64,000 nucleotides of DNA, from positions 124,001 to 188,000 of IMG/VR virus record IMGVR_UViG_3300042453_005404, one strand, 5' to 3'. The notes below the pieces were generated by a model that was given only the letters and a program-made list of their open reading frames with translations, was not told the DNA's origin and made no database searches. Numbering within the stretch: the stretch's first letter is position 1; each line of letters opens with the position of its first letter. This document shows, in pieces, positions 1 through 64,000 of this stretch. The translations under genes and the position numbers were made by a program.

Positions 1-188
1 TCTTGTAACGCTACCTACCGAAGCTGTTTATGGTTTTATCAAGGAGCTTCGTGGTAAGACTAAGATCAACTCTGATAGGGAGCGAGTGGCACGAAGTTTG
101 CTTGTAGCGATTGATACAGGCCCTTGGACAGAACAAGAGTTTCTTCATATCTGTGAAGCTTCTCCCGGCAGCTACTGAGGATAGAATC

Positions 189-389
189 ATGAAAACGTTT
201 ACGATTCGTTATGAGTTGAATGTAGATCTAACCGAGAATGAGCTTTATCCAGATGGAACGGATGGAGTTGGAGAGGTTACACCGAAAAAGGTAGCTGCTC
301 TTATTCAGAGTTCTGGAGGGATGAAGGAAGTTCTGAAAGAATGGGATCTATATCCTTATGGTGTTCTAACTGTTACAGAGAAGAAATGA
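189..389 (+). CDS. hypothetical early protein
   Basis: ORF; ATG at 189 preceded by GAGGA is more plausible than the TTG at 111. Confidence 0.6.
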   Translation: MKTFTIRYELNVDLTENELYPDGTDGVGEVTPKKVAALIQSSGGMKEVLKEWDLYPYGVLTVTEKK

Positions 390-393
390 TATC

Positions 394-648
394 ATGAAAA
401 AGATGGACATTTATCACTTCGTTGATGAAGTTTCTAGTCTCGCAAGAGACTTCGCTCATTATGAGCAAGACACATATCCAGCAGAAGATGTTCGTATGAC
501 CTTCGCTGAGTGGCTTCCATTGCTTTTGAAGTTTATGGATGAACAGGTTGAAGATGCTGGTGGACTAACCGCTACTTCTCCAGAGTTCAAGGAGTTTCTA
601 AAGACTGTGAAGCCTTGGAATGGACGTATGCCGGGAGGGTGGCGATGA
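394..648 (+). CDS. hypothetical early protein
   Basis: ORF tightly packed between neighbours. Confidence 0.6.
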   Translation: MKKMDIYHFVDEVSSLARDFAHYEQDTYPAEDVRMTFAEWLPLLLKFMDEQVEDAGGLTATSPEFKEFLKTVKPWNGRMPGGWR

Positions 649-890
649 AGCGTTATTTATTGATTGCTGGATATTATTATTATCCTAAAGGTGGAACAGC
701 CGATTGGGTTGGTTGTTTTGAAACCTGTGAAGAGGCAGAAGCAAAAGTTGTAAGAACTCAAGAACATGAGTTATTTAGCCGTGGGCCTCGTAAGGGACAG
801 ATTAAATCAACCAGCGAATATTATTCTGTTGACGGTAGTAAGCGTGATTGGTATGAAGTGATTGATCTGATGGAATGGATGGAACGGTAG
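645..890 (+). CDS. hypothetical phage protein (KRYLLxAGxxYYPxGG motif)
   Basis: ATGA overlap with the upstream gene, GGAGG RBS; small motif I recall as common in phages. Confidence 0.65.
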   Translation: MKRYLLIAGYYYYPKGGTADWVGCFETCEEAEAKVVRTQEHELFSRGPRKGQIKSTSEYYSVDGSKRDWYEVIDLMEWMER

Positions 891-984
891 TCTAATGTTC
901 AACACATCAAAAGACGAGTTTTACACTCTTATTATCAACGAAGAAGACTTCAAAAACCCCTAAATATCCAGCAAAAAGAATATC

Positions 985-1019
985 TTTACTTCTCTGGGGC
1001 AGGGTGATATACTGTTTCC
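985..1019 (+). promoter_or_regulatory. sigma70-type early promoter, leaderless
   Basis: TTTACT-17nt-TATACT-6nt-ATG(1020). Confidence 0.8.
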
Positions 1020-1199
1020 ATGAAGAACGAAGAAGTGGATCTTCTGTTGGAGTCCATTCGTAAGAATCTGGAAGAGATTGCTATGGTTGAGCCTGACCTG
1101 CGTTCTTATCGGGATTGGAAGACTCGTTTGGAGTGTCTTGCTGAGTCCTTGGATAGGGATCTGCGGCAAGCAAAGCGTTGGGCGTCTTTCAAGGAATAA
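1020..1199 (+). CDS. hypothetical 59-aa protein (missed by ORF track)
   Basis: MKNEEVDLLLESIRKN...WASFKE*; starts exactly 6 nt after the -10 box. Confidence 0.75.
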   Translation: MKNEEVDLLLESIRKNLEEIAMVEPDLRSYRDWKTRLECLAESLDRDLRQAKRWASFKE

Positions 1200-1203
1200 T
1201 CCC

Positions 1204-1238
1204 TTTACTTCTCTTCTCCAGTAAGATAGAGTAGAAAC
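1204..1238 (+). promoter_or_regulatory. sigma70-type early promoter, leaderless
   Basis: TTTACT-17-TAGAGT-6-ATG(1239). Confidence 0.8.
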
Positions 1239-1733
1239 ATGACTAACATTGACACTCTGTTCTCGTTTGCCTTGAACAAGCTTACGGCAGACCGTGAGCG
1301 GCTCAATAGCCTTCTTGAAAAGCAGAAGGGGACCGATATCGGTCGTTTCATGGAGAGGGCTCTGGAATGGCGTACAGAGGCTTCCAAGATGCAACTTCTG
1401 TGGGAGCTCTTTCATGAAGTGATTGATATGTCTGATCTTGGGTTTATTGGGAGTTTTGTGAAGTTTGTAGTAAACGACCTTCTCGACGACGGTGCCTTTA
1501 GGGTTGAGTGGCGCAAGGCTTTTCTTGACGAAAACAAGCGTCTTGTTTGGCTTGGTGGGGATTTCAAGACTGTTTTGACGGACAAGGATGATCCCAAGGC
1601 TGAACCTGTTGTTGTTTACGATGTTGACGAGGGAACGCAGGATGTTGCTTTGTTGATGGAGGCTATGGATCACAAGGAGTGGGAAGTTTTGCAGCGGCAA
1701 GAACTTGAAGCTTCTTGCCAAGATGCGGAATAA
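1239..1733 (+). CDS. hypothetical early protein
   Basis: 164-aa ORF with dedicated promoter. Confidence 0.75.
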   Translation: MTNIDTLFSFALNKLTADRERLNSLLEKQKGTDIGRFMERALEWRTEASKMQLLWELFHEVIDMSDLGFIGSFVKFVVNDLLDDGAFRVEWRKAFLDENKRLVWLGGDFKTVLTDKDDPKAEPVVVYDVDEGTQDVALLMEAMDHKEWEVLQRQELEASCQDAE

Positions 1734-1737
1734 TCTT

Positions 1738-1772
1738 TTTACTTCCAAGTGATGTTGTGGTAGAGTAAAACC
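1738..1772 (+). promoter_or_regulatory. sigma70-type early promoter, leaderless
   Basis: TTTACT-17-TAGAGT-6-ATG(1773). Confidence 0.8.
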
Positions 1773-1973
1773 ATGAACCACAACGAGATGCAGAACTTCG
1801 CAACGAACAACGGTCTTGGTACGATCCATTTTGAGACTCGTATTGCTCTCAACACGGGTCGTCCCATCGAGGTTGGATATGTCTGGGTGAACGGGCATCG
1901 TGAGCTCTTTTGCAAGCGTAGCCAGAACACCGAGTTTCACCTCTGCAACGACTACAGGAAACTCGCAGAATAA
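1773..1973 (+). CDS. hypothetical early protein
   Basis: 66-aa ORF with dedicated promoter. Confidence 0.7.
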   Translation: MNHNEMQNFATNNGLGTIHFETRIALNTGRPIEVGYVWVNGHRELFCKRSQNTEFHLCNDYRKLAE

Positions 1974-1976
1974 TCC

Positions 1977-2011
1977 TTTACTCTTCCAGAACGCTCTGAT
2001 AGGATTGAACC
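1977..2011 (+). promoter_or_regulatory. sigma70-type early promoter, leaderless
   Basis: TTTACT-17-TAGGAT-6-ATG(2012). Confidence 0.8.
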
Positions 2012-2227
2012 ATGAACATCACGATCAAGTTTGAGAATGAAAAAGCTGCTCTCCACTTTGCTCATTGGCTTTGTGGCCAAGGTGAACAAGATTATAGGAT
2101 TTGGATGGAATGCCGAGAACAAGAGGAAGCTGGCAGCATTTCAGCTACGGAGTTTGTGTATCACAAGAATAACGAGTTTGTTCCCGATGGAGAGATCAAG
2201 GTGGTTCTTGGTAGGTTCTCAGAATAA
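2012..2227 (+). CDS. hypothetical phage protein (FxxWLCGQGEQDY motif)
   Basis: 71-aa ORF with dedicated promoter. Confidence 0.7.
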   Translation: MNITIKFENEKAALHFAHWLCGQGEQDYRIWMECREQEEAGSISATEFVYHKNNEFVPDGEIKVVLGRFSE

Positions 2228-2231
2228 TCCC

Positions 2232-2266
2232 TTGACTTTTCCAGAACGATCTGGTATACTGTTTCC
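2232..2266 (+). promoter_or_regulatory. sigma70-type early promoter, leaderless
   Basis: TTGACT-17-TATACT-6-ATG(2267). Confidence 0.85.
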
Positions 2267-2629
2267 ATGAAGACGGTAGAGAACAACATGATGACGTTCA
2301 ACCAAAACTACATTCTGTTCCTTGACGACGAGCGCACGATTGAAATGGTTGACAGAAGTGCATGGCCCGATGGGATGCATATTCTGATCGCACGCTCGTC
2401 TGATGATGCCAAGAACATTGTCTATCGTTGCGGTGACCCTGCGTTTTGTTCGTTTGATCACGACCTTGGGGGCACCGACACTGCGATGGTTTTTCTCAAG
2501 TGGTATGCCAACGTGCATAGCGACGAGAACACCGTGATTCCTTCTTTCGTTGTTCATAGTGCCAATCCTGTTGGTGCGAAGAACATCATTGCCTTTATGG
2601 ATTCTTGGAAGCGGTCGCAAACTCTCTGA
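2267..2629 (+). CDS. cyclic-phosphate processing receiver (cREC-like) domain protein
   Basis: LFLDDER, SFDHDLG and VHSANPVG motifs. Confidence 0.8.
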   Translation: MKTVENNMMTFNQNYILFLDDERTIEMVDRSAWPDGMHILIARSSDDAKNIVYRCGDPAFCSFDHDLGGTDTAMVFLKWYANVHSDENTVIPSFVVHSANPVGAKNIIAFMDSWKRSQTL

Positions 2630-2642
2630 TAGGATTAGTAGT

Positions 2643-2972
2643 ATGGAACACGTTTTGAGCACAAAAAGCGTAAGTCACCAACTCAAGATTGGTGGGTTGC
2701 ACCAAGTCAATAGAAATATCTGGGTTATGTATGCTTCATATTCTGAAGCAGAGAATGCTTCAATCGCAACGATTGACCCAAAAGCTTTTGCTGCTTTCTC
2801 TTCTATTCTTAAAGGAAACATTCGCTATCTTAAGCCAAACGAAAGATTTGTTGCGTTGGAAGATACAAACCATATTGTAAAGCTTCTTTCAGAAGATGGT
2901 GAAGTAAGATATATTTCCGTGGCCAGCGAACGATATCTCAATAACTCGATTTCCTTTGTAAAGGTTCGATAA
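2643..2972 (+). CDS. small beta-barrel (SH3-like) paralog family member
   Basis: LKIGGL...FVALE...KLLSEDGEV pattern shared with downstream paralogs; ATG at 2643. Confidence 0.6.
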   Translation: MEHVLSTKSVSHQLKIGGLHQVNRNIWVMYASYSEAENASIATIDPKAFAAFSSILKGNIRYLKPNERFVALEDTNHIVKLLSEDGEVRYISVASERYLNNSISFVKVR

Positions 2973-2975
2973 GCC

Positions 2976-3620
2976 ATGCGTGTTGCTCATGCCTCCGATC
3001 TTCACAGCAACGTTCTTGTGTTGAAAAATATCGACACAACGAAGATTGATGCTTTTATTCTCACTGGTGACTTCTTTCCCAACACTACCCGTGGAAATGT
3101 TGAAAAAGAAATCAACTTCCAAACCGATTGGTTCAAGAGGAAGCGAGAACCAATCTTTCGTGCTCTTGGAGATAAACCCGTGATCACTGTTGATGGCAAC
3201 CATGACTTTATCTCTCTGGGAGATATGCTCAAGCATTACGCTTATGCTGGAGAGGTTCACCAAATCAGTGAGCATGAGATTGTGGAGTTTGGTGGATTAA
3301 AGTTCGCTGGTCACGGTTATATTCCTTGGATTGAAGGAGAATGGCGTGGAGAGCTCAGAACACCAGAAATGATGCAGGTTGTTGACAGGGTGTGGGATCA
3401 CGGGAACGCAGATATTCTTGTTACCCATGCTGCTCCTGCTGGTATTCTTGCTGGCCAATGGGGATGTAATGTGTTGTCAAACCGTTTGATGTATGGAGAT
3501 CATACATTTACGCATCACTTCTTTGGACACGTTCACGTTCATATTCCGCAAGAGGAAACGGTAAACGGAACCAAGTTTTACAACTCAGCAACGTGCTGTC
3601 AGATCGTGGAGATTTTCTAG
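2976..3620 (+). CDS. calcineurin-like metallophosphoesterase
   Basis: SDLH, LTGD, GNHD, THxAP and FGHVH motifs. Confidence 0.9.
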   Translation: MRVAHASDLHSNVLVLKNIDTTKIDAFILTGDFFPNTTRGNVEKEINFQTDWFKRKREPIFRALGDKPVITVDGNHDFISLGDMLKHYAYAGEVHQISEHEIVEFGGLKFAGHGYIPWIEGEWRGELRTPEMMQVVDRVWDHGNADILVTHAAPAGILAGQWGCNVLSNRLMYGDHTFTHHFFGHVHVHIPQEETVNGTKFYNSATCCQIVEIF

Positions 3621-3621
3621 T

Positions 3622-3879
3622 ATGAAACACAACCACTGGGATATTGTTGAATGTTCTTATTGCAGAGAACAAGAAGCGCCAACCGACGAAGGCTTACACT
3701 CTGAATATGTGCAGCTACAAGGTGCCGTAGAAGAGCTATTAGCCTCATTAGAGGCACGCAAACAGTTGGATGAAGGATTCCGTGGTATGGGACACAACAT
3801 CCTTGTAGAGCGTGCTAGTGGTTTTAATGGCCATATTAGAACGTTAAAAAGACTTGTGAGTTGGAAAGAAAGTAAATAA
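3622..3879 (+). CDS. hypothetical protein
   Basis: ORF in operon, CxxC near the N-terminus. Confidence 0.55.
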   Translation: MKHNHWDIVECSYCREQEAPTDEGLHSEYVQLQGAVEELLASLEARKQLDEGFRGMGHNILVERASGFNGHIRTLKRLVSWKESK

Positions 3880-4109
3880 TGGTTGGTGCTTTAGCTTTTT
3901 GCAGATCGGTTATCGATTTGTTGAGTATGTTTCAATGGTACAGAAAGCTTCGTGGTGGACATTGGGAGCTTTGGTGGATTGATGCACCCGTATCTTCCCA
4001 TGTGTGGCTACAGAAAGATCATTATGACAAACGTCCCGGTTTGGGTATATCCTGCGACAACTGTGAAGATTACTCTTCAAGATATTCCAGCAAAAATCCT
4101 TACAGATAA
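3879..4109 (+). CDS. hypothetical protein (WYRKLRGGHW motif)
   Basis: TAATG overlap with the upstream gene. Confidence 0.55.
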   Translation: MVGALAFCRSVIDLLSMFQWYRKLRGGHWELWWIDAPVSSHVWLQKDHYDKRPGLGISCDNCEDYSSRYSSKNPYR

Positions 4110-4113
4110 TACC

Positions 4114-4148
4114 TTTATACAAACATTTTGGTGTGATATTCTATTGAT
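4114..4148 (+). promoter_or_regulatory. sigma70-type early promoter, leaderless
   Basis: TTTATA-17-TATTCT-6-ATG(4149). Confidence 0.7.
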
Positions 4149-4430
4149 ATGAAATATTTTAAAATCGGTAAGCTTTATACTTTAAATCTTCCGGGTACTC
4201 GACATTTGGGAGCTGCTCTATTTGCATTTCGTGATCCGCAAAAAGATCATATGGGAAATCTGACCGGCGAAGATATTGCGAAAAATGATGTTTTCGTTTT
4301 GTTGGAGTATTGCAACTTTCCTTACTCGGTTCAACAACACAGACTTCATGTCCTCACCAAAAACGGAACAACAGGTTGGTTAACACTATCAAACGTTTTG
4401 ACTGATTATATGGTTCCAGCTAGTATGTAA
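4149..4430 (+). CDS. SH3-like paralog family member
   Basis: KIGKLY...FVLLE...VLTKNGTTGW. Confidence 0.7.
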   Translation: MKYFKIGKLYTLNLPGTRHLGAALFAFRDPQKDHMGNLTGEDIAKNDVFVLLEYCNFPYSVQQHRLHVLTKNGTTGWLTLSNVLTDYMVPASM

Positions 4431-4432
4431 TC

Positions 4433-4717
4433 ATGAAAATCACCGAGCTAAAGATTGGTAAAATCTACACGTACAGAGGAGATCCTAACCTTGCTGTGTA
4501 TGCAACACCAGAATTGTTCAACACCAAAAAAGTTGGTAGAATATATCCAATGGATAACATTGTGGTGCTAGCAACAATAAAGGAGTTTGCGTATTGTTGG
4601 ATTCAAGTGCTTTCCGCAAACGGGATTGTTGGTTGGTTTGTCTGGAACATAGACGGACGAGCACCACAAGATGTTGATCGTTACTTTATTGAGGAGATAA
4701 CATCACAGTATGCATGA
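4433..4717 (+). CDS. SH3-like paralog family member
   Basis: KIGKIY...VVL...VLSANGIVGW. Confidence 0.7.
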   Translation: MKITELKIGKIYTYRGDPNLAVYATPELFNTKKVGRIYPMDNIVVLATIKEFAYCWIQVLSANGIVGWFVWNIDGRAPQDVDRYFIEEITSQYA

Positions 4718-4958
4718 AACAATCTATTCAATCGATATCGGTAAGCTGTACAGAACCCCACTTTACAACAAAGTGGCACTCACAATCTCTAGCGAAGAAG
4801 ACTCCGCAGAATGCGGCTTCTTGCATCCAGATGAATGGTTTGTGCTGCTCGATAAAAACGTTTCAAGGCATTCAGCAAAAATCCTAACACCTAACGGCGA
4901 GGTGGGCTGGGTACAATGGTACAGTGGCACACGGTTCGAACAACCAGATGAAGAATAA
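4710..4958 (+). CDS. SH3-like paralog family member
   Basis: DIGKLY...FVLLD...KILTPNGEVGW. Confidence 0.7.
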   Translation: MHETIYSIDIGKLYRTPLYNKVALTISSEEDSAECGFLHPDEWFVLLDKNVSRHSAKILTPNGEVGWVQWYSGTRFEQPDEE

Positions 4959-4962
4959 TCTC

Positions 4963-5223
4963 ATGACAAACCTAAACAAATATATTGGCAAAATCTGCGA
5001 ATGCAATGTGCGGCTTCCGTATGTATGGGACATGATAGCTGACAGCAATATGGAAATCTTGCCAAGCAACACATGGTTTGTTATAATCAAGGTAGAAGAA
5101 CTAGTTGGCGTCGAAGAAGGGTATTATGACGTTTACCTTTTAACCAAAGAAGGTGAACTACGCCTGACAACCGTTCATCGTGAGGAACTAGACAACATTC
5201 GAATGGTGACACATGAACCATAA
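4963..5223 (+). CDS. SH3-like paralog family member (divergent)
   Basis: YIGKI...FVII...LLTKEGE. Confidence 0.6.
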   Translation: MTNLNKYIGKICECNVRLPYVWDMIADSNMEILPSNTWFVIIKVEELVGVEEGYYDVYLLTKEGELRLTTVHREELDNIRMVTHEP

Positions 5224-5437
5224 ACAACTCTATGTCCTCCTAGACTCAGATCACGATATCGTTGAAACATTCCCAGAAAACTCAAGCTTCGATTATATGT
5301 TCCAACGTAAACAAGCTGTCTGCCCATATGGAACTCTACATATAGCAACTCTTGTTCTCGGTCCAGAACAACATGAACGTATCCAAACAAACAGTGAACC
5401 AACAAGAGCAGCTAAATCAGTAAAGGTATCACCATGA
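5213..5437 (+). CDS. hypothetical protein
   Basis: ORF overlapping the upstream gene end. Confidence 0.5.
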   Translation: MNHKQLYVLLDSDHDIVETFPENSSFDYMFQRKQAVCPYGTLHIATLVLGPEQHERIQTNSEPTRAAKSVKVSP

Positions 5438-5540
5438 CTTTACTCTCTCACTCCATAGCCTTCATCTACGGTTTCCTGTCATTCCCAATCGTGCTATACA
5501 TCGCCGCAAATATCAAAAAACACCTTGATTTCAAGCATAA

Positions 5541-5594
5541 ATAAAAAAAGAAATATTCCTTTAGATATTCACGTTCTTTTGCTATTCTAATATC
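5541..5594 (+). promoter_or_regulatory. early promoter with A-tract UP element, leaderless
   Basis: AAAAAAAGAAA...TTTAGA(5560)-17-TATTCT-6-ATG(5595). Confidence 0.8.
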
Positions 5595-5966
5595 ATGAAG
5601 AACGAAGCAAACAGCTCCTCTCGCTACTGGAACCACAATCATCCCCGTGCCTTTGAAGGCATGAAGATGCGTGCTCCAGAGCGCAATCTCACTCTCCCGT
5701 GTCCCATCTGCAAAGGTCACGGTGCCTTCCATCTCTCGCATAACGACACTAACAACGGGTGTTATCCCTACTTCGATGCCTCTTGTGGACAGTGCAACGG
5801 TTGGGGTTACGTCAATCCCAACTCCATCGATGCTACCTGCATCCATGAATGGAAGGGGCTTACCTACGAGGAATCAAAGGCTCGTAACCTGTACACCGCT
5901 CGCAGCTTCTCTAACTGCGTCTGCATCCACTGCAACACCGTGATGGGTGTGGACTCCAGCGATTGA
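5595..5966 (+). CDS. DnaJ-type CxxCxGxG zinc-finger protein
   Basis: CPICKGHG, CGQCNGWG, plus CxHxW...CxHC. Confidence 0.7.
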   Translation: MKNEANSSSRYWNHNHPRAFEGMKMRAPERNLTLPCPICKGHGAFHLSHNDTNNGCYPYFDASCGQCNGWGYVNPNSIDATCIHEWKGLTYEESKARNLYTARSFSNCVCIHCNTVMGVDSSD

Positions 5967-5986
5967 TTTCAGAAAGAGAGAAAGAG

Positions 5987-6205
5987 ATGCACCACATCAT
6001 GCACCACAACGACTTCTTTCGGATCTATGATGGAAACATCATCGATGCGGAAAGCTTCTATACGAGCATGGCTTGTGACCATGCCGATAGGATCGCCGCT
6101 CACAACGGCGAGCCTCGCATCGTTCTTGTCACCGAAAACGGCGAGGTTGAAACCTCGCTCCCTATCAATGGCAAGAACCATACATGCAACCGGTCTTGCC
6201 GATAA
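5987..6205 (+). CDS. hypothetical protein
   Basis: ATG at 5987 after the purine-rich leader TTCAGAAAGAGAGA (same leader at 8211). Confidence 0.55.
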   Translation: MHHIMHHNDFFRIYDGNIIDAESFYTSMACDHADRIAAHNGEPRIVLVTENGEVETSLPINGKNHTCNRSCR

Positions 6206-6206
6206 T

Positions 6207-6524
6207 ATGAACAATCTTCAAATCGGTAAGATGTACTTGGTTAAAGAGTGGTTTTGGCTTCTGTTTCCAACGAAAAAAGTGGCGGGGGAGGCCGTGGACC
6301 CGGAGGCGGACGAAGCTGCCGACAACAGTTTGGTGGAAGCGAGGCGTGATGCAAAATGGATAAGCAAAGATTATAACTGCAACGTTGTTGTTGTTGAAGA
6401 AAACACTTGCTTTGTCTTGCTTGAACAAGATGAAGTATATTTCAAGGTTCTTGACTCAAACGGTAACATTGGTTGGATTTATTGCTCTGATTTCTCTTGC
6501 TATTTCAAGATTGTGAAGGAATAA
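6207..6524 (+). CDS. SH3-like paralog with GC-rich variable insert (copy 1)
   Basis: MNNLQIGKMY...LFPTK-[variable]-YNCNV...LDSNGNIGWI. Confidence 0.8.
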   Translation: MNNLQIGKMYLVKEWFWLLFPTKKVAGEAVDPEADEAADNSLVEARRDAKWISKDYNCNVVVVEENTCFVLLEQDEVYFKVLDSNGNIGWIYCSDFSCYFKIVKE

Positions 6525-6530
6525 AGAACA

Positions 6531-6866
6531 ATGAACAATCTTCAACTCGGTAAGATGTACTGCATGAAACAGTATTTCCGGCTTCTGTTTCCAACGAAAG
6601 AACTGCTGGTGGCCTACGACGTGCTCAACGACGTGCTGGTTCGTCGGGCCGGGCGGGAAGGCGCTGGGGCGGCTCATGCATTGGCAACACGGTTAAGCGA
6701 ACATTACAACTGCAACGTTTCTTTTGTTGAACCAAACACTTGCGTTGTTTTGCTTGAAGTAGATGAAGATGAACGTTGCTATAAACTGCTTGACTCAAAC
6801 GGTAACATTGGTTGGATTTATTGTTGTGATGATTTCTCCAACTATTTCGAACTTGTAAAGGGATAA
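6531..6866 (+). CDS. SH3-like paralog with GC-rich variable insert (copy 2)
   Basis: flanks near-identical to copy 1. Confidence 0.8.
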   Translation: MNNLQLGKMYCMKQYFRLLFPTKELLVAYDVLNDVLVRRAGREGAGAAHALATRLSEHYNCNVSFVEPNTCVVLLEVDEDERCYKLLDSNGNIGWIYCCDDFSNYFELVKG

Positions 6867-6872
6867 AAAGCA

Positions 6873-7202
6873 ATGCAACTCGGCAAAATGTATTTGGTTA
6901 AAGAGTGGTTTTGGTTTCTTTATCCAACAAAAGAAATGGTGGCCGAGGCGTACACCTGCGCCGTGATCAACGTGCCCAACAGCACCCACATTTCCGTTTA
7001 CGCCCATGGAAAAGCAAAAACAATCGGTACAACCAAAAGTTGCAACGTTTATGTCGCTGAACCAAAAACTTGCGTTGTTCTTCTCGATCAACAAAAAACA
7101 GAACTAGGAAAGGTTTACCAAATCCTTAACTCAAACGGTAACATCGGTTGGATTCGTTGCCACGGCGCTTTCACAGACTATTTCGAAATAATCAACCAAT
7201 AA
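6873..7202 (+). CDS. SH3-like paralog with GC-rich variable insert (copy 3)
   Basis: flanks near-identical to copies 1 and 2. Confidence 0.8.
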   Translation: MQLGKMYLVKEWFWFLYPTKEMVAEAYTCAVINVPNSTHISVYAHGKAKTIGTTKSCNVYVAEPKTCVVLLDQQKTELGKVYQILNSNGNIGWIRCHGAFTDYFEIINQ

Positions 7203-7214
7203 ACTCAAAAACAT

Positions 7215-7490
7215 ATGCTAACAATCGCAATCAACGAAATCTCGTTCAATATCCCAGATAACTACGTCGAGTGGAATATCAGTTATAACATCCCAAACGC
7301 AGATAAACTTGCTACAAATCTAACACTTGCCCTAATCAATGCCATCGCCGCCCCCAACAATAACCAAGCATCCTATATCATGAACAAAGCCTTGAACAAT
7401 ACCAACGCCTCAAAACAAACTTGCGATACCGCTAAACATTACCTCAATATCGCTCGTAACCATAACTTTAACTTCAATATCAATATATAA
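7215..7490 (+). CDS. hypothetical Asn-rich protein
   Basis: 91-aa ORF with extreme A/C-rich, G-poor composition. Confidence 0.45.
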   Translation: MLTIAINEISFNIPDNYVEWNISYNIPNADKLATNLTLALINAIAAPNNNQASYIMNKALNNTNASKQTCDTAKHYLNIARNHNFNFNINI

Positions 7491-7715
7491 TCACCAAAAT
7501 TGCCCCTCAGAATATCGCTATTCACATGGCTGATGCAAACTGCCTCTGCCAGCTTGTGTGCGCCAGTTTTCCGAAAACCCTTATTTACATAGGTAAATCA
7601 ATAGTTTTCTACAACAACCAACACCAACAAATAGGTAAATATTCACAACCAAAATCTTCTACCAAAATAAAATCAAAAAAAACATAGTGTCATACCATAT
7701 ATCGTCAATCATTGC

Positions 7716-7785
7716 TAACCATGAGAAACCATAGGAAACCATAGGATATTATAAGAAACCATGGGAAACCATAGCAAACCATATG
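7716..7785 (+). repeat. tandem decamer array (about 7 units, consensus AAACCATAGG)
   Basis: TAACCATGAG AAACCATAGG AAACCATAGG ATATTATAAG AAACCATGGG AAACCATAGC AAACCATATG. Confidence 0.9.
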
Positions 7786-7924
7786 GGGGATTAAGCCCCT
7801 GTTCTATAACCCATTGATTCGTTCTACGGTTCGCAACGCTTTGCGTGACTTTCTGGCGGGCGATGGGGGAGCCGTGTTCGCTATGAGCAACATGGGCAAT
7901 CCTTGGCATTAAAGTTGATTGTCT

Positions 7925-8012
7925 CAAAACCCCTTTAAATCCAGCGTTTTAAGAAAAAAGAAAATAATCTTTAGAAAATCAGCAACAGGTGATATTCTAA
8001 GAGCATGAAGAA
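7925..8012 (+). promoter_or_regulatory. early promoter, direct-repeat copy 1
   Basis: TTTTAAGAAAAAAGAAAATAATC-TTTAGA(7970)-17-TATTCT-AAGAGC-ATGAAGAA. Confidence 0.85.
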
Positions 8013-8169
8013 CGACGAGATTCAAATGGTGATGGTTCTCATTGTGGCTACGATTGCGGTTGCTATGATCGTGGTCGTGGCGACCGGACTCAACGAGTGC
8101 GGTGCAGGTCAGAGGGCTGTGACGGGGGTAATGAACGGTCACTACGTTTCTCTTTGCATCGACAAGTAA
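8005..8169 (+). CDS. 54-aa single-TM membrane protein (missed by ORF track)
   Basis: MKNDEIQMVMVLIVATIAVAMIVVVATGLNEC...CIDK*; leaderless start. Confidence 0.7.
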   Translation: MKNDEIQMVMVLIVATIAVAMIVVVATGLNECGAGQRAVTGVMNGHYVSLCIDK

Positions 8170-8177
8170 AAAAGTGT

Positions 8178-8206
8178 TTTACTTTTCGATCTCGACCTGA
8201 TAGAGT
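8178..8206 (+). promoter_or_regulatory. sigma70-type early promoter (leadered)
   Basis: TTTACT-17-TAGAGT, then an AGAGAGG leader. Confidence 0.75.
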
Positions 8207-8234
8207 AGTCTTCAGAAAGAGAGAGAGGCAAACG

Positions 8235-8399
8235 ATGATGAATCCTGATCTCACTGTCGCTGCGGAAGGTGAACTCTACGAGGACGCCCTCCCGTTGGCT
8301 CTCCGTTGCAAGAACGAGAAGGTGAACGAAAACGAAGACGACGAGAATGACCGGGACGTTGATGAGATGGCGCACTTTCGCTGTATGCTTTCCTATTGA
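8235..8399 (+). CDS. small acidic protein
   Basis: MMNPDL...ENEDDENDRDVDEM; start after RBS. Confidence 0.55.
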   Translation: MMNPDLTVAAEGELYEDALPLALRCKNEKVNENEDDENDRDVDEMAHFRCMLSY

Positions 8400-8454
8400 T
8401 CTGGAATGGAGGGGAGCGCATTCCACAATAACGCTCAATTCTTCTCAAACTCAC

Positions 8455-8541
8455 CAAAACCCTGTAAATCTAGGCTTTTAAGAAAAAAGAAAATAATCTT
8501 TAGAATATTGCCTTTGGGTGATATTCTAAGAGCATGAAGAA
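8455..8541 (+). promoter_or_regulatory. early promoter, direct-repeat copy 2
   Basis: same motif as 7925; TTTAGA(8499)-17-TATTCT-AAGAGC-ATG(8534). Confidence 0.85.
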
Positions 8542-9397
8542 GACGACGAACAAGGCTGCTGTGAAGACCACCACCAAGAAGACCACTGTGAAGAAGGCTG
8601 CTGTGAAGAAGACCACGAAGAAGACTGAAAACTCTGGCAATCATCGTTTGGCTCAAACCGTCGAGGCTGGCCGTTTCTCGGATATCAAGATCCCTGATGC
8701 GCTGCGTACCACGCTCAAGACTGGTTGGGAGTATATCGATGCTCTCTTCACTGGTGAGGGCATTCGTCCTTCGACCTGCTGCATGGTGACCGGTCTGCCC
8801 GGTGGCGGCAAGACCACGATCTCTCTCCAGCTTGCTAACAGCCTTGCAGAGCAGGGTCATGTGGTGCTCTACAATAGCTGCGAGGAGAGTGGTGCGCAGA
8901 TCAAGATGAAGCTTGAGAAGATGGAGTTTAACGCTCTTCTGGAGAGCAACAACGCTTACTTCTCCAGCTTCTACGATATCTCGGATATCCTTGATTTTGC
9001 CAACAAGGTTCGCAAGCAGCACAAGCTTGAGGCTGGTAAGGGTTTCTTCCTGTTCGTTGACTCGCTTCAGACGATTGAGCGTGCTTCGAAGGGTGCCGGT
9101 CGTCCTGCTGGCCCTGCGCAGCAGCAGTGCGATGCGATGTGGGACGTTGCTGGTTGGTGTAAGGAAAGCATGGCCGTTGCAATGATCATCGGTCAGGTTA
9201 CCAAGGATGGTACCTTCGCTGGCAAGCAGGAAGTCAAGCACGCCGTTGACTGTCACCTGCACCTTGCGATGGATACCGACAAGAAGTCGGAAACCTATCG
9301 TCAGCGTGTTGCCGAAATGCAGAAGAATCGGTTTGGGACAAGTGGCCTCTTCTTCCCCTACGATATCTCTAGCAAGGGTATCGAGTTCCAGCAGTAA
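8534..9397 (+). CDS. RadA/Sms-like RecA-fold ATPase with Lys/Thr/Ala-rich N-terminal tail
   Basis: Walker A GLPGGGKTT, EES, VDSLQT, GQVTKDGTFAG, KHAVD, KNRFG; no Zn finger or Lon-like domain. Confidence 0.85.
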   Translation: MKKTTNKAAVKTTTKKTTVKKAAVKKTTKKTENSGNHRLAQTVEAGRFSDIKIPDALRTTLKTGWEYIDALFTGEGIRPSTCCMVTGLPGGGKTTISLQLANSLAEQGHVVLYNSCEESGAQIKMKLEKMEFNALLESNNAYFSSFYDISDILDFANKVRKQHKLEAGKGFFLFVDSLQTIERASKGAGRPAGPAQQQCDAMWDVAGWCKESMAVAMIIGQVTKDGTFAGKQEVKHAVDCHLHLAMDTDKKSETYRQRVAEMQKNRFGTSGLFFPYDISSKGIEFQQ

Positions 9398-9433
9398 AAC
9401 AAAACGTGCCCTGCAATGCAGGATGACAGAACG

Positions 9434-9473
9434 AGCTCCTAGAGGTGAAAGCTTCTAGGAGCTTTTTCTTTTT
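9434..9473 (+). terminator. rho-independent terminator
   Basis: AGCTCCTAGAGGT-GAAA-GCTTCTAGGAGCT followed by a T-run. Confidence 0.85.
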
Positions 9474-9634
9474 GACGTTACTACTTATCCTGTGATTGCT
9501 TTGTCTCATCTCTAAGTACTAACGGCGCTGTATGCTAGATATGAGTGACGAGAGGGATAAAGAAATCAAACCAGTCTAGGAGTTACAGTGAGCCCAACGG
9601 ATGTATATGCCCGAGGGCTATATGTGTTTGTTTG

Positions 9635-9773
9635 CCCCGCCAGCAATCCCTTATGGCCCCCCTATATCTACCCACCCTAGGGTATTATGTGATACCCCCA
9701 TAGGCCCCCCTTATTCAGATAGACCCCCCTTACCCCATAGGCCCCCACGTTTGACCCCCGGCCCCCGTAGGCC
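9635..9773. repeat. C-tract block (G-tracts on the minus strand) with CCCCATAGGCCCCC sub-repeats
   Basis: 12 runs of 3 or more C in about 135 nt of non-coding DNA. Confidence 0.8.
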
Positions 9774-9904
9774 ATGATATGCTAGGGTACGAGCACGACG
9801 AGGGGCTTAGCCCACGCATCTCGCACAAGATTTATTTTTTAAAACTCTTTAAGGGTTTCAAAATTTTTTTTCTGGGAAAAAATTTTTGGGGAATTTTTTT
9901 GGTA

Positions 9905-10576
9905 TCAAGTTGTTGAGCCAACGAAAGCATTTATTGTGATAAATGGGTTTTGGTTATCAAGGTAATCAAACACTGACTTAAAGAAGTCTGGGTTATCTAA
10001 ATCATTGAGTTTTAAGTTTATTGATTTAATTATTTTTTTTAGGAAGCTGTTGAACACACGATTGTTGCCACCAATTATGTCATAACCGTTTTGATCTTTT
10101 CTTTTGAGAAGGATAACGGGTTCTGTGGAAGAAGTGTTGCTTGACAAAATACGTTCAACTTTGTCGAGGTATCCATGTTTATCTTTTGATCTAGCGGCAA
10201 AGTGTGGATTAAGGCCAAGATATTTTTTAACAAAGAATTCTTTTTTTATGGAAGACAAGTCATTCCAATGAAGTTTGATTTGTTTGGCTTGTTTACTTTC
10301 CCAAGAAGTGTTGATCCATTCAGATTCTCTTTGTTGTTCGAACTCACGAATTTTTTTGATTGCATCTTCAAGGGATGGATTTTTTAGCAACACATTATTT
10401 GTTAGTTCTTGAACTTGTTGACCTATGTTTGGATCAAATATTATTTCGTGTTGTTTTTCTTGGGAGTACATATCACGAAAAACGTGATCAGGTAAATGAT
10501 TATAAACTTGACGCATTACTTTTTCAAATGCTTTGGTTCTTGATTCTGATATAAATAAAATATTATAAAGTTTCAT
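9905..10576 (-). CDS. tagged protein with ParB/Srx-like C-terminal domain
   Basis: MKLYNILF tag; EPVILL...YDIIGGNNRV. Confidence 0.6.
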   Translation of the reverse strand: MKLYNILFISESRTKAFEKVMRQVYNHLPDHVFRDMYSQEKQHEIIFDPNIGQQVQELTNNVLLKNPSLEDAIKKIREFEQQRESEWINTSWESKQAKQIKLHWNDLSSIKKEFFVKKYLGLNPHFAARSKDKHGYLDKVERILSSNTSSTEPVILLKRKDQNGYDIIGGNNRVFNSFLKKIIKSINLKLNDLDNPDFFKSVFDYLDNQNPFITINAFVGSTT

Positions 10577-10714
10577 TTTTTATGTTATTACTAAGATAAC
10601 TAGCTGTTACAGCAACTTATTTAGACCCCCCGCAACTCGCAAAGACTTTTTTTCTTGGAAGTGTTTGTTTGGGTTTGAAAAATTTTGGGGAGAAAAAAAT
10701 TTCTGGGAAAGTTT

Positions 10715-11353
10715 TTAGTCTTGATCTTTTAGGGCTTGTCTTAGTGCTGCACTTCTTGGTTGTTTATATTTTTCACGTTGTTCCCAGCCATGCAAACGAC
10801 GAGCCCGTAGTTTAATGTTTGAGATGTTACCGCCCCAGAAAGCGGACCCAATGTGTTTTATTTCTGGATGTTTGGTTAATGATTTCCAAACGTTTTTAGC
10901 TAGTGTAGATGTTTCTCCTCCCCAAGCTTGGTTGTTAACAACGATTCCTTTATAGTTGGTTGCGATATATTTGAGAAGGTGTAGGTACATAGCTTTGCCC
11001 AATCCTTCTCCACGAAATCTGCGATCACTACCGGACATATTTATTCCCCAAGCAGTTACTTCGTCTGGTTTGTTGGATATTTGTTTACGTAGTTTATCGA
11101 AATCATTCCAAGCATTTGGAGAAAGCAGATAGTAAGCTTCCCTCCCGTAGAGGACTGCATCGATTTCCTCGTCGCCGGATGGACGGGTTGTGTTGAGACT
11201 ATCTGCGTTCAAACTGGCCACATTACCGAGTTGGGGATGGTTTGCATAAACCCAAACTTGTTTTCTATTTTCACCGAGCGAGGTATCTTCGCTGATGGAA
11301 AACTCGATATCTTCGATTGAGTGTTCTTCAAATAGCAGAGTGTATAGTTTCAT
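10715..11353 (-). CDS. tagged GNAT-like acetyltransferase
   Basis: MKLYTLLFEE; FRGEGLGKAMY (motif A); TSxxAKNVW. Confidence 0.65.
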   Translation of the reverse strand: MKLYTLLFEEHSIEDIEFSISEDTSLGENRKQVWVYANHPQLGNVASLNADSLNTTRPSGDEEIDAVLYGREAYYLLSPNAWNDFDKLRKQISNKPDEVTAWGINMSGSDRRFRGEGLGKAMYLHLLKYIATNYKGIVVNNQAWGGETSTLAKNVWKSLTKHPEIKHIGSAFWGGNISNIKLRARRLHGWEQREKYKQPRSAALRQALKDQD

Positions 11354-11396
11354 GGGGTGTTATGAAGCTAATTAGTTTTGTTTTTCTGGAAAGTTT

Positions 11397-12056
11397 TTAG
11401 TCTTGATCTTTCAGAGCTTGTCTTAGTGCAGCACTTCTTGGTTGTTTATATTTTTGTCGTCGTTCCCAGCCATGCAAACGTTTGGCACGTAGGTTAATAT
11501 TTGAGATACTACCGCCCCAGAAAGCATATCCTACATGTTTTACTTCTGGATGTTTGGTTAAGGACTTCCAAACGTTTTTAGCTAAGATTGAGGTTGCACC
11601 TTCGCCGCCCCAAGCTTGGTTGCTAACAAGAATACCGTTATAGGTATTGGCGAGATATTTGAGAAGGTGGAGGTACATAGCTTTACCCAATCCTTCATCA
11701 CGGAAACGTTGAGAGTTCCAAGAATGTTGGACGCCCCAAAGTGTTACATTGTTTGGTTTGTTAGATATTTGTTTACGTAGTTTATCGAAGTCATTCCAAG
11801 CATTTGGTTCAAGGGTTAAAGCATCGTCGTCATTGTTGAAGTAGTTTGGGTTATAGAGAGCTTGTGTATCATCTACTTCGTGTGGGTGTTTTGTACTGAG
11901 AGGAATAGCGCATACGAATCCCACTTCACCTAGCTCTGGGTGATTGGCTGTAATCCAAACTTGTTTTTGGTTTTCACCGAGCGAGGTATCTTCTTTGGTG
12001 GAGATATCGATATCTTCAACTGAATGTTCTTCAAATATCAGAGCATATAGTTTCAT
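11397..12056 (-). CDS. tagged GNAT-like acetyltransferase (tandem paralog)
   Basis: MKLYALIFEE; FRDEGLGKAMY; ends near-identical to the 10715 gene. Confidence 0.65.
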   Translation of the reverse strand: MKLYALIFEEHSVEDIDISTKEDTSLGENQKQVWITANHPELGEVGFVCAIPLSTKHPHEVDDTQALYNPNYFNNDDDALTLEPNAWNDFDKLRKQISNKPNNVTLWGVQHSWNSQRFRDEGLGKAMYLHLLKYLANTYNGILVSNQAWGGEGATSILAKNVWKSLTKHPEVKHVGYAFWGGSISNINLRAKRLHGWERRQKYKQPRSAALRQALKDQD

Positions 12057-12069
12057 GAGATGTTGGTTG

Positions 12070-12075
12070 TAATTA
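12070..12075. promoter_or_regulatory. palindromic TAATTA putative late promoter between divergent tagged genes
   Basis: 13 nt from the minus-strand ATG (12056) and 11 nt from the plus-strand ATG (12087). Confidence 0.5.
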
Positions 12076-12086
12076 TACCATGTAGC

Positions 12087-12518
12087 ATGAAACTATACCA
12101 TTTGATATACGAACAAACGGACAAACGCAAAGTATCGCTTGCTGTGTTAACGTATCAAGGCAAGGTATTGATTGTAAAGCGTTCTAAAGATTCTTATTCT
12201 CATGCTGGGAAGTGGGGATTTCCCGGTGGAGGCATAGACCGTGGTGAAACGGCTTTAAAAGCCGTTATACGGGAGTGTGAAGAAGAGATAGGGGTAAGAC
12301 CTATAAGAGTTAAAAAGCTGGCACAGAATGAACGTATAACATGGTTTGTTGGCGAGTTGCCATATGATCCGTTGGAGTGTATTGATTTAGATTATAGCGA
12401 GCATGATGAATGGATGTTGGTTGATGAGGTGAGTATGAATGAATATGAGATGGTTGAGGGGATGATGGAGATAATAGTTAAGGTATTGAGTGGAGAAGAA
12501 GAAGATGAAGTTAAGTGA
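12087..12518 (+). CDS. tagged Nudix hydrolase
   Basis: MKLYHLIYE; Nudix box GGGIDRGETALKAVIRECEEEIG; EH.EW. Confidence 0.9.
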   Translation: MKLYHLIYEQTDKRKVSLAVLTYQGKVLIVKRSKDSYSHAGKWGFPGGGIDRGETALKAVIRECEEEIGVRPIRVKKLAQNERITWFVGELPYDPLECIDLDYSEHDEWMLVDEVSMNEYEMVEGMMEIIVKVLSGEEEDEVK

Positions 12519-12957
12519 GATATTGTTTGAGGTTGAGCAGCCACCAAAACCAAAACAAGAGGATATGCAGGATGCTTTGGAGATGGTACGAGAGAGTTAT
12601 CCAGAAGAGATGGAAGATAAAGAGTTAGAAGATTTTGATTTAGAATACCTTGGATTGCTTTCTGTTGCCGATATAGGGCATTATGCGGATTTATCTTCAT
12701 GGATGGAAGAGTTTGATGAAGACGACGTAGAAGGCATGAAAAGTTTTAGGGGCGAGGAGTGGTTTAATCGTATGGAGAATTTTGCTAAGAACGACACTAT
12801 TCCACTGGAGAATTTTGCTAAGAACGACACTATTCCACCGATTATTGTTGTTGAGGGTAAAACTTTTACTGATGTTGGAGATGGCCGAGGCAGAGTAACA
12901 TATGCCAACTGGAAAAATATTCCATTGCATGTATACAAGCTAAAGGTAAAGCAATGA
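12505..12957 (+). CDS. tagged acidic ParB/Srx-like protein
   Basis: MKLSEILFE; IPPIIVV...GDGRGRV. Confidence 0.55.
   Translation: MKLSEILFEVEQPPKPKQEDMQDALEMVRESYPEEMEDKELEDFDLEYLGLLSVADIGHYADLSSWMEEFDEDDVEGMKSFRGEEWFNRMENFAKNDTIPLENFAKNDTIPPIIVVEGKTFTDVGDGRGRVTYANWKNIPLHVYKLKVKQ
12773..12838 (+). repeat. exact 33-nt in-frame tandem duplication
   Basis: TGGAGAATTTTGCTAAGAACGACACTATTCCAC x2. Confidence 0.95.
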
Positions 12958-13964
12958 AGTTGTTTGAGATATTGTTTGAAACAGCGGAAGAGTATTATCA
13001 ATCTAGTTTGAGAACTTCTGGCAGATTAAACAAAGAGTTAGCCGCACAAGATTTTTCTCGTTATAAACGTCGAGGAGTTCAATATGTTGAATATAACCCT
13101 GAGACATTTACCAAAGAAGGTGTATCGGAAACAAGTGATCCAAACGATATTGGTGGTATCGACAAAGTTTCTTCTCCAGCATATTCAAAACAAAAAGTTA
13201 TCATAGATTTAAAAAACAACATTATTCTTATGAGGTCTGGATTACCTGAGCATGATCCTTTAATAACGTTTCAGTTGCGAGAACTTTTAAGTGCGATTCC
13301 AGAACTTGCAACATATCAAGTAAAAAGATTTGTTCCAACCAAAGATCCTTTTGCTTCTGACAAAGAACTTTCATATGGAATGACGGTTCAAGACTTTTTA
13401 AGTGGCAAGCAAGAGAAGTCTGGGAGATACCCTCGTTATAAGAAGGGCGAGGAGTTATATGATGAATTCAAGTTTGAAGTCTTTAAGGATTTAACAGAGT
13501 TTGATTGGTATCATGCAACGAGAAAGTCAAGTTATGAAAAAATTAAGGCTGAAGGATTTTTAAGACCATCGAAAGATTTTGGAGCTGGGCAGCAGCAACG
13601 GCATGGATGGACTCAGTTTAACTTTGACTTACAGAATGCTGTTTATTTAACTCATGACATTGAAAGAGCTAGAGATATAGCGAACGTGTTGGTTGATAGA
13701 TATGAAGAGGATGCAGTTGTTTTAAAAGTTTCTGGTAAGGCATTAAGTGATGTATCCAAGGTTGTGGTTGATGAGGATATATTGAGGGATGAATATACAG
13801 ATGAGATTTATCCCAGAGAAGCACAAGGTATACCAGAATATGTTATTTCAATAACAAGTGAGAAGATAGCAGGGCTGGGTTACAAGTCAAGAATATCTAA
13901 AGAATTTATTGATGTGGCAGAAACAATAAAGTTTGAGAAGCCAGAGGAAGATAATGAGTCATGA
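12954..13964 (+). CDS. tagged putative ADP-ribosyltransferase (H-Y type fold)
   Basis: MKLFEILFE; WYHAT...IKAEGFLRPS...VYLTHD...VVLKV. Confidence 0.55.
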   Translation: MKLFEILFETAEEYYQSSLRTSGRLNKELAAQDFSRYKRRGVQYVEYNPETFTKEGVSETSDPNDIGGIDKVSSPAYSKQKVIIDLKNNIILMRSGLPEHDPLITFQLRELLSAIPELATYQVKRFVPTKDPFASDKELSYGMTVQDFLSGKQEKSGRYPRYKKGEELYDEFKFEVFKDLTEFDWYHATRKSSYEKIKAEGFLRPSKDFGAGQQQRHGWTQFNFDLQNAVYLTHDIERARDIANVLVDRYEEDAVVLKVSGKALSDVSKVVVDEDILRDEYTDEIYPREAQGIPEYVISITSEKIAGLGYKSRISKEFIDVAETIKFEKPEEDNES

Positions 13965-14572
13965 AGTTAAGTGAGATATTGTTTAACGAGGTTGCTGTTC
14001 CTTTTTCTGAGATAGGAAAAAGTGAGATGGCATTAAAGTTAATCAAAAACGATGACATGATTTTGTTCATACTATATCGTCCTTCGGTGTTAACGAAATA
14101 TTTTCAAGATTGGGAATCAACTGATGGATTAACTGTTGGAATGATGAACATTGTTCTTTCTGAGGATAGCAACAAGATTTACGAGGTTAAAGCAGCGGCA
14201 GCGGAACAAGGTTATGGACCAACGTTGTATGACATTGTTATGAGTTATATTTCTCCAAAGTATCTTATGGCAGACCGGAAAGAAGTTTCTGATGCAGCAA
14301 GAAATGTTTGGAGATTTATGTATGACAACCGCAAAGCAGAATATGATATGTTAACAGTTCCAGAAGAAGGTAAATGGAAAACAAGGGATGGGGAAGACAT
14401 ACCTTTTTTAAACCATGCTTATCGTCTTAAGAAAAAGTTATCGATATATTCCACATTGGTTTTAAGGGACAAACAGTTTTTTGCTAACGAGAGTGATAGG
14501 AACAAGCGAGAACAAATGTTAACAACACTGGAAGAAGATGCTTGGACATATTTCAGAGACAGGATGCAATGA
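13961..14572 (+). CDS. tagged GNAT-like protein
   Basis: MKLSEILFNE; AEQGYGPTLYD; DR..VSDAARNVW. Confidence 0.55.
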   Translation: MKLSEILFNEVAVPFSEIGKSEMALKLIKNDDMILFILYRPSVLTKYFQDWESTDGLTVGMMNIVLSEDSNKIYEVKAAAAEQGYGPTLYDIVMSYISPKYLMADRKEVSDAARNVWRFMYDNRKAEYDMLTVPEEGKWKTRDGEDIPFLNHAYRLKKKLSIYSTLVLRDKQFFANESDRNKREQMLTTLEEDAWTYFRDRMQ

Positions 14573-14574
14573 GC

Positions 14575-15228
14575 TTATAATCCCATTATCTCTGCGCCAG
14601 CTTCTGACAGTTCTAGAACGTCACCAGCTTCACCGATTGTACCAACGAAAAGCATTGTGAGTGGTTTTAAGCTCCATTCTTCATGAGTTTTTGCTGCGTC
14701 TGGAACGCAACCTTGAAACTGTTGTTTGATATCTGGGGCTAGTGCAGATGGAGGAAAATTATGACCGAATCCACGTTTTTCAAGTCTTGGTATTTCTTGT
14801 GGATGATTTTTCTTGAGCCACTTTTGCATATTGAACTTGACGCCGTATTTTTTTGGTGGATTTTTTGGACAGTTTGGTAGATTGTCTTTTACTGGTTTTA
14901 TTTCTTTTTCTTTTTTTTCTTTTGTTGCATAGATGTAGTAGTAAGTGTCACCATAATCTCTGATGGCATCTCTTGCATCTTCTATATCTGCAGCAAGAGA
15001 TATTCTTTCGGTAAAGTCATCTTCGATTGTGTTTCCATCTTTATCGATAAATGGTGCTGATGGAACTCTTGGGGTGAACTTAAACGTTTTGCCGAGATAT
15101 CCACGAGATAGATGGAAATGAGCAAAGTGTTGTTGCAGTTCATCTATTGTAGTTTTTTTACCAGTAAGATTTGGTTGCCGAAATCTTAAATCTAATGCAT
15201 TTTCGAATATTATGCTGTATAGTTTCAA
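14575..15228 (-). CDS. tagged putative ART-fold protein
   Basis: TTG start gives MKLYSIIFE; FHLS, FTPRVP, EDxxTERISLA, VPDAxxTHEEW. Confidence 0.45.
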   Translation of the reverse strand: MKLYSIIFENALDLRFRQPNLTGKKTTIDELQQHFAHFHLSRGYLGKTFKFTPRVPSAPFIDKDGNTIEDDFTERISLAADIEDARDAIRDYGDTYYYIYATKEKKEKEIKPVKDNLPNCPKNPPKKYGVKFNMQKWLKKNHPQEIPRLEKRGFGHNFPPSALAPDIKQQFQGCVPDAAKTHEEWSLKPLTMLFVGTIGEAGDVLELSEAGAEIMGL

Positions 15229-15230
15229 GT

Positions 15231-16004
15231 TCAACCTTCGATTCCTTTGTATTGAGATCTGTACAGTTTAAAAGCTTGTGATTTTATTTTTTCTTTAAGT
15301 TCTTCTCTGCTGGCTCCGTTGTTTGTGCCTATTGAATTCAGGATTTCGTCACCATGGTCGAGCAATGGTCCAGCTTTAAAGGGACCATGATACAACCAAG
15401 CATTTGCTGTGCCGAGGACAGCATTGACTGGTTCTCCTGACGAAACAGGCAATCTACAATCGTCGCTTTCATCTTCTGGGGTTAATGGCTTTAAAGGTTG
15501 TCCATTTTCGTCTTCATTTTTACCTGTGCGGTTGGGCCATGATCCATCAAACCGAAACCAATATTTTGGGTAACGAGTATTGTGTTGATAATAGTTGTCT
15601 AACTCAACTTTGGTCCAATCGCTGCCATTTTCGATTTTTGCCCAAGCTTTTTTAGCTGAGTTGCTTGTTGAGCTTAGTCTATCGCTTGTGATAGGTTTTT
15701 GGTAATAATCAGAAATCAACGCATACATCACGCTTCCTGCGCCGGGAAACTGTGGACTTCTTACTATGTAATTGGTTTCAACAGCTTTTTTGCAATCATT
15801 TTCATGCACAGTCTTAACACCACAATATGCACACAACCAATCATTAGGGCTACCCATTAATCCGTTCTCAACCCAAGCTTTGAAATTTTCTACATGCAGT
15901 AAAGCGAACCCTTTTTCGGTTTCACCTTGCCAATCAACCATTGCATATTCTGGTGGTTGATAGCTATTGAATTTTTCTTCGAACAAGATCGAATACAGTT
16001 TCAT
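15231..16004 (-). CDS. tagged GNAT-like protein (paralog set B)
   Basis: MKLYSILFEE; PGAGSVMY; ITSDR..STSNSAKKAW. Confidence 0.55.
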   Translation of the reverse strand: MKLYSILFEEKFNSYQPPEYAMVDWQGETEKGFALLHVENFKAWVENGLMGSPNDWLCAYCGVKTVHENDCKKAVETNYIVRSPQFPGAGSVMYALISDYYQKPITSDRLSSTSNSAKKAWAKIENGSDWTKVELDNYYQHNTRYPKYWFRFDGSWPNRTGKNEDENGQPLKPLTPEDESDDCRLPVSSGEPVNAVLGTANAWLYHGPFKAGPLLDHGDEILNSIGTNNGASREELKEKIKSQAFKLYRSQYKGIEG

Positions 16005-16006
16005 GT

Positions 16007-16861
16007 TCAACCTTCGATTCCTTTATAATATTTGGTAAACAAATTGTTGGATTTGTTTTTGATTTCTTGTTCAAGTTGATACCGTTCTAGTCCAGACTCG
16101 TTTGCTATTGCTATCAAAACTTCTTGGCCATGGGATAACAATTCTTCTGCGTTAAGCGGGCCGTTATAAATCCAAGCGTTTGCTGAACCAAGTTTTTTGT
16201 TGATCAAAGAAGGGATGGAATCTGGCAACACGCAATCGTCTTGTTTGTTGTTGGGTGTTTTTGGTTCTGTTGTAGGAGACACTAACCTGTTTGGCCACAG
16301 TCCTTTGATGTCGAAATATTTTTTGTGTCCAGAATGATGGCCATACGGGCCGCTCGCACCGTAGTTGTCACCGTAGTTGTCTAACTCGACTTTAGTCCAA
16401 TCACTGCTTGATTCAATTTTTGCCCAAGCTTTTTTAGCTGAGTTGCTTGTTGAGCTTTGTCTGTCGCTTGTGATTGGTGCTTTGTAGTAATCGGAAATCA
16501 AGGCATACATGGCAGCTCCTGCGCCGGGAAACTGTGGACTTCTTACCATGTAACTAACTTCTACTGCTCCACCACAATCCCTTGAATGACGTTCATTTGA
16601 TCCAGCATATGCACAAATCCAACTTTCGAAAGGCAGCATTCCTTCAGCAGCCCATTTTCGAAAATGTCCAACATGGAACAAAGCGAACCCTTGTTCTCTG
16701 TCATTCCACCAATCAATCATTGCAAAAGCTGGAGGACGATATTCTTTGACTGTTCCCACGACTGAAATATGTTTGAAAGCACTTTCTGGTGCTTTCATTT
16801 CTTCTGGACTTAACAGTTTGAGTTGTTCTTCTTGTTCAAACAAGATCTTGTAAAGTTTCAT
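16007..16861 (-). CDS. tagged GNAT-like protein (paralog set B)
   Basis: MKLYKILFEQ; identical DNA blocks shared with the 15231 gene. Confidence 0.55.
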   Translation of the reverse strand: MKLYKILFEQEEQLKLLSPEEMKAPESAFKHISVVGTVKEYRPPAFAMIDWWNDREQGFALFHVGHFRKWAAEGMLPFESWICAYAGSNERHSRDCGGAVEVSYMVRSPQFPGAGAAMYALISDYYKAPITSDRQSSTSNSAKKAWAKIESSSDWTKVELDNYGDNYGASGPYGHHSGHKKYFDIKGLWPNRLVSPTTEPKTPNNKQDDCVLPDSIPSLINKKLGSANAWIYNGPLNAEELLSHGQEVLIAIANESGLERYQLEQEIKNKSNNLFTKYYKGIEG

Positions 16862-17676
16862 CTTGGGGTATCCGATCCTTTGTAGCGTGCGTTCCAAAGT
16901 CTGTCAGCTATATCAATCAAAAGGTTTTTTACATCTGTATTTTCTGGATTATTCATTGGATCTTTGGCTTTTATCATTATGTCTTCTGCTTGTTTAATCA
17001 ATGGTGCAGCTTTTAATGGACCTTTATATCGATATGCATCTGCGGTGCCAACGATTTTAGCCATTTCTTCTGGTTCAGAAATGCTTCCACCTTTTGCTGG
17101 CAATGGGCAGTCATCTATTTCTTGTGGAGTTTTTGGTTCTGTTTCATTTTTGATTCTGCTTATAATGTTACCAAAGAAACCACCACTTTGTTTTCTGCGT
17201 GGTTTAGCTATGCGTTTTGGATATGTGCCTTGAATATCCATATATATTTTGCCTTTATCCGTAGCTGCATAGTTGTCCAAGCCTTCTCCAACTTTTACCC
17301 AATCTGTGCTTTGTTCTATTTTGGACCAAGTTTCTCTTGCTGCAACAGAGCTACTATGATAACGATCACTTGTTAGCGGAGCTCCAAAGTAATCGCTTGT
17401 TAGAGCATAAAGTGTCAAACCTGCTCCTCTCCATTCTTTGTTTCCTAAAGCCATTGAAACTTGCATTGCTTCAAGGCAATCTTTTTCACTTTCTGAACAT
17501 GTGATCATGCTAGCCACAACTTTAGAGCTATCATTTTTATCATTCAAAAATCTTAACAAAGAATCGGTGTGAGCTAAAATCAAAGTTTTATCAAACACAA
17601 ACAAAGCAAACTCTGGTGCTGTGTATGATATAAAGCTTTTTTCTTCTTTTTCGAACAATAACGGATATAGCTTCAT
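16858..17676 (-). CDS. tagged GNAT-like protein (paralog set B)
   Basis: MKLYPLLFE; RGAGLTLY; LTSDR..SSVAARETW. Confidence 0.55.
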   Translation of the reverse strand: MKLYPLLFEKEEKSFISYTAPEFALFVFDKTLILAHTDSLLRFLNDKNDSSKVVASMITCSESEKDCLEAMQVSMALGNKEWRGAGLTLYALTSDYFGAPLTSDRYHSSSVAARETWSKIEQSTDWVKVGEGLDNYAATDKGKIYMDIQGTYPKRIAKPRRKQSGGFFGNIISRIKNETEPKTPQEIDDCPLPAKGGSISEPEEMAKIVGTADAYRYKGPLKAAPLIKQAEDIMIKAKDPMNNPENTDVKNLLIDIADRLWNARYKGSDTPR

Positions 17677-18527
17677 GGTTTCTTCATGGTTTCTTCAATA
17701 AAGTCTGTACTGTTTTTGATTGTTTCAAAACGTTTTATCAACATGGGTTTGATTGTGTTGTTAACCAAACTTTTCCATTCCTCAATTTCGGCATTTTCAA
17801 TTTTAGCATTTTCCTTCATTGTTTTGGCAACTTCTTCTCTAGCAGCGTCAACCGTTTTAATTAAAGAGTCAACACTTTCTACTTCGTTGAATTGATCCAC
17901 AGCTTTTTGTAAGCTATCGAGGCTATAAGTTTGTGCAGCTGGGGATGAACCCTTGCCGGGATACATACTTCTAAGTTCTCCCACTTTGCTGTTAAATTGT
18001 TGATCTGTTTTTCGGGCACCTTGAGCACGAAAAATCAAAGAACCACCGGGATCAATACGTACAACACCGTTATCTGTTGCTAATAGGTTGGAAGTGTTTC
18101 CAATATCCCAGTTTGCCAACAGCATGTCAACAAACATTCCTTGGGTTAAGTTATTTCTTGAGCCCAAAGAACTTCTAGAAAATCGATAACCTTTTACTTT
18201 TTTAGTTGCCAACCCAATTCTTTTTCTTTCTTCGCTTCCAACAACCTGAATATCTTCTGGTATTGATATACCAAACAGCTTGTAAATTTGATATGCCAAA
18301 TATTCAACTCCTATTTGAAGATTAAATTCTTGTTGTTCTAAGTTAGATTCATTCCCCCATCCTCCATATTTCAAGTAATAACTTCCATTCTTGAACTTGC
18401 AAGTTTGTAATGAATGGGATGATGCAGAGCTACAAACCTCTAGGTCTTGTAGCTCTGTTTCGCTAATCCCTTCTAAAATTTGTTGCTTGACAATTGTTTT
18501 TAATGCGTTAAAAAGTTTTGTTCTCAC
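17673..18527 (-). CDS. tagged HipA/PI3K-like kinase-fold protein
   Basis: LKTIVKQQILE; YYLK, EYLAYQIY, DMLLANWD..N..N, RIDPGGSL. Confidence 0.65.
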   Translation of the reverse strand: MRTKLFNALKTIVKQQILEGISETELQDLEVCSSASSHSLQTCKFKNGSYYLKYGGWGNESNLEQQEFNLQIGVEYLAYQIYKLFGISIPEDIQVVGSEERKRIGLATKKVKGYRFSRSSLGSRNNLTQGMFVDMLLANWDIGNTSNLLATDNGVVRIDPGGSLIFRAQGARKTDQQFNSKVGELRSMYPGKGSSPAAQTYSLDSLQKAVDQFNEVESVDSLIKTVDAAREEVAKTMKENAKIENAEIEEWKSLVNNTIKPMLIKRFETIKNSTDFIEETMKKP

Positions 18528-18569
18528 TTTAAATCACCTTACAAAGTAAATAGTTGAATTAATCAAAAA

Positions 18570-18917
18570 GGTGGACCATTTGGGTTCCGCCCCCAAGTCC
18601 TAAAAAGTATAACTTTTGATATGCTACGTGACCTATCTTGCTTAATACGACCACAATCTTTCAAGCAAACATTGTGGAAGTTTTATCGTGTATCTTGGTT
18701 GTTTTACTCGATATCCTTGAACAACCTTGTCTGATTAATCACACCCAATAAATCGTCCAGACGTAACAGTTTATAAGATGCTGTTTCAAGCTGCTAGGCT
18801 GAGAACAGGTTGTGCGTTATCGTTTGCACTTACGTTTTTGTTAGTTTTTATAGTGTATCCAACTACACTGTCACGCAATCAAACTTTATCCTTCTTAGTC
18901 GAATCTGTATATGGCCC
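18570..18917 (-). ncRNA. ssrA: tmRNA, tag (A)ANDNAQPVLSLAA*
   Basis: 5' GGGCCAT...GATTCGAC; 3' ATGGTCC-ACC with G3:U70; tag ORF 18827-18786 ends LAA-TGA. Confidence 0.92.
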
Positions 18918-18965
18918 GTAAATCAAAAGACAATCTTCTGATTTCTTATATTTACTATTACATAT

Positions 18966-19709
18966 ATGAAAAAACATTTAAAGGCAATCATACGTTCTCT
19001 TGTTTTAGAAGCTATGAGAGAGCTAGCTCCCGGTCAAAAACCCAAGATGATCTTTCTTGCCGGTGGTTCTGGAAGCGGTAAATCCACTACCTTAAGAGCT
19101 TTAGACGTTCGAAGCCGTGGATTTCAAGTTATCGACCCCGACGAAGCCTTTGAAGAAGGCTTGCGCCAACATAATCTTGGTTTAGACATTGCAAAAGCTG
19201 AAAAAGAGTTTTTTGATATCAACAACAGATATAAAGCTGCACAAGAAGCTGGTGATAGAAAAGCAATGAAAGAACTGCAACCTGAGTATTATCGGTTGCG
19301 TGCGAATTCTAAACTTCGTGGTCGTTTGTTTATGTCAGCTTTGCATGGAGCGAAAGAAAAAGCGTTAGGTTTGGCACAAGAGCAACATGATTTCATTGTT
19401 GATGGTACAGGTGGCAACTACAACAAAATTGCAACCTTAAAAAAAGAGTATGAAGAACTTGGTTATGTCACCGCAATGATTTTTGTTCATGTTGAGCTAG
19501 ATACCAGTTTGAAACGAAACCGTGAACGTGGGGAAAGTGGTGGCAGAAAATTGCGTCGCAGCACAGTAAAACAAAGCTGGGAAAACGTTCACAAAAACGA
19601 ACAACCTTTTAGAAAACTGTTTGGTGAAAACTTTTTTTACATTGATGCAGAAAACTTGGAGCAATCGTTACGTGAAGTTTCTGGTAAGATTACCAGTTTC
19701 ATGAGGTAG
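18966..19709 (+). CDS. tagged zeta-toxin-like P-loop kinase
   Basis: LKAIIRSLVLE; FLAGGSGSGKST, IDPD, IVDGTG, RNRER.R. Confidence 0.75.
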   Translation: MKKHLKAIIRSLVLEAMRELAPGQKPKMIFLAGGSGSGKSTTLRALDVRSRGFQVIDPDEAFEEGLRQHNLGLDIAKAEKEFFDINNRYKAAQEAGDRKAMKELQPEYYRLRANSKLRGRLFMSALHGAKEKALGLAQEQHDFIVDGTGGNYNKIATLKKEYEELGYVTAMIFVHVELDTSLKRNRERGESGGRKLRRSTVKQSWENVHKNEQPFRKLFGENFFYIDAENLEQSLREVSGKITSFMR

Positions 19710-19718
19710 TAAGTTTGA

Positions 19719-20282
19719 TTATATCTCACCTAGACGCTTTGCACGGTTAGCTTTGTAGTTGTCAACCAAGTCACCAACATCGGTTGTCATGACACGTTTG
19801 AATGTGTCCCAGCTTGTTTCATTTTCTGGTTGTTCACCGCAATGTTTGGCTATAAGACGTTTGCGTGCGGCATTCTGTGCGTTGCGTGGAAGCTGCAACA
19901 CAAACTTTTCAATTGTTGCTGGATCGCATGGATCTCTTGGGCTTATGCTTTCAATTTCTTTTTCTACTGCTTGCTGAATGCTTTGTTCTATAGCACCTTT
20001 TGGTTCTAATTTTTTGTATCGATCACGATTGAAATATAAAGCTTGGCTCAATACCGCTTTTCGAAGTTTGGCAAACTGTGAATTAGATTTTATGTCATTG
20101 TCCGCACCCGCAAATGCATCAACTAGTTTTTCTTCAGAACGTAGATTTCCGTAGGGTGTTATAATGTTTTTTTCTACCCAACGTTTTAGTTTTCGATCTT
20201 TTGGATCATTGCGATTTAGATTATCTATAATTGTGCGTACTTCCAAATTTGCTGTTTCAAAAAGTATGTTGTAAAGTTTCAT
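19719..20282 (-). CDS. tagged hypothetical protein
   Basis: MKLYNILFE. Confidence 0.7.
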   Translation of the reverse strand: MKLYNILFETANLEVRTIIDNLNRNDPKDRKLKRWVEKNIITPYGNLRSEEKLVDAFAGADNDIKSNSQFAKLRKAVLSQALYFNRDRYKKLEPKGAIEQSIQQAVEKEIESISPRDPCDPATIEKFVLQLPRNAQNAARKRLIAKHCGEQPENETSWDTFKRVMTTDVGDLVDNYKANRAKRLGEI

Positions 20283-20337
20283 AATAATTTTAAATATCTC
20301 ATATTATTAAAAATTTCCATGATGCATAACTATACAC

Positions 20338-21261
20338 ATGAATTCATCACTTAAATCTCTTAAAACAATCATTCATTCTGTCTTACTTGAAGGTCAACTT
20401 GAAAAAGAAAAGCTTACAATACAAGATATTGTCAACAAGCTTAAGAATCGTGTGCTTATATTTTTTGATACCGAAACAACAGGATTCAGTTCAAAAACTC
20501 CTTATTCATTGATTACAGAAATCGGCGCAATCGCAATCGATACAAGCACAGGTGAAGAGCTTGGCCGATATTCGATGAAAAGCAAGTTAACACAATCGGT
20601 TGAAGATCGTAGAAAAAAACAACGTGAAGAAATTGCAGCCGGAACAAGAAAATCTAATAGTATGACTATTGATGACATTTTGAAAATGACTGCTTACGAA
20701 GAAGGTGACATTCCTTTCGAAGAAGAAGGAAAAGTTTTGGCTGGGTTTTCTGAGTTCGTCAGTCAGTACCGATCTCTAGGTCCAATCATGGTTGCACACA
20801 ACGCACGCTTTGATATGCGGCAAATAAACGACGCTTTAAAACTTCGTCACGAAATGCCGTTTCTTCCTAAATACAGTGTGTTGGATACCAAAGTACTTGT
20901 TGAAAAATATTTGCAATCATTGCTTATTGGTTTGGAAAATCTTAGAGGAACTGATCCAGAAGTTGATCGACTGTTTAATGAGCTACGTTCTACAAATCGC
21001 TTTACTAGCAGACTTGGCTCATTGGGCACTGCATTCGAAGTTGAAACAAAGCATTGGCACAGTGCAATAGCAGATACACTGCAACTGTCTGGTATCTTAG
21101 CTAAAATCCTTGATTTCTTTGAACGCCGAGGAGACGAGCCTTACAATATTGGCAGAGATATTCGTAGTGGCCTTGCAAAACGTTTACCATCAGGTGAGAT
21201 TGAATACAAAAAAACAAGACAGAAAAAGGGAGCAATTAAGCCACCTGTCAATCAACCTTAG
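20338..21261 (+). CDS. tagged DEDDh 3'-5' exonuclease (DnaQ-like)
   Basis: FDTETTG, AHNARFD, HSAIADT; LKTIIHSVLLE N-terminus. Confidence 0.85.
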   Translation: MNSSLKSLKTIIHSVLLEGQLEKEKLTIQDIVNKLKNRVLIFFDTETTGFSSKTPYSLITEIGAIAIDTSTGEELGRYSMKSKLTQSVEDRRKKQREEIAAGTRKSNSMTIDDILKMTAYEEGDIPFEEEGKVLAGFSEFVSQYRSLGPIMVAHNARFDMRQINDALKLRHEMPFLPKYSVLDTKVLVEKYLQSLLIGLENLRGTDPEVDRLFNELRSTNRFTSRLGSLGTAFEVETKHWHSAIADTLQLSGILAKILDFFERRGDEPYNIGRDIRSGLAKRLPSGEIEYKKTRQKKGAIKPPVNQP

Positions 21262-21264
21262 TTT

Positions 21265-23061
21265 TCAGTTGATTTGTTTTGTCAACTTACTCAACAACTT
21301 ATTCCAAATCAAAGCTTCGGTCATCATGTTTTTCAAATGCATTATAGCTTGTGATTTAACTGTTGAATTTTTGTCCTTTGCCAATGTCTGAACAATCTCT
21401 TTGGTTATATTCGGATTCTGTAAAAGATATAACTTCAACGAGTAGTTGGGTGATTTAGTAAAAGTCTTTAGAATTGCAGGTGGAGTTTCTTGATTTCGAA
21501 CAATTGATTTTTGCACATCTTCGTCTGGATCTTGTGCAAGTTTAGTAAAAAGTTCTAATGTAAGTTTAGGATTTAGTGCAACTGATTTTCGTATCATGTA
21601 GTCTTTGTGGTTTGAGTAAACATTCAAAATATTCAATGGTGTATTTTGATTTTTACCAATCTCCATTCTAACTTCTTGGTTTTTTGTAGCTTTAGCTATA
21701 AATGCTATTGTCTCTGGTAAAGTATTTCGATTCTTTGCGATTGCAAGATGAATATATTGTGCGGAGGAAGCAGGAACTTTCTTTCTTGCAAGTCTGTCTA
21801 ACACTTCGCTTGGAGCATTTGGATTATTCGCAATACCAGTCATAAAAGCTGGATCTTCTTTGTTGACAAGAGTCATTACCAGTTCGGGTGATATACTTGG
21901 ATTCCTTGCTGCGGAATGTCGGATACCAGCATCTGGATCGTTCAAAAGCTTTTCCAGCTCGGCTGCTGGTAGTTTTTCATTTTCTGCTGCTTGTCTTCTA
22001 ACATTTAAATCTTTATCGTGAACTAAAACAGTCACAGCTTCTGGTGACATATCAAATCTCAAAGCTGATCTAATAAATTTTTGCCGCAGATTCTGACCGT
22101 TTTCATCATCAGCGAAACTATTAATTTTTGTTTCGAAAGCTTTTGCGTTTTGAACTAGTCTTATAAACTCTTCTTTTGCAGGATGTTGACCTTCTAAGCT
22201 TTCTGCTTTTTCCTGCATTATTCCAAGAAACTTATTTGCCAAATCTTTTCCAACAACTTGCTCAAACTTTTTCTTGGTAAAGCCTTCGTTGTCCGCATTA
22301 ACAGTAATATTCCCAGAACCTAGATCGAATCTTGGTTCGCCATTAATAAAACCAACACTCATTTTAGCATATGGGTCTTCGTTAGCGTTTACACCTTTCT
22401 TAACAACATAAAACAAAATAGTGTCTTGATCTGGATCATTAACATATTGAAGAAATAGGTTAGATTCATCGGGTCTGGTAGTACACCATACAGTATCTCT
22501 TCTGCCACCTGTTTTGCCAATCTCGCAGCTGGCTTCAGTTGTATGTGGCATATAAACAACCCAACCATTTTCTTCCGCAAGCTTACCAAATTTCTCTTCT
22601 GAACCAGCCATTTCCTCAGAAGAAACTTTTTGGTTAAGTTGTTGGTTTAGCTGTTCAATATTTTCTAACTTGTCAAGAAAGTTTGGCTCAAAGTTTTCTT
22701 TGTTTTTTTGCAAAGAAAGAAGAGGTGCAATATAATCTTCAAGAACTTGTCGAAAGCTCAGATCTAGCCGACGAAGTTGTTTTGTTAACCATTGAATATA
22801 TGGAGCTTTTAAGTTTTTACTTTTGGCTATTTCAACAGATTTGTAGAGAGCTTCTAGTTGTGGAAAAGAAAGCTTGGTTAAATCCTTTGCTTCTGGATGT
22901 AACAAGGCATTGTATTTCGTTGTCAAATCTTTGAAATACTGCTCTGCTTGTGTCTTTTGCTCGTCTGTTATGTCTGTGTTTTTACTTTTCCAAACATCGA
23001 TTGGAGCTTCGGTGAGAAGTATTTGTTTGATTATAGCCTTAAGAATTTGTCTTTGATTCAT
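21265..23061 (-). CDS. tagged protein with PcfJ-like domain and LRV/HEAT-like repeats
   Basis: PxTxEASCxxG...WCTT; repeated AxNPNxPxExLxxL. Confidence 0.65.
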   Translation of the reverse strand: MNQRQILKAIIKQILLTEAPIDVWKSKNTDITDEQKTQAEQYFKDLTTKYNALLHPEAKDLTKLSFPQLEALYKSVEIAKSKNLKAPYIQWLTKQLRRLDLSFRQVLEDYIAPLLSLQKNKENFEPNFLDKLENIEQLNQQLNQKVSSEEMAGSEEKFGKLAEENGWVVYMPHTTEASCEIGKTGGRRDTVWCTTRPDESNLFLQYVNDPDQDTILFYVVKKGVNANEDPYAKMSVGFINGEPRFDLGSGNITVNADNEGFTKKKFEQVVGKDLANKFLGIMQEKAESLEGQHPAKEEFIRLVQNAKAFETKINSFADDENGQNLRQKFIRSALRFDMSPEAVTVLVHDKDLNVRRQAAENEKLPAAELEKLLNDPDAGIRHSAARNPSISPELVMTLVNKEDPAFMTGIANNPNAPSEVLDRLARKKVPASSAQYIHLAIAKNRNTLPETIAFIAKATKNQEVRMEIGKNQNTPLNILNVYSNHKDYMIRKSVALNPKLTLELFTKLAQDPDEDVQKSIVRNQETPPAILKTFTKSPNYSLKLYLLQNPNITKEIVQTLAKDKNSTVKSQAIMHLKNMMTEALIWNKLLSKLTKQIN

Positions 23062-23079
23062 AAAGCTAAGTATATATTT

Positions 23080-26000
23080 CTAATCGATTTTGTAAATCTT
23101 GTTTTGATAAGCAGAGAATCCAAAATCCGATTTATCAAAAAGTCCAACCACAACGTCGTTCTGAATTAGATTCACTTCACCTCTCCAACCCCAAATAAAA
23201 CAAGTAACCTCTTTATTCGCTTCAGCAAACAAACGAAGCTTCATATACGTCTTACCTGTCTTAGTCTTAGCCAATCCAGCAGAAGCTACAATAGCCCAGT
23301 AATTACCCTTCTCACTCCAGTTATCGATAGACTCAAAACCAAGCTCATCAAGCTTTACCCGAGCTTCCTTCGACAACAGAAGATCGAAATCAACTGAACC
23401 AGCTAGCTCCTTGGTAAACTCCATCTTCTCTGCCTTGGTCCAATCCTCCATACCTTGAACCTCTGCAATAGCAGCTTCAAGAGGTTGAGTGATATCGTTG
23501 TTCTTCTTGCGTGAAGTAATACGCTTAAACTCATCATATCGATCAACAAGCACAGCATGGACTTGCTTGTAGTTCTTGAACAACTTACCATCACCAACGA
23601 TATCCATCGAGCCCAACGCTTCAAGCTTCACAAGAGCTGATAGAGCACTCTTGTTGAACTTGCTGTGTCTCCATGAACCATCTTGGTTAATCAGCAAGTC
23701 CCGCACAGAGTTATATGGACGGAACTGTTGAATCTCGCTTACAGCAGTTTTGCCAACGTGCTTGAGCGAACTAAAGCTTGGCACAAGAGTTTTGTTGAAA
23801 GTAGGATGTGAGATAACCTCATATTCAGACACGTTAATGTCTGGCTTGGTCAACTCATATCCAAGAGCCTTGGCTTCTTTAATGGCAATAGCCTTTGGAT
23901 CTTCCTTGCCTGTTACCTTACCCTTAGAGATTGCACAGTAATCAATATACGTAGCAATCCATTCATCTGGATAATAGGTGAGGAACCAAGCACATTGCCA
24001 TGTTGTGATTGCATAGCATACAGCGTGTGATTTGTTGAAGCTATAAGCGACGAGTTTTTCCATTTCATCAAAGATATCGCCGCAATCTTCTGCGTCGATA
24101 TTGTTGGCCTTTGCGCAAGCATCAATAAAGCTCTGACGAAGCTTGTTACGTTCTGCTTGTGCCTTTTCCTTGTTGTTGATTTCTTTCTTGGTAAATGCCT
24201 TACGGATACCATCTGTATCTTCAAGGGGAACCCCAGCAAGCTTATGATAAATCATTTGAAGCTGCTCTTGGAACACAAGGAGTCCAGAGGTTTCAGCAAA
24301 TACTTCCTTGAGAAGTGGATGCTTGTATACAACTGAATCTGGGTTTGCACGGTTATTCAAGAAGCGTTGATCTACCTTAAGAGATAGAGGACCGGGACGA
24401 AAGATAGACGTAGCCACAGCAATATCTGTGATAGACTTTGGCTTCATTTGACGCATGAAGTTTTGAGTCTTGTCGTTGATGAACTGGAAAATACCAGTGT
24501 AGTTACCCTTCCAGAAAACGTTCTCATAAACCTTTGGATCAGTCAATGGGTTGTTGTCGGGATGTAGATTATCCCAGAACCATTGCTTGATTTGCTTGAA
24601 CGTTGGATGCTTGATGCCTTGCTTTTGCAAGATACGTCGCACACAGTTCTCAAACATACGAAGTGTACCAAGACCAAGAATATCGAACTTGAGTAGACCA
24701 AACTCTTCAAGGTGACGAAAGTTTACACCTTCTGGCCATGGAGTTTGTAGCTCGCCGCCAGCCTTGATAAGAGGCATACCTTCACGGCTGTTCTCGGTAA
24801 TAATCACTCCTCCAGCGTGACGAGACAAACCACGCATTTGCTTGAATAGCACCTTAATGGTTGTTTGGAACTCTGGATAAGTTTCCATGAGTTGTTGGAA
24901 AGTAGGAGAATCATTCATTGCGGCTTCAAAGGTCATAACCCATGTGCCACGATCAAAGCCTTCTACTTGCTTGGCAACATCAAGCACTTCCTTTTCAATC
25001 TTACCCGTTGCTGCGTTAATCTCTTCGAAGGGAAGATTGTGCAAGCGAGCAACATCCTTGATAAGAGAACGAAGTTGCAACTGAGCGAAGTTGGTTACAG
25101 GAATAACGTTTTCTGAACCAAAGAACTCGATAAGAAGTTTTACTGCACGATCCCGGTCAGAGAAGTCAGAGTCAATATCTGGGAATGATTTTTTAGACTT
25201 AACCAAAAATCTAGCGAACAGAAGACCGAAACGAATCGGATCAACTTGTGTTATGTTCAACACATATGACAGAAGAGATCCAGCAGCAGAACCTCTGCCG
25301 TTACCGATAAGCATTTCCTTACCAACAATGTCCATGATCTTGTGATATGTGAGGAAATACTTAGCAAAGCGAAGATGCTTAATAGTATCAAGCTCATTCT
25401 TAAGACGCTTGATATAAACATCATCATGATTACGTCCTACGTTACGTAGACCATTAATCGCAAGCTGCACAAGTTGCTTGAAGGCTACGTCATCCTCAGA
25501 CATGCCCGCAGAAGCCTCTAGGAGTTTATCTAGAGCATTCTTCTCGATTAGACGACCAATGCCGGGAAGCTTTACAGAACGGTCAATAAAAACGTCTCCA
25601 ATAAGATCGTGAGCGATATCGTGAGTACGTTCAATAGCATCGCAAATAAGTTGATCGTCGGTGTACAGTTCTGGGTATGCTGCCTTTTGCTCAAGGTAGG
25701 TATTCCAAACTTGTTCTGCGTTCTTTGGATAAAGCTCGCACTTAAGCTCTTCAACCTTTTGTGGTAGAGTGTTTGGATCAATGGTACCCTTGGTTTTCGA
25801 AGCCCAAGCCATAGCCTTGTAGACTTCACGTTCCTTCCAATGGTTAGGATTGGAATAGTGAGAGTCAACAGTAACAACAAGCTTAAGACCTGTTTCCTTG
25901 GCAAGCTCCATGAGATAGAAGTTAACAAGGTGTTGAGCCGTTAGACGGTTCATCTGGAGTTCAAGGTAGTAGTTCTCCGGTCCACCAAGAGCATCAACAA

Positions 26001-26763
26001 ACTTATTGGTGATTGACCTAAGTTCTGTCATAATCCTGTCATAGTTGTGACGGTTTACACCCCAATCCTTCCAATCAACGGTTTGATCTTGATTGTCGAA
26101 GATCGTGCGAGCAAGACGACCACCAATACATGCAGAAGAGGCAATAACGTTACCTTTGGCATGACGCTTGAGCATATCAAAGTCCATGCGAGGATATCGG
26201 TAAAAGCCATCGATATAACTCTCGGAAACCATTTGAAAGATGCTCTTCAGCCCAGCATTGTTCTTTGGTAGAACAACAAGATGGTTACGTTGAGCGATAG
26301 GATCAGAAAACTTATTGTTCTTGGTTTCTGCTTCAATCTCTACAACGGTGCCACCTTCCTCTTCTTCCGAGGTTTCCTTGCCATGCTTGGCATCCATATC
26401 AGCTTCAGTATCAGCAAGTTCATTGCCAATAGATTCATTGCTGGCAAGCGCCTTGGCCAACGCCTTGTTGGCTTTTTGCATCTTGACAAGCTTATTCCAT
26501 TCAACAAATGAATCAATGAAATAAGCTTCAACACCGGGAATGGCCTTGAACTTTACACCTTTGTCTTTTAGCTTCTTTGCATGGATTTGTTGGTGAGAGA
26601 TACCTGCCATGCTACCATGATCGGTTAGAGCAAGCCCGTCCATACCATTTGAAATGGTAAAATCGATATGTTCTTGAGGTAGACCAATCGCATCCCCCAC
26701 GCTCCCAACTGTTGAATGTGCGTGAAGACCTACGAAACGAGATGGTTTGATTTGTGTAGTCAT
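23080..26763 (-). CDS. dnaE: DNA polymerase III alpha subunit (family C)
   Basis: PHP HAH, LTDHG, GRGSAAGSL, PDIDSD, KFDILGL, FNKSHA, C-terminal OB fold. Confidence 0.95.
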   Translation of the reverse strand: MTTQIKPSRFVGLHAHSTVGSVGDAIGLPQEHIDFTISNGMDGLALTDHGSMAGISHQQIHAKKLKDKGVKFKAIPGVEAYFIDSFVEWNKLVKMQKANKALAKALASNESIGNELADTEADMDAKHGKETSEEEEGGTVVEIEAETKNNKFSDPIAQRNHLVVLPKNNAGLKSIFQMVSESYIDGFYRYPRMDFDMLKRHAKGNVIASSACIGGRLARTIFDNQDQTVDWKDWGVNRHNYDRIMTELRSITNKFVDALGGPENYYLELQMNRLTAQHLVNFYLMELAKETGLKLVVTVDSHYSNPNHWKEREVYKAMAWASKTKGTIDPNTLPQKVEELKCELYPKNAEQVWNTYLEQKAAYPELYTDDQLICDAIERTHDIAHDLIGDVFIDRSVKLPGIGRLIEKNALDKLLEASAGMSEDDVAFKQLVQLAINGLRNVGRNHDDVYIKRLKNELDTIKHLRFAKYFLTYHKIMDIVGKEMLIGNGRGSAAGSLLSYVLNITQVDPIRFGLLFARFLVKSKKSFPDIDSDFSDRDRAVKLLIEFFGSENVIPVTNFAQLQLRSLIKDVARLHNLPFEEINAATGKIEKEVLDVAKQVEGFDRGTWVMTFEAAMNDSPTFQQLMETYPEFQTTIKVLFKQMRGLSRHAGGVIITENSREGMPLIKAGGELQTPWPEGVNFRHLEEFGLLKFDILGLGTLRMFENCVRRILQKQGIKHPTFKQIKQWFWDNLHPDNNPLTDPKVYENVFWKGNYTGIFQFINDKTQNFMRQMKPKSITDIAVATSIFRPGPLSLKVDQRFLNNRANPDSVVYKHPLLKEVFAETSGLLVFQEQLQMIYHKLAGVPLEDTDGIRKAFTKKEINNKEKAQAERNKLRQSFIDACAKANNIDAEDCGDIFDEMEKLVAYSFNKSHAVCYAITTWQCAWFLTYYPDEWIATYIDYCAISKGKVTGKEDPKAIAIKEAKALGYELTKPDINVSEYEVISHPTFNKTLVPSFSSLKHVGKTAVSEIQQFRPYNSVRDLLINQDGSWRHSKFNKSALSALVKLEALGSMDIVGDGKLFKNYKQVHAVLVDRYDEFKRITSRKKNNDITQPLEAAIAEVQGMEDWTKAEKMEFTKELAGSVDFDLLLSKEARVKLDELGFESIDNWSEKGNYWAIVASAGLAKTKTGKTYMKLRLFAEANKEVTCFIWGWRGEVNLIQNDVVVGLFDKSDFGFSAYQNKIYKID

Positions 26764-26798
26764 AGTGCTATAATACCAGCTATTAATCAGATTCTAAA
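26764..26798 (-). promoter_or_regulatory. leaderless early-type promoter of dnaE
   Basis: TTTAGA-17-TATTAT-6-ATG. Confidence 0.75.
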
Positions 26799-26839
26799 GA
26801 ATATTTACACAGTGGAACATAACCAATAGAAGAGAGTGA

Positions 26840-27517
26840 ATGAACAACATAAAGCTTGGTGATGGTTGGATTATAATCGGTGTTGATCATGAACACCCTA
26901 TATCACTCAAAGATAAAGACTTAGATAAAGTTCTTGAGGTATTTAGCACCAACAAGAACGTATGGATTGAAGGTATGGAACCAGAGTTTGTGGTTGCAGA
27001 CTTCATTGAAGTGCATTTACCAAATGCTCGCATACGTTCATGGGAACCAACCAAGCCTTTGTCTAAGATGACGGCATTGATTCTTAGTTTGTTTGGAGGA
27101 GAAACAGATGCTATCGTGCGTCAAGTTTCCGATGATTCCAGCTTTGATCCAACAAAGAATATTCTGGATAACTTGATTGCAACACAAGCATCATGGTATG
27201 AAGGTCCAGCAATAACCAAGCAAGATATACAAAAGCTTTTGAGTTTACAGCAAATGGAATCAGATGGTATGAAATCATTTGATGCCTTTGAAAGCTTTCA
27301 CCGAAAAGGATTTGATTTGACTTGGGAATCTGGAGAAACTGCTTTTAGCAAGTTGGCAAACATGGCTAACGAAGCCAGAGTTGAGAACATCAAGCGATTA
27401 ATGACAAATGCTGGCGGGGTGTTTTTTGCTGGCTACAGCCACTTGGATGTAATCAATGAAGCTGTTAAGCTATGGTTTCTCAAACAGATTGTTGTGGAGT
27501 GTTTTTCGAAGCGTTAG
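26840..27517 (+). CDS. possible TraB/TIKI/EreA-superfamily hydrolase
   Basis: IGVDH, WIEG, NxxR, FAGYSH; tag-like helix at the C-terminus. Confidence 0.4.
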   Translation: MNNIKLGDGWIIIGVDHEHPISLKDKDLDKVLEVFSTNKNVWIEGMEPEFVVADFIEVHLPNARIRSWEPTKPLSKMTALILSLFGGETDAIVRQVSDDSSFDPTKNILDNLIATQASWYEGPAITKQDIQKLLSLQQMESDGMKSFDAFESFHRKGFDLTWESGETAFSKLANMANEARVENIKRLMTNAGGVFFAGYSHLDVINEAVKLWFLKQIVVECFSKR

Positions 27518-27540
27518 TTTGGTTATTTAGTTGTTATGTT

Positions 27541-28230
27541 TTATTTTTTTATTTCTAAAATAGCAAGTAAAAGCTTGCTTTTTATTTCGTCTGGTTTGTT
27601 TGGGTCAGCGATGAAATAAATTCCTTTATCATATTTGACAGAGCCAATCGAAAATGTTTCTTTTTCGTGCTTAAAGTCTTCGTCAGCAGTTCCAACAAGT
27701 CGATTTGGATTTCCAAAAAAATTGTTGTTTTTTTTCAAGCTGGCTTTCAATATAACGTAAACTGGTTTACGTTCGCTTGATTCTGTTTTGATAATGGTAG
27801 GAAACATGGATGGGTCAGTGGTCCAACCTTGAATTTCAGAATTCATTGTTGGTTCAATTACTCCTGCTGGCAATTTGCCAGTTGGTTTGGATAAATCAAT
27901 GTTAAAAGTTGATTTTCCTGTTTCAGCATCTAAAAACAATAAACGATATACATTTATTCTGTCACCCTTAAAAGGATCAAGCATGGCACTATACATGTTT
28001 TTTTGTTTTAACGAAAACAAACTTGGAGCAATTTTGCTCAAGTCTGATTTGTCGTTAAAAGAAGCATAACGTGCCAAAGCTTCAAAAGCTTCTTCTTCTT
28101 CGAGTGTTGGTTCTTCTTTGTTGTTTTTCTTTATATCATTGCGTTGATAGTCAAACATATACTTGCCAAACAAAGCGTCTTTGCCTTGTTCTGGTTCTTC
28201 AAACAAAATAGAGCATAATGTTATTTTCAT
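27541..28230 (-). CDS. tagged putative ADP-ribosyltransferase (R-S-E-like)
   Basis: LCSILFEE; VYR...GWTTD...HEKE. Confidence 0.45.
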   Translation of the reverse strand: MKITLCSILFEEPEQGKDALFGKYMFDYQRNDIKKNNKEEPTLEEEEAFEALARYASFNDKSDLSKIAPSLFSLKQKNMYSAMLDPFKGDRINVYRLLFLDAETGKSTFNIDLSKPTGKLPAGVIEPTMNSEIQGWTTDPSMFPTIIKTESSERKPVYVILKASLKKNNNFFGNPNRLVGTADEDFKHEKETFSIGSVKYDKGIYFIADPNKPDEIKSKLLLAILEIKK

Positions 28231-28252
28231 TGAAAATAACTATGTTGATAGA

Positions 28253-28405
28253 TTAAACCTTTGGGGCTGTTTGATTTACGATTTGTTTTTTTAGATCCTT
28301 GATTTCATTTTCAAGGTTTTTGACTTTGGTTGCTAGCGCACGAACTTCATCAAGAATAACTTTGAGATATTCGTTTTGTTGTTTGTCGTTGCGTGTCATG
28401 GACAT
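28253..28405 (-). CDS. 50-aa coiled-coil protein (missed by ORF track)
   Basis: MSMTRND...LDEVRALATKVKNLENEIKDLK. Confidence 0.55.
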   Translation of the reverse strand: MSMTRNDKQQNEYLKVILDEVRALATKVKNLENEIKDLKKQIVNQTAPKV

Positions 28406-28411
28406 TGTTGT

Positions 28412-28966
28412 TTATTCTTCCTTTTTGCGACCTTTAGTAAAAACCTTGGCATAGGTTTTTTTGACGATCAACTTCAATGCAAGCTTGGCTGCATACTGTG
28501 AGCTTCCATCATCCCAGTTTACACGAATAAAAGCTGATTGCACATCGTCTTTGCCAACAGTTCCTTTTTCTGTTTTTCCGTCATGACGTTTAAACTTGTA
28601 TTCAACACGTTGACCGGGAAGAAACACCGGCCATGGTGGTATCCAGTTTGGGTCATGTACGTTCGATTCATCTACCGACATAGAACTTGTCACAACAGGC
28701 AACGAACCCGATGCTACAGATTTTTGTCGCTCTAACAGTTCCTTTCGAAAAGCAATATCAGCTTCTTTCTGAATCCGAGCTTTTTCAGCTAGTTCAGCAT
28801 TGGAAGGTCTACCACGCTTCTTAGGTTCAACCTTTTCCTTGCCTTTAGCTTTAGACTTATCCTTCTTTGTTTTGTCTTTTGTCTTTGGTTGTTTTGGCTG
28901 CTGTTCAGTTTTTACTTTTGGTTCTTTGTTGGAAGTTACAGCGAAAATACTTTTAAACGTTTTCAT
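28412..28966 (-). CDS. basic AT-hook protein with C-terminal KOW/Tudor-like domain
   Basis: KKRGRPS; PGQRVEY...GTV...VNWDDG. Confidence 0.55.
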   Translation of the reverse strand: MKTFKSIFAVTSNKEPKVKTEQQPKQPKTKDKTKKDKSKAKGKEKVEPKKRGRPSNAELAEKARIQKEADIAFRKELLERQKSVASGSLPVVTSSMSVDESNVHDPNWIPPWPVFLPGQRVEYKFKRHDGKTEKGTVGKDDVQSAFIRVNWDDGSSQYAAKLALKLIVKKTYAKVFTKGRKKEE

Positions 28967-28975
28967 GATTTACCT

Positions 28976-29200
28976 TTATAGGTCGGTACATTTTTCGGTA
29001 ATGAACTCGGCCAAGCTTTTATAACCTCGACCACCATCAACTTCACCATAATTGGCTATAGCACCATTTTTATCGGATGGAAATACAAGCACCTCGGGGC
29101 CGCTATGGGCCACATCAGCAAACGATGCAACGTAGTATGCATCGTTATTTCTAACGATTGCTTTGTCCATATTTAGAAACTTTACTAGCTTGTATCGCAT
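28976..29200 (-). CDS. hypothetical protein
   Basis: AGGAG RBS, 74 aa. Confidence 0.65.
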   Translation of the reverse strand: MRYKLVKFLNMDKAIVRNNDAYYVASFADVAHSGPEVLVFPSDKNGAIANYGEVDGGRGYKSLAEFITEKCTDL

Positions 29201-29297
29201 ATCGTATCTCCTTTCTTTATGTTAACACATTAACAATAACAAATAAAACTATATATGACATTGAAAGCTAAAACACTGAAGGGTTTAAAAAATTGAG

Positions 29298-29513
29298 TTA
29301 TTCTTCTTTTCTATCAAAGGCACCACAGTTACAAGCGTGCCAATCTTGCCACCAAGCACAATCATCAGTATGTAGTTCTGCTTCTTGCTCTAAAGCAACT
29401 TGAGCATCGACTACCGCTTGTTCTAACTGAGCAACATCAACTTCATGATATTGAACAGCAGCCCAAGGTCCGACATGTACTAAACGTTTTGGAACCCATA
29501 CATTTTCATTCAT
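29298..29513 (-). CDS. hypothetical protein with HxxxC...CxCG motif
   Basis: ORF in operon. Confidence 0.55.
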   Translation of the reverse strand: MNENVWVPKRLVHVGPWAAVQYHEVDVAQLEQAVVDAQVALEQEAELHTDDCAWWQDWHACNCGAFDRKEE

Positions 29514-29721
29514 TGTTTTTTTCCTTTGCTGGTTGAACTACTTTTAGATCTAACATGTGCAGATGAACAAATCGATCTTCGACAAATACTCTCCATATGT
29601 TTGGAGAACTTTTGGCATATATGTTTTCAATAACAATACCCAGTTTACCACAGAAAGAACGTTCATATAAACTTTGATCGGGTGCTTGTATGATTTCAAC
29701 CAAATCTCCGGGTTTAATCAT
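29506..29721 (-). CDS. KOW/SH3-like small protein
   Basis: MIKPGDLVEI...GIVIE. Confidence 0.6.
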   Translation of the reverse strand: MIKPGDLVEIIQAPDQSLYERSFCGKLGIVIENIYAKSSPNIWRVFVEDRFVHLHMLDLKVVQPAKEKNNE

Positions 29722-29876
29722 CGAGCTTTTTTTGCCCATTCTCCCCAAAGTTTAAGCAACTCTTCAGCCTTGGTTCGATGCTCCACATAAGCTTCCCACA
29801 CAGCATCAGCTTGCTCTTTGCTGGTAATACCGTTGCCTTCTAGCTGCAACTCATCTAAATCTAGTTTTACTTTCAT
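29718..29876 (-). CDS. hypothetical protein
   Basis: AGGAG RBS upstream of ATG 29876. Confidence 0.55.
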   Translation of the reverse strand: MKVKLDLDELQLEGNGITSKEQADAVWEAYVEHRTKAEELLKLWGEWAKKAR

Positions 29877-29893
29877 GTTGTTAGCTCCTTTTA

Positions 29894-30964
29894 TCACTTC
29901 ATACAAAGATATCTGTCAGATACGTACTTCAAAGCAACTCGTCCATGCCGAGAATCAAATCGTTCGCCACGCTCTAGTTTCACAACAATACCTTCACGAA
30001 CCTTTTGCTTTGGAAAACAACTGTCTTCTTCAGCAAGTTTTTCTAGCATCGATGCATCAAGAGCTCCACGATAGAGAACAGGAACAGTTTCACAAATACC
30101 CGCACAGTAAACAGGATTGTCAAACATATCAGCGTTATCGACCCAACGGCCATGATCCAAAATGTCAAATGCCGCAAAGCCATATTGGCCTTGAACTTTT
30201 CCATAATGGAAATCTGATCCTTGAATGCTTGGCCCATATACTTCTCCGTATATAGCCATGCTTGGATGGTTCTTACACCATTCTTCAATCCAAGGATTTT
30301 GCTCAAGTGCAGTCCACCACACACAATCTGGAGCCGTAATGGTCTTTGTTACTTCGATACCATTTTCATCAATCCATGTAACGTCCTTTACATGAGTTCC
30401 CGGCTTCATCTTCCATGTTGTTCTGGAACCACAAAACATTTCACCGTTATGAAATACATAACGTGCGTTTGTGCCATGAATCTTTTCGGTAAGAATCACA
30501 CGTTCCCCCTCATTAAAGAGTTTGTGATACTTTTTGAATGATTCTAGATCATAGTGTGGCACTGGAATATCTGGACCCTTTGCTTGCACTCCAGAAGCCA
30601 TCCCAAAGCCTTTTGGAGCGGGTGGTTCGTACCGTTCTACCCCAAGTTGCTCCATAACGTTATCGCCCTCTACAGAGCCTTCTGGGGCCGGGATAAGCAG
30701 TCCGTATGAAGGTTCACCACGGAACCGACGCATGGTAATACGCAGACGAGGTTTGCCCTTGCCATCATCAAGGAACTTGAACTCGTTACGATCAAGAGGA
30801 ACAGTGTAATCTGGCTCGATATAAGCCATAAGATCATCAACTTTGTGTGCTCCTTTACGGATAACACATTGATATCCCCAAACGTTTGTGAGTTCTAGAG
30901 AATCAGCGTTGGGATGCTGGAGAATAGATTCGATGCGAATAACTTTGACTTCGTGTGTGCTCAT
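29894..30964 (-). CDS. RNA ligase, DRB0094/Rnl5 family
   Basis: N-terminal HPNADSL OB domain; TEKIHGTN, YGEVYG, FDI, REGIVVK, LK; leaderless promoter TTTAGT-17-TAAAGT-6-ATG. Confidence 0.9.
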   Translation of the reverse strand: MSTHEVKVIRIESILQHPNADSLELTNVWGYQCVIRKGAHKVDDLMAYIEPDYTVPLDRNEFKFLDDGKGKPRLRITMRRFRGEPSYGLLIPAPEGSVEGDNVMEQLGVERYEPPAPKGFGMASGVQAKGPDIPVPHYDLESFKKYHKLFNEGERVILTEKIHGTNARYVFHNGEMFCGSRTTWKMKPGTHVKDVTWIDENGIEVTKTITAPDCVWWTALEQNPWIEEWCKNHPSMAIYGEVYGPSIQGSDFHYGKVQGQYGFAAFDILDHGRWVDNADMFDNPVYCAGICETVPVLYRGALDASMLEKLAEEDSCFPKQKVREGIVVKLERGERFDSRHGRVALKYVSDRYLCMK

Positions 30965-31003
30965 AGCATTACTTTACCACAAGCGGTAAAACAACTAAAG
31001 ATA

Positions 31004-31261
31004 TTAGTTGACGCTTTCGCTTGGATACTTGTTTCGGATATAGTTGTTAAAGTGTTGATCGATTGAACTTGCTTGAGCGAGTTGGTTATAGACGTACAAT
31101 GGAACGTTGTAATAGTGAGATGTTCGATTATCGATCTCAACGGTTAGAGTTGCTTGCTTGCGATTGTATGTTGCCTTGGTAAGCATTGAAGTATCCTTTC
31201 GATTCGAAACGGTTGATTCATCATCACCACAAAGATTACGAATAACAGATGCATTTTTCAT
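31004..31261 (-). CDS. KTSC domain protein
   Basis: YNxxxxxLxV...YYNVP..VY..L..ASS...FN..IR.KY. Confidence 0.75.
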   Translation of the reverse strand: MKNASVIRNLCGDDESTVSNRKDTSMLTKATYNRKQATLTVEIDNRTSHYYNVPLYVYNQLAQASSIDQHFNNYIRNKYPSESVN

Positions 31262-31284
31262 GTTGCAACCTTGCGTTTGGTATA

Positions 31285-31360
31285 TGGCTCCGCAAGTAGG
31301 GCTCGAACCTACAACCTAGCGGTTAACAGCCGCTCGCTACTGCCATTGAGCTATTGCGGA
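31285..31360 (-). tRNA. tRNA-Asn(GTT)
   Basis: cloverleaf, loop CTGTTAA, encoded CCA. Confidence 0.95.
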
Positions 31361-31378
31361 ATACGTATTTCTACGTAG

Positions 31379-31452
31379 TGGGTTGTGAGGGGGTCGAACC
31401 CTCGACCAAAAGGTTAAAAGCCTTCTGCTCGTACCAACTGAGCTAACAACCC
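31379..31452 (-). tRNA. tRNA-Lys(TTT)
   Basis: cloverleaf, loop CTTTTAA. Confidence 0.95.
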
Positions 31453-31462
31453 GTATTTTTAG

Positions 31463-31536
31463 TAGGCATGTCGGGGCTTGAACCCGAAACCTTTCGATTA
31501 TAAGTCGAATGCTCTAACCAGTTGAGCTACACGCCC
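31463..31536 (-). tRNA. tRNA-Ile(TAT)
   Basis: cloverleaf, TTCGA-CTTATAA-TCGAA. Confidence 0.9.
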
Positions 31537-31596
31537 GTTTCGTCTTTACCCTACTCTTATAATCTACCATCCTATATTATGATTCTCAAACTATTT

Positions 31597-31767
31597 TTAC
31601 TTTTTCTCGTTTGCCGCATCTTCTAGTATCTTTGCGGCATGATAACACAAGAATAGTAGATCTTGGGAAAAGTGTTTACCTAAACCTTCAGCGATTTGCT
31701 GTTGATTGTGCCCATACCGTATACGAGCTCTTATTGCTTTAATGCATTCATCAATGTCAGTATTCAT
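31597..31767 (-). CDS. small hypothetical protein
   Basis: MNTDIDECIKAIRARIRYG...; starts just after tRNA-Val. Confidence 0.5.
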   Translation of the reverse strand: MNTDIDECIKAIRARIRYGHNQQQIAEGLGKHFSQDLLFLCYHAAKILEDAANEKK

Positions 31768-31769
31768 AG

Positions 31770-31841
31770 TACAAGCAACAGGATTTGAACCTGTGACCTT
31801 CACCTTGTAAGGGTGACACTCTACCGCTGAGTTATGCTTGT
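31770..31841 (-). tRNA. tRNA-Val(TAC)
   Basis: cloverleaf, TCACC-CTTACAA-GGTGA. Confidence 0.9.
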
Positions 31842-31861
31842 AAATAAAACAAGTTCGGGAA

Positions 31862-32251
31862 CTAAACTTGATAGGTTATAACTTCATCCGGTAATACCAG
31901 TTTTTCCATTTCTGGAAACGAGCTCACAATCAGCCGCACGTCAACCAGTATATTTTTGGGTTCTACTGTTGCTACCTTGACATATATTGGTGGGCCTTCA
32001 AAAAAGCTGTCGATTACCATTTTCCAATCTGGCAGCCATGACAAAAGTTGTTTTTGTGGTTCTGATTCGATATTTTGAACATATCGAAATAGCGTTTTTG
32101 GTTTACTGGGTCTATATGCTTCAAGCTCTTTGATAACTGCCGGAGGTGGCAATCCTCTTGGTGCGTACTCCGTCCAATGTTGTAGCCATTTTTTAGTTTC
32201 TTCCGATAACGGGTTATCTTGTACGTCAAACAATATGGATTCTAACAGCAT
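31862..32251 (-). CDS. tagged putative ADP-ribosyltransferase (R-S-E-like) inside the tRNA cluster
   Basis: MLLESILFD; TLFRY...LLSW...ILVD...DEVI. Confidence 0.5.
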   Translation of the reverse strand: MLLESILFDVQDNPLSEETKKWLQHWTEYAPRGLPPPAVIKELEAYRPSKPKTLFRYVQNIESEPQKQLLSWLPDWKMVIDSFFEGPPIYVKVATVEPKNILVDVRLIVSSFPEMEKLVLPDEVITYQV

Positions 32252-32305
32252 ACAGCTATATATAGTATCTGTAATATACATTACAAACGAAATTCGAAAA
32301 AGAAG

Positions 32306-32377
32306 CGATCCCAACGGGGTTCGAACCCGTATGACAAGATTGAAAATCTTGTATCCTAACCGTTAGATGATGGGACC
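32306..32377 (-). tRNA. tRNA-Glu(TTC)
   Basis: cloverleaf, CAAGA-TTTTCAA-TCTTG. Confidence 0.93.
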
Positions 32378-32381
32378 AGAG

Positions 32382-32464
32382 TGGGCAGTGAAGGATTTGC
32401 ACCTACGAAGCCCGAAGGCAACAGATTTACAGTCTGCTCTCGTTGACTACTTGAGTAACTGCCC
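32382..32464 (-). tRNA. tRNA-Tyr(GTA)
   Basis: long variable arm, loop CTGTAAA. Confidence 0.92.
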
Positions 32465-32472
32465 AGAAACAG

Positions 32473-32557
32473 AGGAGAGTGTGAGATTCGAACTCACGGA
32501 CGGTTTCCCGCCTTCAGTTTTCAAGACTGACGTAATAGACCGCTCTACCAACTCTCC
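32473..32557 (-). tRNA. tRNA-Ser(TGA)
   Basis: long variable arm, loop CTTGAAA. Confidence 0.92.
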
Positions 32558-32591
32558 AAAACTATTCTATTGTCACAGAATCAATCGTTAG

Positions 32592-32665
32592 TCGGGGTAA
32601 AAGGATTCAAACCTTTGACCCTTCGCTCCCAAAGCGAATGCTCTATCAGACTGAGCTACACCCCG
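32592..32665 (-). tRNA. tRNA-Pro(TGG)
   Basis: CGGGGTG acceptor, loop TTTGGGA. Confidence 0.92.
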
Positions 32666-32862
32666 TTGTTTATCCGACCAAGTGATATGTTGTTTTGTAT
32701 CCTACTCGTTTTATTGTTCAATGTCCAAATCTCACCATTATTCATTGCACATACATACAACAAATCATGTTCTTGTGAGTAATCGATAACTAAAAAAGCG
32801 TATCCTTTCATTTGATCTGATACACGGATTATTGGTATCGTTGGATTTAGTTGAAGCATCAT
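32656..32862 (-). CDS. small phage protein (QLNPTIP...IDYSQEHDL)
   Basis: motif I recall as common in phages; 3' end overlaps the start of tRNA-Pro. Confidence 0.65.
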   Translation of the reverse strand: MMLQLNPTIPIIRVSDQMKGYAFLVIDYSQEHDLLYVCAMNNGEIWTLNNKTSRIQNNISLGRINNGV

Positions 32863-32866
32863 TTAG

Positions 32867-32947
32867 TGCAAGCGACGGGACTTGAACCCGTATGCCCGAA
32901 GGCGAGAGATTTTAAGTCTCCTGTGTATGCCATTCCACCACGCTTGC
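32867..32947 (-). tRNA. tRNA-Leu(TAA)
   Basis: variable arm, loop CTTAAAA. Confidence 0.93.
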
Positions 32948-32951
32948 AGAG

Positions 32952-33034
32952 TGCCCTCGACCAGACTTGAACTGGTACGCTCGTAAGAGCGGGAGATTTT
33001 GAGTCTCCTATGTCTGCCATTCCACCACAAGGGC
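32952..33034 (-). tRNA. tRNA-Leu(CAA)
   Basis: variable arm, loop CTCAAAA. Confidence 0.93.
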
Positions 33035-33168
33035 TCTGTCGTTGTCTATGTTCTTAGTCTAGCAGTCTCTTATTCGTTTGTAAAGCTATTTCAGATTTTT
33101 TAGGAAGTCTTCTGGATCGTAGAGTTTTTTATTGCTAACGTCATAGATTTTTTCAAGTTTTACGTCTT

Positions 33169-33552
33169 CTATCGATTTAAGATTTGGTTTAGGAGTTGTT
33201 GTTCTCTTGCCCAACTATAGTTTTCGCAAACAGTTTCTGGTTTAAGCCATTCGCCGTTTGAATCTCTTGCTTCAGTTCTAATCCAAAGCGATATATCACC
33301 ATTTCTGTTGTAATCGATCAGCACAACATCTCTTGATGTTGGTGTTTCATTGTTTGCAGCAACGATGTGTCCAAGATGGGTTGGTCTTGTAAAGATTCTC
33401 CAGCCTAAAACAGTTAGTCTTTGTTGCAAATATGAATGTACGAACTCATATGATCCGACCATTGGATAAGTTGAAACATATCTTGTTTGGTTCATACAAC
33501 CATTCACCATAATCATCAAACAAAAAAACAATATTTTGATTTGTTTGATCAT
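33169..33552 (-). CDS. putative lipoprotein
   Basis: hydrophobic signal peptide ending VNGC. Confidence 0.55.
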   Translation of the reverse strand: MIKQIKILFFCLMIMVNGCMNQTRYVSTYPMVGSYEFVHSYLQQRLTVLGWRIFTRPTHLGHIVAANNETPTSRDVVLIDYNRNGDISLWIRTEARDSNGEWLKPETVCENYSWAREQQLLNQILNR

Positions 33553-33564
33553 TTACTTAACTAG

Positions 33565-33639
33565 CGCCCCCAGCAGGATTCGAACCTGCATAATCCAGTT
33601 ACGGTACTACTGTTTAGAAGACAGAGCCGGTATAAGGGC
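33565..33639 (-). ncRNA. D-arm-less tRNA-Arg(TCT)-like RNA
   Basis: 7-bp acceptor GCCCTTA/TGGGGGC, perfect T-arm GCAGG-TTCGAAT-CCTGC, loop CTTCTAA, no D-stem; own promoter upstream. Confidence 0.75.
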
Positions 33640-33777
33640 TTCGTTTATGTTCTTAGTATTCCAGAAATATATTCAAGCGTAAAGGTATTAATCATTTTTC
33701 TTTTCCAAGCGAAAAGAATAGGGCAATCGATAGAACAATGTTAACAATCAACAACTGAATCCAGCTCATATTCTTAG

Positions 33778-34614
33778 TTAGTTTAGCTTGAGATATTCCC
33801 AAGCAGTAGCTGCACGTTTCATCAAGCGTTTTTTGTTTTCTGGTGTCAATCGTTTTTGAACTTGTGGTCTGAGATATATTGTTAAAAGCTTATCTACAAA
33901 CTCTTGTGGAGTTTCTCCAACGTTATCATTCCATTCTTCGGTAGTTTCTGTTTTTAAAAGATCGTTATATAGTTCGCTCATTGCTTGTTGGTAGTAAGCA
34001 TTGAGTTCCAAAGGATCATTAGCATACTTGTCACGATCTCTTACTTTTCCAGCTTCTTTTTCTGATATTTTTCGTTTTGCTCTAGCGACAAGATATTCTG
34101 GATTTATTCTTCTGAAGTCTAGGGTATGAGTAAACTCATGAACAAAAGAAGAGCGGTAGTTGGAGCTTTCAAGTAGATCAGCCAAGTTGTTAGCAAACCA
34201 TTTATTGTAGGCTTTTACAGGCTTATTAGCTGCTTGTGGAGCATCGATGTATAGTTTGATGCGTAGCTGAGTTATCTTGCCTGTATTTGGCTCTATATTC
34301 CGATCAGCACTTGCTTTGATTGTTGGTTTGACATTGTTAAGTTCATGGTCAAGAAACTCGATATACAAATCGGATATTTCTGGAATTTGTTGTTTTTTTG
34401 GCAAGTTTGTTTCCATATGGAAACCTATAAATCTTCCATCGTTATCTGTGTAAAACTTTTCCGCAAACTTGCTTGGATCTTTTTTCAGCTTACGAATAAA
34501 CGCTTCAATGTTTTCGAATGCTTCATTTGCGATATGGAGTTTATCCATATCTTCTTCTCTGGATTCTGCAAGCTTGAGAAAAAGCTTTGCTTCTAACAAG
34601 TCTTGCAGTTTCAT
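33778..34614 (-). CDS. tagged zincin-like metallopeptidase
   Basis: MKLQDLLE; HEFTH; YxxDPxELNA. Confidence 0.65.
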   Translation of the reverse strand: MKLQDLLEAKLFLKLAESREEDMDKLHIANEAFENIEAFIRKLKKDPSKFAEKFYTDNDGRFIGFHMETNLPKKQQIPEISDLYIEFLDHELNNVKPTIKASADRNIEPNTGKITQLRIKLYIDAPQAANKPVKAYNKWFANNLADLLESSNYRSSFVHEFTHTLDFRRINPEYLVARAKRKISEKEAGKVRDRDKYANDPLELNAYYQQAMSELYNDLLKTETTEEWNDNVGETPQEFVDKLLTIYLRPQVQKRLTPENKKRLMKRAATAWEYLKLN

Positions 34615-34615
34615 T

Positions 34616-35845
34616 TCACTTCTTTTCGGACTTAGCTAGTTTAGCTAGTTTTTCGAACAGTTTAGTAACAATGATTATGTCGATGTGGCTGCGGTCATAG
34701 CTGTATGGAACGTAGCTTTGTTCTGGTTCAAGAGGCTTGTGTTTTTTTAGCTCACGATCTTCACGGGGGAAAGGATAAGCTTTCATGATTTGACCCATGC
34801 CATTGCCATATGTTTCATCTGGCATTTTCTTGTCAAGATCTTTTGGAACGTAGTCTTCTAACTCACGTTTGGTTTCTTTTTTTGCCATTGTTTTAGGTTC
34901 CTTTGCTTCTCCCAATGAATAACCGGGATTGCCTTTCTTATAGATATTCACGTTGCCGGGAACGTGCTTAACAGGATGAGCAACAACTCCTTGACTGCCA
35001 GCATGAATCGGTACATCATCATCTGAATCCAAATCTTTTACATAATCTTGTTGACCAAACTCTTTTTTAATCCAATCAACAGGTTTAACAAGGTGATTAA
35101 ACACTTCATCTCTATTGGTATGTCCTTTATCAACTTGTGTTGTTTCTTTCCAACGATTAAGTGTTTGATTACGTTTTTTTGTAAGGTTTAACTCATTACC
35201 TTCGGGTTCTGTTGGACTATACATGCTGGCTTGTACACCAATGTCTCCCGGTTCAAGTGTTAGCATTCCTTCGCCGGGAGTGTTAACAGGTCCATGTCCA
35301 AAGGGTATACCACGCTCGCCTTCTCTTGGGGAAGGAAGAAGATGTGGAATATTGTAACGTTCTTCTTCGGGTTCTTCTCGGTCTAAATCTTCATCTTCTG
35401 GGACATGTTCAACAGGATCAGACAAAGTATTCATCGCCGGGAATCCCGGCATGTCACGATAGAGAATCGCTGCCGCATCACGTTCGTTTACGAAGTCTTG
35501 ATATTCTGGGTTATAAAAGTACGAAGGTTCAAGGTCTTTTTCTCGATCCAAGATTTCGTCTCTAACAGTATCCTCTCCGGGCAATAAATGAGGACGGCTA
35601 TCGTAAACTTCAGAACTTTCAAGGGATTCATATTCGCTATCTTTTGGATCACGTTGAGCATCTATAGCAGGTCTAAAAGAAGGGTTTGGAGGTAAGTCTG
35701 CATCTGGGTCTTGTAATCCCGGCCATACTTGTGAGTTGGCTAGTTGATATCGATTACCGAAACCGTAAGGGCCACCTTGAAACGTTCCTGCTCCAGAAAA
35801 ATCTCCAGTGTTTTCATTTGCAAAAAGTATGTTTTTAAGCTTCAT
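34616..35845 (-). CDS. tagged acidic Pro-rich, probably disordered protein
   Basis: MKLKNILFANE. Confidence 0.7.
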   Translation of the reverse strand: MKLKNILFANENTGDFSGAGTFQGGPYGFGNRYQLANSQVWPGLQDPDADLPPNPSFRPAIDAQRDPKDSEYESLESSEVYDSRPHLLPGEDTVRDEILDREKDLEPSYFYNPEYQDFVNERDAAAILYRDMPGFPAMNTLSDPVEHVPEDEDLDREEPEEERYNIPHLLPSPREGERGIPFGHGPVNTPGEGMLTLEPGDIGVQASMYSPTEPEGNELNLTKKRNQTLNRWKETTQVDKGHTNRDEVFNHLVKPVDWIKKEFGQQDYVKDLDSDDDVPIHAGSQGVVAHPVKHVPGNVNIYKKGNPGYSLGEAKEPKTMAKKETKRELEDYVPKDLDKKMPDETYGNGMGQIMKAYPFPREDRELKKHKPLEPEQSYVPYSYDRSHIDIIIVTKLFEKLAKLAKSEKK

Positions 35846-35859
35846 TTGTGAATAAGTAG

Positions 35860-36114
35860 CTACTTGAGCCTAACAAACTTATACTTGCGCAATATCTTGC
35901 TGAAATAACTTCCAGCAGAAGGTGCAGATATTAGTTCTTCATAAGTGGTTGAATCTACACCAGAATATTCATACTCGGTACCGTTGTGGAAGATAACCAA
36001 TAGAAGAGAGAGAACAGTATCATATTTGCAATATGCTAGTGTTTTACTTTGTTTGAATGTGTGAGAAAGATATCTGTTGTTACCGATAAAAGCTTTTGAT
36101 TCAAGTGTTTCCAT
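35860..36114 (-). CDS. KTSC domain protein
   Basis: S..L....YD...L.VIFHNG..YEY.GV...YEELI.APSAGSYF. Confidence 0.85.
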   Translation of the reverse strand: METLESKAFIGNNRYLSHTFKQSKTLAYCKYDTVLSLLLVIFHNGTEYEYSGVDSTTYEELISAPSAGSYFSKILRKYKFVRLK

Positions 36115-36166
36115 ATTAGTATATAGTTAGCCTTAGCTACGTAGAAAACAAGGAGCTTATATATCA

Positions 36167-36502
36167 ATGCGTATTGGTTCTTTATGTCATATCAAAAGCA
36201 AGAAAAATGCGTTGCAAACATTTGTTGTTGTATATCCAGATATTGATTTTGTGCTTGAACAAAGAAATAAAAAGAATAGTTGGTTGCCTTGCATACTAAC
36301 AAGTTCACTTTGCAAACCCCCTCAATCATCATCAAAACTTAAATCAACAAACGAATCATTTGTGTTGTTAAACAAAATGCAAGACGAGCATGGCAGTTTT
36401 TACTATCAATGCTTATATAGTGATATGTTCGGTTGGATTATTGGTAGTAAAAAACTGTTTGATATCATTGAAGAGGATAACCAAAGATTATGTCAAGTGT
36501 AA
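36167..36502 (+). CDS. SH3-like paralog family member (distant)
   Basis: MRIGSL...FVLL...CLY...GWI; AAGGAG RBS. Confidence 0.55.
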   Translation: MRIGSLCHIKSKKNALQTFVVVYPDIDFVLEQRNKKNSWLPCILTSSLCKPPQSSSKLKSTNESFVLLNKMQDEHGSFYYQCLYSDMFGWIIGSKKLFDIIEEDNQRLCQV

Positions 36503-36660
36503 GAACGCTTTCTAGATTGATTGATAGATTAGAAGAGTTTATGGATGAATATAAAACGCTTTTGGAAGCTGATGAAATGGCAACCGTGGACGATGTTGTA
36601 TCAATCGTTGATAAAGTTCGAACTGAACTTGAGTCAGAAGATGAATCCAGCGACGACTAA
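36490..36660 (+). CDS. 56-aa acidic helical protein (missed by ORF track)
   Basis: MSSVRTLSRLIDRLEEF...ESSDD*. Confidence 0.5.
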   Translation: MSSVRTLSRLIDRLEEFMDEYKTLLEADEMATVDDVVSIVDKVRTELESEDESSDD

Positions 36661-37331
36661 CGCTTGCTTTTTAAAACCGTAAACGTTCGACTTGTGTTTA
36701 AACGAACTTGATGACCGGTACTACCGTTCAACATCGTTATTTTCTTTCTTGTCCAGCTACATGTTATCCAAAACTTGTTGCGTTTCAATGTTTTGATTTT
36801 GGTTACTAGTGCTTGCGTTTTCTTAAACACCAACATATCTCCAACTCCAACACTTTCATACGCTTCAACTATCTCGGCATCAATCAAATGCTTTGGATGG
36901 TAAAACCATTGTATTGTTGATATGTTGGTTGCTTGCCACGATTCTCCCAAAGTTTTTGTTGCAAGATCGTAGCTATGATATATCGCTACGCCAACAGCTC
37001 TTATACTGTAACGTCTTTTGCTTGCGATAATCTTTTTTGCTTGTTCGGCGTTGTATACAAATTGATATCTGCCTTGATGAAAAATAACAAATGAGTTAAC
37101 TGCTGCAATATACGTGTTGATATCAAGTTCATTAAACAAACTGTTGATTGATACACCGTAAGTGCTTTCAATCGTATCACGTTTATAAGATTTGGAGTTG
37201 GCATTGAGAACAATAACCTTTTTCCACCAATCTCCTGCATCAACATCTTTATTGCAAAGCAAAAAAGCTTCAACAAGTACTTTTGGTTTAACTAATTTTC
37301 CAAAGTCTTCCAAAGTAATCTTGTTGCTCAT
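36657..37331 (-). CDS. hypothetical protein
   Basis: ATG at 37331 (MSNKITLE); the track's start falls inside a terminator. Confidence 0.6.
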   Translation of the reverse strand: MSNKITLEDFGKLVKPKVLVEAFLLCNKDVDAGDWWKKVIVLNANSKSYKRDTIESTYGVSINSLFNELDINTYIAAVNSFVIFHQGRYQFVYNAEQAKKIIASKRRYSIRAVGVAIYHSYDLATKTLGESWQATNISTIQWFYHPKHLIDAEIVEAYESVGVGDMLVFKKTQALVTKIKTLKRNKFWITCSWTRKKITMLNGSTGHQVRLNTSRTFTVLKSKR

Positions 37332-37357
37332 GAACTTAAATAGGTTGTAACAAAAAC

Positions 37358-37389
37358 AAAAAGGCAAGCTATTTTAGTAGCTTGCCTTT
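37358..37389 (-). terminator. rho-independent terminator
   Basis: AAAGGCAAGCTA-TTTTAG-TAGCTTGCCTTT with an A-run on the plus strand. Confidence 0.75.
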
Positions 37390-37419
37390 CTATCGCTATA
37401 TTTTAGATTGTTTAGCTAA

Positions 37420-37704
37420 TCATTCACTATCACGTTCGGCGTAAAACTTTGAAAGTGTTTCGTAAAGCTTACGAGCTTGTGTACCATTGAGTGTGAAGCA
37501 AGCAGTACGACGTGAACGAGTCTTTGACCGTGAGATTGGAACGATTACTTCCATTGTCATGGCTTTCTTGCTTGCTGGTTGCTCAACACTTACACCAATC
37601 TCAGTTGATTTGGTTGGAGTAAAACGAAGAGCGTTGCGTGGGTTTGAACCGGTACCGATGCGAGCAAGTGAATCGTATGAGGTGTTGGTTGTTTCGTATG
37701 ACAT
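37420..37704 (-). CDS. hypothetical protein
   Basis: ORF with its own TTTAGA-type promoter and terminator. Confidence 0.7.
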   Translation of the reverse strand: MSYETTNTSYDSLARIGTGSNPRNALRFTPTKSTEIGVSVEQPASKKAMTMEVIVPISRSKTRSRRTACFTLNGTQARKLYETLSKFYAERDSE

Positions 37705-37811
37705 AATGTTTCTACCTTTCAGTTTTTAGCTACGGGGTTGTTTTGTTGCCGCAGCGCCTTTCGGTAGACTTAGAATCTCATACTAAAAACAAAGTCTAAA
37801 CGTATTTCTTT

Positions 37812-37994
37812 TCAGTTCATATCATCGTATTCGTCGCTATCATCATATTCATTAATTTCTTGATTGGTTTCTTCTAACTCCGAGCTTGAAGAAACTGGTT
37901 GCATTCTTAGATATTGAGACTTGTTGAATGTCTCTCGCTTGTACGGATCATTGCGTGGACGAAGACGTTTTTCTTTTTGATGACGAGAACTCAT
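37812..37994 (-). CDS. small basic/acidic protein
   Basis: MSSRHQKEKRLR...EYDDMN. Confidence 0.5.
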   Translation of the reverse strand: MSSRHQKEKRLRPRNDPYKRETFNKSQYLRMQPVSSSSELEETNQEINEYDDSDEYDDMN

Positions 37995-37998
37995 TGTA

Positions 37999-38433
37999 TT
38001 ACCTAGACTTTTTTCTTTCTTTGAATGAATGAGATGAAACCAAAGAAACCTCTTCAACTGGTTGAACAGGTTCCTCTGGAACTGAAACAACAGGTTCTTC
38101 AACCGTGAAGACTTCTTGTTGTTCAACAACTGGTTCTTCTGGGGGTGGTGACACAACCACCGGCTCCGAAATGATTGCAATCGTTTGAACTGCAACTTCG
38201 GGTGCTTCAACAACAACCACAGATGGCACAAAAACAGGCTTTAAAAGCTCGAAAACAAAGTTTTGGAACTCTGAGCTTATGTTCCATTTGTTTGAGCTTA
38301 TAAGGCTTTTAAAAGCTTCTGGAGATGTGATTTGATTTGCTGTCAACCATTTGTTTAATGGGTAACGTTTGCGAACCAGAAAGCTTTCTAAATCTGGAAG
38401 ATTATGGTTTTCAGTTATTTTGCCGCCGGGCAT
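37999..38433 (-). CDS. hypothetical protein with Glu/Pro/Val-rich tail
   Basis: ORF in the sigma operon. Confidence 0.65.
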   Translation of the reverse strand: MPGGKITENHNLPDLESFLVRKRYPLNKWLTANQITSPEAFKSLISSNKWNISSEFQNFVFELLKPVFVPSVVVVEAPEVAVQTIAIISEPVVVSPPPEEPVVEQQEVFTVEEPVVSVPEEPVQPVEEVSLVSSHSFKERKKSR

Positions 38434-38696
38434 GATGTTGATTCCTCTGTTATGCAAAGAGGAAGAATATCTCCTAAAACTTCATGAATGTCTTGTCGCA
38501 TTACCAACGTATCACATTCTTCATCAGTAAGAGGCTTACCAAGTGATTCCGACATATTCATTATAAACTTACGCATCCCAGATAACAATATGTTTCTTGC
38601 CGTTGCATGATTCATTTTGTATCCTACTGCCGTCATCTTGGTTGCTATAGTGCGATAGTCTTCGCCTTCTTCGATAGTTATATACTTCTGATTCAT
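38415..38696 (-). CDS. sigma region 4.2-like HTH protein
   Basis: GEDYRTIATKM...MNHATARNILLSGMRKF; ATGA-coupled to the sigma gene. Confidence 0.55.
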   Translation of the reverse strand: MNQKYITIEEGEDYRTIATKMTAVGYKMNHATARNILLSGMRKFIMNMSESLGKPLTDEECDTLVMRQDIHEVLGDILPLCITEESTSCPAAK

Positions 38697-39421
38697 TTAT
38701 CACCTTCCTTTGACAAAATTTCTCCGCAATCAACTCCATAACGTTCCAACAATACACATTTTTCCCTTAAGTTCAATTTGAGAAAAGCTTGCTTTGCTGC
38801 CGTTAAAATACGCTTGTTGTCAACGCTTACCGACATGTCAACATTGTTGCTCGGTATAACGTCTTTCAGCGTTTTATCCATGCTGGAACTTAGTTGCTCG
38901 TCAATCGATTGACAAAACCATGATTTAGTCTTGACAGCAGCCGTGACCGAAGCAAACATCTTTTCTGTCATGCCAAGCTCATCAAGCATGTCTTTGCCAA
39001 TATCCTTAAACGCTGTTGAACGTTCTTTGGCAAGATTAAACAACTTGTTGCGTGCTGTGCGAATATGAGATGGAATATGCAGCATTGGCTCTTGATCTAA
39101 AAGATAAGAGTTTACACTCTGTCGAATCCACCATGTAGCATATGTGCTGAACTTAAATCCTAGTTCTGGTTTAAATCCATCAATCGCATCAAACAATCCA
39201 AGATGACCTTCTTGAAGCAAGTCACTACGTAGCTCTTTGTGCTTTTGCTTTTTGCTGTAAAACTTGTTGATAACAAACGTTACAAGTTTAGCATTTCGTT
39301 GCGCAAGATCGTTGCGTAGAGTTATGTCTGCTTTTACTATCTTTCCATTTTCATCCAAAATCTTGGTTGTTTGATACTTTTTGAATAGTTCTAGGTCTTC
39401 TTCGTTTGCTTTAGGTGTCAT
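38693..39421 (-). CDS. sigma70-family RNA polymerase sigma factor (lacks region 4.2)
   Basis: NxKLV, DLLQEGHLGLFDAIDGF, GFKFSTYATWWIRQ, IPSH, LNLREKCVLLERYG then stop. Confidence 0.88.
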   Translation of the reverse strand: MTPKANEEDLELFKKYQTTKILDENGKIVKADITLRNDLAQRNAKLVTFVINKFYSKKQKHKELRSDLLQEGHLGLFDAIDGFKPELGFKFSTYATWWIRQSVNSYLLDQEPMLHIPSHIRTARNKLFNLAKERSTAFKDIGKDMLDELGMTEKMFASVTAAVKTKSWFCQSIDEQLSSSMDKTLKDVIPSNNVDMSVSVDNKRILTAAKQAFLKLNLREKCVLLERYGVDCGEILSKEGDK

Positions 39422-39846
39422 TGGTTTGTCCTTTTCTTTGATGCTATCGAATCCACATATGTTTTCAAACATTTTGATTTCAAAACTTGATAAGTCTTGT
39501 CGATTGGAATGTCAAGTCGCTCGGCAATATCTTCTCCTATGTGCCATGCCACAACTTCTTCTTCAAGAGTTAGCATTTTCTTTGAAAGGTTGCGAGGAAC
39601 ATGTTCGGCATTAAGACATGCAAACTTCTTTGCAAGTTTCGGGCTTTTTATAACCTTATGATGGCCCAGTTCGTGCAGCAAAATATATGCTTGGCTTTTT
39701 GGTGTGCGTCTTTTGTTGATTTCAATCGTTTGATTGTCAACATCGTATGCATCGTCACATCCACGCACAAACATAACGTTAACATTTTGGTTGCGTGAAT
39801 ATTCAACAAGATTTTGTAAATGGGTATGCCAGTTAGTATCACTCAT
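39418..39846 (-). CDS. IrrE/ImmA-like HExxH metallopeptidase
   Basis: ILLHELGHH...EEEVVAWxxG; ATGA-coupled to the sigma gene. Confidence 0.65.
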   Translation of the reverse strand: MSDTNWHTHLQNLVEYSRNQNVNVMFVRGCDDAYDVDNQTIEINKRRTPKSQAYILLHELGHHKVIKSPKLAKKFACLNAEHVPRNLSKKMLTLEEEVVAWHIGEDIAERLDIPIDKTYQVLKSKCLKTYVDSIASKKRTNQ

Positions 39847-39956
39847 ACCTACTATACTGTCACATCACATTTCAAAAGTCAAAATTTATCGAAATACAAC
39901 GCTTAAAACCTGACTATATATGTATTGATAACCAGAATTCATAAAAGGTAATCTTT

Positions 39957-41531
39957 ATGGCTAAAATTACTCTCAATCTTAATCCAAAAAACGATCAACT
40001 TGTTCCTGTTGAAGCTTTGGTAGGCTGGTCAAATATGTATTTGGATACAAGGGCAGAAGAAAAATCATGGATGGATGTTTTTAAAAAAAATAAGCAAAAA
40101 ACAGAAAAAATTGGTGAAATCAATAACGTTATTCTGAATCTTAAAGGTAAAGGTGGCAGAGCTTGGTTTCAAAAAGTCTTTTTACAACCTTTTGGTGGCA
40201 CAGCCACAAAAGAAGCAAAAGAAATATTTGATGAATTAGCCAAAAATGATGCCTTTAAAGATCTTGAAGAAGAAACAGCAAAGTATAATGAAAAGATTAG
40301 ACCAAAAATAAATGCAGCTGCACAAGCTGCACAAGCTTTAACAAATGTAATTTCAAACGATACAAACGGTTTATCGCTACTAATAGGAAATTTTAGTAGA
40401 GCGTTCATGGCTGGACCGGGTAAAACAACAACAGCACCACCAGCACCAAGTTTAGAAAAAGTAAAAAACGCTTTAAAAGCAAATCCTACATTGATGGGTG
40501 CTTTAGCAATAACAGACCCTGATCAAATTGATCCCATGACATGGGAAGGAGAGGATGGACTAAGAAATAGAATTATTTATGGGTTAAAATCAGAGATTTT
40601 CAAGACTATAACTCAGCAATTCCTAAAAGCAAATGGAATCACAGTCACAGATCCGAAAAACCCTGAAACATTATTAGCAAGTCTTGCTGAATCTAAGATT
40701 AGAAGTCTAAAGCTACAAAAGAAACTTTATAAGCTTGGCTTTGTTACAGAGAATGAACATCTTGCAAAGCTTGTAGAAATTAGAAATATTCTAAAAGAAC
40801 AAGCAGCATCATCACCGGAAATAGAATCTATAAAAGCAGCAATTAGTAGTATAATAGGTGTAAAGGGTGATGGTACTGATGGAGCTTTGGCTGTATTGTT
40901 AAAAACTTCTTCCGAGTTACAACAAGGTTTAAATGAATATTCAAAAGGCATAATAACAGAACGCAAACTAACGTTCAAAGAGCAACAACTTGCAAAACTT
41001 CATATTAAAAAAGCTATTGTAAAAGAATATATAGAAACTGGTAAACTGCCAGAAAAACAAAACTTGAATGAATTTTTCTTTTTGGGTGCGTTACTTGGTG
41101 CAGCACTAGCTGCCGTGGCTGCATGGGCAATAGGAAAACTTAAAACTCATTATGTTGGTGCAGTAACTGGGGCAGCTCCGAGATATGCATTATCTGAAAT
41201 GCCACAAAATACAACCACGCAACTTATTCAATCTATGAATTCTGGGTTAAATGCGAATGGAGAACTTGTAGATGTTTCTGGTAAAAAAGTTGCAGACTTC
41301 AAAAATCAAATAAACGAATTTCAAAAAGCTTTAACTACTCCAGTAGCAAACATTAAAGCAGCTTATTCCGATATCACGAATGCTTTTAATGCGCTTAAAT
41401 CCGCCGCAGCGAGCCCGGTAGATCCAAGTACTCAAACTGCTTTTGATGCTTTGAAGCCGTTTGCATCAAGTCCACGAGATGAAGTGAACGCATTGAACTA
41501 TGTGCTTCAAGCATTGTCAGATATCATCTAA
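39957..41531 (+). CDS. Ala-rich putative virion internal protein with hydrophobic segment
   Basis: many (L/I)xE sites; LNE-FFFLGALLGAALAAVAAW. Confidence 0.55.
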   Translation: MAKITLNLNPKNDQLVPVEALVGWSNMYLDTRAEEKSWMDVFKKNKQKTEKIGEINNVILNLKGKGGRAWFQKVFLQPFGGTATKEAKEIFDELAKNDAFKDLEEETAKYNEKIRPKINAAAQAAQALTNVISNDTNGLSLLIGNFSRAFMAGPGKTTTAPPAPSLEKVKNALKANPTLMGALAITDPDQIDPMTWEGEDGLRNRIIYGLKSEIFKTITQQFLKANGITVTDPKNPETLLASLAESKIRSLKLQKKLYKLGFVTENEHLAKLVEIRNILKEQAASSPEIESIKAAISSIIGVKGDGTDGALAVLLKTSSELQQGLNEYSKGIITERKLTFKEQQLAKLHIKKAIVKEYIETGKLPEKQNLNEFFFLGALLGAALAAVAAWAIGKLKTHYVGAVTGAAPRYALSEMPQNTTTQLIQSMNSGLNANGELVDVSGKKVADFKNQINEFQKALTTPVANIKAAYSDITNAFNALKSAAASPVDPSTQTAFDALKPFASSPRDEVNALNYVLQALSDII

Positions 41532-41561
41532 TCAATATATATGCCAGAGGGCACCTTTTGT

Positions 41562-42317
41562 TTAGTCTTTGAACTGAATTCCTCTGCTGGTGACCTCGTA
41601 GGGGAAATAAAGACCTCCGCTGCCAAAGCGATTCTTTTCAACTTGGGCGACTCTATCACCATATGTTTCGCTTCTACGGTCTGTGTCTAGGTGAAGTGAG
41701 ATATGCATATCAACAGCGTGTTTCACTTCTTGTTTACCTGCGAAGGTTCCATCTTTTGTTACTTGACCAATGATGATTGCATTGGTGTAGTTCTTCTTTG
41801 CCCATTCAGCAAGTCTCCAAGCTGATTGAATGGTTTGAGCTTGCTGGGAGTAAACCTTGCCTGTTTTTGAGTCAATCTCATTACACTCAACTGTTTGTAG
41901 TGAGTCAATAAACAAGAATAGTTGTTTGCCGGGGTTCTCTGCACGAATAGAGTCAGCATGTTTTAGGATATCATTTACATCATTATGATATGATGGAATA
42001 AAGCCATGTTTTAGATCCATACGTTTTGCTGTGCGACGTACTTGATAAATGCTTTCTTCACAAGTGTTATAAAGAGCAAGGTTTCCTGTTCTAGTGATAT
42101 TATCTGCTAGTTGAATAGCGAAGGTTGTTTTACCAGAGCCGGGAAGACCTGTTAGAATAGCTACAGTTGATGGAATCATTCCGTCACCGGCACAAAGAGC
42201 ATCAAAGTGTTCCCAGCCGGTTGATACTGCATTTTCTAGTTCTGTTGGAAGGCCAATGTCTAAGATGTTTGTTTTGGTTGTAACTTCTGGGTTACCTACA
42301 TTGATTTTATTTGCCAT
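41562..42317 (-). CDS. RadA/Sms-like ATPase (second copy)
   Basis: GLPGSGKTT, IDSLQT, GQVTKDGTFAGKQEVKHAVD, KNRFG. Confidence 0.85.
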   Translation of the reverse strand: MANKINVGNPEVTTKTNILDIGLPTELENAVSTGWEHFDALCAGDGMIPSTVAILTGLPGSGKTTFAIQLADNITRTGNLALYNTCEESIYQVRRTAKRMDLKHGFIPSYHNDVNDILKHADSIRAENPGKQLFLFIDSLQTVECNEIDSKTGKVYSQQAQTIQSAWRLAEWAKKNYTNAIIIGQVTKDGTFAGKQEVKHAVDMHISLHLDTDRRSETYGDRVAQVEKNRFGSGGLYFPYEVTSRGIQFKD

Positions 42318-42377
42318 GATAATAGTTCTCCTATGTTTTAGTTTAGAGTGGCTTATGAAGGATCTAAAACGTATAGA

Positions 42378-44027
42378 TTAATACAGCCACCAAAACTCTT
42401 TACGAAACTCTACTTCGTTTCTGATTGTGTCAGGATTGACTCCTGCTGGAACGATTTTACCTTGAACTTTTTGTTTAACGTCACGGTAACCTCTGCTCAT
42501 TCCAGCGAGTAAAGCGTTTGATATTGTTTTATTAACTTCTAACGATCCAAGATAACCTTGTTCGTGGGCCATTGGAGTAAAGATTTGTAATCCAATAGCC
42601 ATTGCCATGATAAGATCATCATGACGTTTCTTTAGAGCTTGACCACGCTTACCGTTCCACACAAACGTTTCCATTTGTGAAACAAAGCGTAAAGAGTAGA
42701 TTTTGAGTTGATGATTACGAATAACTTGCTCTAGGTTTTCTAGAATCTTTTCACGGTTATTTGGTTTGATTGTAAATCCCGGTAGCACGTCTTTCTTTTC
42801 GTCGGGAGTCATGCCAATCATTTTTTCTGCAAGATCTGAATCGTAATACAAGTTAGGATATTCAGCATCTCTTAGTTTGATTGCTGTGGCGATACCTACT
42901 GTGTTCTTTTCATTCACAATAAGAGCGTCGTTATATCTTTTACCAATTTCTATAAGCCATTCTCCAAATCTATCTGGAGGAATCTTGCCCATGTATTCAG
43001 CCACAACTTCACTATCATTTATATCGAACACATGAAAGGTTGAATAGTCTTCCGCATCACCTCTTGCAACGTCTGCTGCAATAACATATTTGTGATCGGG
43101 AACAGCTGTTTTCCATATGTGTAAGTCTTGACCTTTGTTGTTGGGTCCAGTGTATCCAATCGGAGTTTGAGACATGTTTCTAACATAATCGATACTGTTT
43201 TGATCAAAAAATGTTGAAGCTGAACCTTCGAAACCGCACAAAAGTTCTTGCGCAATACCTCTTGCATCCATTGGCTTGGCTTGATCTTCAAACCATTGTT
43301 CATCTCTTTCTGGGTGAACATACCAAGGAAGTTTGATGCCGTGGAACTTATTCTTTCCGACACCTTTGCAGTGCAAGCCTACTTTACCTTCTTCATATTC
43401 TCCTGTGTCTGCTCCTGCCCACAACTGGTAGAAGAAGTTTTTGCCGTTAGGAGTTGAGAAGATGATAGCTCTACCACCAGTTGATAGAGTAGGATATAGA
43501 CCAAGCCATAGTTCTTCTAATACATCAACGTGTGCAGCTTCGTCAACAACAAGCAAGCTAAGAGCCTCACCACGACCAGCGTCAGCTGATGTTGGAATAG
43601 CTGCAATCTTTGATCCGTTATTGAACTTGATGTATTTAACAGATTCTGCTTCTGGTTCTTTTAAGTCAAGTATGTTAAGCATCCAAGATGGAAGCATTTT
43701 GAATGTTGTGCGAATCTTTTGAATCATGTTTTTGCTGGATTCCAGCTTTGTTGCCATGATCATGATGTTCGCATCTTGACGAAACATTGCCATCCAAAGA
43801 CAATAAGCAGAGGTTGTTGTTGACAAACCCAATTGACGAGACTTTAGAACGATATTGAACTTATAGTCCAAGAAGCCTTGAATGCATTCTTCTTGGAATG
43901 GATATAGTTCGAACGGAAGTCTACCTTTTACTGGATGTTGAATATACAAATATTTTTTAATGAAGTAGCAAGGATCTTGCCCACACTTCATTATTTCATC
44001 AACTTGTTCTTTTTTTGTTAATGCCAT
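42378..44027 (-). CDS. terL: terminase large subunit (T4 gp17-like)
   Basis: DPxYF, LYPFQ, KSRQLGLST, VVDEAA, STPNG, ADVARG..DYS, HDDLIMA. Confidence 0.95.
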   Translation of the reverse strand: MALTKKEQVDEIMKCGQDPCYFIKKYLYIQHPVKGRLPFELYPFQEECIQGFLDYKFNIVLKSRQLGLSTTTSAYCLWMAMFRQDANIMIMATKLESSKNMIQKIRTTFKMLPSWMLNILDLKEPEAESVKYIKFNNGSKIAAIPTSADAGRGEALSLLVVDEAAHVDVLEELWLGLYPTLSTGGRAIIFSTPNGKNFFYQLWAGADTGEYEEGKVGLHCKGVGKNKFHGIKLPWYVHPERDEQWFEDQAKPMDARGIAQELLCGFEGSASTFFDQNSIDYVRNMSQTPIGYTGPNNKGQDLHIWKTAVPDHKYVIAADVARGDAEDYSTFHVFDINDSEVVAEYMGKIPPDRFGEWLIEIGKRYNDALIVNEKNTVGIATAIKLRDAEYPNLYYDSDLAEKMIGMTPDEKKDVLPGFTIKPNNREKILENLEQVIRNHQLKIYSLRFVSQMETFVWNGKRGQALKKRHDDLIMAMAIGLQIFTPMAHEQGYLGSLEVNKTISNALLAGMSRGYRDVKQKVQGKIVPAGVNPDTIRNEVEFRKEFWWLY

Positions 44028-44040
44028 TTACACAGAAATA

Positions 44041-44499
44041 TCATGCCACACTTACAACACAATGTAAGTGATATATGCATGTTTTGTTATTGCGGTAAGC
44101 ACTCATAGAAACGTGTTCAAGCCATTCTTGAATCGAGTGATTGTCTACAGCTAGCTTTACAGATTTTTCTGGAGGAGTTTCGTGTGGTTGTTTACGGTAT
44201 GAGAGCAACGTTTCATCTGTAGCAGCTTCTACAGCACGTTTATATTCTTCTGTGATACGTTCTAAACGTTTACCAATGATTTCTAGTAACTCTTCACGAA
44301 AACGTTTACGGCTTTCGATATAAGCATTTGCTGACCCTCCAAGGTTAACAAGTATTTGTGCTTTAACTTGAATAGTGTTTTCAAGTGGCATAGTCATTTT
44401 GACAAAGTGGTTTGGATAAGCACGCTCAGATGATTTGCCAAAAGAAGTATCTAAAAGATTGGTTAGCAACCTATAGCGAGCACGTTGTTGAATAGGCAT
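44041..44499 (-). CDS. hypothetical protein upstream of terL
   Basis: AAGGA RBS; TACTTA motif upstream. Confidence 0.7.
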   Translation of the reverse strand: MPIQQRARYRLLTNLLDTSFGKSSERAYPNHFVKMTMPLENTIQVKAQILVNLGGSANAYIESRKRFREELLEIIGKRLERITEEYKRAVEAATDETLLSYRKQPHETPPEKSVKLAVDNHSIQEWLEHVSMSAYRNNKTCIYHLHCVVSVA

Positions 44500-44523
44500 A
44501 GTTTATCCTTTAGGGATAAGTAT

Positions 44524-44817
44524 TCATTTGAACTGTATTTGTGGAAGGAAAGCCATATGCCTACGTTCCATATAGCTCTTCCAACGTTCGCTTTGTTTGT
44601 CTGGCACAGTGTTGCTGCTTCTCCAGTATAAGTGACACATATAACAAGCTTGTGTTTCACGGTAACTGTTGGCGTCGTCTGCTGTTTTCATTGGATATTC
44701 ACACAATGGACAGTGGAACGGAACAATGACTTTGTTGTGGTCTATTGGGGCCACAACAACCACTTTACCGTTGTGTAGCAGGGTTATTTGTTTGTTGTCA
44801 TGAGTTAGAGATTGCAT
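44524..44817 (-). CDS. zinc-finger protein
   Basis: CPLC...CYMC. Confidence 0.65.
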   Translation of the reverse strand: MQSLTHDNKQITLLHNGKVVVVAPIDHNKVIVPFHCPLCEYPMKTADDANSYRETQACYMCHLYWRSSNTVPDKQSERWKSYMERRHMAFLPQIQFK

Positions 44818-44860
44818 ATAAGTTACTATATATTAGTATAACGGTTTTAAGGTGTATTTC

Positions 44861-46384
44861 ATGAAAAAAAATAGAGCTCATGAGTTTCTCAATTATTTAC
44901 TTGAGACAGCAGCTAGCGATGAATACGAACAAACAGTTTTAGATGCGCTAAAAGCGGCTGGTATTCAAGGCAACATAAAAGCCGTCGCTGGATCGAGTGC
45001 AACCGAACCAGATTCAGATTTCTTTGTACCGGTAGGAAACAAAGGCCCACATATCATGGAAATCAAGATGGATTGGGGAGCTCAACTTGGAGGAGGCTCT
45101 TGGACCATTACTGAAAAAGAGGGTAAGATCAAGTATAAATGGACAGGAAAAATTAAAGCCATTGACATGGAAACCGATGAAGAACTCAGGTCTTCAACAG
45201 CTGCAATGAAAAGTGCGCTAACTAAATGGCTTGGGACAAACGGAGCATTGGCAGCATGGAGAAGACATGTTCAAAAGGTAAGATCTGGAATGAAAATAAC
45301 CGTTATAAAAGACGGTAAAAAATATCAGCTCAGAGAAACAGCCTCGGGACAACGTATAAACCAAGAAGGAAAAGGTTTGTCATGTTCAAAATTTGCTTGG
45401 GAACATGCAAAAAGAGCAGGTCTTTTGCAAAAGTTGCAAATAAACGTTAATTCTTCAGTAAAGTTCATGGAAAAACATTACGAATCCAAAGGTGCTCGTT
45501 ATATTCAACTTGGTGGTCCTAATGGTGGATTTTATCGTTTTGGTGACGATTCAACTGCCGCAAATTTTAAACAATATGTGCCAGATGTTCCTGAGTTTGG
45601 ACGTGGACCTACTTTTGCTCCAATTCCTTTCAAAATAGAAATGCGTGCAACTCGTGCCGGTGCGCAGGGAGAAAAGTGTGCTTTATCAATCCGAGCTCAA
45701 GGTAGACAAAAAATTAAAAAAGAAAGTTTTGAAAAATCCCCATATAGAATGGATGAAGTTGCTAGCATTCGAAAATTGATGACAACATATAATAACAATT
45801 TTTTAAGTGCTCAGGAGACTGCTACACCCACAAGCAGTACATCTAGAACTAGAACCGGTAAACGTAAAAGCTCCCGTGCTGCCAACGAAGCTCTGAACGA
45901 AGAACTTTCTTTGGGTCTTGCAGGAGGTGGTTCTGGCCGTAGAACAGATTTTGACTTAACAGGATTATCCAATATTGACGAGCCAACAATGTCATTTCGA
46001 AACTTGTATGATATGCCAGAAAATATTGCACCAGTTAAACCAGAAGACTTCTTTGAATTAGTAGAATCAAAAAATAATTTCGAGTATGATTTTGGTGGCT
46101 TTAAATCAACTACCGAAAGCCTAACAGACTATGATTATGATTTCGATATCGGTGACGAAGAAGAAGAACGAGATAACTTAATCAGCACACAAGAAGAAGA
46201 TCAGAGAAGCTGGAATATGAGTAACGGCGTTATTGGTATGAGCAACGAAAGGTTCGACGAACTTGTAAACGACGGTTATGAATTTCAAGAAATCACTGAT
46301 GATGAAAATAAAACTGAAGAGCCTAGAGAACTTGTTGCAACTGTCAAAGAATCAAAAGTAAGTCTCAAATCGATTTTGTTTTGA
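44861..46384 (+). CDS. putative PD-(D/E)xK nuclease-fold protein with acidic C-terminus
   Basis: YE...PD...EIK; YIQLG; ends with tag-like SLKSILF. Confidence 0.45.
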   Translation: MKKNRAHEFLNYLLETAASDEYEQTVLDALKAAGIQGNIKAVAGSSATEPDSDFFVPVGNKGPHIMEIKMDWGAQLGGGSWTITEKEGKIKYKWTGKIKAIDMETDEELRSSTAAMKSALTKWLGTNGALAAWRRHVQKVRSGMKITVIKDGKKYQLRETASGQRINQEGKGLSCSKFAWEHAKRAGLLQKLQINVNSSVKFMEKHYESKGARYIQLGGPNGGFYRFGDDSTAANFKQYVPDVPEFGRGPTFAPIPFKIEMRATRAGAQGEKCALSIRAQGRQKIKKESFEKSPYRMDEVASIRKLMTTYNNNFLSAQETATPTSSTSRTRTGKRKSSRAANEALNEELSLGLAGGGSGRRTDFDLTGLSNIDEPTMSFRNLYDMPENIAPVKPEDFFELVESKNNFEYDFGGFKSTTESLTDYDYDFDIGDEEEERDNLISTQEEDQRSWNMSNGVIGMSNERFDELVNDGYEFQEITDDENKTEEPRELVATVKESKVSLKSILF

Positions 46385-47303
46385 TAAACTTTTTGAGCTT
46401 TCCAACGGCCAAGTTCTTCATCTTGGCTTCCACATCAATATCTACAACATCCCTTACAACCCCATCACGCTGACAATCTGGAATATAGTGAATATAATCA
46501 CTGTGCTTGCGTCTGTCTGTAAAGTTACCGTTCTCCAATCCCGGCGTAGTGTTAGACAAATGCTGCAAAGGTTTAACTCCAGTATTCTTCCAAGTGTATA
46601 CAGCCAAACCATATGCGTCATCTAGTGATAAGTTAGCGTCGTTAAACGTGTGATGGTGGCTATCCCATACAACAGGAACACCTGTAGCTGTATGCACTTG
46701 CAATAGATCTACAAGGTTGTATGCACTTTCATCGTTCTCAAACGTGAGTCGAGAACGCACGTTATCTGGTAGATTGCGAACAACTTGAATAAGTTGAGCC
46801 AACCGATCAGACTTGCCACCGTGAATATTGATGGCAGCATAAGGTGTAGCGGGTAGATGCATCTTGTCAAATACCCAAGCATGATGCGACAGTTCCTTGA
46901 TGGCATTGTTAACCGTTACAGGATTATCTGAGCTTAGTACAACAAACTGATCGGGATGTGTAGTTACACGAATCCCAGCGTCAGTAAAAGCCTTACCAAG
47001 CTTGGTAAGCAGCAAACTAACTTGCTCGTCATTGTCAATAATATCACGGTTGTATTCTGCAAGAGAAAACAAACCACTAGACATACGAAACAACTTGATG
47101 TTGTTTGCTACAAGTTTTGGAACAAGTTTGATAATCTCATTGATGTTGTTGAGATAAACTTCACGGATTGTAGACTTGGTATACAAACCTTTTTGAAAGC
47201 GACCTAGTTGCAAGGTACGCTCGTTGATAGAGTTTTCGTAGACTACAGAACCATCACGCTTGGTGCGTGGTTCCAACCATTGACAGCAAACACCTAGACT
47301 CAT
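46365..47303 (-). CDS. uvsE: UV DNA damage endonuclease
   Basis: LFRMSS, HPDQFVVLSS, INIHGG, LTFENDE, WDSHH, HSDYI, EAKMK; leaderless promoter places the start at 47303. Confidence 0.92.
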   Translation of the reverse strand: MSLGVCCQWLEPRTKRDGSVVYENSINERTLQLGRFQKGLYTKSTIREVYLNNINEIIKLVPKLVANNIKLFRMSSGLFSLAEYNRDIIDNDEQVSLLLTKLGKAFTDAGIRVTTHPDQFVVLSSDNPVTVNNAIKELSHHAWVFDKMHLPATPYAAINIHGGKSDRLAQLIQVVRNLPDNVRSRLTFENDESAYNLVDLLQVHTATGVPVVWDSHHHTFNDANLSLDDAYGLAVYTWKNTGVKPLQHLSNTTPGLENGNFTDRRKHSDYIHYIPDCQRDGVVRDVVDIDVEAKMKNLAVGKLKKFIKTKSI

Positions 47304-47344
47304 ACCTTTATCATACAATATGATAAAGATTATCTAAAGGTATT

Positions 47345-47833
47345 TTACATTGTTCTGCAAGTTGTTGGAGCAATATTGCAAAGTCTGGTTGTGTTGATAT
47401 TATGGGAGTTTTGTGCGAGTGAACGCAAACGATTTGCAACACTTATTGCTCTTCTGGAGTATGGTAATCCAACCATTGTGTTGCGGCACAAACCGGTTCT
47501 GAATCTACGGGCAGCACCTTCCCATGTTCCACATACTTCATATGAGTGCCACAATATCGCCGCAGCTTGCATAGGTGTTCCTGCAACATGTCTTCTTGTT
47601 GGGGAAATAGGAGCACCCCAGTTACCACCCTCGCCTTGATCACATCCAAGGTGTGTTTCCATAAATCCAACTGCTGTAAGAACTTCGGTAGGCATCTCTG
47701 GATATTGTCTCTGAGCCTCAACAAGAACTTGCTCAATCTGTGTTCTGTGCTCAATAATGCATTGTCGGTTATTTCCTGACATGTATGGAAACAAAGCTAA
47801 GATTGCGGTTACCGCTTCTACTGGTGAAATCAT
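47345..47833 (-). CDS. possible lysozyme/SLT-like muramidase
   Basis: AVGFMET catalytic-Glu-like helix; AA.IL...W.GA..F..G. Confidence 0.4.
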   Translation of the reverse strand: MISPVEAVTAILALFPYMSGNNRQCIIEHRTQIEQVLVEAQRQYPEMPTEVLTAVGFMETHLGCDQGEGGNWGAPISPTRRHVAGTPMQAAAILWHSYEVCGTWEGAARRFRTGLCRNTMVGLPYSRRAISVANRLRSLAQNSHNINTTRLCNIAPTTCRTM

Positions 47834-48042
47834 CGTTCTTTTCCTTTGTTTGTCGATTTCTAGCGTAACATACGCTTTTTTGAATCGAAAGCCATATTGG
47901 CTACACTATATATAGTGCTCTCAAAATCAAAATTCTTTTTGACTCTCAGACCATTTTTCTGAAGATTTCTGAAAATTGGTGGGAGGGGGCTTCTATATAT
48001 TGTTATTGGGTAAAGTAGAATCCCAGAACAAGGAGAAAGTTT

Positions 48043-48549
48043 ATGAGATTAACATTAGGACAACTAAAAAGAATCATTAAAGAAGCGATAATAAAAGAAC
48101 AATGTGAAAAAATTGGTGGAACAGAGGTTTTGGTCTTTACGTATGATGGAAAAATTCGTGGAGTGTTTTCCAGCGAGGCCGAAGCTAAGACAGAGGTACA
48201 AAAGGTAAGATCGAGCCTTAAAGGTATAGATATGAAAAAAGGGAAGTTCCACAGGATGATTGTGGACGGCCCACAAAAAAAGATTGAGGACGGCCTGCCA
48301 CAAAATGATTCAAGTTTATGTGACAATGACGGCAAACAGGTTTGGGTTTTATCGGATAATAGTGGAAAAATTCATGGAGTGTTTTCCAGCATAGAGTACG
48401 CTATGAAAGAGGAAAAAGAGAAAGGTATAGAATTGCATATAGACAAATGGTCTGTGAACTACCCGCCACAAAAAAAGATTGATTCAAGTTTAATAAGTGG
48501 CATCGATCCCGACGCTTCCGATACCGCTCCTAGTAGATATAACTGGTGA
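48043..48549 (+). CDS. tagged protein with two internal repeats
   Basis: MRLTLGQLKRIIKE; GKIxGVFSS...PQKKI twice. Confidence 0.7.
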   Translation: MRLTLGQLKRIIKEAIIKEQCEKIGGTEVLVFTYDGKIRGVFSSEAEAKTEVQKVRSSLKGIDMKKGKFHRMIVDGPQKKIEDGLPQNDSSLCDNDGKQVWVLSDNSGKIHGVFSSIEYAMKEEKEKGIELHIDKWSVNYPPQKKIDSSLISGIDPDASDTAPSRYNW

Positions 48550-48677
48550 GAAAGTGTATGTTTTGCATCGCCCAGACACACACTCAATTTTGCTACCCAT
48601 CACTAGAAATGATCTCTAAACGTGCCAAAAACCTTGCCTATGGTGGTGGTTGATCAATAATCCAAAACAAACAAAAT

Positions 48678-48716
48678 CATAAAGGCACCAAGGTTATCCC
48701 TTTGGTGCCTTTTATG
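48678..48716. terminator. hairpin terminator (bidirectional)
   Basis: AAAGGCACCAA...TTGGTGCCTTT. Confidence 0.7.
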
Positions 48717-48721
48717 TTATT

Positions 48722-48798
48722 TGGAGCCCATTGTCGGATTTGAACCAACGACATCAACTTTACAAAAGTTGCGCTCTAGCCAACTGAGCTAAACGGGC
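48722..48798 (-). tRNA. tRNA-Thr(TGT)
   Basis: cloverleaf, CAACT-TTTGTAA-AGTTG, encoded CCA. Confidence 0.93.
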
Positions 48799-48801
48799 TT
48801 A

Positions 48802-48873
48802 TATCACTCAAAGGATTTTCACCTTTATCTTTCCTCTAACAAAGAGGGGCTTTGAAAGTTAAGCTAGAGTGAT
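48802..48873 (-). ncRNA. non-canonical tRNA-Thr(TGT)-like RNA
   Basis: acceptor ATCACTC/GAGTGAT, D-stem GCTT/AAGC, CCTC-TTTGTTA-GAGG, T-arm AAAGG-TGAAAAT-CCTTT. Confidence 0.65.
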
Positions 48874-48888
48874 TATAATATCTATCTA

Positions 48889-49089
48889 CTAACGTTTCTG
48901 AACAAACTCGTAGAGGCTTTCAGCGGTACGCTTGATATCCTCAATCGTTGGGCATGGAAGCATAACTGGCGAACGATTCTCACGTTCTGCGCTAATACGC
49001 TCGATTTCCATTTCTGTGTGCCAACGCTCAAAAAGCATTTCCTTGCTTTCATTTAGCAAGGCATGACGAATCTCATAACCTGTTGACAT
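48889..49089 (-). CDS. small phage protein (YEIR..LL...P...I...A..LY.FV)
   Basis: AGGAG RBS preceded by an ACACAC tract. Confidence 0.7.
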   Translation of the reverse strand: MSTGYEIRHALLNESKEMLFERWHTEMEIERISAERENRSPVMLPCPTIEDIKRTAESLYEFVQKR

Positions 49090-49136
49090 ATAACTTCTCC
49101 TGTGTGTATGTGTGTGAAATCACTCGACTATTCGAG

Positions 49137-49210
49137 TGGTGGACCGTGGCAGAGTCGAACTGCCGAAAACTGGATGCAAACCAGCTATTTTCCCACTAAA
49201 TTAACGGCCC
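49137..49210 (-). tRNA. tRNA-Ala(TGC)
   Basis: G3:U70, loop TTTGCAT, encoded CCA. Confidence 0.9.
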
Positions 49211-49263
49211 GAACCGGGGAAGTGTTTTAAGCTTCCCCATTATGTATCATCTAAGTAGTATGA

Positions 49264-49551
49264 TCAGAATGATTCTACACGTTCTTGAATACGTTGTGTA
49301 ATCGATTCAACTGCATGATTAAGAGTTGCTTCATCGTTTAGGATGCGAACATCTCCCCAACCTTCCATTAGGTTACGATGCTCTGACGGAGTAAGAAGGG
49401 GACTGATCTCACGAAGCAGACCAACAGCCTCTACATCATTTGCATGTGTAAGATTTTCCCAACTTGAATGCCGAGCACGAACACAAAACTTACCAAGTGT
49501 TTCAAGAAGAAATCGATCTGACTCTGATAGACGAACTGTACGCTTTGCCAT
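49264..49551 (-). CDS. hypothetical protein
   Basis: ORF with TTTAGC-17-TATTCT promoter upstream. Confidence 0.65.
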   Translation of the reverse strand: MAKRTVRLSESDRFLLETLGKFCVRARHSSWENLTHANDVEAVGLLREISPLLTPSEHRNLMEGWGDVRILNDEATLNHAVESITQRIQERVESF

Positions 49552-49680
49552 GTGATATATTCTCTTTTGTTAACGTTGAAGATTCTGTAGCTCTTATTCG
49601 CTACATACATAGAATAGCATGGATATATTCTCAGCTAAAACTATTTATGAACGATCTAGTCAAAAAAGGAATCATACACA

Positions 49681-50220
49681 ATGCGTATTACTGTAAAACA
49701 ACTCAAACGTTTAATCAAAGAAGCTTTAAGAGAGTTACCACCAAAAATCGATCCAAGCACATACAAACCTAATAAATCAGAGCCGGTATGTGGATTGCTT
49801 GTGAATGGGGTATCTCGAAGCTCGTACACAACTCTAAAACAAGCAGAAGAAGTGGCAAAAGTTCTAATACAATCTGGTTACGATGTAGAGATTGTTGATT
49901 TTAAAGGACAGGGTACAGCGTCGGGTGGCTGGGAGGATTTTAGTGTTAGAGGAGCTGATGCGTACCTCACGAATCGAAGTGCAGAGGAGATAATGGAGAT
50001 CGTGGACGAGGAGGAGCGCATCGTCGGCCAGCCACGTCGTCGTGTACGAGCCGCCAGCACCCCCGCCCGCCCGCACCCCGACGACCTCGGTCCCTACCCC
50101 GGCGCTGGGCGGTACCGCAGCGCCGGGGAGATCTCCACGGGGTATATACCGGGGTACAACCCGCCGCCGCCGAGAAGGCAGATGGGTGTGAATGAAGGAC
50201 GATATCGCCGCAATAAATAA
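49681..50220 (+). CDS. tagged protein with GC-rich Pro/Arg-rich insert
   Basis: MRITVKQLKRLIKE; AAGGA RBS. Confidence 0.75.
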   Translation: MRITVKQLKRLIKEALRELPPKIDPSTYKPNKSEPVCGLLVNGVSRSSYTTLKQAEEVAKVLIQSGYDVEIVDFKGQGTASGGWEDFSVRGADAYLTNRSAEEIMEIVDEEERIVGQPRRRVRAASTPARPHPDDLGPYPGAGRYRSAGEISTGYIPGYNPPPPRRQMGVNEGRYRRNK

Positions 50221-50263
50221 AAAAAGATACTAGATATATATCAAGGATAGCAAGGAGCATACA

Positions 50264-50716
50264 ATGCGTATTACTGTAAAACAACTCAAACAACTTATTC
50301 GTGAAACTGTAGAAGATATCGATCCAATGGATTTAGAACGTCAAGCAGGAAATCTTCCATCAACAAAGGAAGATTTGTTTCAACTTTACAGCGATATGTA
50401 CAAAGAGATGTACGGCATTCGTCCACATTGGCTTAGAATGGATGAAGTGTCTGAAGATGAGCTGCGTGCGATGATCGAGCACTTAGAGCAACGTTACGAA
50501 AGAGAAATCGAAGCAAGAAAACGAGAAGCTGAAGAAGAAGAAAAATTCTATAAAAAACTTCGAATAGAACGTGAAAAAGCGGATAAGGAAAGAGCTGAAC
50601 TTGCTGCGATGGGTTATGAGGGCATGGAAGATCTAGAAAACCTCCCAAGCAGAAGTGGTATGGGTAGACGCCTTGCAGAGTCAATCAAAAAAGCTGTTCG
50701 TGATTCACTTAAATAA
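50264..50716 (+). CDS. tagged protein (YSDxYKExYGIRP motif)
   Basis: MRITVKQLKQLIRE; first 27 nt identical to the 49681 gene. Confidence 0.75.
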   Translation: MRITVKQLKQLIRETVEDIDPMDLERQAGNLPSTKEDLFQLYSDMYKEMYGIRPHWLRMDEVSEDELRAMIEHLEQRYEREIEARKREAEEEEKFYKKLRIEREKADKERAELAAMGYEGMEDLENLPSRSGMGRRLAESIKKAVRDSLK

Positions 50717-50727
50717 ATACCTTAAAA

Positions 50728-51795
50728 ATGAATCTGCACCTTCTTAGACTAATTTTCAAAGAAACCGTAGCTAGTATATTGGCTGAAGGAGGCTGGGATA
50801 CAACAGTCACACAGTCTACAGTCATTCGTCCATCTACAGTTAAACAAGCTCTTGTTGTAGCCAATAAACTTATCGATGGCTTCAATTCTTTTTTGGACGA
50901 AAAAGGAATACCACACGTTAGAATAGGAACACCTCTTGGTAGTTCCGCTTATCACGAAATAGATCCAGAAGACAAAATCTATGGAGATATTGATTTACAA
51001 CTTGTTGTGCCAGAACTTCCAGAACATGAAAAACTAACAATTAGTCAAATTCAAGGATACTGGGGTGATTTAATAAAAGAATATACTACCGAAGCAAATC
51101 TTAATTTTGTTCATGAAGATTCAGAATCTGGGCATCCGATTTTAAAAATCGGAGAAAATAAATGGGTTCAAGTAGACATGATTATTCATCAAGAGTCTGT
51201 AGAGCATTGGGGTAGATATCGTGCAACCCCAGAAAGAGGAGTTAAAGGATTGCTTATGGGCAATATGTTTTCTACTCTTGGTTCTTTGCTTGACATGAGT
51301 ATTCAACATTCGGGTGTTCAATATAAGCTTGGTATAAAGGATAAAACAAGAAAACCTTATTCAACAACACGCAGAGATTTTTCTATGGTAACTGTTACTA
51401 CAGACCCAGAAACTTTTGTTAAAGATATTTTTGATCATGAATATTCAATGATTACTGGCAAAGATCCAAGAAGAGCTAAAATCGATAAACTTCTTTCTCA
51501 ATATCAGGGTGTTAATGTTGACAACATTAAAGTTGAAACTTTAGTTAAGGCTGTAAAAGGTTTGGCTGCAAGCTTTGCTATGAACAATATGTACGGCAAA
51601 GGTTCTCTTGCCAAATACAGTTCACCAGAACAGTTTTTGTCTGAATTTATGCGGGTTTATGAAGGTAAAGCTGAGAAAGATATTAACTCAGCTAAGAGAG
51701 ACAAAGCAACAACTCCAGAAGCTATTGCCAGAGCAGCGAGTGACAGAGAAAAGGTTCGTTCGGGTCTTGAAATGGTTAAACAATTGTTTGGCTGA
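50728..51795 (+). CDS. tagged Pol-beta-superfamily nucleotidyltransferase
   Basis: LGSS...GDIDL...VQVD. Confidence 0.7.
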   Translation: MNLHLLRLIFKETVASILAEGGWDTTVTQSTVIRPSTVKQALVVANKLIDGFNSFLDEKGIPHVRIGTPLGSSAYHEIDPEDKIYGDIDLQLVVPELPEHEKLTISQIQGYWGDLIKEYTTEANLNFVHEDSESGHPILKIGENKWVQVDMIIHQESVEHWGRYRATPERGVKGLLMGNMFSTLGSLLDMSIQHSGVQYKLGIKDKTRKPYSTTRRDFSMVTVTTDPETFVKDIFDHEYSMITGKDPRRAKIDKLLSQYQGVNVDNIKVETLVKAVKGLAASFAMNNMYGKGSLAKYSSPEQFLSEFMRVYEGKAEKDINSAKRDKATTPEAIARAASDREKVRSGLEMVKQLFG

Positions 51796-51873
51796 TCTAT
51801 TTATTGAAAGATACACAGAGAATTTAAAATAGATGAATTAAAGGAATTGATTGTTGAAGCATTTAATGAGCTA

Positions 51874-52017
51874 ATGGAAAAGAAAAAGCTCAAAGGCAAA
51901 CAAAAAAATCTTGATGTTGCACCACCCTTTGATGAACTCAACAAATATGATTTTCAAAAACTTCGTGCAATAAACAAATCTAAGACAAGCAAGAAAAAAC
52001 CAAAAAAAGAAGACTGA
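51874..52017 (+). CDS. small basic protein (LxGxQxxLD...DFxxLR)
   Basis: start uncertain; the frame extends upstream with a tag-like LKELIVE. Confidence 0.4.
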   Translation: MEKKKLKGKQKNLDVAPPFDELNKYDFQKLRAINKSKTSKKKPKKED

Positions 52018-52036
52018 AAGCTATCAACGTTGATGT

Positions 52037-52069
52037 AAAAAAACCCGTGGGTGATAAGCCCACGGGTTT
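52037..52069. terminator. terminator between convergent genes
   Basis: AAACCCGTGGG-TGATAAG-CCCACGGGTTT. Confidence 0.85.
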
Positions 52070-52075
52070 CTCATT

Positions 52076-55000
52076 TCAGCAGTTCACACTACTTTCATTC
52101 CCGTTGTCATAAATTGTAATCATACTATTTGCCACCTCTTTTACTGCATCGATATGTGAGATGACAATCATACTTTTGAACCTAGTTTTGATACTTTGTA
52201 GTAACTCCAAAACTTTACCAACGTTATTTGCGTCAAGAACTCCCCAACCTTCATCGATGATAAAGATATCAGGCTTTGGAAGGCTTGAAAGGCTTATTAG
52301 AGCCACACGAATAGCTAGAGATGCAATCATCTTCTCCATGCCGCTAGCAAGCTCTATAACCCTTCTAGAGTCTTTATCTTCGATAAAGACATCCAGAGTA
52401 TTGCTTCCTACTTCTGTTTCTAGAAAGATACGGAAAGAAACAATACCAGCAAGAATGTTGTTTAGCTCGGCATTAATCTCTGGAAGTTTGTTCTTCAACA
52501 CATAAGCTGGGATACCGTTCTTGGAGAACGCTTGCACGATGGAATCATATACCTTTTGTTCTTCAATAATCTTTGCCGCTTCTTCTGCTTCTTTTGACAA
52601 TTGTTCAAGCTTGTTGGTATAACCTCCAAGTTTGACATAAAGCTGCTGAAGCTTGGTTTCCATGTCACGGATTGTGGTAGCAAGCACTCGTTCTTCTTCG
52701 ATACTTGAACCTAGATCTTCTTGCTTGTTTAGTTCCTCAACAAGAGCTACATGTTCTGTTTTAGCAGCTTCAAGTTCTTGCTGGAGAGAAGCTATGGTTT
52801 CAATACAACCTTTCATCAAGGTTTCGGAAAATGAAAGCTTTTGTTCGTTGCTTTCTAGTTCTTTCTCCCAGCGACGATATACTTTGATTTGCTCTTCAAT
52901 TTTTTCCTGTTGCAGAGCGTCAAAGTCTGCTTTCACAGTTTCATACGTTGCAAGAATATCTTCAACAAGCTTCTTTTGAGCTTCGTGGGTAGCCTTGTCT
53001 GCATGACTATCTTTAATGTAGTGACAAGTTGGGAAGCTATCACCACATGGTACCATATCAAGTTTCTTGATACTCTTTACTTGAACAGCTAGTTTTTGCT
53101 GTTCTTGTGATACTTCAACCTTAAGGTCGTTGTAGCTTTCACCGAGCTTCTTAAGCTTTCCAGCTTTCTCTTCAAGTTCCGCAAGCTGCATATTTGCTAG
53201 TTGCTGCTTGATTTCTTGTAGCTTTTCACGCAAGTTATTACAGCTGTCATTATGACCGTCAAGTTCTACTTGACGGTTTGCAAGCTTACCTTGAATGCGT
53301 TCGCACTTATTAGATGCTTCTGCAACCTTGCGACGAAGATCGGCTTGCTTGTCCGCACCATGACGTTGCAACCAACCACGAAGCTTTTCAAGCCTTTCTT
53401 TTTTGTTATCAACATCTTGTTTTGCTGCAAAGATATCTTGATTGCAAGAATCGATTGAAGCTTGGCATTCACTCTTTGCTTCGTTCCAGTTTACGTTACG
53501 GAACTTGCTACTAAGAGTGTTGAACTTTTGGAGTTCTTCATTTGCCATCTTGTAAAGCTTTTCAAAGATATCCAAGTCAAGGAATCGATTAAGGATAGCT
53601 TTGCGTTGTGTGGCACCCTCATCGATAAAGCGATTCATACCACCTTGATTTGAAAAGGCAGTAAGCAAGAAATCTTGTGATGTACCAATAAGCTTACGAA
53701 CAACTTTGTCGGTATCTGTTCTGGATTCACTGTTCTCGGAAACAAGTTCTACTTCTGTTCCATCACTTTCCAGACGAGACAAACAAAGCTTGGTTGCAGC
53801 CTTTTCATCATCATATCTACCACCACGCTTTGATGCCTTGGCAACAGAACGTTCAACAACATAATCGGTTCCAGATACGTTGATAGTTACTCTTGCGTAA
53901 CCTTCACGCTTATTCTTGTTGATGATATAAGAGCTCTTTACCGGTCCTCGGTCTGTTGTGTTGAATAGACCAAACATAAGAGAACCAACAATAGAACTCT
54001 TTCCTACCTTGTTTGGACCAAAGATACCTGTGATACCATTGAGATTAGAAAAATCAATGCGATTTCCTTCTCCGTAACGATATAGATTGGAAAACTCCAT
54101 GTCTTTAATAGACCACACAACATCTCTGGCAACATCATCTTCCAGTTGCCGCACCTTTTCCAGAGACTTCTGAACATATGCCTTTGCTTCATCTTTTTGC
54201 GTAGATGACAAAGCGATCTTGTAATCTTTCTCTACAAAGGAATCATAGAGCTCACAAAGTAGTTCTGGAGAGTTACGAAGGCTGGTGGCCTTTTGGTGCG
54301 TATCTTCGTCAGATCCACTCTCGCTAATGTTCTCGTTCTTCCCAGCCTTGAATACTACTTCACTGGCTTTGTGCTTGTTCTTTAGCTCGTCATACAGTTC
54401 TTTCATTTGAAGATGAAACACTGTTTGATCTGACACAATACGAACACGCTTATGCTGCAAGGTTTTACCTGCAACCTTGAGAGCTTCTGATACAGTAGAT
54501 GCTACATCACCTTTCCAATCCACTGTGATGAACTGGTAATCGTTTGCTACTTGATGAAAGGTTACATCCCAATCATCAGCAGAACGAATATCCCAAACGT
54601 GATAACCTTTAACAACATCTTCACCATAGTTCTGTTGAATAAGAGAACCGGGATAACCAATCCAAGGCTTCATTGGCAGGTCATCTTCGTCAATTTCAAT
54701 AATTTCATTTCCTTCGCACGTTCGCTCACTTAAAAATTGACTATGGTGAATATCTCCCAGAAGCGCAAAGTCAAAACGTTCAAACATAGAGATTTCAGCT
54801 TCTCCATGAGACATAACCCAATCCGAATCTGTTTTGCAGCCTCTTACAGAGCCGTGAAACATAGCAACGTTGATTAGGTCTTCGTCGGTTTGAACGTTAT
54901 TCCATCCAGCTTCATCAAAGCAAGACAACACGCATAGGTTGATGTTTGTGTTGGGAATAATCCAGTTGCCGCTTTTCTTGAACAAAACGATTCTTGGATT

Positions 55001-55312
55001 GTTGATAGCGGCAACAATAGGAGAAATGGTATCTTGACGATTATCGTTGGTTAGATTGCCGTCATGGTTTCCAAGAATAGAATACACAGGAGCAATAAGA
55101 GCAAGCTCGTTAAACATCCATGTGATTTTTTCAATCACTTCTGGTGTAATATTTTGAGTTTTAGTGTGAAAGATATCTCCCCCACAAAGAATATAGTCAG
55201 GCTTTACTTCTTCTCGCAGTTGACGAAAAAGTTCAGTAAAAACTTGTGTATATTCATCATGTCGAGTGATACCTCTCCAATGCACATCCGACACAAACGC
55301 TAACTTAGGCAT
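52076..55312 (-). CDS. fused SbcD(Mre11/gp47)-SbcC(Rad50/gp46) nuclease-ATPase
   Basis: SDVH, GGDIFH, GNHD, GDIH, YPGS; GPNKVGKSS, coiled coil, ASGMEK, IIDEG, ISH. Confidence 0.92.
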   Translation of the reverse strand: MPKLAFVSDVHWRGITRHDEYTQVFTELFRQLREEVKPDYILCGGDIFHTKTQNITPEVIEKITWMFNELALIAPVYSILGNHDGNLTNDNRQDTISPIVAAINNPRIVLFKKSGNWIIPNTNINLCVLSCFDEAGWNNVQTDEDLINVAMFHGSVRGCKTDSDWVMSHGEAEISMFERFDFALLGDIHHSQFLSERTCEGNEIIEIDEDDLPMKPWIGYPGSLIQQNYGEDVVKGYHVWDIRSADDWDVTFHQVANDYQFITVDWKGDVASTVSEALKVAGKTLQHKRVRIVSDQTVFHLQMKELYDELKNKHKASEVVFKAGKNENISESGSDEDTHQKATSLRNSPELLCELYDSFVEKDYKIALSSTQKDEAKAYVQKSLEKVRQLEDDVARDVVWSIKDMEFSNLYRYGEGNRIDFSNLNGITGIFGPNKVGKSSIVGSLMFGLFNTTDRGPVKSSYIINKNKREGYARVTINVSGTDYVVERSVAKASKRGGRYDDEKAATKLCLSRLESDGTEVELVSENSESRTDTDKVVRKLIGTSQDFLLTAFSNQGGMNRFIDEGATQRKAILNRFLDLDIFEKLYKMANEELQKFNTLSSKFRNVNWNEAKSECQASIDSCNQDIFAAKQDVDNKKERLEKLRGWLQRHGADKQADLRRKVAEASNKCERIQGKLANRQVELDGHNDSCNNLREKLQEIKQQLANMQLAELEEKAGKLKKLGESYNDLKVEVSQEQQKLAVQVKSIKKLDMVPCGDSFPTCHYIKDSHADKATHEAQKKLVEDILATYETVKADFDALQQEKIEEQIKVYRRWEKELESNEQKLSFSETLMKGCIETIASLQQELEAAKTEHVALVEELNKQEDLGSSIEEERVLATTIRDMETKLQQLYVKLGGYTNKLEQLSKEAEEAAKIIEEQKVYDSIVQAFSKNGIPAYVLKNKLPEINAELNNILAGIVSFRIFLETEVGSNTLDVFIEDKDSRRVIELASGMEKMIASLAIRVALISLSSLPKPDIFIIDEGWGVLDANNVGKVLELLQSIKTRFKSMIVISHIDAVKEVANSMITIYDNGNESSVNC

Positions 55313-55340
55313 AAGTTTATTTCTCCAGTTACAGTGTATA

Positions 55341-56300
55341 CTACTTGATAATGTTTCTCAAGTAATACATTTCATCGAACTCTACCGTGTTGGTTTCACG
55401 TAACTCTAAAAAACGATCTTTGGATATTTCACCGGGATCTTTTATTTCTTCCGGCAACTCCAAAATCCTTACATCAATATTGTAGTCATAAAGCAGCTTG
55501 GCTGTGTCTAGTGTTGCTCTCATGGCATCATTATCTAAACAAAGCAACACTGGCGTTGCGTGAGTGACAATAGCTTGAAACAAAGCACATTGTTTTGTTA
55601 GTTCTTTACCAAGCAAGCAAGTAGCATTATCGTTAACCTTAAACATATCGAATGGACCTTCAACGATTGTTAGTTCATCATCCCAATCGATATTGATTTC
55701 GTTAAACACAACAGTTTCTCTACGAAACCTTGGATTGAAATACTTTGGCTTGATAAAGCTTTTGTAAGTTCTTGCGGTAAAGAAGTTCAAGTTACCTTCT
55801 ATGTCATGAGAAGGAACAATAACACGATTCTTATATGATTTATCTAGTTCTGTTACACCAAACTTGAAATACCAAAAATCACGTTCTGTTAATCCACGTT
55901 GTTTAAGATACTTGATAGATTGACGAATATGTGCTGGAGGATCTTCGTTATCTAACCACTCAGCTAACAGTTGGAAACCTGTTGGTAGTTGAAGAACCTC
56001 TAGTTCCTTTTTAAATGCCTTTTCTTCGTCATCAAAGACAAGTGATGCACCATCGAACTGAGTAATAAACTCCTCGGCTTGTACGGGCTTATAACGCCTT
56101 AGAAGGCCATAAATGCTTCTTGCTTTGTAGCCACACTTCCAGCATTTAGTTAGAAAGTTATCTGTGCGAATAGCAAGTTTCTTTTTATCTGTGTCACCAC
56201 AAATAGGACAACAAACGTTTGCGTTGAGTCCAGCGTTGGTAAGTTTCGCTGGTCCAAAGCAGCGTTCTAGAAAATCGATAACCTGTCCTTGTGTGTGCAT
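55341..56300 (-). CDS. DNA primase (Zn ribbon + TOPRIM)
   Basis: CPIC...CWKC, YLKQRG, KY.NP, VEGPFD, LDND; leaderless TTGACT-17-TAGCCT-6-ATG. Confidence 0.88.
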   Translation of the reverse strand: MHTQGQVIDFLERCFGPAKLTNAGLNANVCCPICGDTDKKKLAIRTDNFLTKCWKCGYKARSIYGLLRRYKPVQAEEFITQFDGASLVFDDEEKAFKKELEVLQLPTGFQLLAEWLDNEDPPAHIRQSIKYLKQRGLTERDFWYFKFGVTELDKSYKNRVIVPSHDIEGNLNFFTARTYKSFIKPKYFNPRFRRETVVFNEINIDWDDELTIVEGPFDMFKVNDNATCLLGKELTKQCALFQAIVTHATPVLLCLDNDAMRATLDTAKLLYDYNIDVRILELPEEIKDPGEISKDRFLELRETNTVEFDEMYYLRNIIK

Positions 56301-56341
56301 GGTTGCAGGCTAAGAGATGTATAAGAAAAAGTCAAGAGTTA

Positions 56342-56608
56342 TTACTTGATTCTCTTACAACCTTTACCTTGTTGTATGTGATATCTCATAGCTTCGTTAT
56401 GACTCATAGGAGAAACAGCAAGCAAAACCTTTTTGCTTTCAACTTCCATAATCAGTTGTTTTTTGTTGGTCTTAATCACAGGCCATATATCAACATAACC
56501 TGTGTATCCAGCTTCATAAACTTCAGATAACAGTTCTTCGGTAGCTTTTTGCAGTTGAAGCTTGAGCGTATACAAGGCTTTTTCGTGTTCGGTTATTGGT
56601 GGTAGCAT
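56342..56608 (-). CDS. hypothetical protein
   Basis: ATG at 56608. Confidence 0.5.
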   Translation of the reverse strand: MLPPITEHEKALYTLKLQLQKATEELLSEVYEAGYTGYVDIWPVIKTNKKQLIMEVESKKVLLAVSPMSHNEAMRYHIQQGKGCKRIK

Positions 56609-56636
56609 GGTGTGGAAGATAACCAATAGAAGAAAG

Positions 56637-56933
56637 CTAAGAGAACATGTAATACATCGCAATATGTCTTAGTGTTATTCCTGTCATAAGACACAGCATT
56701 ATTGTACTGATTCTTGTTTGTTTGTCAGATTTTTCCAAATATCTTCCTTCTTGATAAGAAGAAGCTTTGACATAAAACGAACCAACTAATAGCTGAAGGC
56801 ATAGCCATGTAGATTGATGTGATAATCCATATATGGAGATTATAAAATCAGCTACAACAAAAAGAACGATTGGAGCGTATTTGCAAGGCAAACAGTTTGT
56901 TAATGTTGGAGGTATTACTGATGTGTTTCTCAT
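56637..56933 (-). CDS. small membrane protein
   Basis: about 3 hydrophobic segments. Confidence 0.5.
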   Translation of the reverse strand: MRNTSVIPPTLTNCLPCKYAPIVLFVVADFIISIYGLSHQSTWLCLQLLVGSFYVKASSYQEGRYLEKSDKQTRISTIMLCLMTGITLRHIAMYYMFS

Positions 56934-56954
56934 AGAAATCTATGATAAACGATA

Positions 56955-57308
56955 TCAAGTAAGTTGACCATGAGTTAGATGCATATGATTTTGTTGAATA
57001 TATGCTTGTTTTTGGTAGTGTTCAAAGTATACAGGAAACAGCATTACGAAGTCTGAGCCACCAAAGCTTTTGGTGCTTTCATTCATACGTTCAACATATG
57101 AACGTTGCACTTTGATTGGGTCGCCAACGATTTTGGCAAGCGAGTTACCTTTTACACCACCTATAGGTCTTGGAAAAGCACAGCCGTTAATATCGCAACG
57201 TATTTCTCCGTAGCCATCTTTTTCTAGTTCATATACTGGAACGTTATCTGGGGCAATACCATGCACGGTGCTGCCATGTCCAACTCTTACAAAATCTCCT
57301 ACAGCCAT
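56955..57308 (-). CDS. hypothetical protein
   Basis: directly downstream of groEL; no GroES motifs. Confidence 0.65.
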   Translation of the reverse strand: MAVGDFVRVGHGSTVHGIAPDNVPVYELEKDGYGEIRCDINGCAFPRPIGGVKGNSLAKIVGDPIKVQRSYVERMNESTKSFGGSDFVMLFPVYFEHYQKQAYIQQNHMHLTHGQLT

Positions 57309-57314
57309 TGTTTT

Positions 57315-59060
57315 TTATCCTTCGTTGTTTATAACAACAACACAATTTGTTGTAAGTAGCAACCCAACAACTGAACAAGCGTGTTCGATTGCATAGCGTT
57401 CTACTTTGTGTGGATCGATAATACCTTGATCGATTAAGTCACAATATACATGACGGCTTGCATCGTAACCTTGACGCAAACGTTTATTTAACAAGCTTTC
57501 TGCTTTCTTTTCAACGAGATTTTCTGGACGGTTTGTATCACCAGCAATATCGTGTAGAAGATTTACAAGCTTTTCACTGTCATACGAACGCAGTTGGTTC
57601 ATGACAACATCTGAACTTTTTCCTGTGTTCTCAACAATAACTCTTAGTGGTTGACGGCAAGCTTCATAAATAACTTTTGCACCAGCAAGTTCATCCTCTG
57701 TCATGGTATGGCCTGCCATTTCTTTTTGTAGCCATTCTGAGGCATAGAAAAGAGCTGTACCACCACCGGGAAGGATTCCTTCTTGAACAGCCGCTATCGT
57801 GGCATTTAAAGCGTCTTCAACACGATCTTTTTTTTCAAAGATTTCTACTTCGGTGCTACCACCAACTTTGATAACAGCAATACCCCCAGCAAGTTTAGCA
57901 AGACGCTTTTTGGTATTCTCACGCTTCAAATCGTCTAAACCAACATTAGCAGCAAGCAATGTTCTTAGTTGATCAACACGTTCAGAGATTAAGTCTTTGC
58001 GTGAGCCAGCGTCATCACCAACAAGAGTTGTTGAGCTCTTAGTGATGATTGCTCGCTTACATTGTCCGAGATCTGATAGTGTTGCATTTTTGATTGACTT
58101 TTCTGAGCTGGCATCAAATACTTTGCCACCTGTTACAAGGGCGATATCAGAAAGAACATCAACACGATTTTCTCCGTAACTTGGAGCTTTGATTGCGCAA
58201 GTGAACAAAACACCTTTCATCTTGTTGACGATTAGAGTATGAAGAGCTTCACCTTCGATCTCATCACCAATGATTAACAAAGGCTTGTTAGCATTTGCAG
58301 CAAGTTCCAAAACCGGAAGAATTTCTTGTAGTGAAGATAGCTTTTTGTTAGTGATAAGAATGTAAGGATCATTGAGTTCTGCGGTCATCTTTTCTTGATT
58401 TGTAACAAAGTATGGACTTACAAATCCAGAATCAAACTGCATACCTTCTACAACATCCAAGCTTGTTTTAACACTTTTAGCTGGTTCGATGGTGATGATA
58501 CCATCTTGGCCAACTCTAGAAATAGCTTCGGAAAGAAGCACACCAATAGATCTATCGCCGTTAGCAGAGATTGTACCAATATTGATAATGTCTTCGTTGT
58601 TACGAACTGGGATAGCATGTTCTTTAAGCCACGAAATAACTTTTTCTGTTGCCCATTCCATTCCACGTTTGATTTCAATCGCAGAACGTCCTGTTGCAGT
58701 CATTTTGATACCTTGCTTAAGCATGGCATAACCAAGAACGGTGGCAGTGGAAGTGCCATCTCCAGCTTGTTCATTTGTTTTGCTGGCAATCTCTTTGATT
58801 AGTTCCGCTCCTAAACTTGGAAGCTTTGAACGTAGATTGATACTCTTGGCAACAGTAACACCATCTTTAGTGATTAATGGTGCTGTTTTACCATTGTCAA
58901 TAATAACATTGTGTCCACTTGGACCCATTGTGGATTTAACAGCTTTATAAAGGATTTCTGCACCTTCTAAAAGTTGGTTATGAGCTTCTTGACCGAAAGT
59001 AACTTCTTGTACAGAAGACTCGGTTGCAACCGGTTGATTTGTTTTGTTCATATGCATCAA
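57315..59060 (-). CDS. groEL: chaperonin GroEL
   Basis: TMGPSG, ITKDGVTVAK, GDGTSTAT, EGMQFD.G, KAPSYG, GGIAVIKVG, PGGG. Confidence 0.95.
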   Translation of the reverse strand: MMHMNKTNQPVATESSVQEVTFGQEAHNQLLEGAEILYKAVKSTMGPSGHNVIIDNGKTAPLITKDGVTVAKSINLRSKLPSLGAELIKEIASKTNEQAGDGTSTATVLGYAMLKQGIKMTATGRSAIEIKRGMEWATEKVISWLKEHAIPVRNNEDIINIGTISANGDRSIGVLLSEAISRVGQDGIITIEPAKSVKTSLDVVEGMQFDSGFVSPYFVTNQEKMTAELNDPYILITNKKLSSLQEILPVLELAANANKPLLIIGDEIEGEALHTLIVNKMKGVLFTCAIKAPSYGENRVDVLSDIALVTGGKVFDASSEKSIKNATLSDLGQCKRAIITKSSTTLVGDDAGSRKDLISERVDQLRTLLAANVGLDDLKRENTKKRLAKLAGGIAVIKVGGSTEVEIFEKKDRVEDALNATIAAVQEGILPGGGTALFYASEWLQKEMAGHTMTEDELAGAKVIYEACRQPLRVIVENTGKSSDVVMNQLRSYDSEKLVNLLHDIAGDTNRPENLVEKKAESLLNKRLRQGYDASRHVYCDLIDQGIIDPHKVERYAIEHACSVVGLLLTTNCVVVINNEG

Positions 59061-59584
59061 GTTGGAAGGTTAATAGAAATCTTACGGATTGTTCCATCGG
59101 AGTCAACGAATTCACGAGTGTTTAGTTCTGGATCACTTAATGCATTTCTTAGACCATTTAATCCGTTAACATGTTGCAAGGGCATCATTGGTTTTGCATA
59201 ACCGTTTATTTGCGGCGCTGCAACTTCGTTCATTAATGCTGCTGGATCTAGTTTTCCATTGCTTGTTGTTGAAGCTACCGATTTTTGGCTATTATGATAC
59301 CATTGATTTACACGTTCGTTTGTAGTGTTGCAAAGATCGTCAACAAAAGCAGTTAATCTAGAAATCAAAACGTTTCTTATTTCGTTTAAGTCTCCATATA
59401 CCTCACCATCAACTGTTGCAAGATCTACAACACGTTGTTTGCCTTGCGGGCCTATCGCAACACGGTAAGAAACCTTTTCTCCGTCAATGGATCGGTGATG
59501 AATCTCTTCTTGTACAATTCCCGGCAAAACTGTTTGAGTTTTGTCGCTAAGAACGTAAATCACTTGTCCAATAGCAAAGCTCAT
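59057..59584 (-). CDS. hypothetical protein
   Basis: ATGA-coupled operon; IGQVIYV. Confidence 0.7.
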   Translation of the reverse strand: MSFAIGQVIYVLSDKTQTVLPGIVQEEIHHRSIDGEKVSYRVAIGPQGKQRVVDLATVDGEVYGDLNEIRNVLISRLTAFVDDLCNTTNERVNQWYHNSQKSVASTTSNGKLDPAALMNEVAAPQINGYAKPMMPLQHVNGLNGLRNALSDPELNTREFVDSDGTIRKISINLPT

Positions 59585-59991
59585 GGTGATCCTTGTAATG
59601 CTTTAGCGTAATCTTCCGTTAAAACAAGAATAGTTTCTCCTTGGTTAACGTTTAACTTGCGTTCGTAAGGAGTGAAATCCAAGTTAGAAATAGAAGCACG
59701 AAACTTTTGTTCGGTATCATAACCAGAGTACAAATCAAAAAAGTACATAATCTTTTCAAAAGCTTTTGGATGTAGTGCCATGGGAACAATTTGATTGGTA
59801 GACAAACCACGTTGATAAGCTTCCTTCATATAACGTTCAGCATCAACCAATACCATGTCTCTTCTATCCCCAGCATAAATCGCATAACGTTTTTGTGTTA
59901 ACACATCACGAAGTTTGCGTTCACTTGCATGACCACCAAAGTTGCGGCAGTTTAAAATAATGTCTTCGATAACACTTGCATGAAATCTCAT
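59581..59991 (-). CDS. hypothetical protein
   Basis: ATGA-coupled operon. Confidence 0.7.
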   Translation of the reverse strand: MRFHASVIEDIILNCRNFGGHASERKLRDVLTQKRYAIYAGDRRDMVLVDAERYMKEAYQRGLSTNQIVPMALHPKAFEKIMYFFDLYSGYDTEQKFRASISNLDFTPYERKLNVNQGETILVLTEDYAKALQGSP

Positions 59992-60476
59992 TTTGATTGA
60001 TCCTCTTTCATATCTTTCTTAAGTTTGTTTTCGTATTCTGCTTTGCGTTCTTGTTGATTTTCAAATGCCGTTGCTGCGATATCATTTGCCTTGGCAACAA
60101 CTCTGTCAATAAGTTCGTTGCCATCCTTTCGTGCTTTGTCAAGAGGCTTCATTCCCAAGCCAACTCTGATCTTGTCAATAGCATCTCCTATGTGCAAGCT
60201 TGGAAACGTTTCGCATAGAACTTCTTCAAGATGTTTGAAGTCAATAAACATGTGAGGATGTGGTCCATCCATGATTTCTTCGGGCTTTCCAGTGTCACCA
60301 ACTTCAAACTCACCGGTTTGACTATAGCGCATAATGAAAAGACCTACAGGCATATCCTTGTCTTTTGGAATAATGACGTATGGAATAGGTGATACTTTTT
60401 CACCGGGATAACTTGGTGACTCGTAAAGAATCTCTGGTGGGGCATCTAGCTTGCGAACTTTTTTTACTGAGTTCAT
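59988..60476 (-). CDS. hypothetical protein
   Basis: ATGA-coupled operon. Confidence 0.7.
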   Translation of the reverse strand: MNSVKKVRKLDAPPEILYESPSYPGEKVSPIPYVIIPKDKDMPVGLFIMRYSQTGEFEVGDTGKPEEIMDGPHPHMFIDFKHLEEVLCETFPSLHIGDAIDKIRVGLGMKPLDKARKDGNELIDRVVAKANDIAATAFENQQERKAEYENKLKKDMKEDQSK

Positions 60477-60754
60477 GGTTCATCTCTTTCTGGGTCGATA
60501 ATCTCAAGGAATAGGTCGAAGTAGTGCTTGTGTTGCACCTTCTTCTTGAGATCAACCAAGCGCAAAGCTAGTTTTAATGTTTTGGTATCAAGCTTTGATG
60601 CGTATTCGTCAACGAGGTCTTTCTTTGCTTCACGCAAAGTAGCTTCTTCGTTTTCTAAAGTACGCATTCTGTCAACAAACTCGTTAACGATTGGTTTGAG
60701 TTCAGAGAGATTCTCTGGCATCTCGTCTGGTTCAACTTGCTGCTTACGTCTCAT
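60473..60754 (-). CDS. DsbA(T4)/GapR(DUF2312)-like DNA-binding protein
   Basis: FVDRMRTLENE...KDL..E...LDTKTLKLALR. Confidence 0.6.
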   Translation of the reverse strand: MRRKQQVEPDEMPENLSELKPIVNEFVDRMRTLENEEATLREAKKDLVDEYASKLDTKTLKLALRLVDLKKKVQHKHYFDLFLEIIDPERDEP

Positions 60755-60815
60755 GTTTATGCCTATCCTTGTGGATAAGCATATCATATTTGGAAGTAGA
60801 GATTTTTGTATAATC

Positions 60816-61898
60816 TTATTGTTTAGGTTGTTGAACGGGCCGGGTTGTTTGGGTAGTAACAGTTTGAGGTTGTGCGACTGATTGAGCAGGGTTTTGAGGC
60901 TGTTGAACGGGCTGTGCTGGTTGAGGTCGAGCAGGAACATCTGGCATACTCTTTATTTCTGCGGCCACAACTTTACTAGCTGCTTGCAAAGCAGCAGGAG
61001 ATGGTTTGACTTCGAACTTTTTGTTCTTGCCTTTCATTTTTTCGAACATTTCGGTTACAAATTTTTGAGCCATTGCTTTATATCTTTGAATCTCTTGCGG
61101 AGTTACTTGGCCAACTTGGCCTGACGATATAGCTTTGTGTAGGCTTTGCATAAATCTTCTCATAACTTTTGGTAAGTTTGTTGTACTCCATGCGTCCGCC
61201 GCTTTTACAATTTCTGGATTTTTTATAAGTTTATTTAGAACTTTTTTCTTTTTGTCGTTGCGGAGATCTTGAAATTTTGTTGTATTTGCTTGTGGTGTAT
61301 TTGCTTCAACATAGATATTGCCTCTTTCGCCGCTAATCAAATCATACGCTTTCTGTGCTCGCCCTCCACTAACCACGTTTAAAACCGAGAATGCAGTGTC
61401 TAAAGCTTTTCCTCCAACAGCAAGTCCAGCAATAGCGTTAATTGGAGAGGCAACAAAACCGATACCCCAAAAGTCGGTTTTAAACGTTTCCCAACCTCTG
61501 TTTAACTCTGCATCAGCTTCTCTGAACTGATTGTCCAAATCCCTCAAAGCTTCATTTTCCCAATTTTTTGAGTATCTGTAAATCTCTTTAAGAGTAGTAT
61601 CGTTAAATGGTAAAATTTGAAATATTGCAGCAACTATAATTTCCCAACCCATTTTAATTGCTTTAATACCAGCTTCTAAACCACGCTTAAACACGGCATT
61701 GCCGATACCTGTCCCGAGCCCCAAAAACATACCAAAAGTACTATCTTGAGGGTCAAGGAATCTTTTGACTCCTTGCTTCTCATCTTCAAGCAGCATCTGC
61801 TCGAAAGCCGTGTTAATTTCTTCTTCAATGATTTGAAGAAGAATTTCCATTCGTTTTTCGTTTAGTTTCCGCTTGTAGTAATCTTTCTTTGCCACCAT
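60816..61898 (-). CDS. putative virion protein with Gly-rich hydrophobic segments and Q/P tail
   Basis: LLQIIEEE/LLE N-terminus; FLGLGTGIG; PINAIAGLAVGG. Confidence 0.6.
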   Translation of the reverse strand: MVAKKDYYKRKLNEKRMEILLQIIEEEINTAFEQMLLEDEKQGVKRFLDPQDSTFGMFLGLGTGIGNAVFKRGLEAGIKAIKMGWEIIVAAIFQILPFNDTTLKEIYRYSKNWENEALRDLDNQFREADAELNRGWETFKTDFWGIGFVASPINAIAGLAVGGKALDTAFSVLNVVSGGRAQKAYDLISGERGNIYVEANTPQANTTKFQDLRNDKKKKVLNKLIKNPEIVKAADAWSTTNLPKVMRRFMQSLHKAISSGQVGQVTPQEIQRYKAMAQKFVTEMFEKMKGKNKKFEVKPSPAALQAASKVVAAEIKSMPDVPARPQPAQPVQQPQNPAQSVAQPQTVTTQTTRPVQQPKQ

Positions 61899-62193
61899 TT
61901 AAAGCCCATCCTTTTGGTCTACTAACCCAAGTTGGATCATGTAGTCTACTTGGATCGATCCAAAGCTTAACACCTGTAATTAGTTCCCAATACGCTATCA
62001 CTTCAAGATCCATATCATTTAATATCATTTTCTTGGTACTGCGATGCCGTTTAGACAATCCTACAGACTTACGATGCTGCCCCGGTATTGCTTGCAGTAT
62101 TATTCTTTTCAAACGAAACCAATCAGTTTCGTTGCCTTGCACGTAAGATGCTACATACTCTACTCGCTCTTTAATGTAATCTGGCAATGGCAT
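61825..62193 (-). CDS. hypothetical protein
   Basis: ATG at 62193 after a TATTTA motif. Confidence 0.6.
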   Translation of the reverse strand: MPLPDYIKERVEYVASYVQGNETDWFRLKRIILQAIPGQHRKSVGLSKRHRSTKKMILNDMDLEVIAYWELITGVKLWIDPSRLHDPTWVSRPKGWALNGGKERLLQAETKRKTNGNSSSNH

Positions 62194-62294
62194 ATCGATA
62201 AATATAATAGAACGTAACGTTGACATTTTTCATTTTGAACTAGAATACTTAATCTTTGTTATCTTTTTCTAGAAAAGACACTCAAGGTTAAGCA

Positions 62295-64000
62295 ATGGCT
62301 AAAAAAGAAAAGAGCTTCTATCAGCGGCTAACACGATTGTTTCGCAGCGGTCCTGCGATTCGTAGAAAAGTTCGTGGTCAAGACTACAAAAACTTCTATG
62401 ACAACCAAGTAGTTCAAAACAATCTTGGCTACTACGGTGCTGCTGGATTCAAGCGTGAAGCATCTCCGTTTTCTGTAATGGGAGCCTATGGCATCCTTGA
62501 TCGTATGTCCAGATATGCAGAGTTTGCCGAAATGGAAAATACGGCAGATATAGCTACAGCATTAAACGTTTATGCTGATGAATCTTGTGCTTCAGATGAA
62601 AACGGTAGAACGTTTCACATCTATAGCGATGTTCCACAAATCCAACGTGCATTAGAAGAACTCTTTTATGACGTAGTGAATATTGAGTTTAATGCTCGTC
62701 GTATGGTTCGTAACCTTGTTAAAAACGGTGACTACTTCATGTATGTTGAAGTTGTTCCTGATTATGGTGTTATCAACGTAGAACCTCTTCCAGTAAACGA
62801 AGTTGAACGTGAAGAAGGTTTTGATAAGCATGACCCTTACGCTGTTAGATTTAGACTTATAACAAGAGGCGGCAAGTATCTTGAAAACTGGCAGATGCTA
62901 CACTTCCGTATTCTTGGTAACGATCTATTCCTTCCATATGGTACAAGCTTCCTAGAGTCAGCCAGAAGACCTTGGAGACAGTTAACCATGATGGAAGACT
63001 CCATGTTGGTATATCGTCTTGTAAGATCTCCAGAACGCAGAGTGTTTTACGTAGACGTAAGTGCCGTTCATCCAAATGATATTCCAAGTTATATGGAAGC
63101 TGTTAAAGAATCCATGCGTGGAGCAAGCGTTATCGAGCAACAAACGGGACGCCAAGACTTCCGTTATAATCCTCTTGCTATCGATGAAGACTACTTCCTG
63201 CCAACCAGACCAAACAATCAAACCAAGATTGAATCATTGGCTGGTGGACAAAACGCAACAGCTATCGAAGATGTTGAATATATTCACAAGAAGCTTATTG
63301 CAGCACTCATGGTACCAAAAGCTTATCTGACTTATGATGAAGCTATTAGTTCCAAAGCAACTCTTGCGCAAGAAGACATTCGTTTTTCCAGAACAGTTGG
63401 TCAGTTGCAAAAGATTTTGATTGCAGAGCTTAACAAGCTTGCAATGATTCATCTTTATGCGCTCGGTTTTTCTGGAGATGATTTGTTGAACTTTGATATC
63501 AAGTTTTCAAATCCATCAACTGTTGCCGTGCAGCAAAAGCTTGCTCTTATTTCAAGCAAACTTGAGATTGCAGCAAAAGCTTTGGAGTTAGGCAAAGAAA
63601 CCGGTTTGTTAAGCTTCAACTACATTCAACGAGAAATTCTTGGCTTGCGCCCAGAACAAATAAACATAATCAAACAAGAAGCTCGTCAAGATCAAGTTAC
63701 AATGGCCGAGCTTAAGAAAATCGCAGAGAATCCTCCGTTTGATAAAAGCATCGATTCAAACGTTGATATATTCGACAAAAGCAACTATGAAGTTCCTACT
63801 TCACCATATGCCCCAGACAAAAAAGAACTTCGCAAAGTTGAGATTCAAAATCAAGAAGAAGAGCAAGAGTATCAAGCCAAGCGAGCAAAAGAGCGTGAAG
63901 AAAAATCTGGAAATAACAGTGGTGCTCCTATTAGATTCAGTCCAACACCAAATCTTGATAAAAGCTTTAGAAAGTCTAGAAGAAGCAAAGCGTTTACAGG
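62295..64000 (+). CDS. portal protein (T4 gp20-like), 3' end outside the window; missed by ORF track
   Basis: ALNVYADE, HFR, PYGTSFLESARRPWRQLTMMEDSMLVYRLVRSPERRVFYVDV, EDYFLP, IEDVEY, VPKAYL. Confidence 0.93.
   Translation, partial: MAKKEKSFYQRLTRLFRSGPAIRRKVRGQDYKNFYDNQVVQNNLGYYGAAGFKREASPFSVMGAYGILDRMSRYAEFAEMENTADIATALNVYADESCASDENGRTFHIYSDVPQIQRALEELFYDVVNIEFNARRMVRNLVKNGDYFMYVEVVPDYGVINVEPLPVNEVEREEGFDKHDPYAVRFRLITRGGKYLENWQMLHFRILGNDLFLPYGTSFLESARRPWRQLTMMEDSMLVYRLVRSPERRVFYVDVSAVHPNDIPSYMEAVKESMRGASVIEQQTGRQDFRYNPLAIDEDYFLPTRPNNQTKIESLAGGQNATAIEDVEYIHKKLIAALMVPKAYLTYDEAISSKATLAQEDIRFSRTVGQLQKILIAELNKLAMIHLYALGFSGDDLLNFDIKFSNPSTVAVQQKLALISSKLEIAAKALELGKETGLLSFNYIQREILGLRPEQINIIKQEARQDQVTMAELKKIAENPPFDKSIDSNVDIFDKSNYEVPTSPYAPDKKELRKVEIQNQEEEQEYQAKRAKEREEKSGNNSGAPIRFSPTPNLDKSFRKSRRSKAFT

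What the first reader, a model, noticed from the sequence alone, without database searches (positions are those of the whole stretch)
33565..33639. tRNA-like RNA with no D-arm and a D-loop-like sequence relocated behind the anticodon arm
The minus strand reads GCCCTTA TACCGG CT CTGT CTTCTAA ACAG T AG TA CCGTA ACTGGATTAT GCAGG TTCGAAT CCTGC TGGGGGC G. The acceptor and T-arm are intact and the Arg(TCT) loop is canonical. The D-arm is replaced by an extended, bulged anticodon helix (TAC-C-GG pairing with CCGTA). The AACTGGAT segment typical of tRNA-Arg D-loops appears in the variable-loop position, where its GG could still dock on the T-loop. The length is tRNA-like (75 nt) and it has its own promoter (TTTACG-17-AATACT). 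Inference: a rewired tRNA fold acting as a functional tRNA, a nuclease decoy or a synthetase ligand, not a decayed gene. I recall similar sequences in other phage tRNA clusters but cannot verify that here.
Basis: partly seen in the sequence, partly recalled or inferred. Interest (0 to 1): 0.72.

Follow-up and report, generated by a model that had tools for sequence, protein, structure and literature searches.

The report
Phage tRNA with a rewired D-arm
This 75-base gene is very probably a working arginine tRNA whose D-arm pieces sit in a different order along the chain than in every textbook tRNA, and it belongs to a large, almost entirely unannotated class of such tRNAs found in phages, including common E. 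coli phages.

Summary
It is not a decayed gene.

- **Family.** I collected 134 distinct relatives from viral contigs. Several hundred GenBank phage records also hold copies, from phages of Escherichia, Salmonella, Klebsiella, Pseudomonas, Streptomyces, Mycobacterium, Agrobacterium and Bacteroides. Almost none are annotated.
- **Architecture.** All share an acceptor stem, U8-A9, one free base and a 3-bp helix strand. Then come base 26, a normal anticodon arm and a linker of mostly 3-5 nt. The other helix strand follows, then a full D-loop (U-A-R..GG..A), one pyrimidine and a normal T-arm.
- **Structure evidence.** The 3-bp helix covaries: CGG/CCG, CUC/GAG, CCC/GGG, CAC/GUG, CAG/CUG and others. 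The base two after the helix covaries with the base before the T-stem, A-U versus G-C, like the 15-48 Levitt pair.
- **Permutation.** Moving the block 10-21 back to its canonical place makes ARAGORN of 126 as normal tRNAs. It of 126 as they stand.
- **Function evidence.** The base after GG is A in 96 of 97 Arg members, matching the ArgRS determinant A20, and U in Ile-type members. In large phage tRNA clusters, family members fill exactly the missing Arg anticodons.
- **This phage.** It has no other tRNA-Arg, and AGA makes up 32% of its Arg codons.

Expression, charging and the 3D fold remain untested. I found no prior description.

The parts
33633..33639 (-). Acceptor stem, 5' strand (GCCCUUA; tRNA positions 1-7)
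   Evidence: Pairs with 33566-33572. All 7 pairs covary in the 111-sequence alignment A3 (98.7% paired).
33631..33632 (-). U8 A9, invariant in the family
Evidence: U-A in 111 of 111 aligned members. The two cannot be told apart, because nothing varies.
33630..33630 (-). Free or bulged base (C; counterpart of position 22)
   Evidence: Any base occurs in the family (U 78, C 25, A 5, G 3), and a few members have 2 nt here. This fits a bulge or a tolerated 13-22 mismatch.
33627..33629 (-). CGG: 5' strand of the 3-bp helix that replaces the D-stem (counterpart of positions 23-25)
   Evidence: Pairs with CCG at 33602-33604. It was never part of any search pattern, yet is complementary in nearly all members. 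Pair types at the middle pair: GC 80, UA 18, CG 17, AU 10. At the inner pair: GC 80, CG 31, AU 2, UA 2.
33626..33626 (-). Single base between the helix and the anticodon stem (C; position 26)
   Evidence: Always one base in the 126 parsed members (C 65, A 36, U 15, G 10).
33609..33625 (-). Anticodon arm: stem UCUGU/ACAGU (first pair is a U-U mismatch) and loop CUUCUAA with anticodon UCU at 33616-33618
   Evidence: U33 (required by the parser) and A37 (not required) are present in all 126 parsed members, and the stem covaries. Anticodon UCU reads AGA, which is 32% of Arg codons in this phage.
33605..33608 (-). Linker AGUA (counterpart of variable-loop positions 44-47)
   Evidence: Linker length is 3-5 nt in 96 of 126 members and 8-12 nt in two sub-families.
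33602..33604 (-). CCG: 3' strand of the 3-bp helix (counterpart of positions 10-12)
   Evidence: See the CGG entry. RNAalifold predicts this helix unaided on A3.
33591..33601 (-). D-loop equivalent: U13 A14 A15 C U G18 G19 A20 U U A21
   Evidence: U-A is invariant in 111 of 111 aligned members. GG is in all 126 parsed members, but every collecting pattern and the parser required it. A21 is 125 of 126. The base after GG is A in 96 of 97 Arg members and U in 24 of 27 Ile/CAU members.
33590..33590 (-). U directly before the T-stem (counterpart of position 48)
   Evidence: Covaries with the base two after the helix (position 15): A-U 98, G-C 18, G-G 7, A-C 2, G-U 1. Fisher p about 6e-23, not corrected for relatedness.
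33573..33589 (-). T-arm: GCAGG / UUCGAAU / CCUGC
   Evidence: Canonical T54-psi55-C56-R57-A58 loop. The stem is 99.6% paired and covaries.
33565..33572 (-). Acceptor stem, 3' strand (UGGGGGC), and discriminator G; no genomic CCA (next bases are CUA)
   Evidence: 75 of 126 relatives do encode CCA.

Best explanation
The gene encodes a functional elongator tRNA-Arg(UCU). It is the only tRNA-Arg in this roughly 260-kb freshwater jumbo phage.

**Proposed fold.** It belongs to a phage-borne class of tRNAs in which two adjacent internal blocks of the cloverleaf have swapped places along the chain. The block 'D-stem 5' strand + D-loop' (positions 10-21) now lies after the block 'D-stem 3' strand + 26 + anticodon arm + 44-47', instead of before it.

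- The D-stem becomes a 3-bp helix that flanks the anticodon arm and stacks on it.
- The D-loop leaves that helix, presents G18-G19 to the T-loop and R15 to Y48, and runs straight into the T-stem.
- Every canonical position has a counterpart, so the usual L-shape and core can form with a different strand path.

**Proposed function.** RNase P and the 3' processing and CCA enzymes would see the intact acceptor/T-arm stack. ArgRS would read A20, C35 and U36. The tRNA then decodes AGA for the phage.

**Shown versus inferred.** Shown here are the family, the helices, the 15-48 covariation, the isotype-specific bases, the anticodon complementarity and the phage enrichment. The 3D fold, processing, charging and decoding are inferred.
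For: **Family**
- 134 distinct relatives score above all ordinary tRNAs with model R1.

**Structure**
- The helix CGG/CCG covaries. There are four Watson-Crick pair types at each of two positions, it is 98.2% paired, and 0 of 500 shuffles reach the observed values.
- The variants were collected with a pattern that constrained only the 3' strand.
- Within single sub-families the helix appears as CGG/CCG, CAG/CUG, CUC/GAG, CUU/AAG and CAC/GUG.
- RNAalifold finds the same structure unaided.
- Positions 15 and 48 covary: A-U 98, G-C 18, G-G 7, others 3. The scan for G15 left position 48 free.
- U8 and A14 are in 111 of 111 aligned members and A21 in 125 of 126, all unconstrained by the search patterns. 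G18 G19 are in every member but were required by the searches.
- Un-permuting test: ARAGORN of 126 native sequences and 120 of 126 after the block is moved back, 117 with the same anticodon. Random rotations of the same segment give 24-37.

**Function**
- Position 20 is A in 96 of 97 Arg members and U in 24 of 27 Ile/CAU members. The discriminator is A in all Ile/CAU members. A37 is 100%. Genomic CCA occurs in 75 of 126.
- Only 10 of 111 members share an anticodon with a canonical tRNA in the same locus.
- In five large clusters (L117, L101, L068, L090, L015) the set ACG/CCG/CCU/UCU is completed exactly by family members, and a different anticodon is the rewired one in different phages.
- The Wildcat homologue has CCU in a GC-rich phage, against UCU here.
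- This genome has 13 canonical tRNAs and none for Arg. AGA is 32% of its Arg codons.
Against: - There is no RNA-level evidence.
- No 3D model or structure probing is available.
- The U8-A9 and U13-A14 bases never vary, so their pairing mode is open.
- The window copy has a U-U mismatch at the top of the anticodon stem and two G-U pairs in the acceptor stem.
- Discriminators of the Arg members are mixed (G 37, A 30, U 26, C 4).
- The covariation statistics are not corrected for phylogeny.
- ArgRS and ribosome acceptance of a changed strand path has no precedent that I could test.
Confidence: 0.8

Rival explanations
1. A stable tRNA-shaped RNA that is not used for decoding. It could be a decoy for host tRNA-cleaving defence nucleases, a ligand that titrates ArgRS or another tRNA-binding protein, or a primer or regulator.
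For: The odd architecture and strong enrichment in phages would fit an arms-race role: at least 119 viral contigs against 24 contigs in 185,579 species genomes for the same pattern. An RNA ligase gene sits next to the tRNA cluster in this phage.
Against: A decoy need not keep A37 (kept in all 126 members), isotype-specific position 20 and discriminator, or genomic CCA. Nor need its anticodons fill exactly the gaps left by canonical tRNAs in the same cluster. The anticodon also tracks genome GC content.
Confidence: 0.1
2. A D-armless tRNA with a type-II-like variable arm. The CC of CCG would pair with the GG of UGGA as a small hairpin, and the 5' UAYCGG would be an unpaired replacement loop, as in mitochondrial tRNA-Ser.
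For: Ordinary phage tRNA-Leu and tRNA-Ser genes with a CCGUAAUGG variable arm were picked up by the same first pattern. The minimum-free-energy fold of the single sequence draws this 2-bp hairpin.
Against: GG is present in every member while the preceding triplet changes to GAG, GGG, GUG, CUG, AAG, AGG or UCG. In 41 of 126 members the hairpin cannot form, whereas the 5' strand changes in step. The hairpin cannot be extended beyond 2 bp. The T-loop and GG are kept, unlike in D-armless mitochondrial tRNAs (PMC9427863).
Confidence: 0.03
3. The transcript is cut and re-ligated, for example by phage RNA ligase, to restore the canonical order of segments, so that the mature tRNA is ordinary.
For: Circularly permuted tRNA genes of algae and one archaeon are restored to the standard form by processing (PMC3978253). 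This phage encodes an RNA ligase at 29894-30964.
Against: Here the 5' and 3' ends are already in the normal place. Restoring the order would need three breaks and two ligations inside the molecule. There is no bulge-helix-bulge motif, and bacteria lack the splicing endonuclease. The helix and tertiary partners covary in the permuted arrangement, and the linker and tail lengths fit a direct fold.
Confidence: 0.03
4. A decayed or rearranged tRNA pseudogene without function.
For: It has a low Rfam score (35 bits), is missed by ARAGORN, has a U-U mismatch in the anticodon stem and has no convincing promoter.
Against: The same architecture is conserved in phages of at least seven bacterial phyla or classes. 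Compensatory changes occur in all four helices and in a tertiary pair.
Confidence: 0.02

Closest known systems
Canonical bacterial and phage tRNA-Arg(UCU) (Rfam RF00005)
   Same: 7-bp acceptor stem, 5-bp T-stem with a TpsiC loop, 5-bp anticodon stem with U33/A37, and total length. U8, A14, R15, G18, G19, A20, A21 and Y48 are all present. It sits in a phage tRNA cluster and supplies a codon the phage uses often.
   Different: There is no D hairpin between the acceptor and anticodon arms. The two D-stem strands flank the anticodon arm instead. The D-loop follows the anticodon arm and is joined directly to the T-stem. There is no separate variable loop. Rfam score is 35 bits against 41-75 for the canonical tRNAs of this window and 42-72 in related loci.
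D-armless mitochondrial tRNA-Ser(AGY/GCU) (Kuhle et al. 2022, PMC9427863)
   Same: No D hairpin, and the replacement strand stacks into an extended anticodon helix.
   Different: The mitochondrial tRNA has lost the D-loop, the tertiary core, the TpsiC motif and the G19-C56 contact, and it is short and flexible. The phage class keeps all of these and has normal length (73-83 nt).
Circularly permuted tRNA genes of Cyanidioschyzon and other algae and of one archaeon (Soma 2014, PMC3978253)
   Same: tRNA segments are encoded in a non-standard order.
   Different: There the 3' half precedes the 5' half, and processing through a circular intermediate restores a standard cloverleaf. Here the ends are normal, the swap is internal (not a rotation of the whole molecule), and the mature RNA is expected to keep the swapped order.
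Non-circularly permuted hammerhead ribozymes (Eckert et al. 2023, PMC10085705)
   Same: Conserved blocks of a structured RNA occur in an order that is not a circular rotation, presumably with the same 3D core. That paper states that no such permutation was known in natural RNAs before it.
   Different: A different RNA class. The hammerhead case was validated by cleavage assays, whereas this one rests on comparative analysis only.
Engineered circularly permuted yeast tRNA-Phe (Pan, Gutell and Uhlenbeck 1991; recalled from memory, not checked here)
   Same: It shows that the tRNA core can fold with altered backbone connectivity.
   Different: It is artificial, permutes the whole molecule, and was not tested as a decoder. 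The phage class is natural and keeps the normal termini.

Membership tests
tRNA (Rfam RF00005; canonical cloverleaf) | Match to the family model at or above the gathering score | tested here: met
   35.1 bits against 29 for the window copy. Of 14 other members tested, 6 were listed at 32.7-38.6 bits and 8 were not listed at E <= 0.01.
tRNA (Rfam RF00005; canonical cloverleaf) | 7-bp acceptor stem with discriminator, 5-bp T-stem with a 7-nt TpsiC loop, and 5-bp anticodon stem with a 7-nt loop (U33, purine 37) | tested here: met
   All three helices are 98-99.6% paired with compensatory changes in A3. A37 is in 126 of 126 (U33 was required by the parser). The window copy has a U-U at pair 27-43.
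tRNA (Rfam RF00005; canonical cloverleaf) | D-arm hairpin (10-13/22-25 closed by the D-loop) between the acceptor and anticodon arms, and a variable loop 44-48 joining the anticodon stem to the T-stem | tested here: not met
   The Rfam alignment deletes the D-arm and inserts 16 nt. ARAGORN of 111. The strands and the loop exist, but in swapped order.
tRNA (Rfam RF00005; canonical cloverleaf) | Tertiary-core nucleotides U8, A14, R15-Y48, G18 G19, A21 and T54-A58 | tested here: met
   All are present at the sequence level. Positions 15 and 48 covary. That they form the canonical contacts in 3D is inferred.
tRNA (Rfam RF00005; canonical cloverleaf) | Processed to about 76 nt with CCA, aminoacylated and used on the ribosome | not testable with these tools
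   No usable RNA data.
Bacterial tRNA-Arg identity (A20, C35, U36/G36; established for E. coli ArgRS, from my own knowledge) | A at position 20 of the D-loop, and C35 | tested here: met
   The base after GG is A in 96 of 97 members with Arg anticodons, against U in 24 of 27 Ile/CAU members. All Arg anticodons have C35.
D-armless mitochondrial tRNA | D-arm replaced by a short loop; loss of the G18G19 / TpsiC elbow contacts and of the core; shortened length | tested here: not met
   GG, the TpsiC loop and the core bases are retained, and length is 73-83 nt. Features of the mitochondrial type are taken from PMC9427863.
Type II tRNA (long variable arm) | A base-paired variable arm of at least 3 bp together with a normal D-arm | tested here: not met
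   The candidate CC/GG hairpin cannot form in 41 of 126 members, and no D hairpin exists.
Circularly permuted tRNA gene | The 3' half is encoded upstream of the 5' half, with a bulge-helix-bulge junction and maturation through a circular intermediate | tested here: not met
   The acceptor 5' and 3' strands are at the ends of the gene in the normal order. The definition is from PMC3978253.
Natural non-circular permutation of a structured RNA | The same conserved blocks in an order that is not a rotation, with pairings and conserved bases preserved | tested here: met
   Swapping the blocks back restores a detectable cloverleaf in 120 of 126. The helices and the 15-48 pair covary in the permuted order.
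Natural non-circular permutation of a structured RNA | Function of the permuted form shown experimentally | not testable with these tools
   This needs charging, decoding or structural experiments.

The most novel reading that the evidence does not exclude
This would be the first natural class of functional tRNAs whose mature chain is a non-circular permutation of the cloverleaf, with positions 10-21 and 22-47 swapped. The changed strand path would itself be adaptive for phages. For example, it could make their Arg and Ile decoders poor substrates for host tRNA-directed defence nucleases, or less dependent on host core modifications, while ArgRS/IleRS, EF-Tu and the ribosome still accept them.
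Probability: 0.2. Interest if true: 0.93.

Novelty: new variant of a known kind. Interest (0 to 1): 0.84.

Why it matters
**For tRNA biology.** The cloverleaf order of arms is treated as universal outside animal mitochondria. A natural, widespread tRNA class that keeps every core nucleotide but threads the chain differently would show that the translation machinery reads the shape and not the strand path. It would also be only the second known case of a non-circular permutation in a natural RNA (PMC10085705).

**For annotation.** Hundreds of sequenced phages, including Felix-O1-like, phi92-like and jumbo coliphages, carry a tRNA-Arg or tRNA-Ile that current annotation misses or labels 'tRNA-OTHER'. 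Phage tRNA inventories and codon-usage arguments are therefore biased.

**For testing and use.** Members occur in easily handled E. coli phages, so charging, decoding and structure are directly testable. The fold could also serve as a scaffold for orthogonal tRNAs.

Tried and rejected
- **RNA evidence.** Two runs labelled RNA-Seq that hold this phage turned out to be 'probably DNA'. They gave only contigs of a related strain and no information on ends or expression.
- **Promoter and terminator.** The A/T-rich inverted repeat downstream overlaps the start of the next ORF.
- **Single-sequence folding.** Not significant.
- **Variable-arm hairpin model.** Rejected by covariation.
- **Pseudogene reading.** Rejected.
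- **Literature.** Ten full-text searches combined phage or viral tRNA with D-arm loss, permuted tRNA, extended anticodon stem and atypical tRNA. They found no description of this class. The 2020 review of non-canonical tRNAs does not contain the words 'phage' or 'virus'. A 2023 survey of viral structured RNAs mentions tRNA-like motifs, one overlapping tRNA-Arg calls, but its supplement is not held. Subscription journals are not covered, so prior description cannot be excluded.
- **Flanking ORFs.** Pfam gave nothing for the two ORFs beside the gene.
- **Complex prediction.** I did not run a prediction with ArgRS, because the tool gives no verdict for RNA.

Full report
**1. What is in the window.** It has a 7-bp acceptor stem, U-A, CCGG, C, a stem-loop with CUUCUAA (anticodon UCU), AGUA, CCGU, AACUGGAUUAU, a textbook T-arm, the acceptor 3' strand and discriminator G.
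- ARAGORN finds 13 tRNAs in the window but not this one.
- Rfam's tRNA model matches end to end at 35.1 bits (gathering score 29) only by deleting the D-arm and inserting 16 nt after the anticodon arm.
- The proposed promoter hexamers are present but match only 8 of 12 consensus positions and were not called.
- The gene lies between two co-directional ORFs.

**2. It has many relatives.**
- A blastn search found an unannotated 73-nt homologue inside the tRNA cluster of Mycobacterium phage Wildcat and its kin. That copy has anticodon CCU instead of UCU and a compensatory U-A to G-C change in the anticodon stem.
- I scanned IMG/VR with a pattern taken from the 3' half (CCGUAA..UGG followed closely by a T-arm). 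An ordinary tRNA cannot match this unless it has a long variable arm.
- A covariance model (R1) separates the family (43-92 bits, with two outliers at 39-41) from ordinary tRNAs (40 bits or less).
- After two further scans I had 134 distinct members, of which 126 could be parsed segment by segment.

**3.
- In the first set the 5' CGG was never part of the pattern, yet it was present in 63 of 63.
- I then scanned for copies whose 3' strand is not CCG, leaving the 5' strand free. The 5' strand had changed in step.
- The combinations seen are CGG/CCG 74, CUC/GAG 17, CCC/GGG 10, CAG/CUG 6, CAC/GUG 4, CGA/UCG 2, CCU/AGG 1 and CUU/AAG 1, plus a few with one mismatch.
- On the 111-sequence alignment A3 the helix is 98.2% paired. 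The middle pair occurs as GC 72, UA 18, CG 14, AU 7, with no unpaired case. None of 500 shuffles reaches the observed values.
- RNAalifold predicts the same helix without being told.
- Within one sub-family (long linker, tail AGUAU) the helix occurs in five versions, so the changes are repeated events.
- The alternative of a small CC/GG variable-arm hairpin fails. GG is present in every member (the searches required it) while the triplet before it changes, and the hairpin cannot form in 41 of 126.

**4. The relocated segment behaves as a D-loop, and the whole is a block swap.**
- After the 3' helix strand every member has U-A-R, then 0-3 nt, GG, one base, a few more bases, an A (125 of 126) and one base that abuts the T-stem.
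- The R and that last base covary: A with U in 98, G with C in 18, G with G in 7, and other combinations in 3. The scan that collected the G cases left the partner free. This is the pattern of the R15-Y48 Levitt pair.
- The positions map as follows:
  - The free base after UA is 22.
  - The 5' helix strand is 23-25, followed by 26.
  - Then comes the anticodon arm (27-43).
  - The linker, usually 3-5 nt, is 44-47.
  - The 3' helix strand plus U is 10-13, followed by 14-21, then 48 and the T-arm.
- Every canonical position has a counterpart, and the length (73-83 nt) is normal.
- In a standard tRNA the strand 39-43, base 44 and strand 10-13 already follow each other along one side of the anticodon/D coaxial stack. 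U8, A14 and A21 share a layer next to the 15-48 layer. From textbook tRNA geometry, the three new junctions therefore look closable. This is inference, not a computation.
- As a test I moved the block 10-21 back in silico. ARAGORN of 126 native sequences and 120 of 126 rearranged ones, 117 with the same anticodon. Random rotations of the same segment give 24-37.

**5. Evidence that it decodes.**
- Anticodons in the 126 parsed members:
  - Arg: UCU 62, CCU 21, CCG 5, UCG 5, ACG 4.
  - Ile: UAU 21, GAU 1.
  - CAU 5 (Ile2 or Met).
  - CUU 1 and UAC 1.
- The base after GG is A in 96 of 97 Arg members and U in 24 of 27 Ile/CAU members. A20 is the main D-loop determinant of bacterial ArgRS (my own knowledge of the E. 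coli system).
- The discriminator is A in all Ile/CAU members. A37 is universal. 75 of 126 encode CCA.
- Only 10 of 111 members share an anticodon with a canonical tRNA in the same locus.
- In five clusters of 22-32 tRNAs the four usual Arg anticodons are completed exactly by one or two rewired members, and which anticodon is rewired differs from phage to phage. If anticodons were drawn at random this would happen about once in 2300 times.
- The window's own genome record (260 kb, about 70% complete) has 13 canonical tRNAs, no tRNA-Arg and one family member. AGA is its second most used Arg codon at 32%.

**6. Distribution and annotation.**
- GenBank phages hold the CUC/GAG subtype in 269 records (Felixounavirus, phi92-like Justusliebigvirus, jumbo Asteriusvirus, Klebsiella and Proteus phages). 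Other subtypes occur in Pseudomonas, Streptomyces, Agrobacterium, Rhizobium, Stenotrophomonas, Limnohabitans, Mycobacterium and crAss-like Bacteroides phages.
- The feature column is almost always 'none'. Occasionally it reads 'tRNA-OTHER', 'tRNA-Phe', 'tRNA-Leu' or an overlapping hypothetical CDS.
- The same subtype-specific pattern gives 24 contigs in one genome each of 185,579 prokaryote species. About 21 are real, and most of those lie inside tRNA gene clusters, several of them dense arrays of 13-27 genes.

**7. What is not known.**
- I obtained no usable RNA data, so expression, end processing, charging and decoding are inferred.
- The 3D fold is a model.
- Why phages keep this form is open. 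It could be a neutral alternative spread by gene exchange among tRNA clusters, or an adaptation against host tRNA-directed defences. Nothing here tests that.

**8. Comparison and novelty.**
- It works like a tRNA-Arg. It meets the tRNA family's score and every defining feature except the order and hairpin nature of the D-arm and the variable loop.
- It is not a D-armless mitochondrial-type tRNA, because those have lost the D-loop, core and TpsiC contacts (PMC9427863).
- It is not a type II tRNA.
- It is not a circularly permuted tRNA gene, because those restore the standard tRNA by processing (PMC3978253).
- The nearest concept is the non-circular permutation reported for hammerhead ribozymes in 2023. 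That paper stated that no such permutation was otherwise known in natural RNAs (PMC10085705).
- Ten literature searches found no description of this tRNA class, though the library does not cover most subscription journals.
- I therefore rate it a new variant of a known kind, with high interest.

Noticed in passing
window 18569-18917 (-): A full-length tmRNA gene (Rfam RF00023, 71.3 bits against a gathering score of 47) sits in this phage. Wildcat, which carries a homologue of the rewired tRNA, also has one next to its tRNA cluster (L001:768-1185).
   Followed up: no
window 29894-30964 (-): An ORF of 356 aa with an RNA ligase domain (PF09414, 2e-21) and a PHA02142 OB fold lies directly downstream of the tRNA cluster (31285-33034). 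It is a possible tRNA-repair function.
   Followed up: no
L045:5533-5614 (+): A family member with an 8-nt anticodon loop (UGUUCUAA) on a regular 5-bp stem. This is the kind of loop seen in frameshift-suppressor tRNAs. The same contig carries two further rewired members (UCG, UCU).
   Followed up: partly
L091:11003-11080 (-); L237:7364-7441 (+); L008, starting at 11632 (+): Rare rewired members carry Lys (CUU), Val (UAC) and Ile (GAU) anticodons, so the architecture is not restricted to Arg and AUA-reading Ile.
   Followed up: partly
e.g. L131:11187-11265 (-), L023:3193-3274 (-), L091:10185-10265 (-): Some sub-families have an 8-12-nt linker between the anticodon stem and the helix (CGUUAACC, GGAUUAUAAUG). 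Others have a 9-10-nt tail ending GAAAAY between GG and the T-stem. What the extra bases do is unexplained.
   Followed up: no
L335, L336, L344, L352 (Bradyrhizobium); L337 (Brucella cytisi); L342 (Mesorhizobium): Bacterial chromosomes carry rewired tRNA-Arg genes. In Bradyrhizobium they have anticodon ACG and lie inside arrays of 8-22 tRNA genes, which may be prophage or mobile tRNA arrays. In the Brucella and Mesorhizobium loci only one canonical tRNA lies nearby.
   Followed up: partly
L021:981-1183 (-): A group I intron match (RF00028, 65 bits) lies about 1 kb from a rewired CAU member in a viral contig.
   Followed up: no
window 48722-48873 (-): Two tandem tRNA-Thr(UGU) genes lie 3 nt apart. 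The second scores only 40.8 bits with Rfam.
   Followed up: no
window 57315-59060 (-) and 23080-26763 (-): The phage encodes a GroEL-type chaperonin (PF00118, 2e-61) and a DnaE-type DNA polymerase III alpha subunit. Public runs place it in lake and other freshwater metagenomes.
   Followed up: no
L073:14740-14815 (-), contig GVMAG-M-3300027770-28: A member lies on a 14.9-kb contig binned as a giant-virus MAG. This may be a mis-binned phage contig.
   Followed up: no
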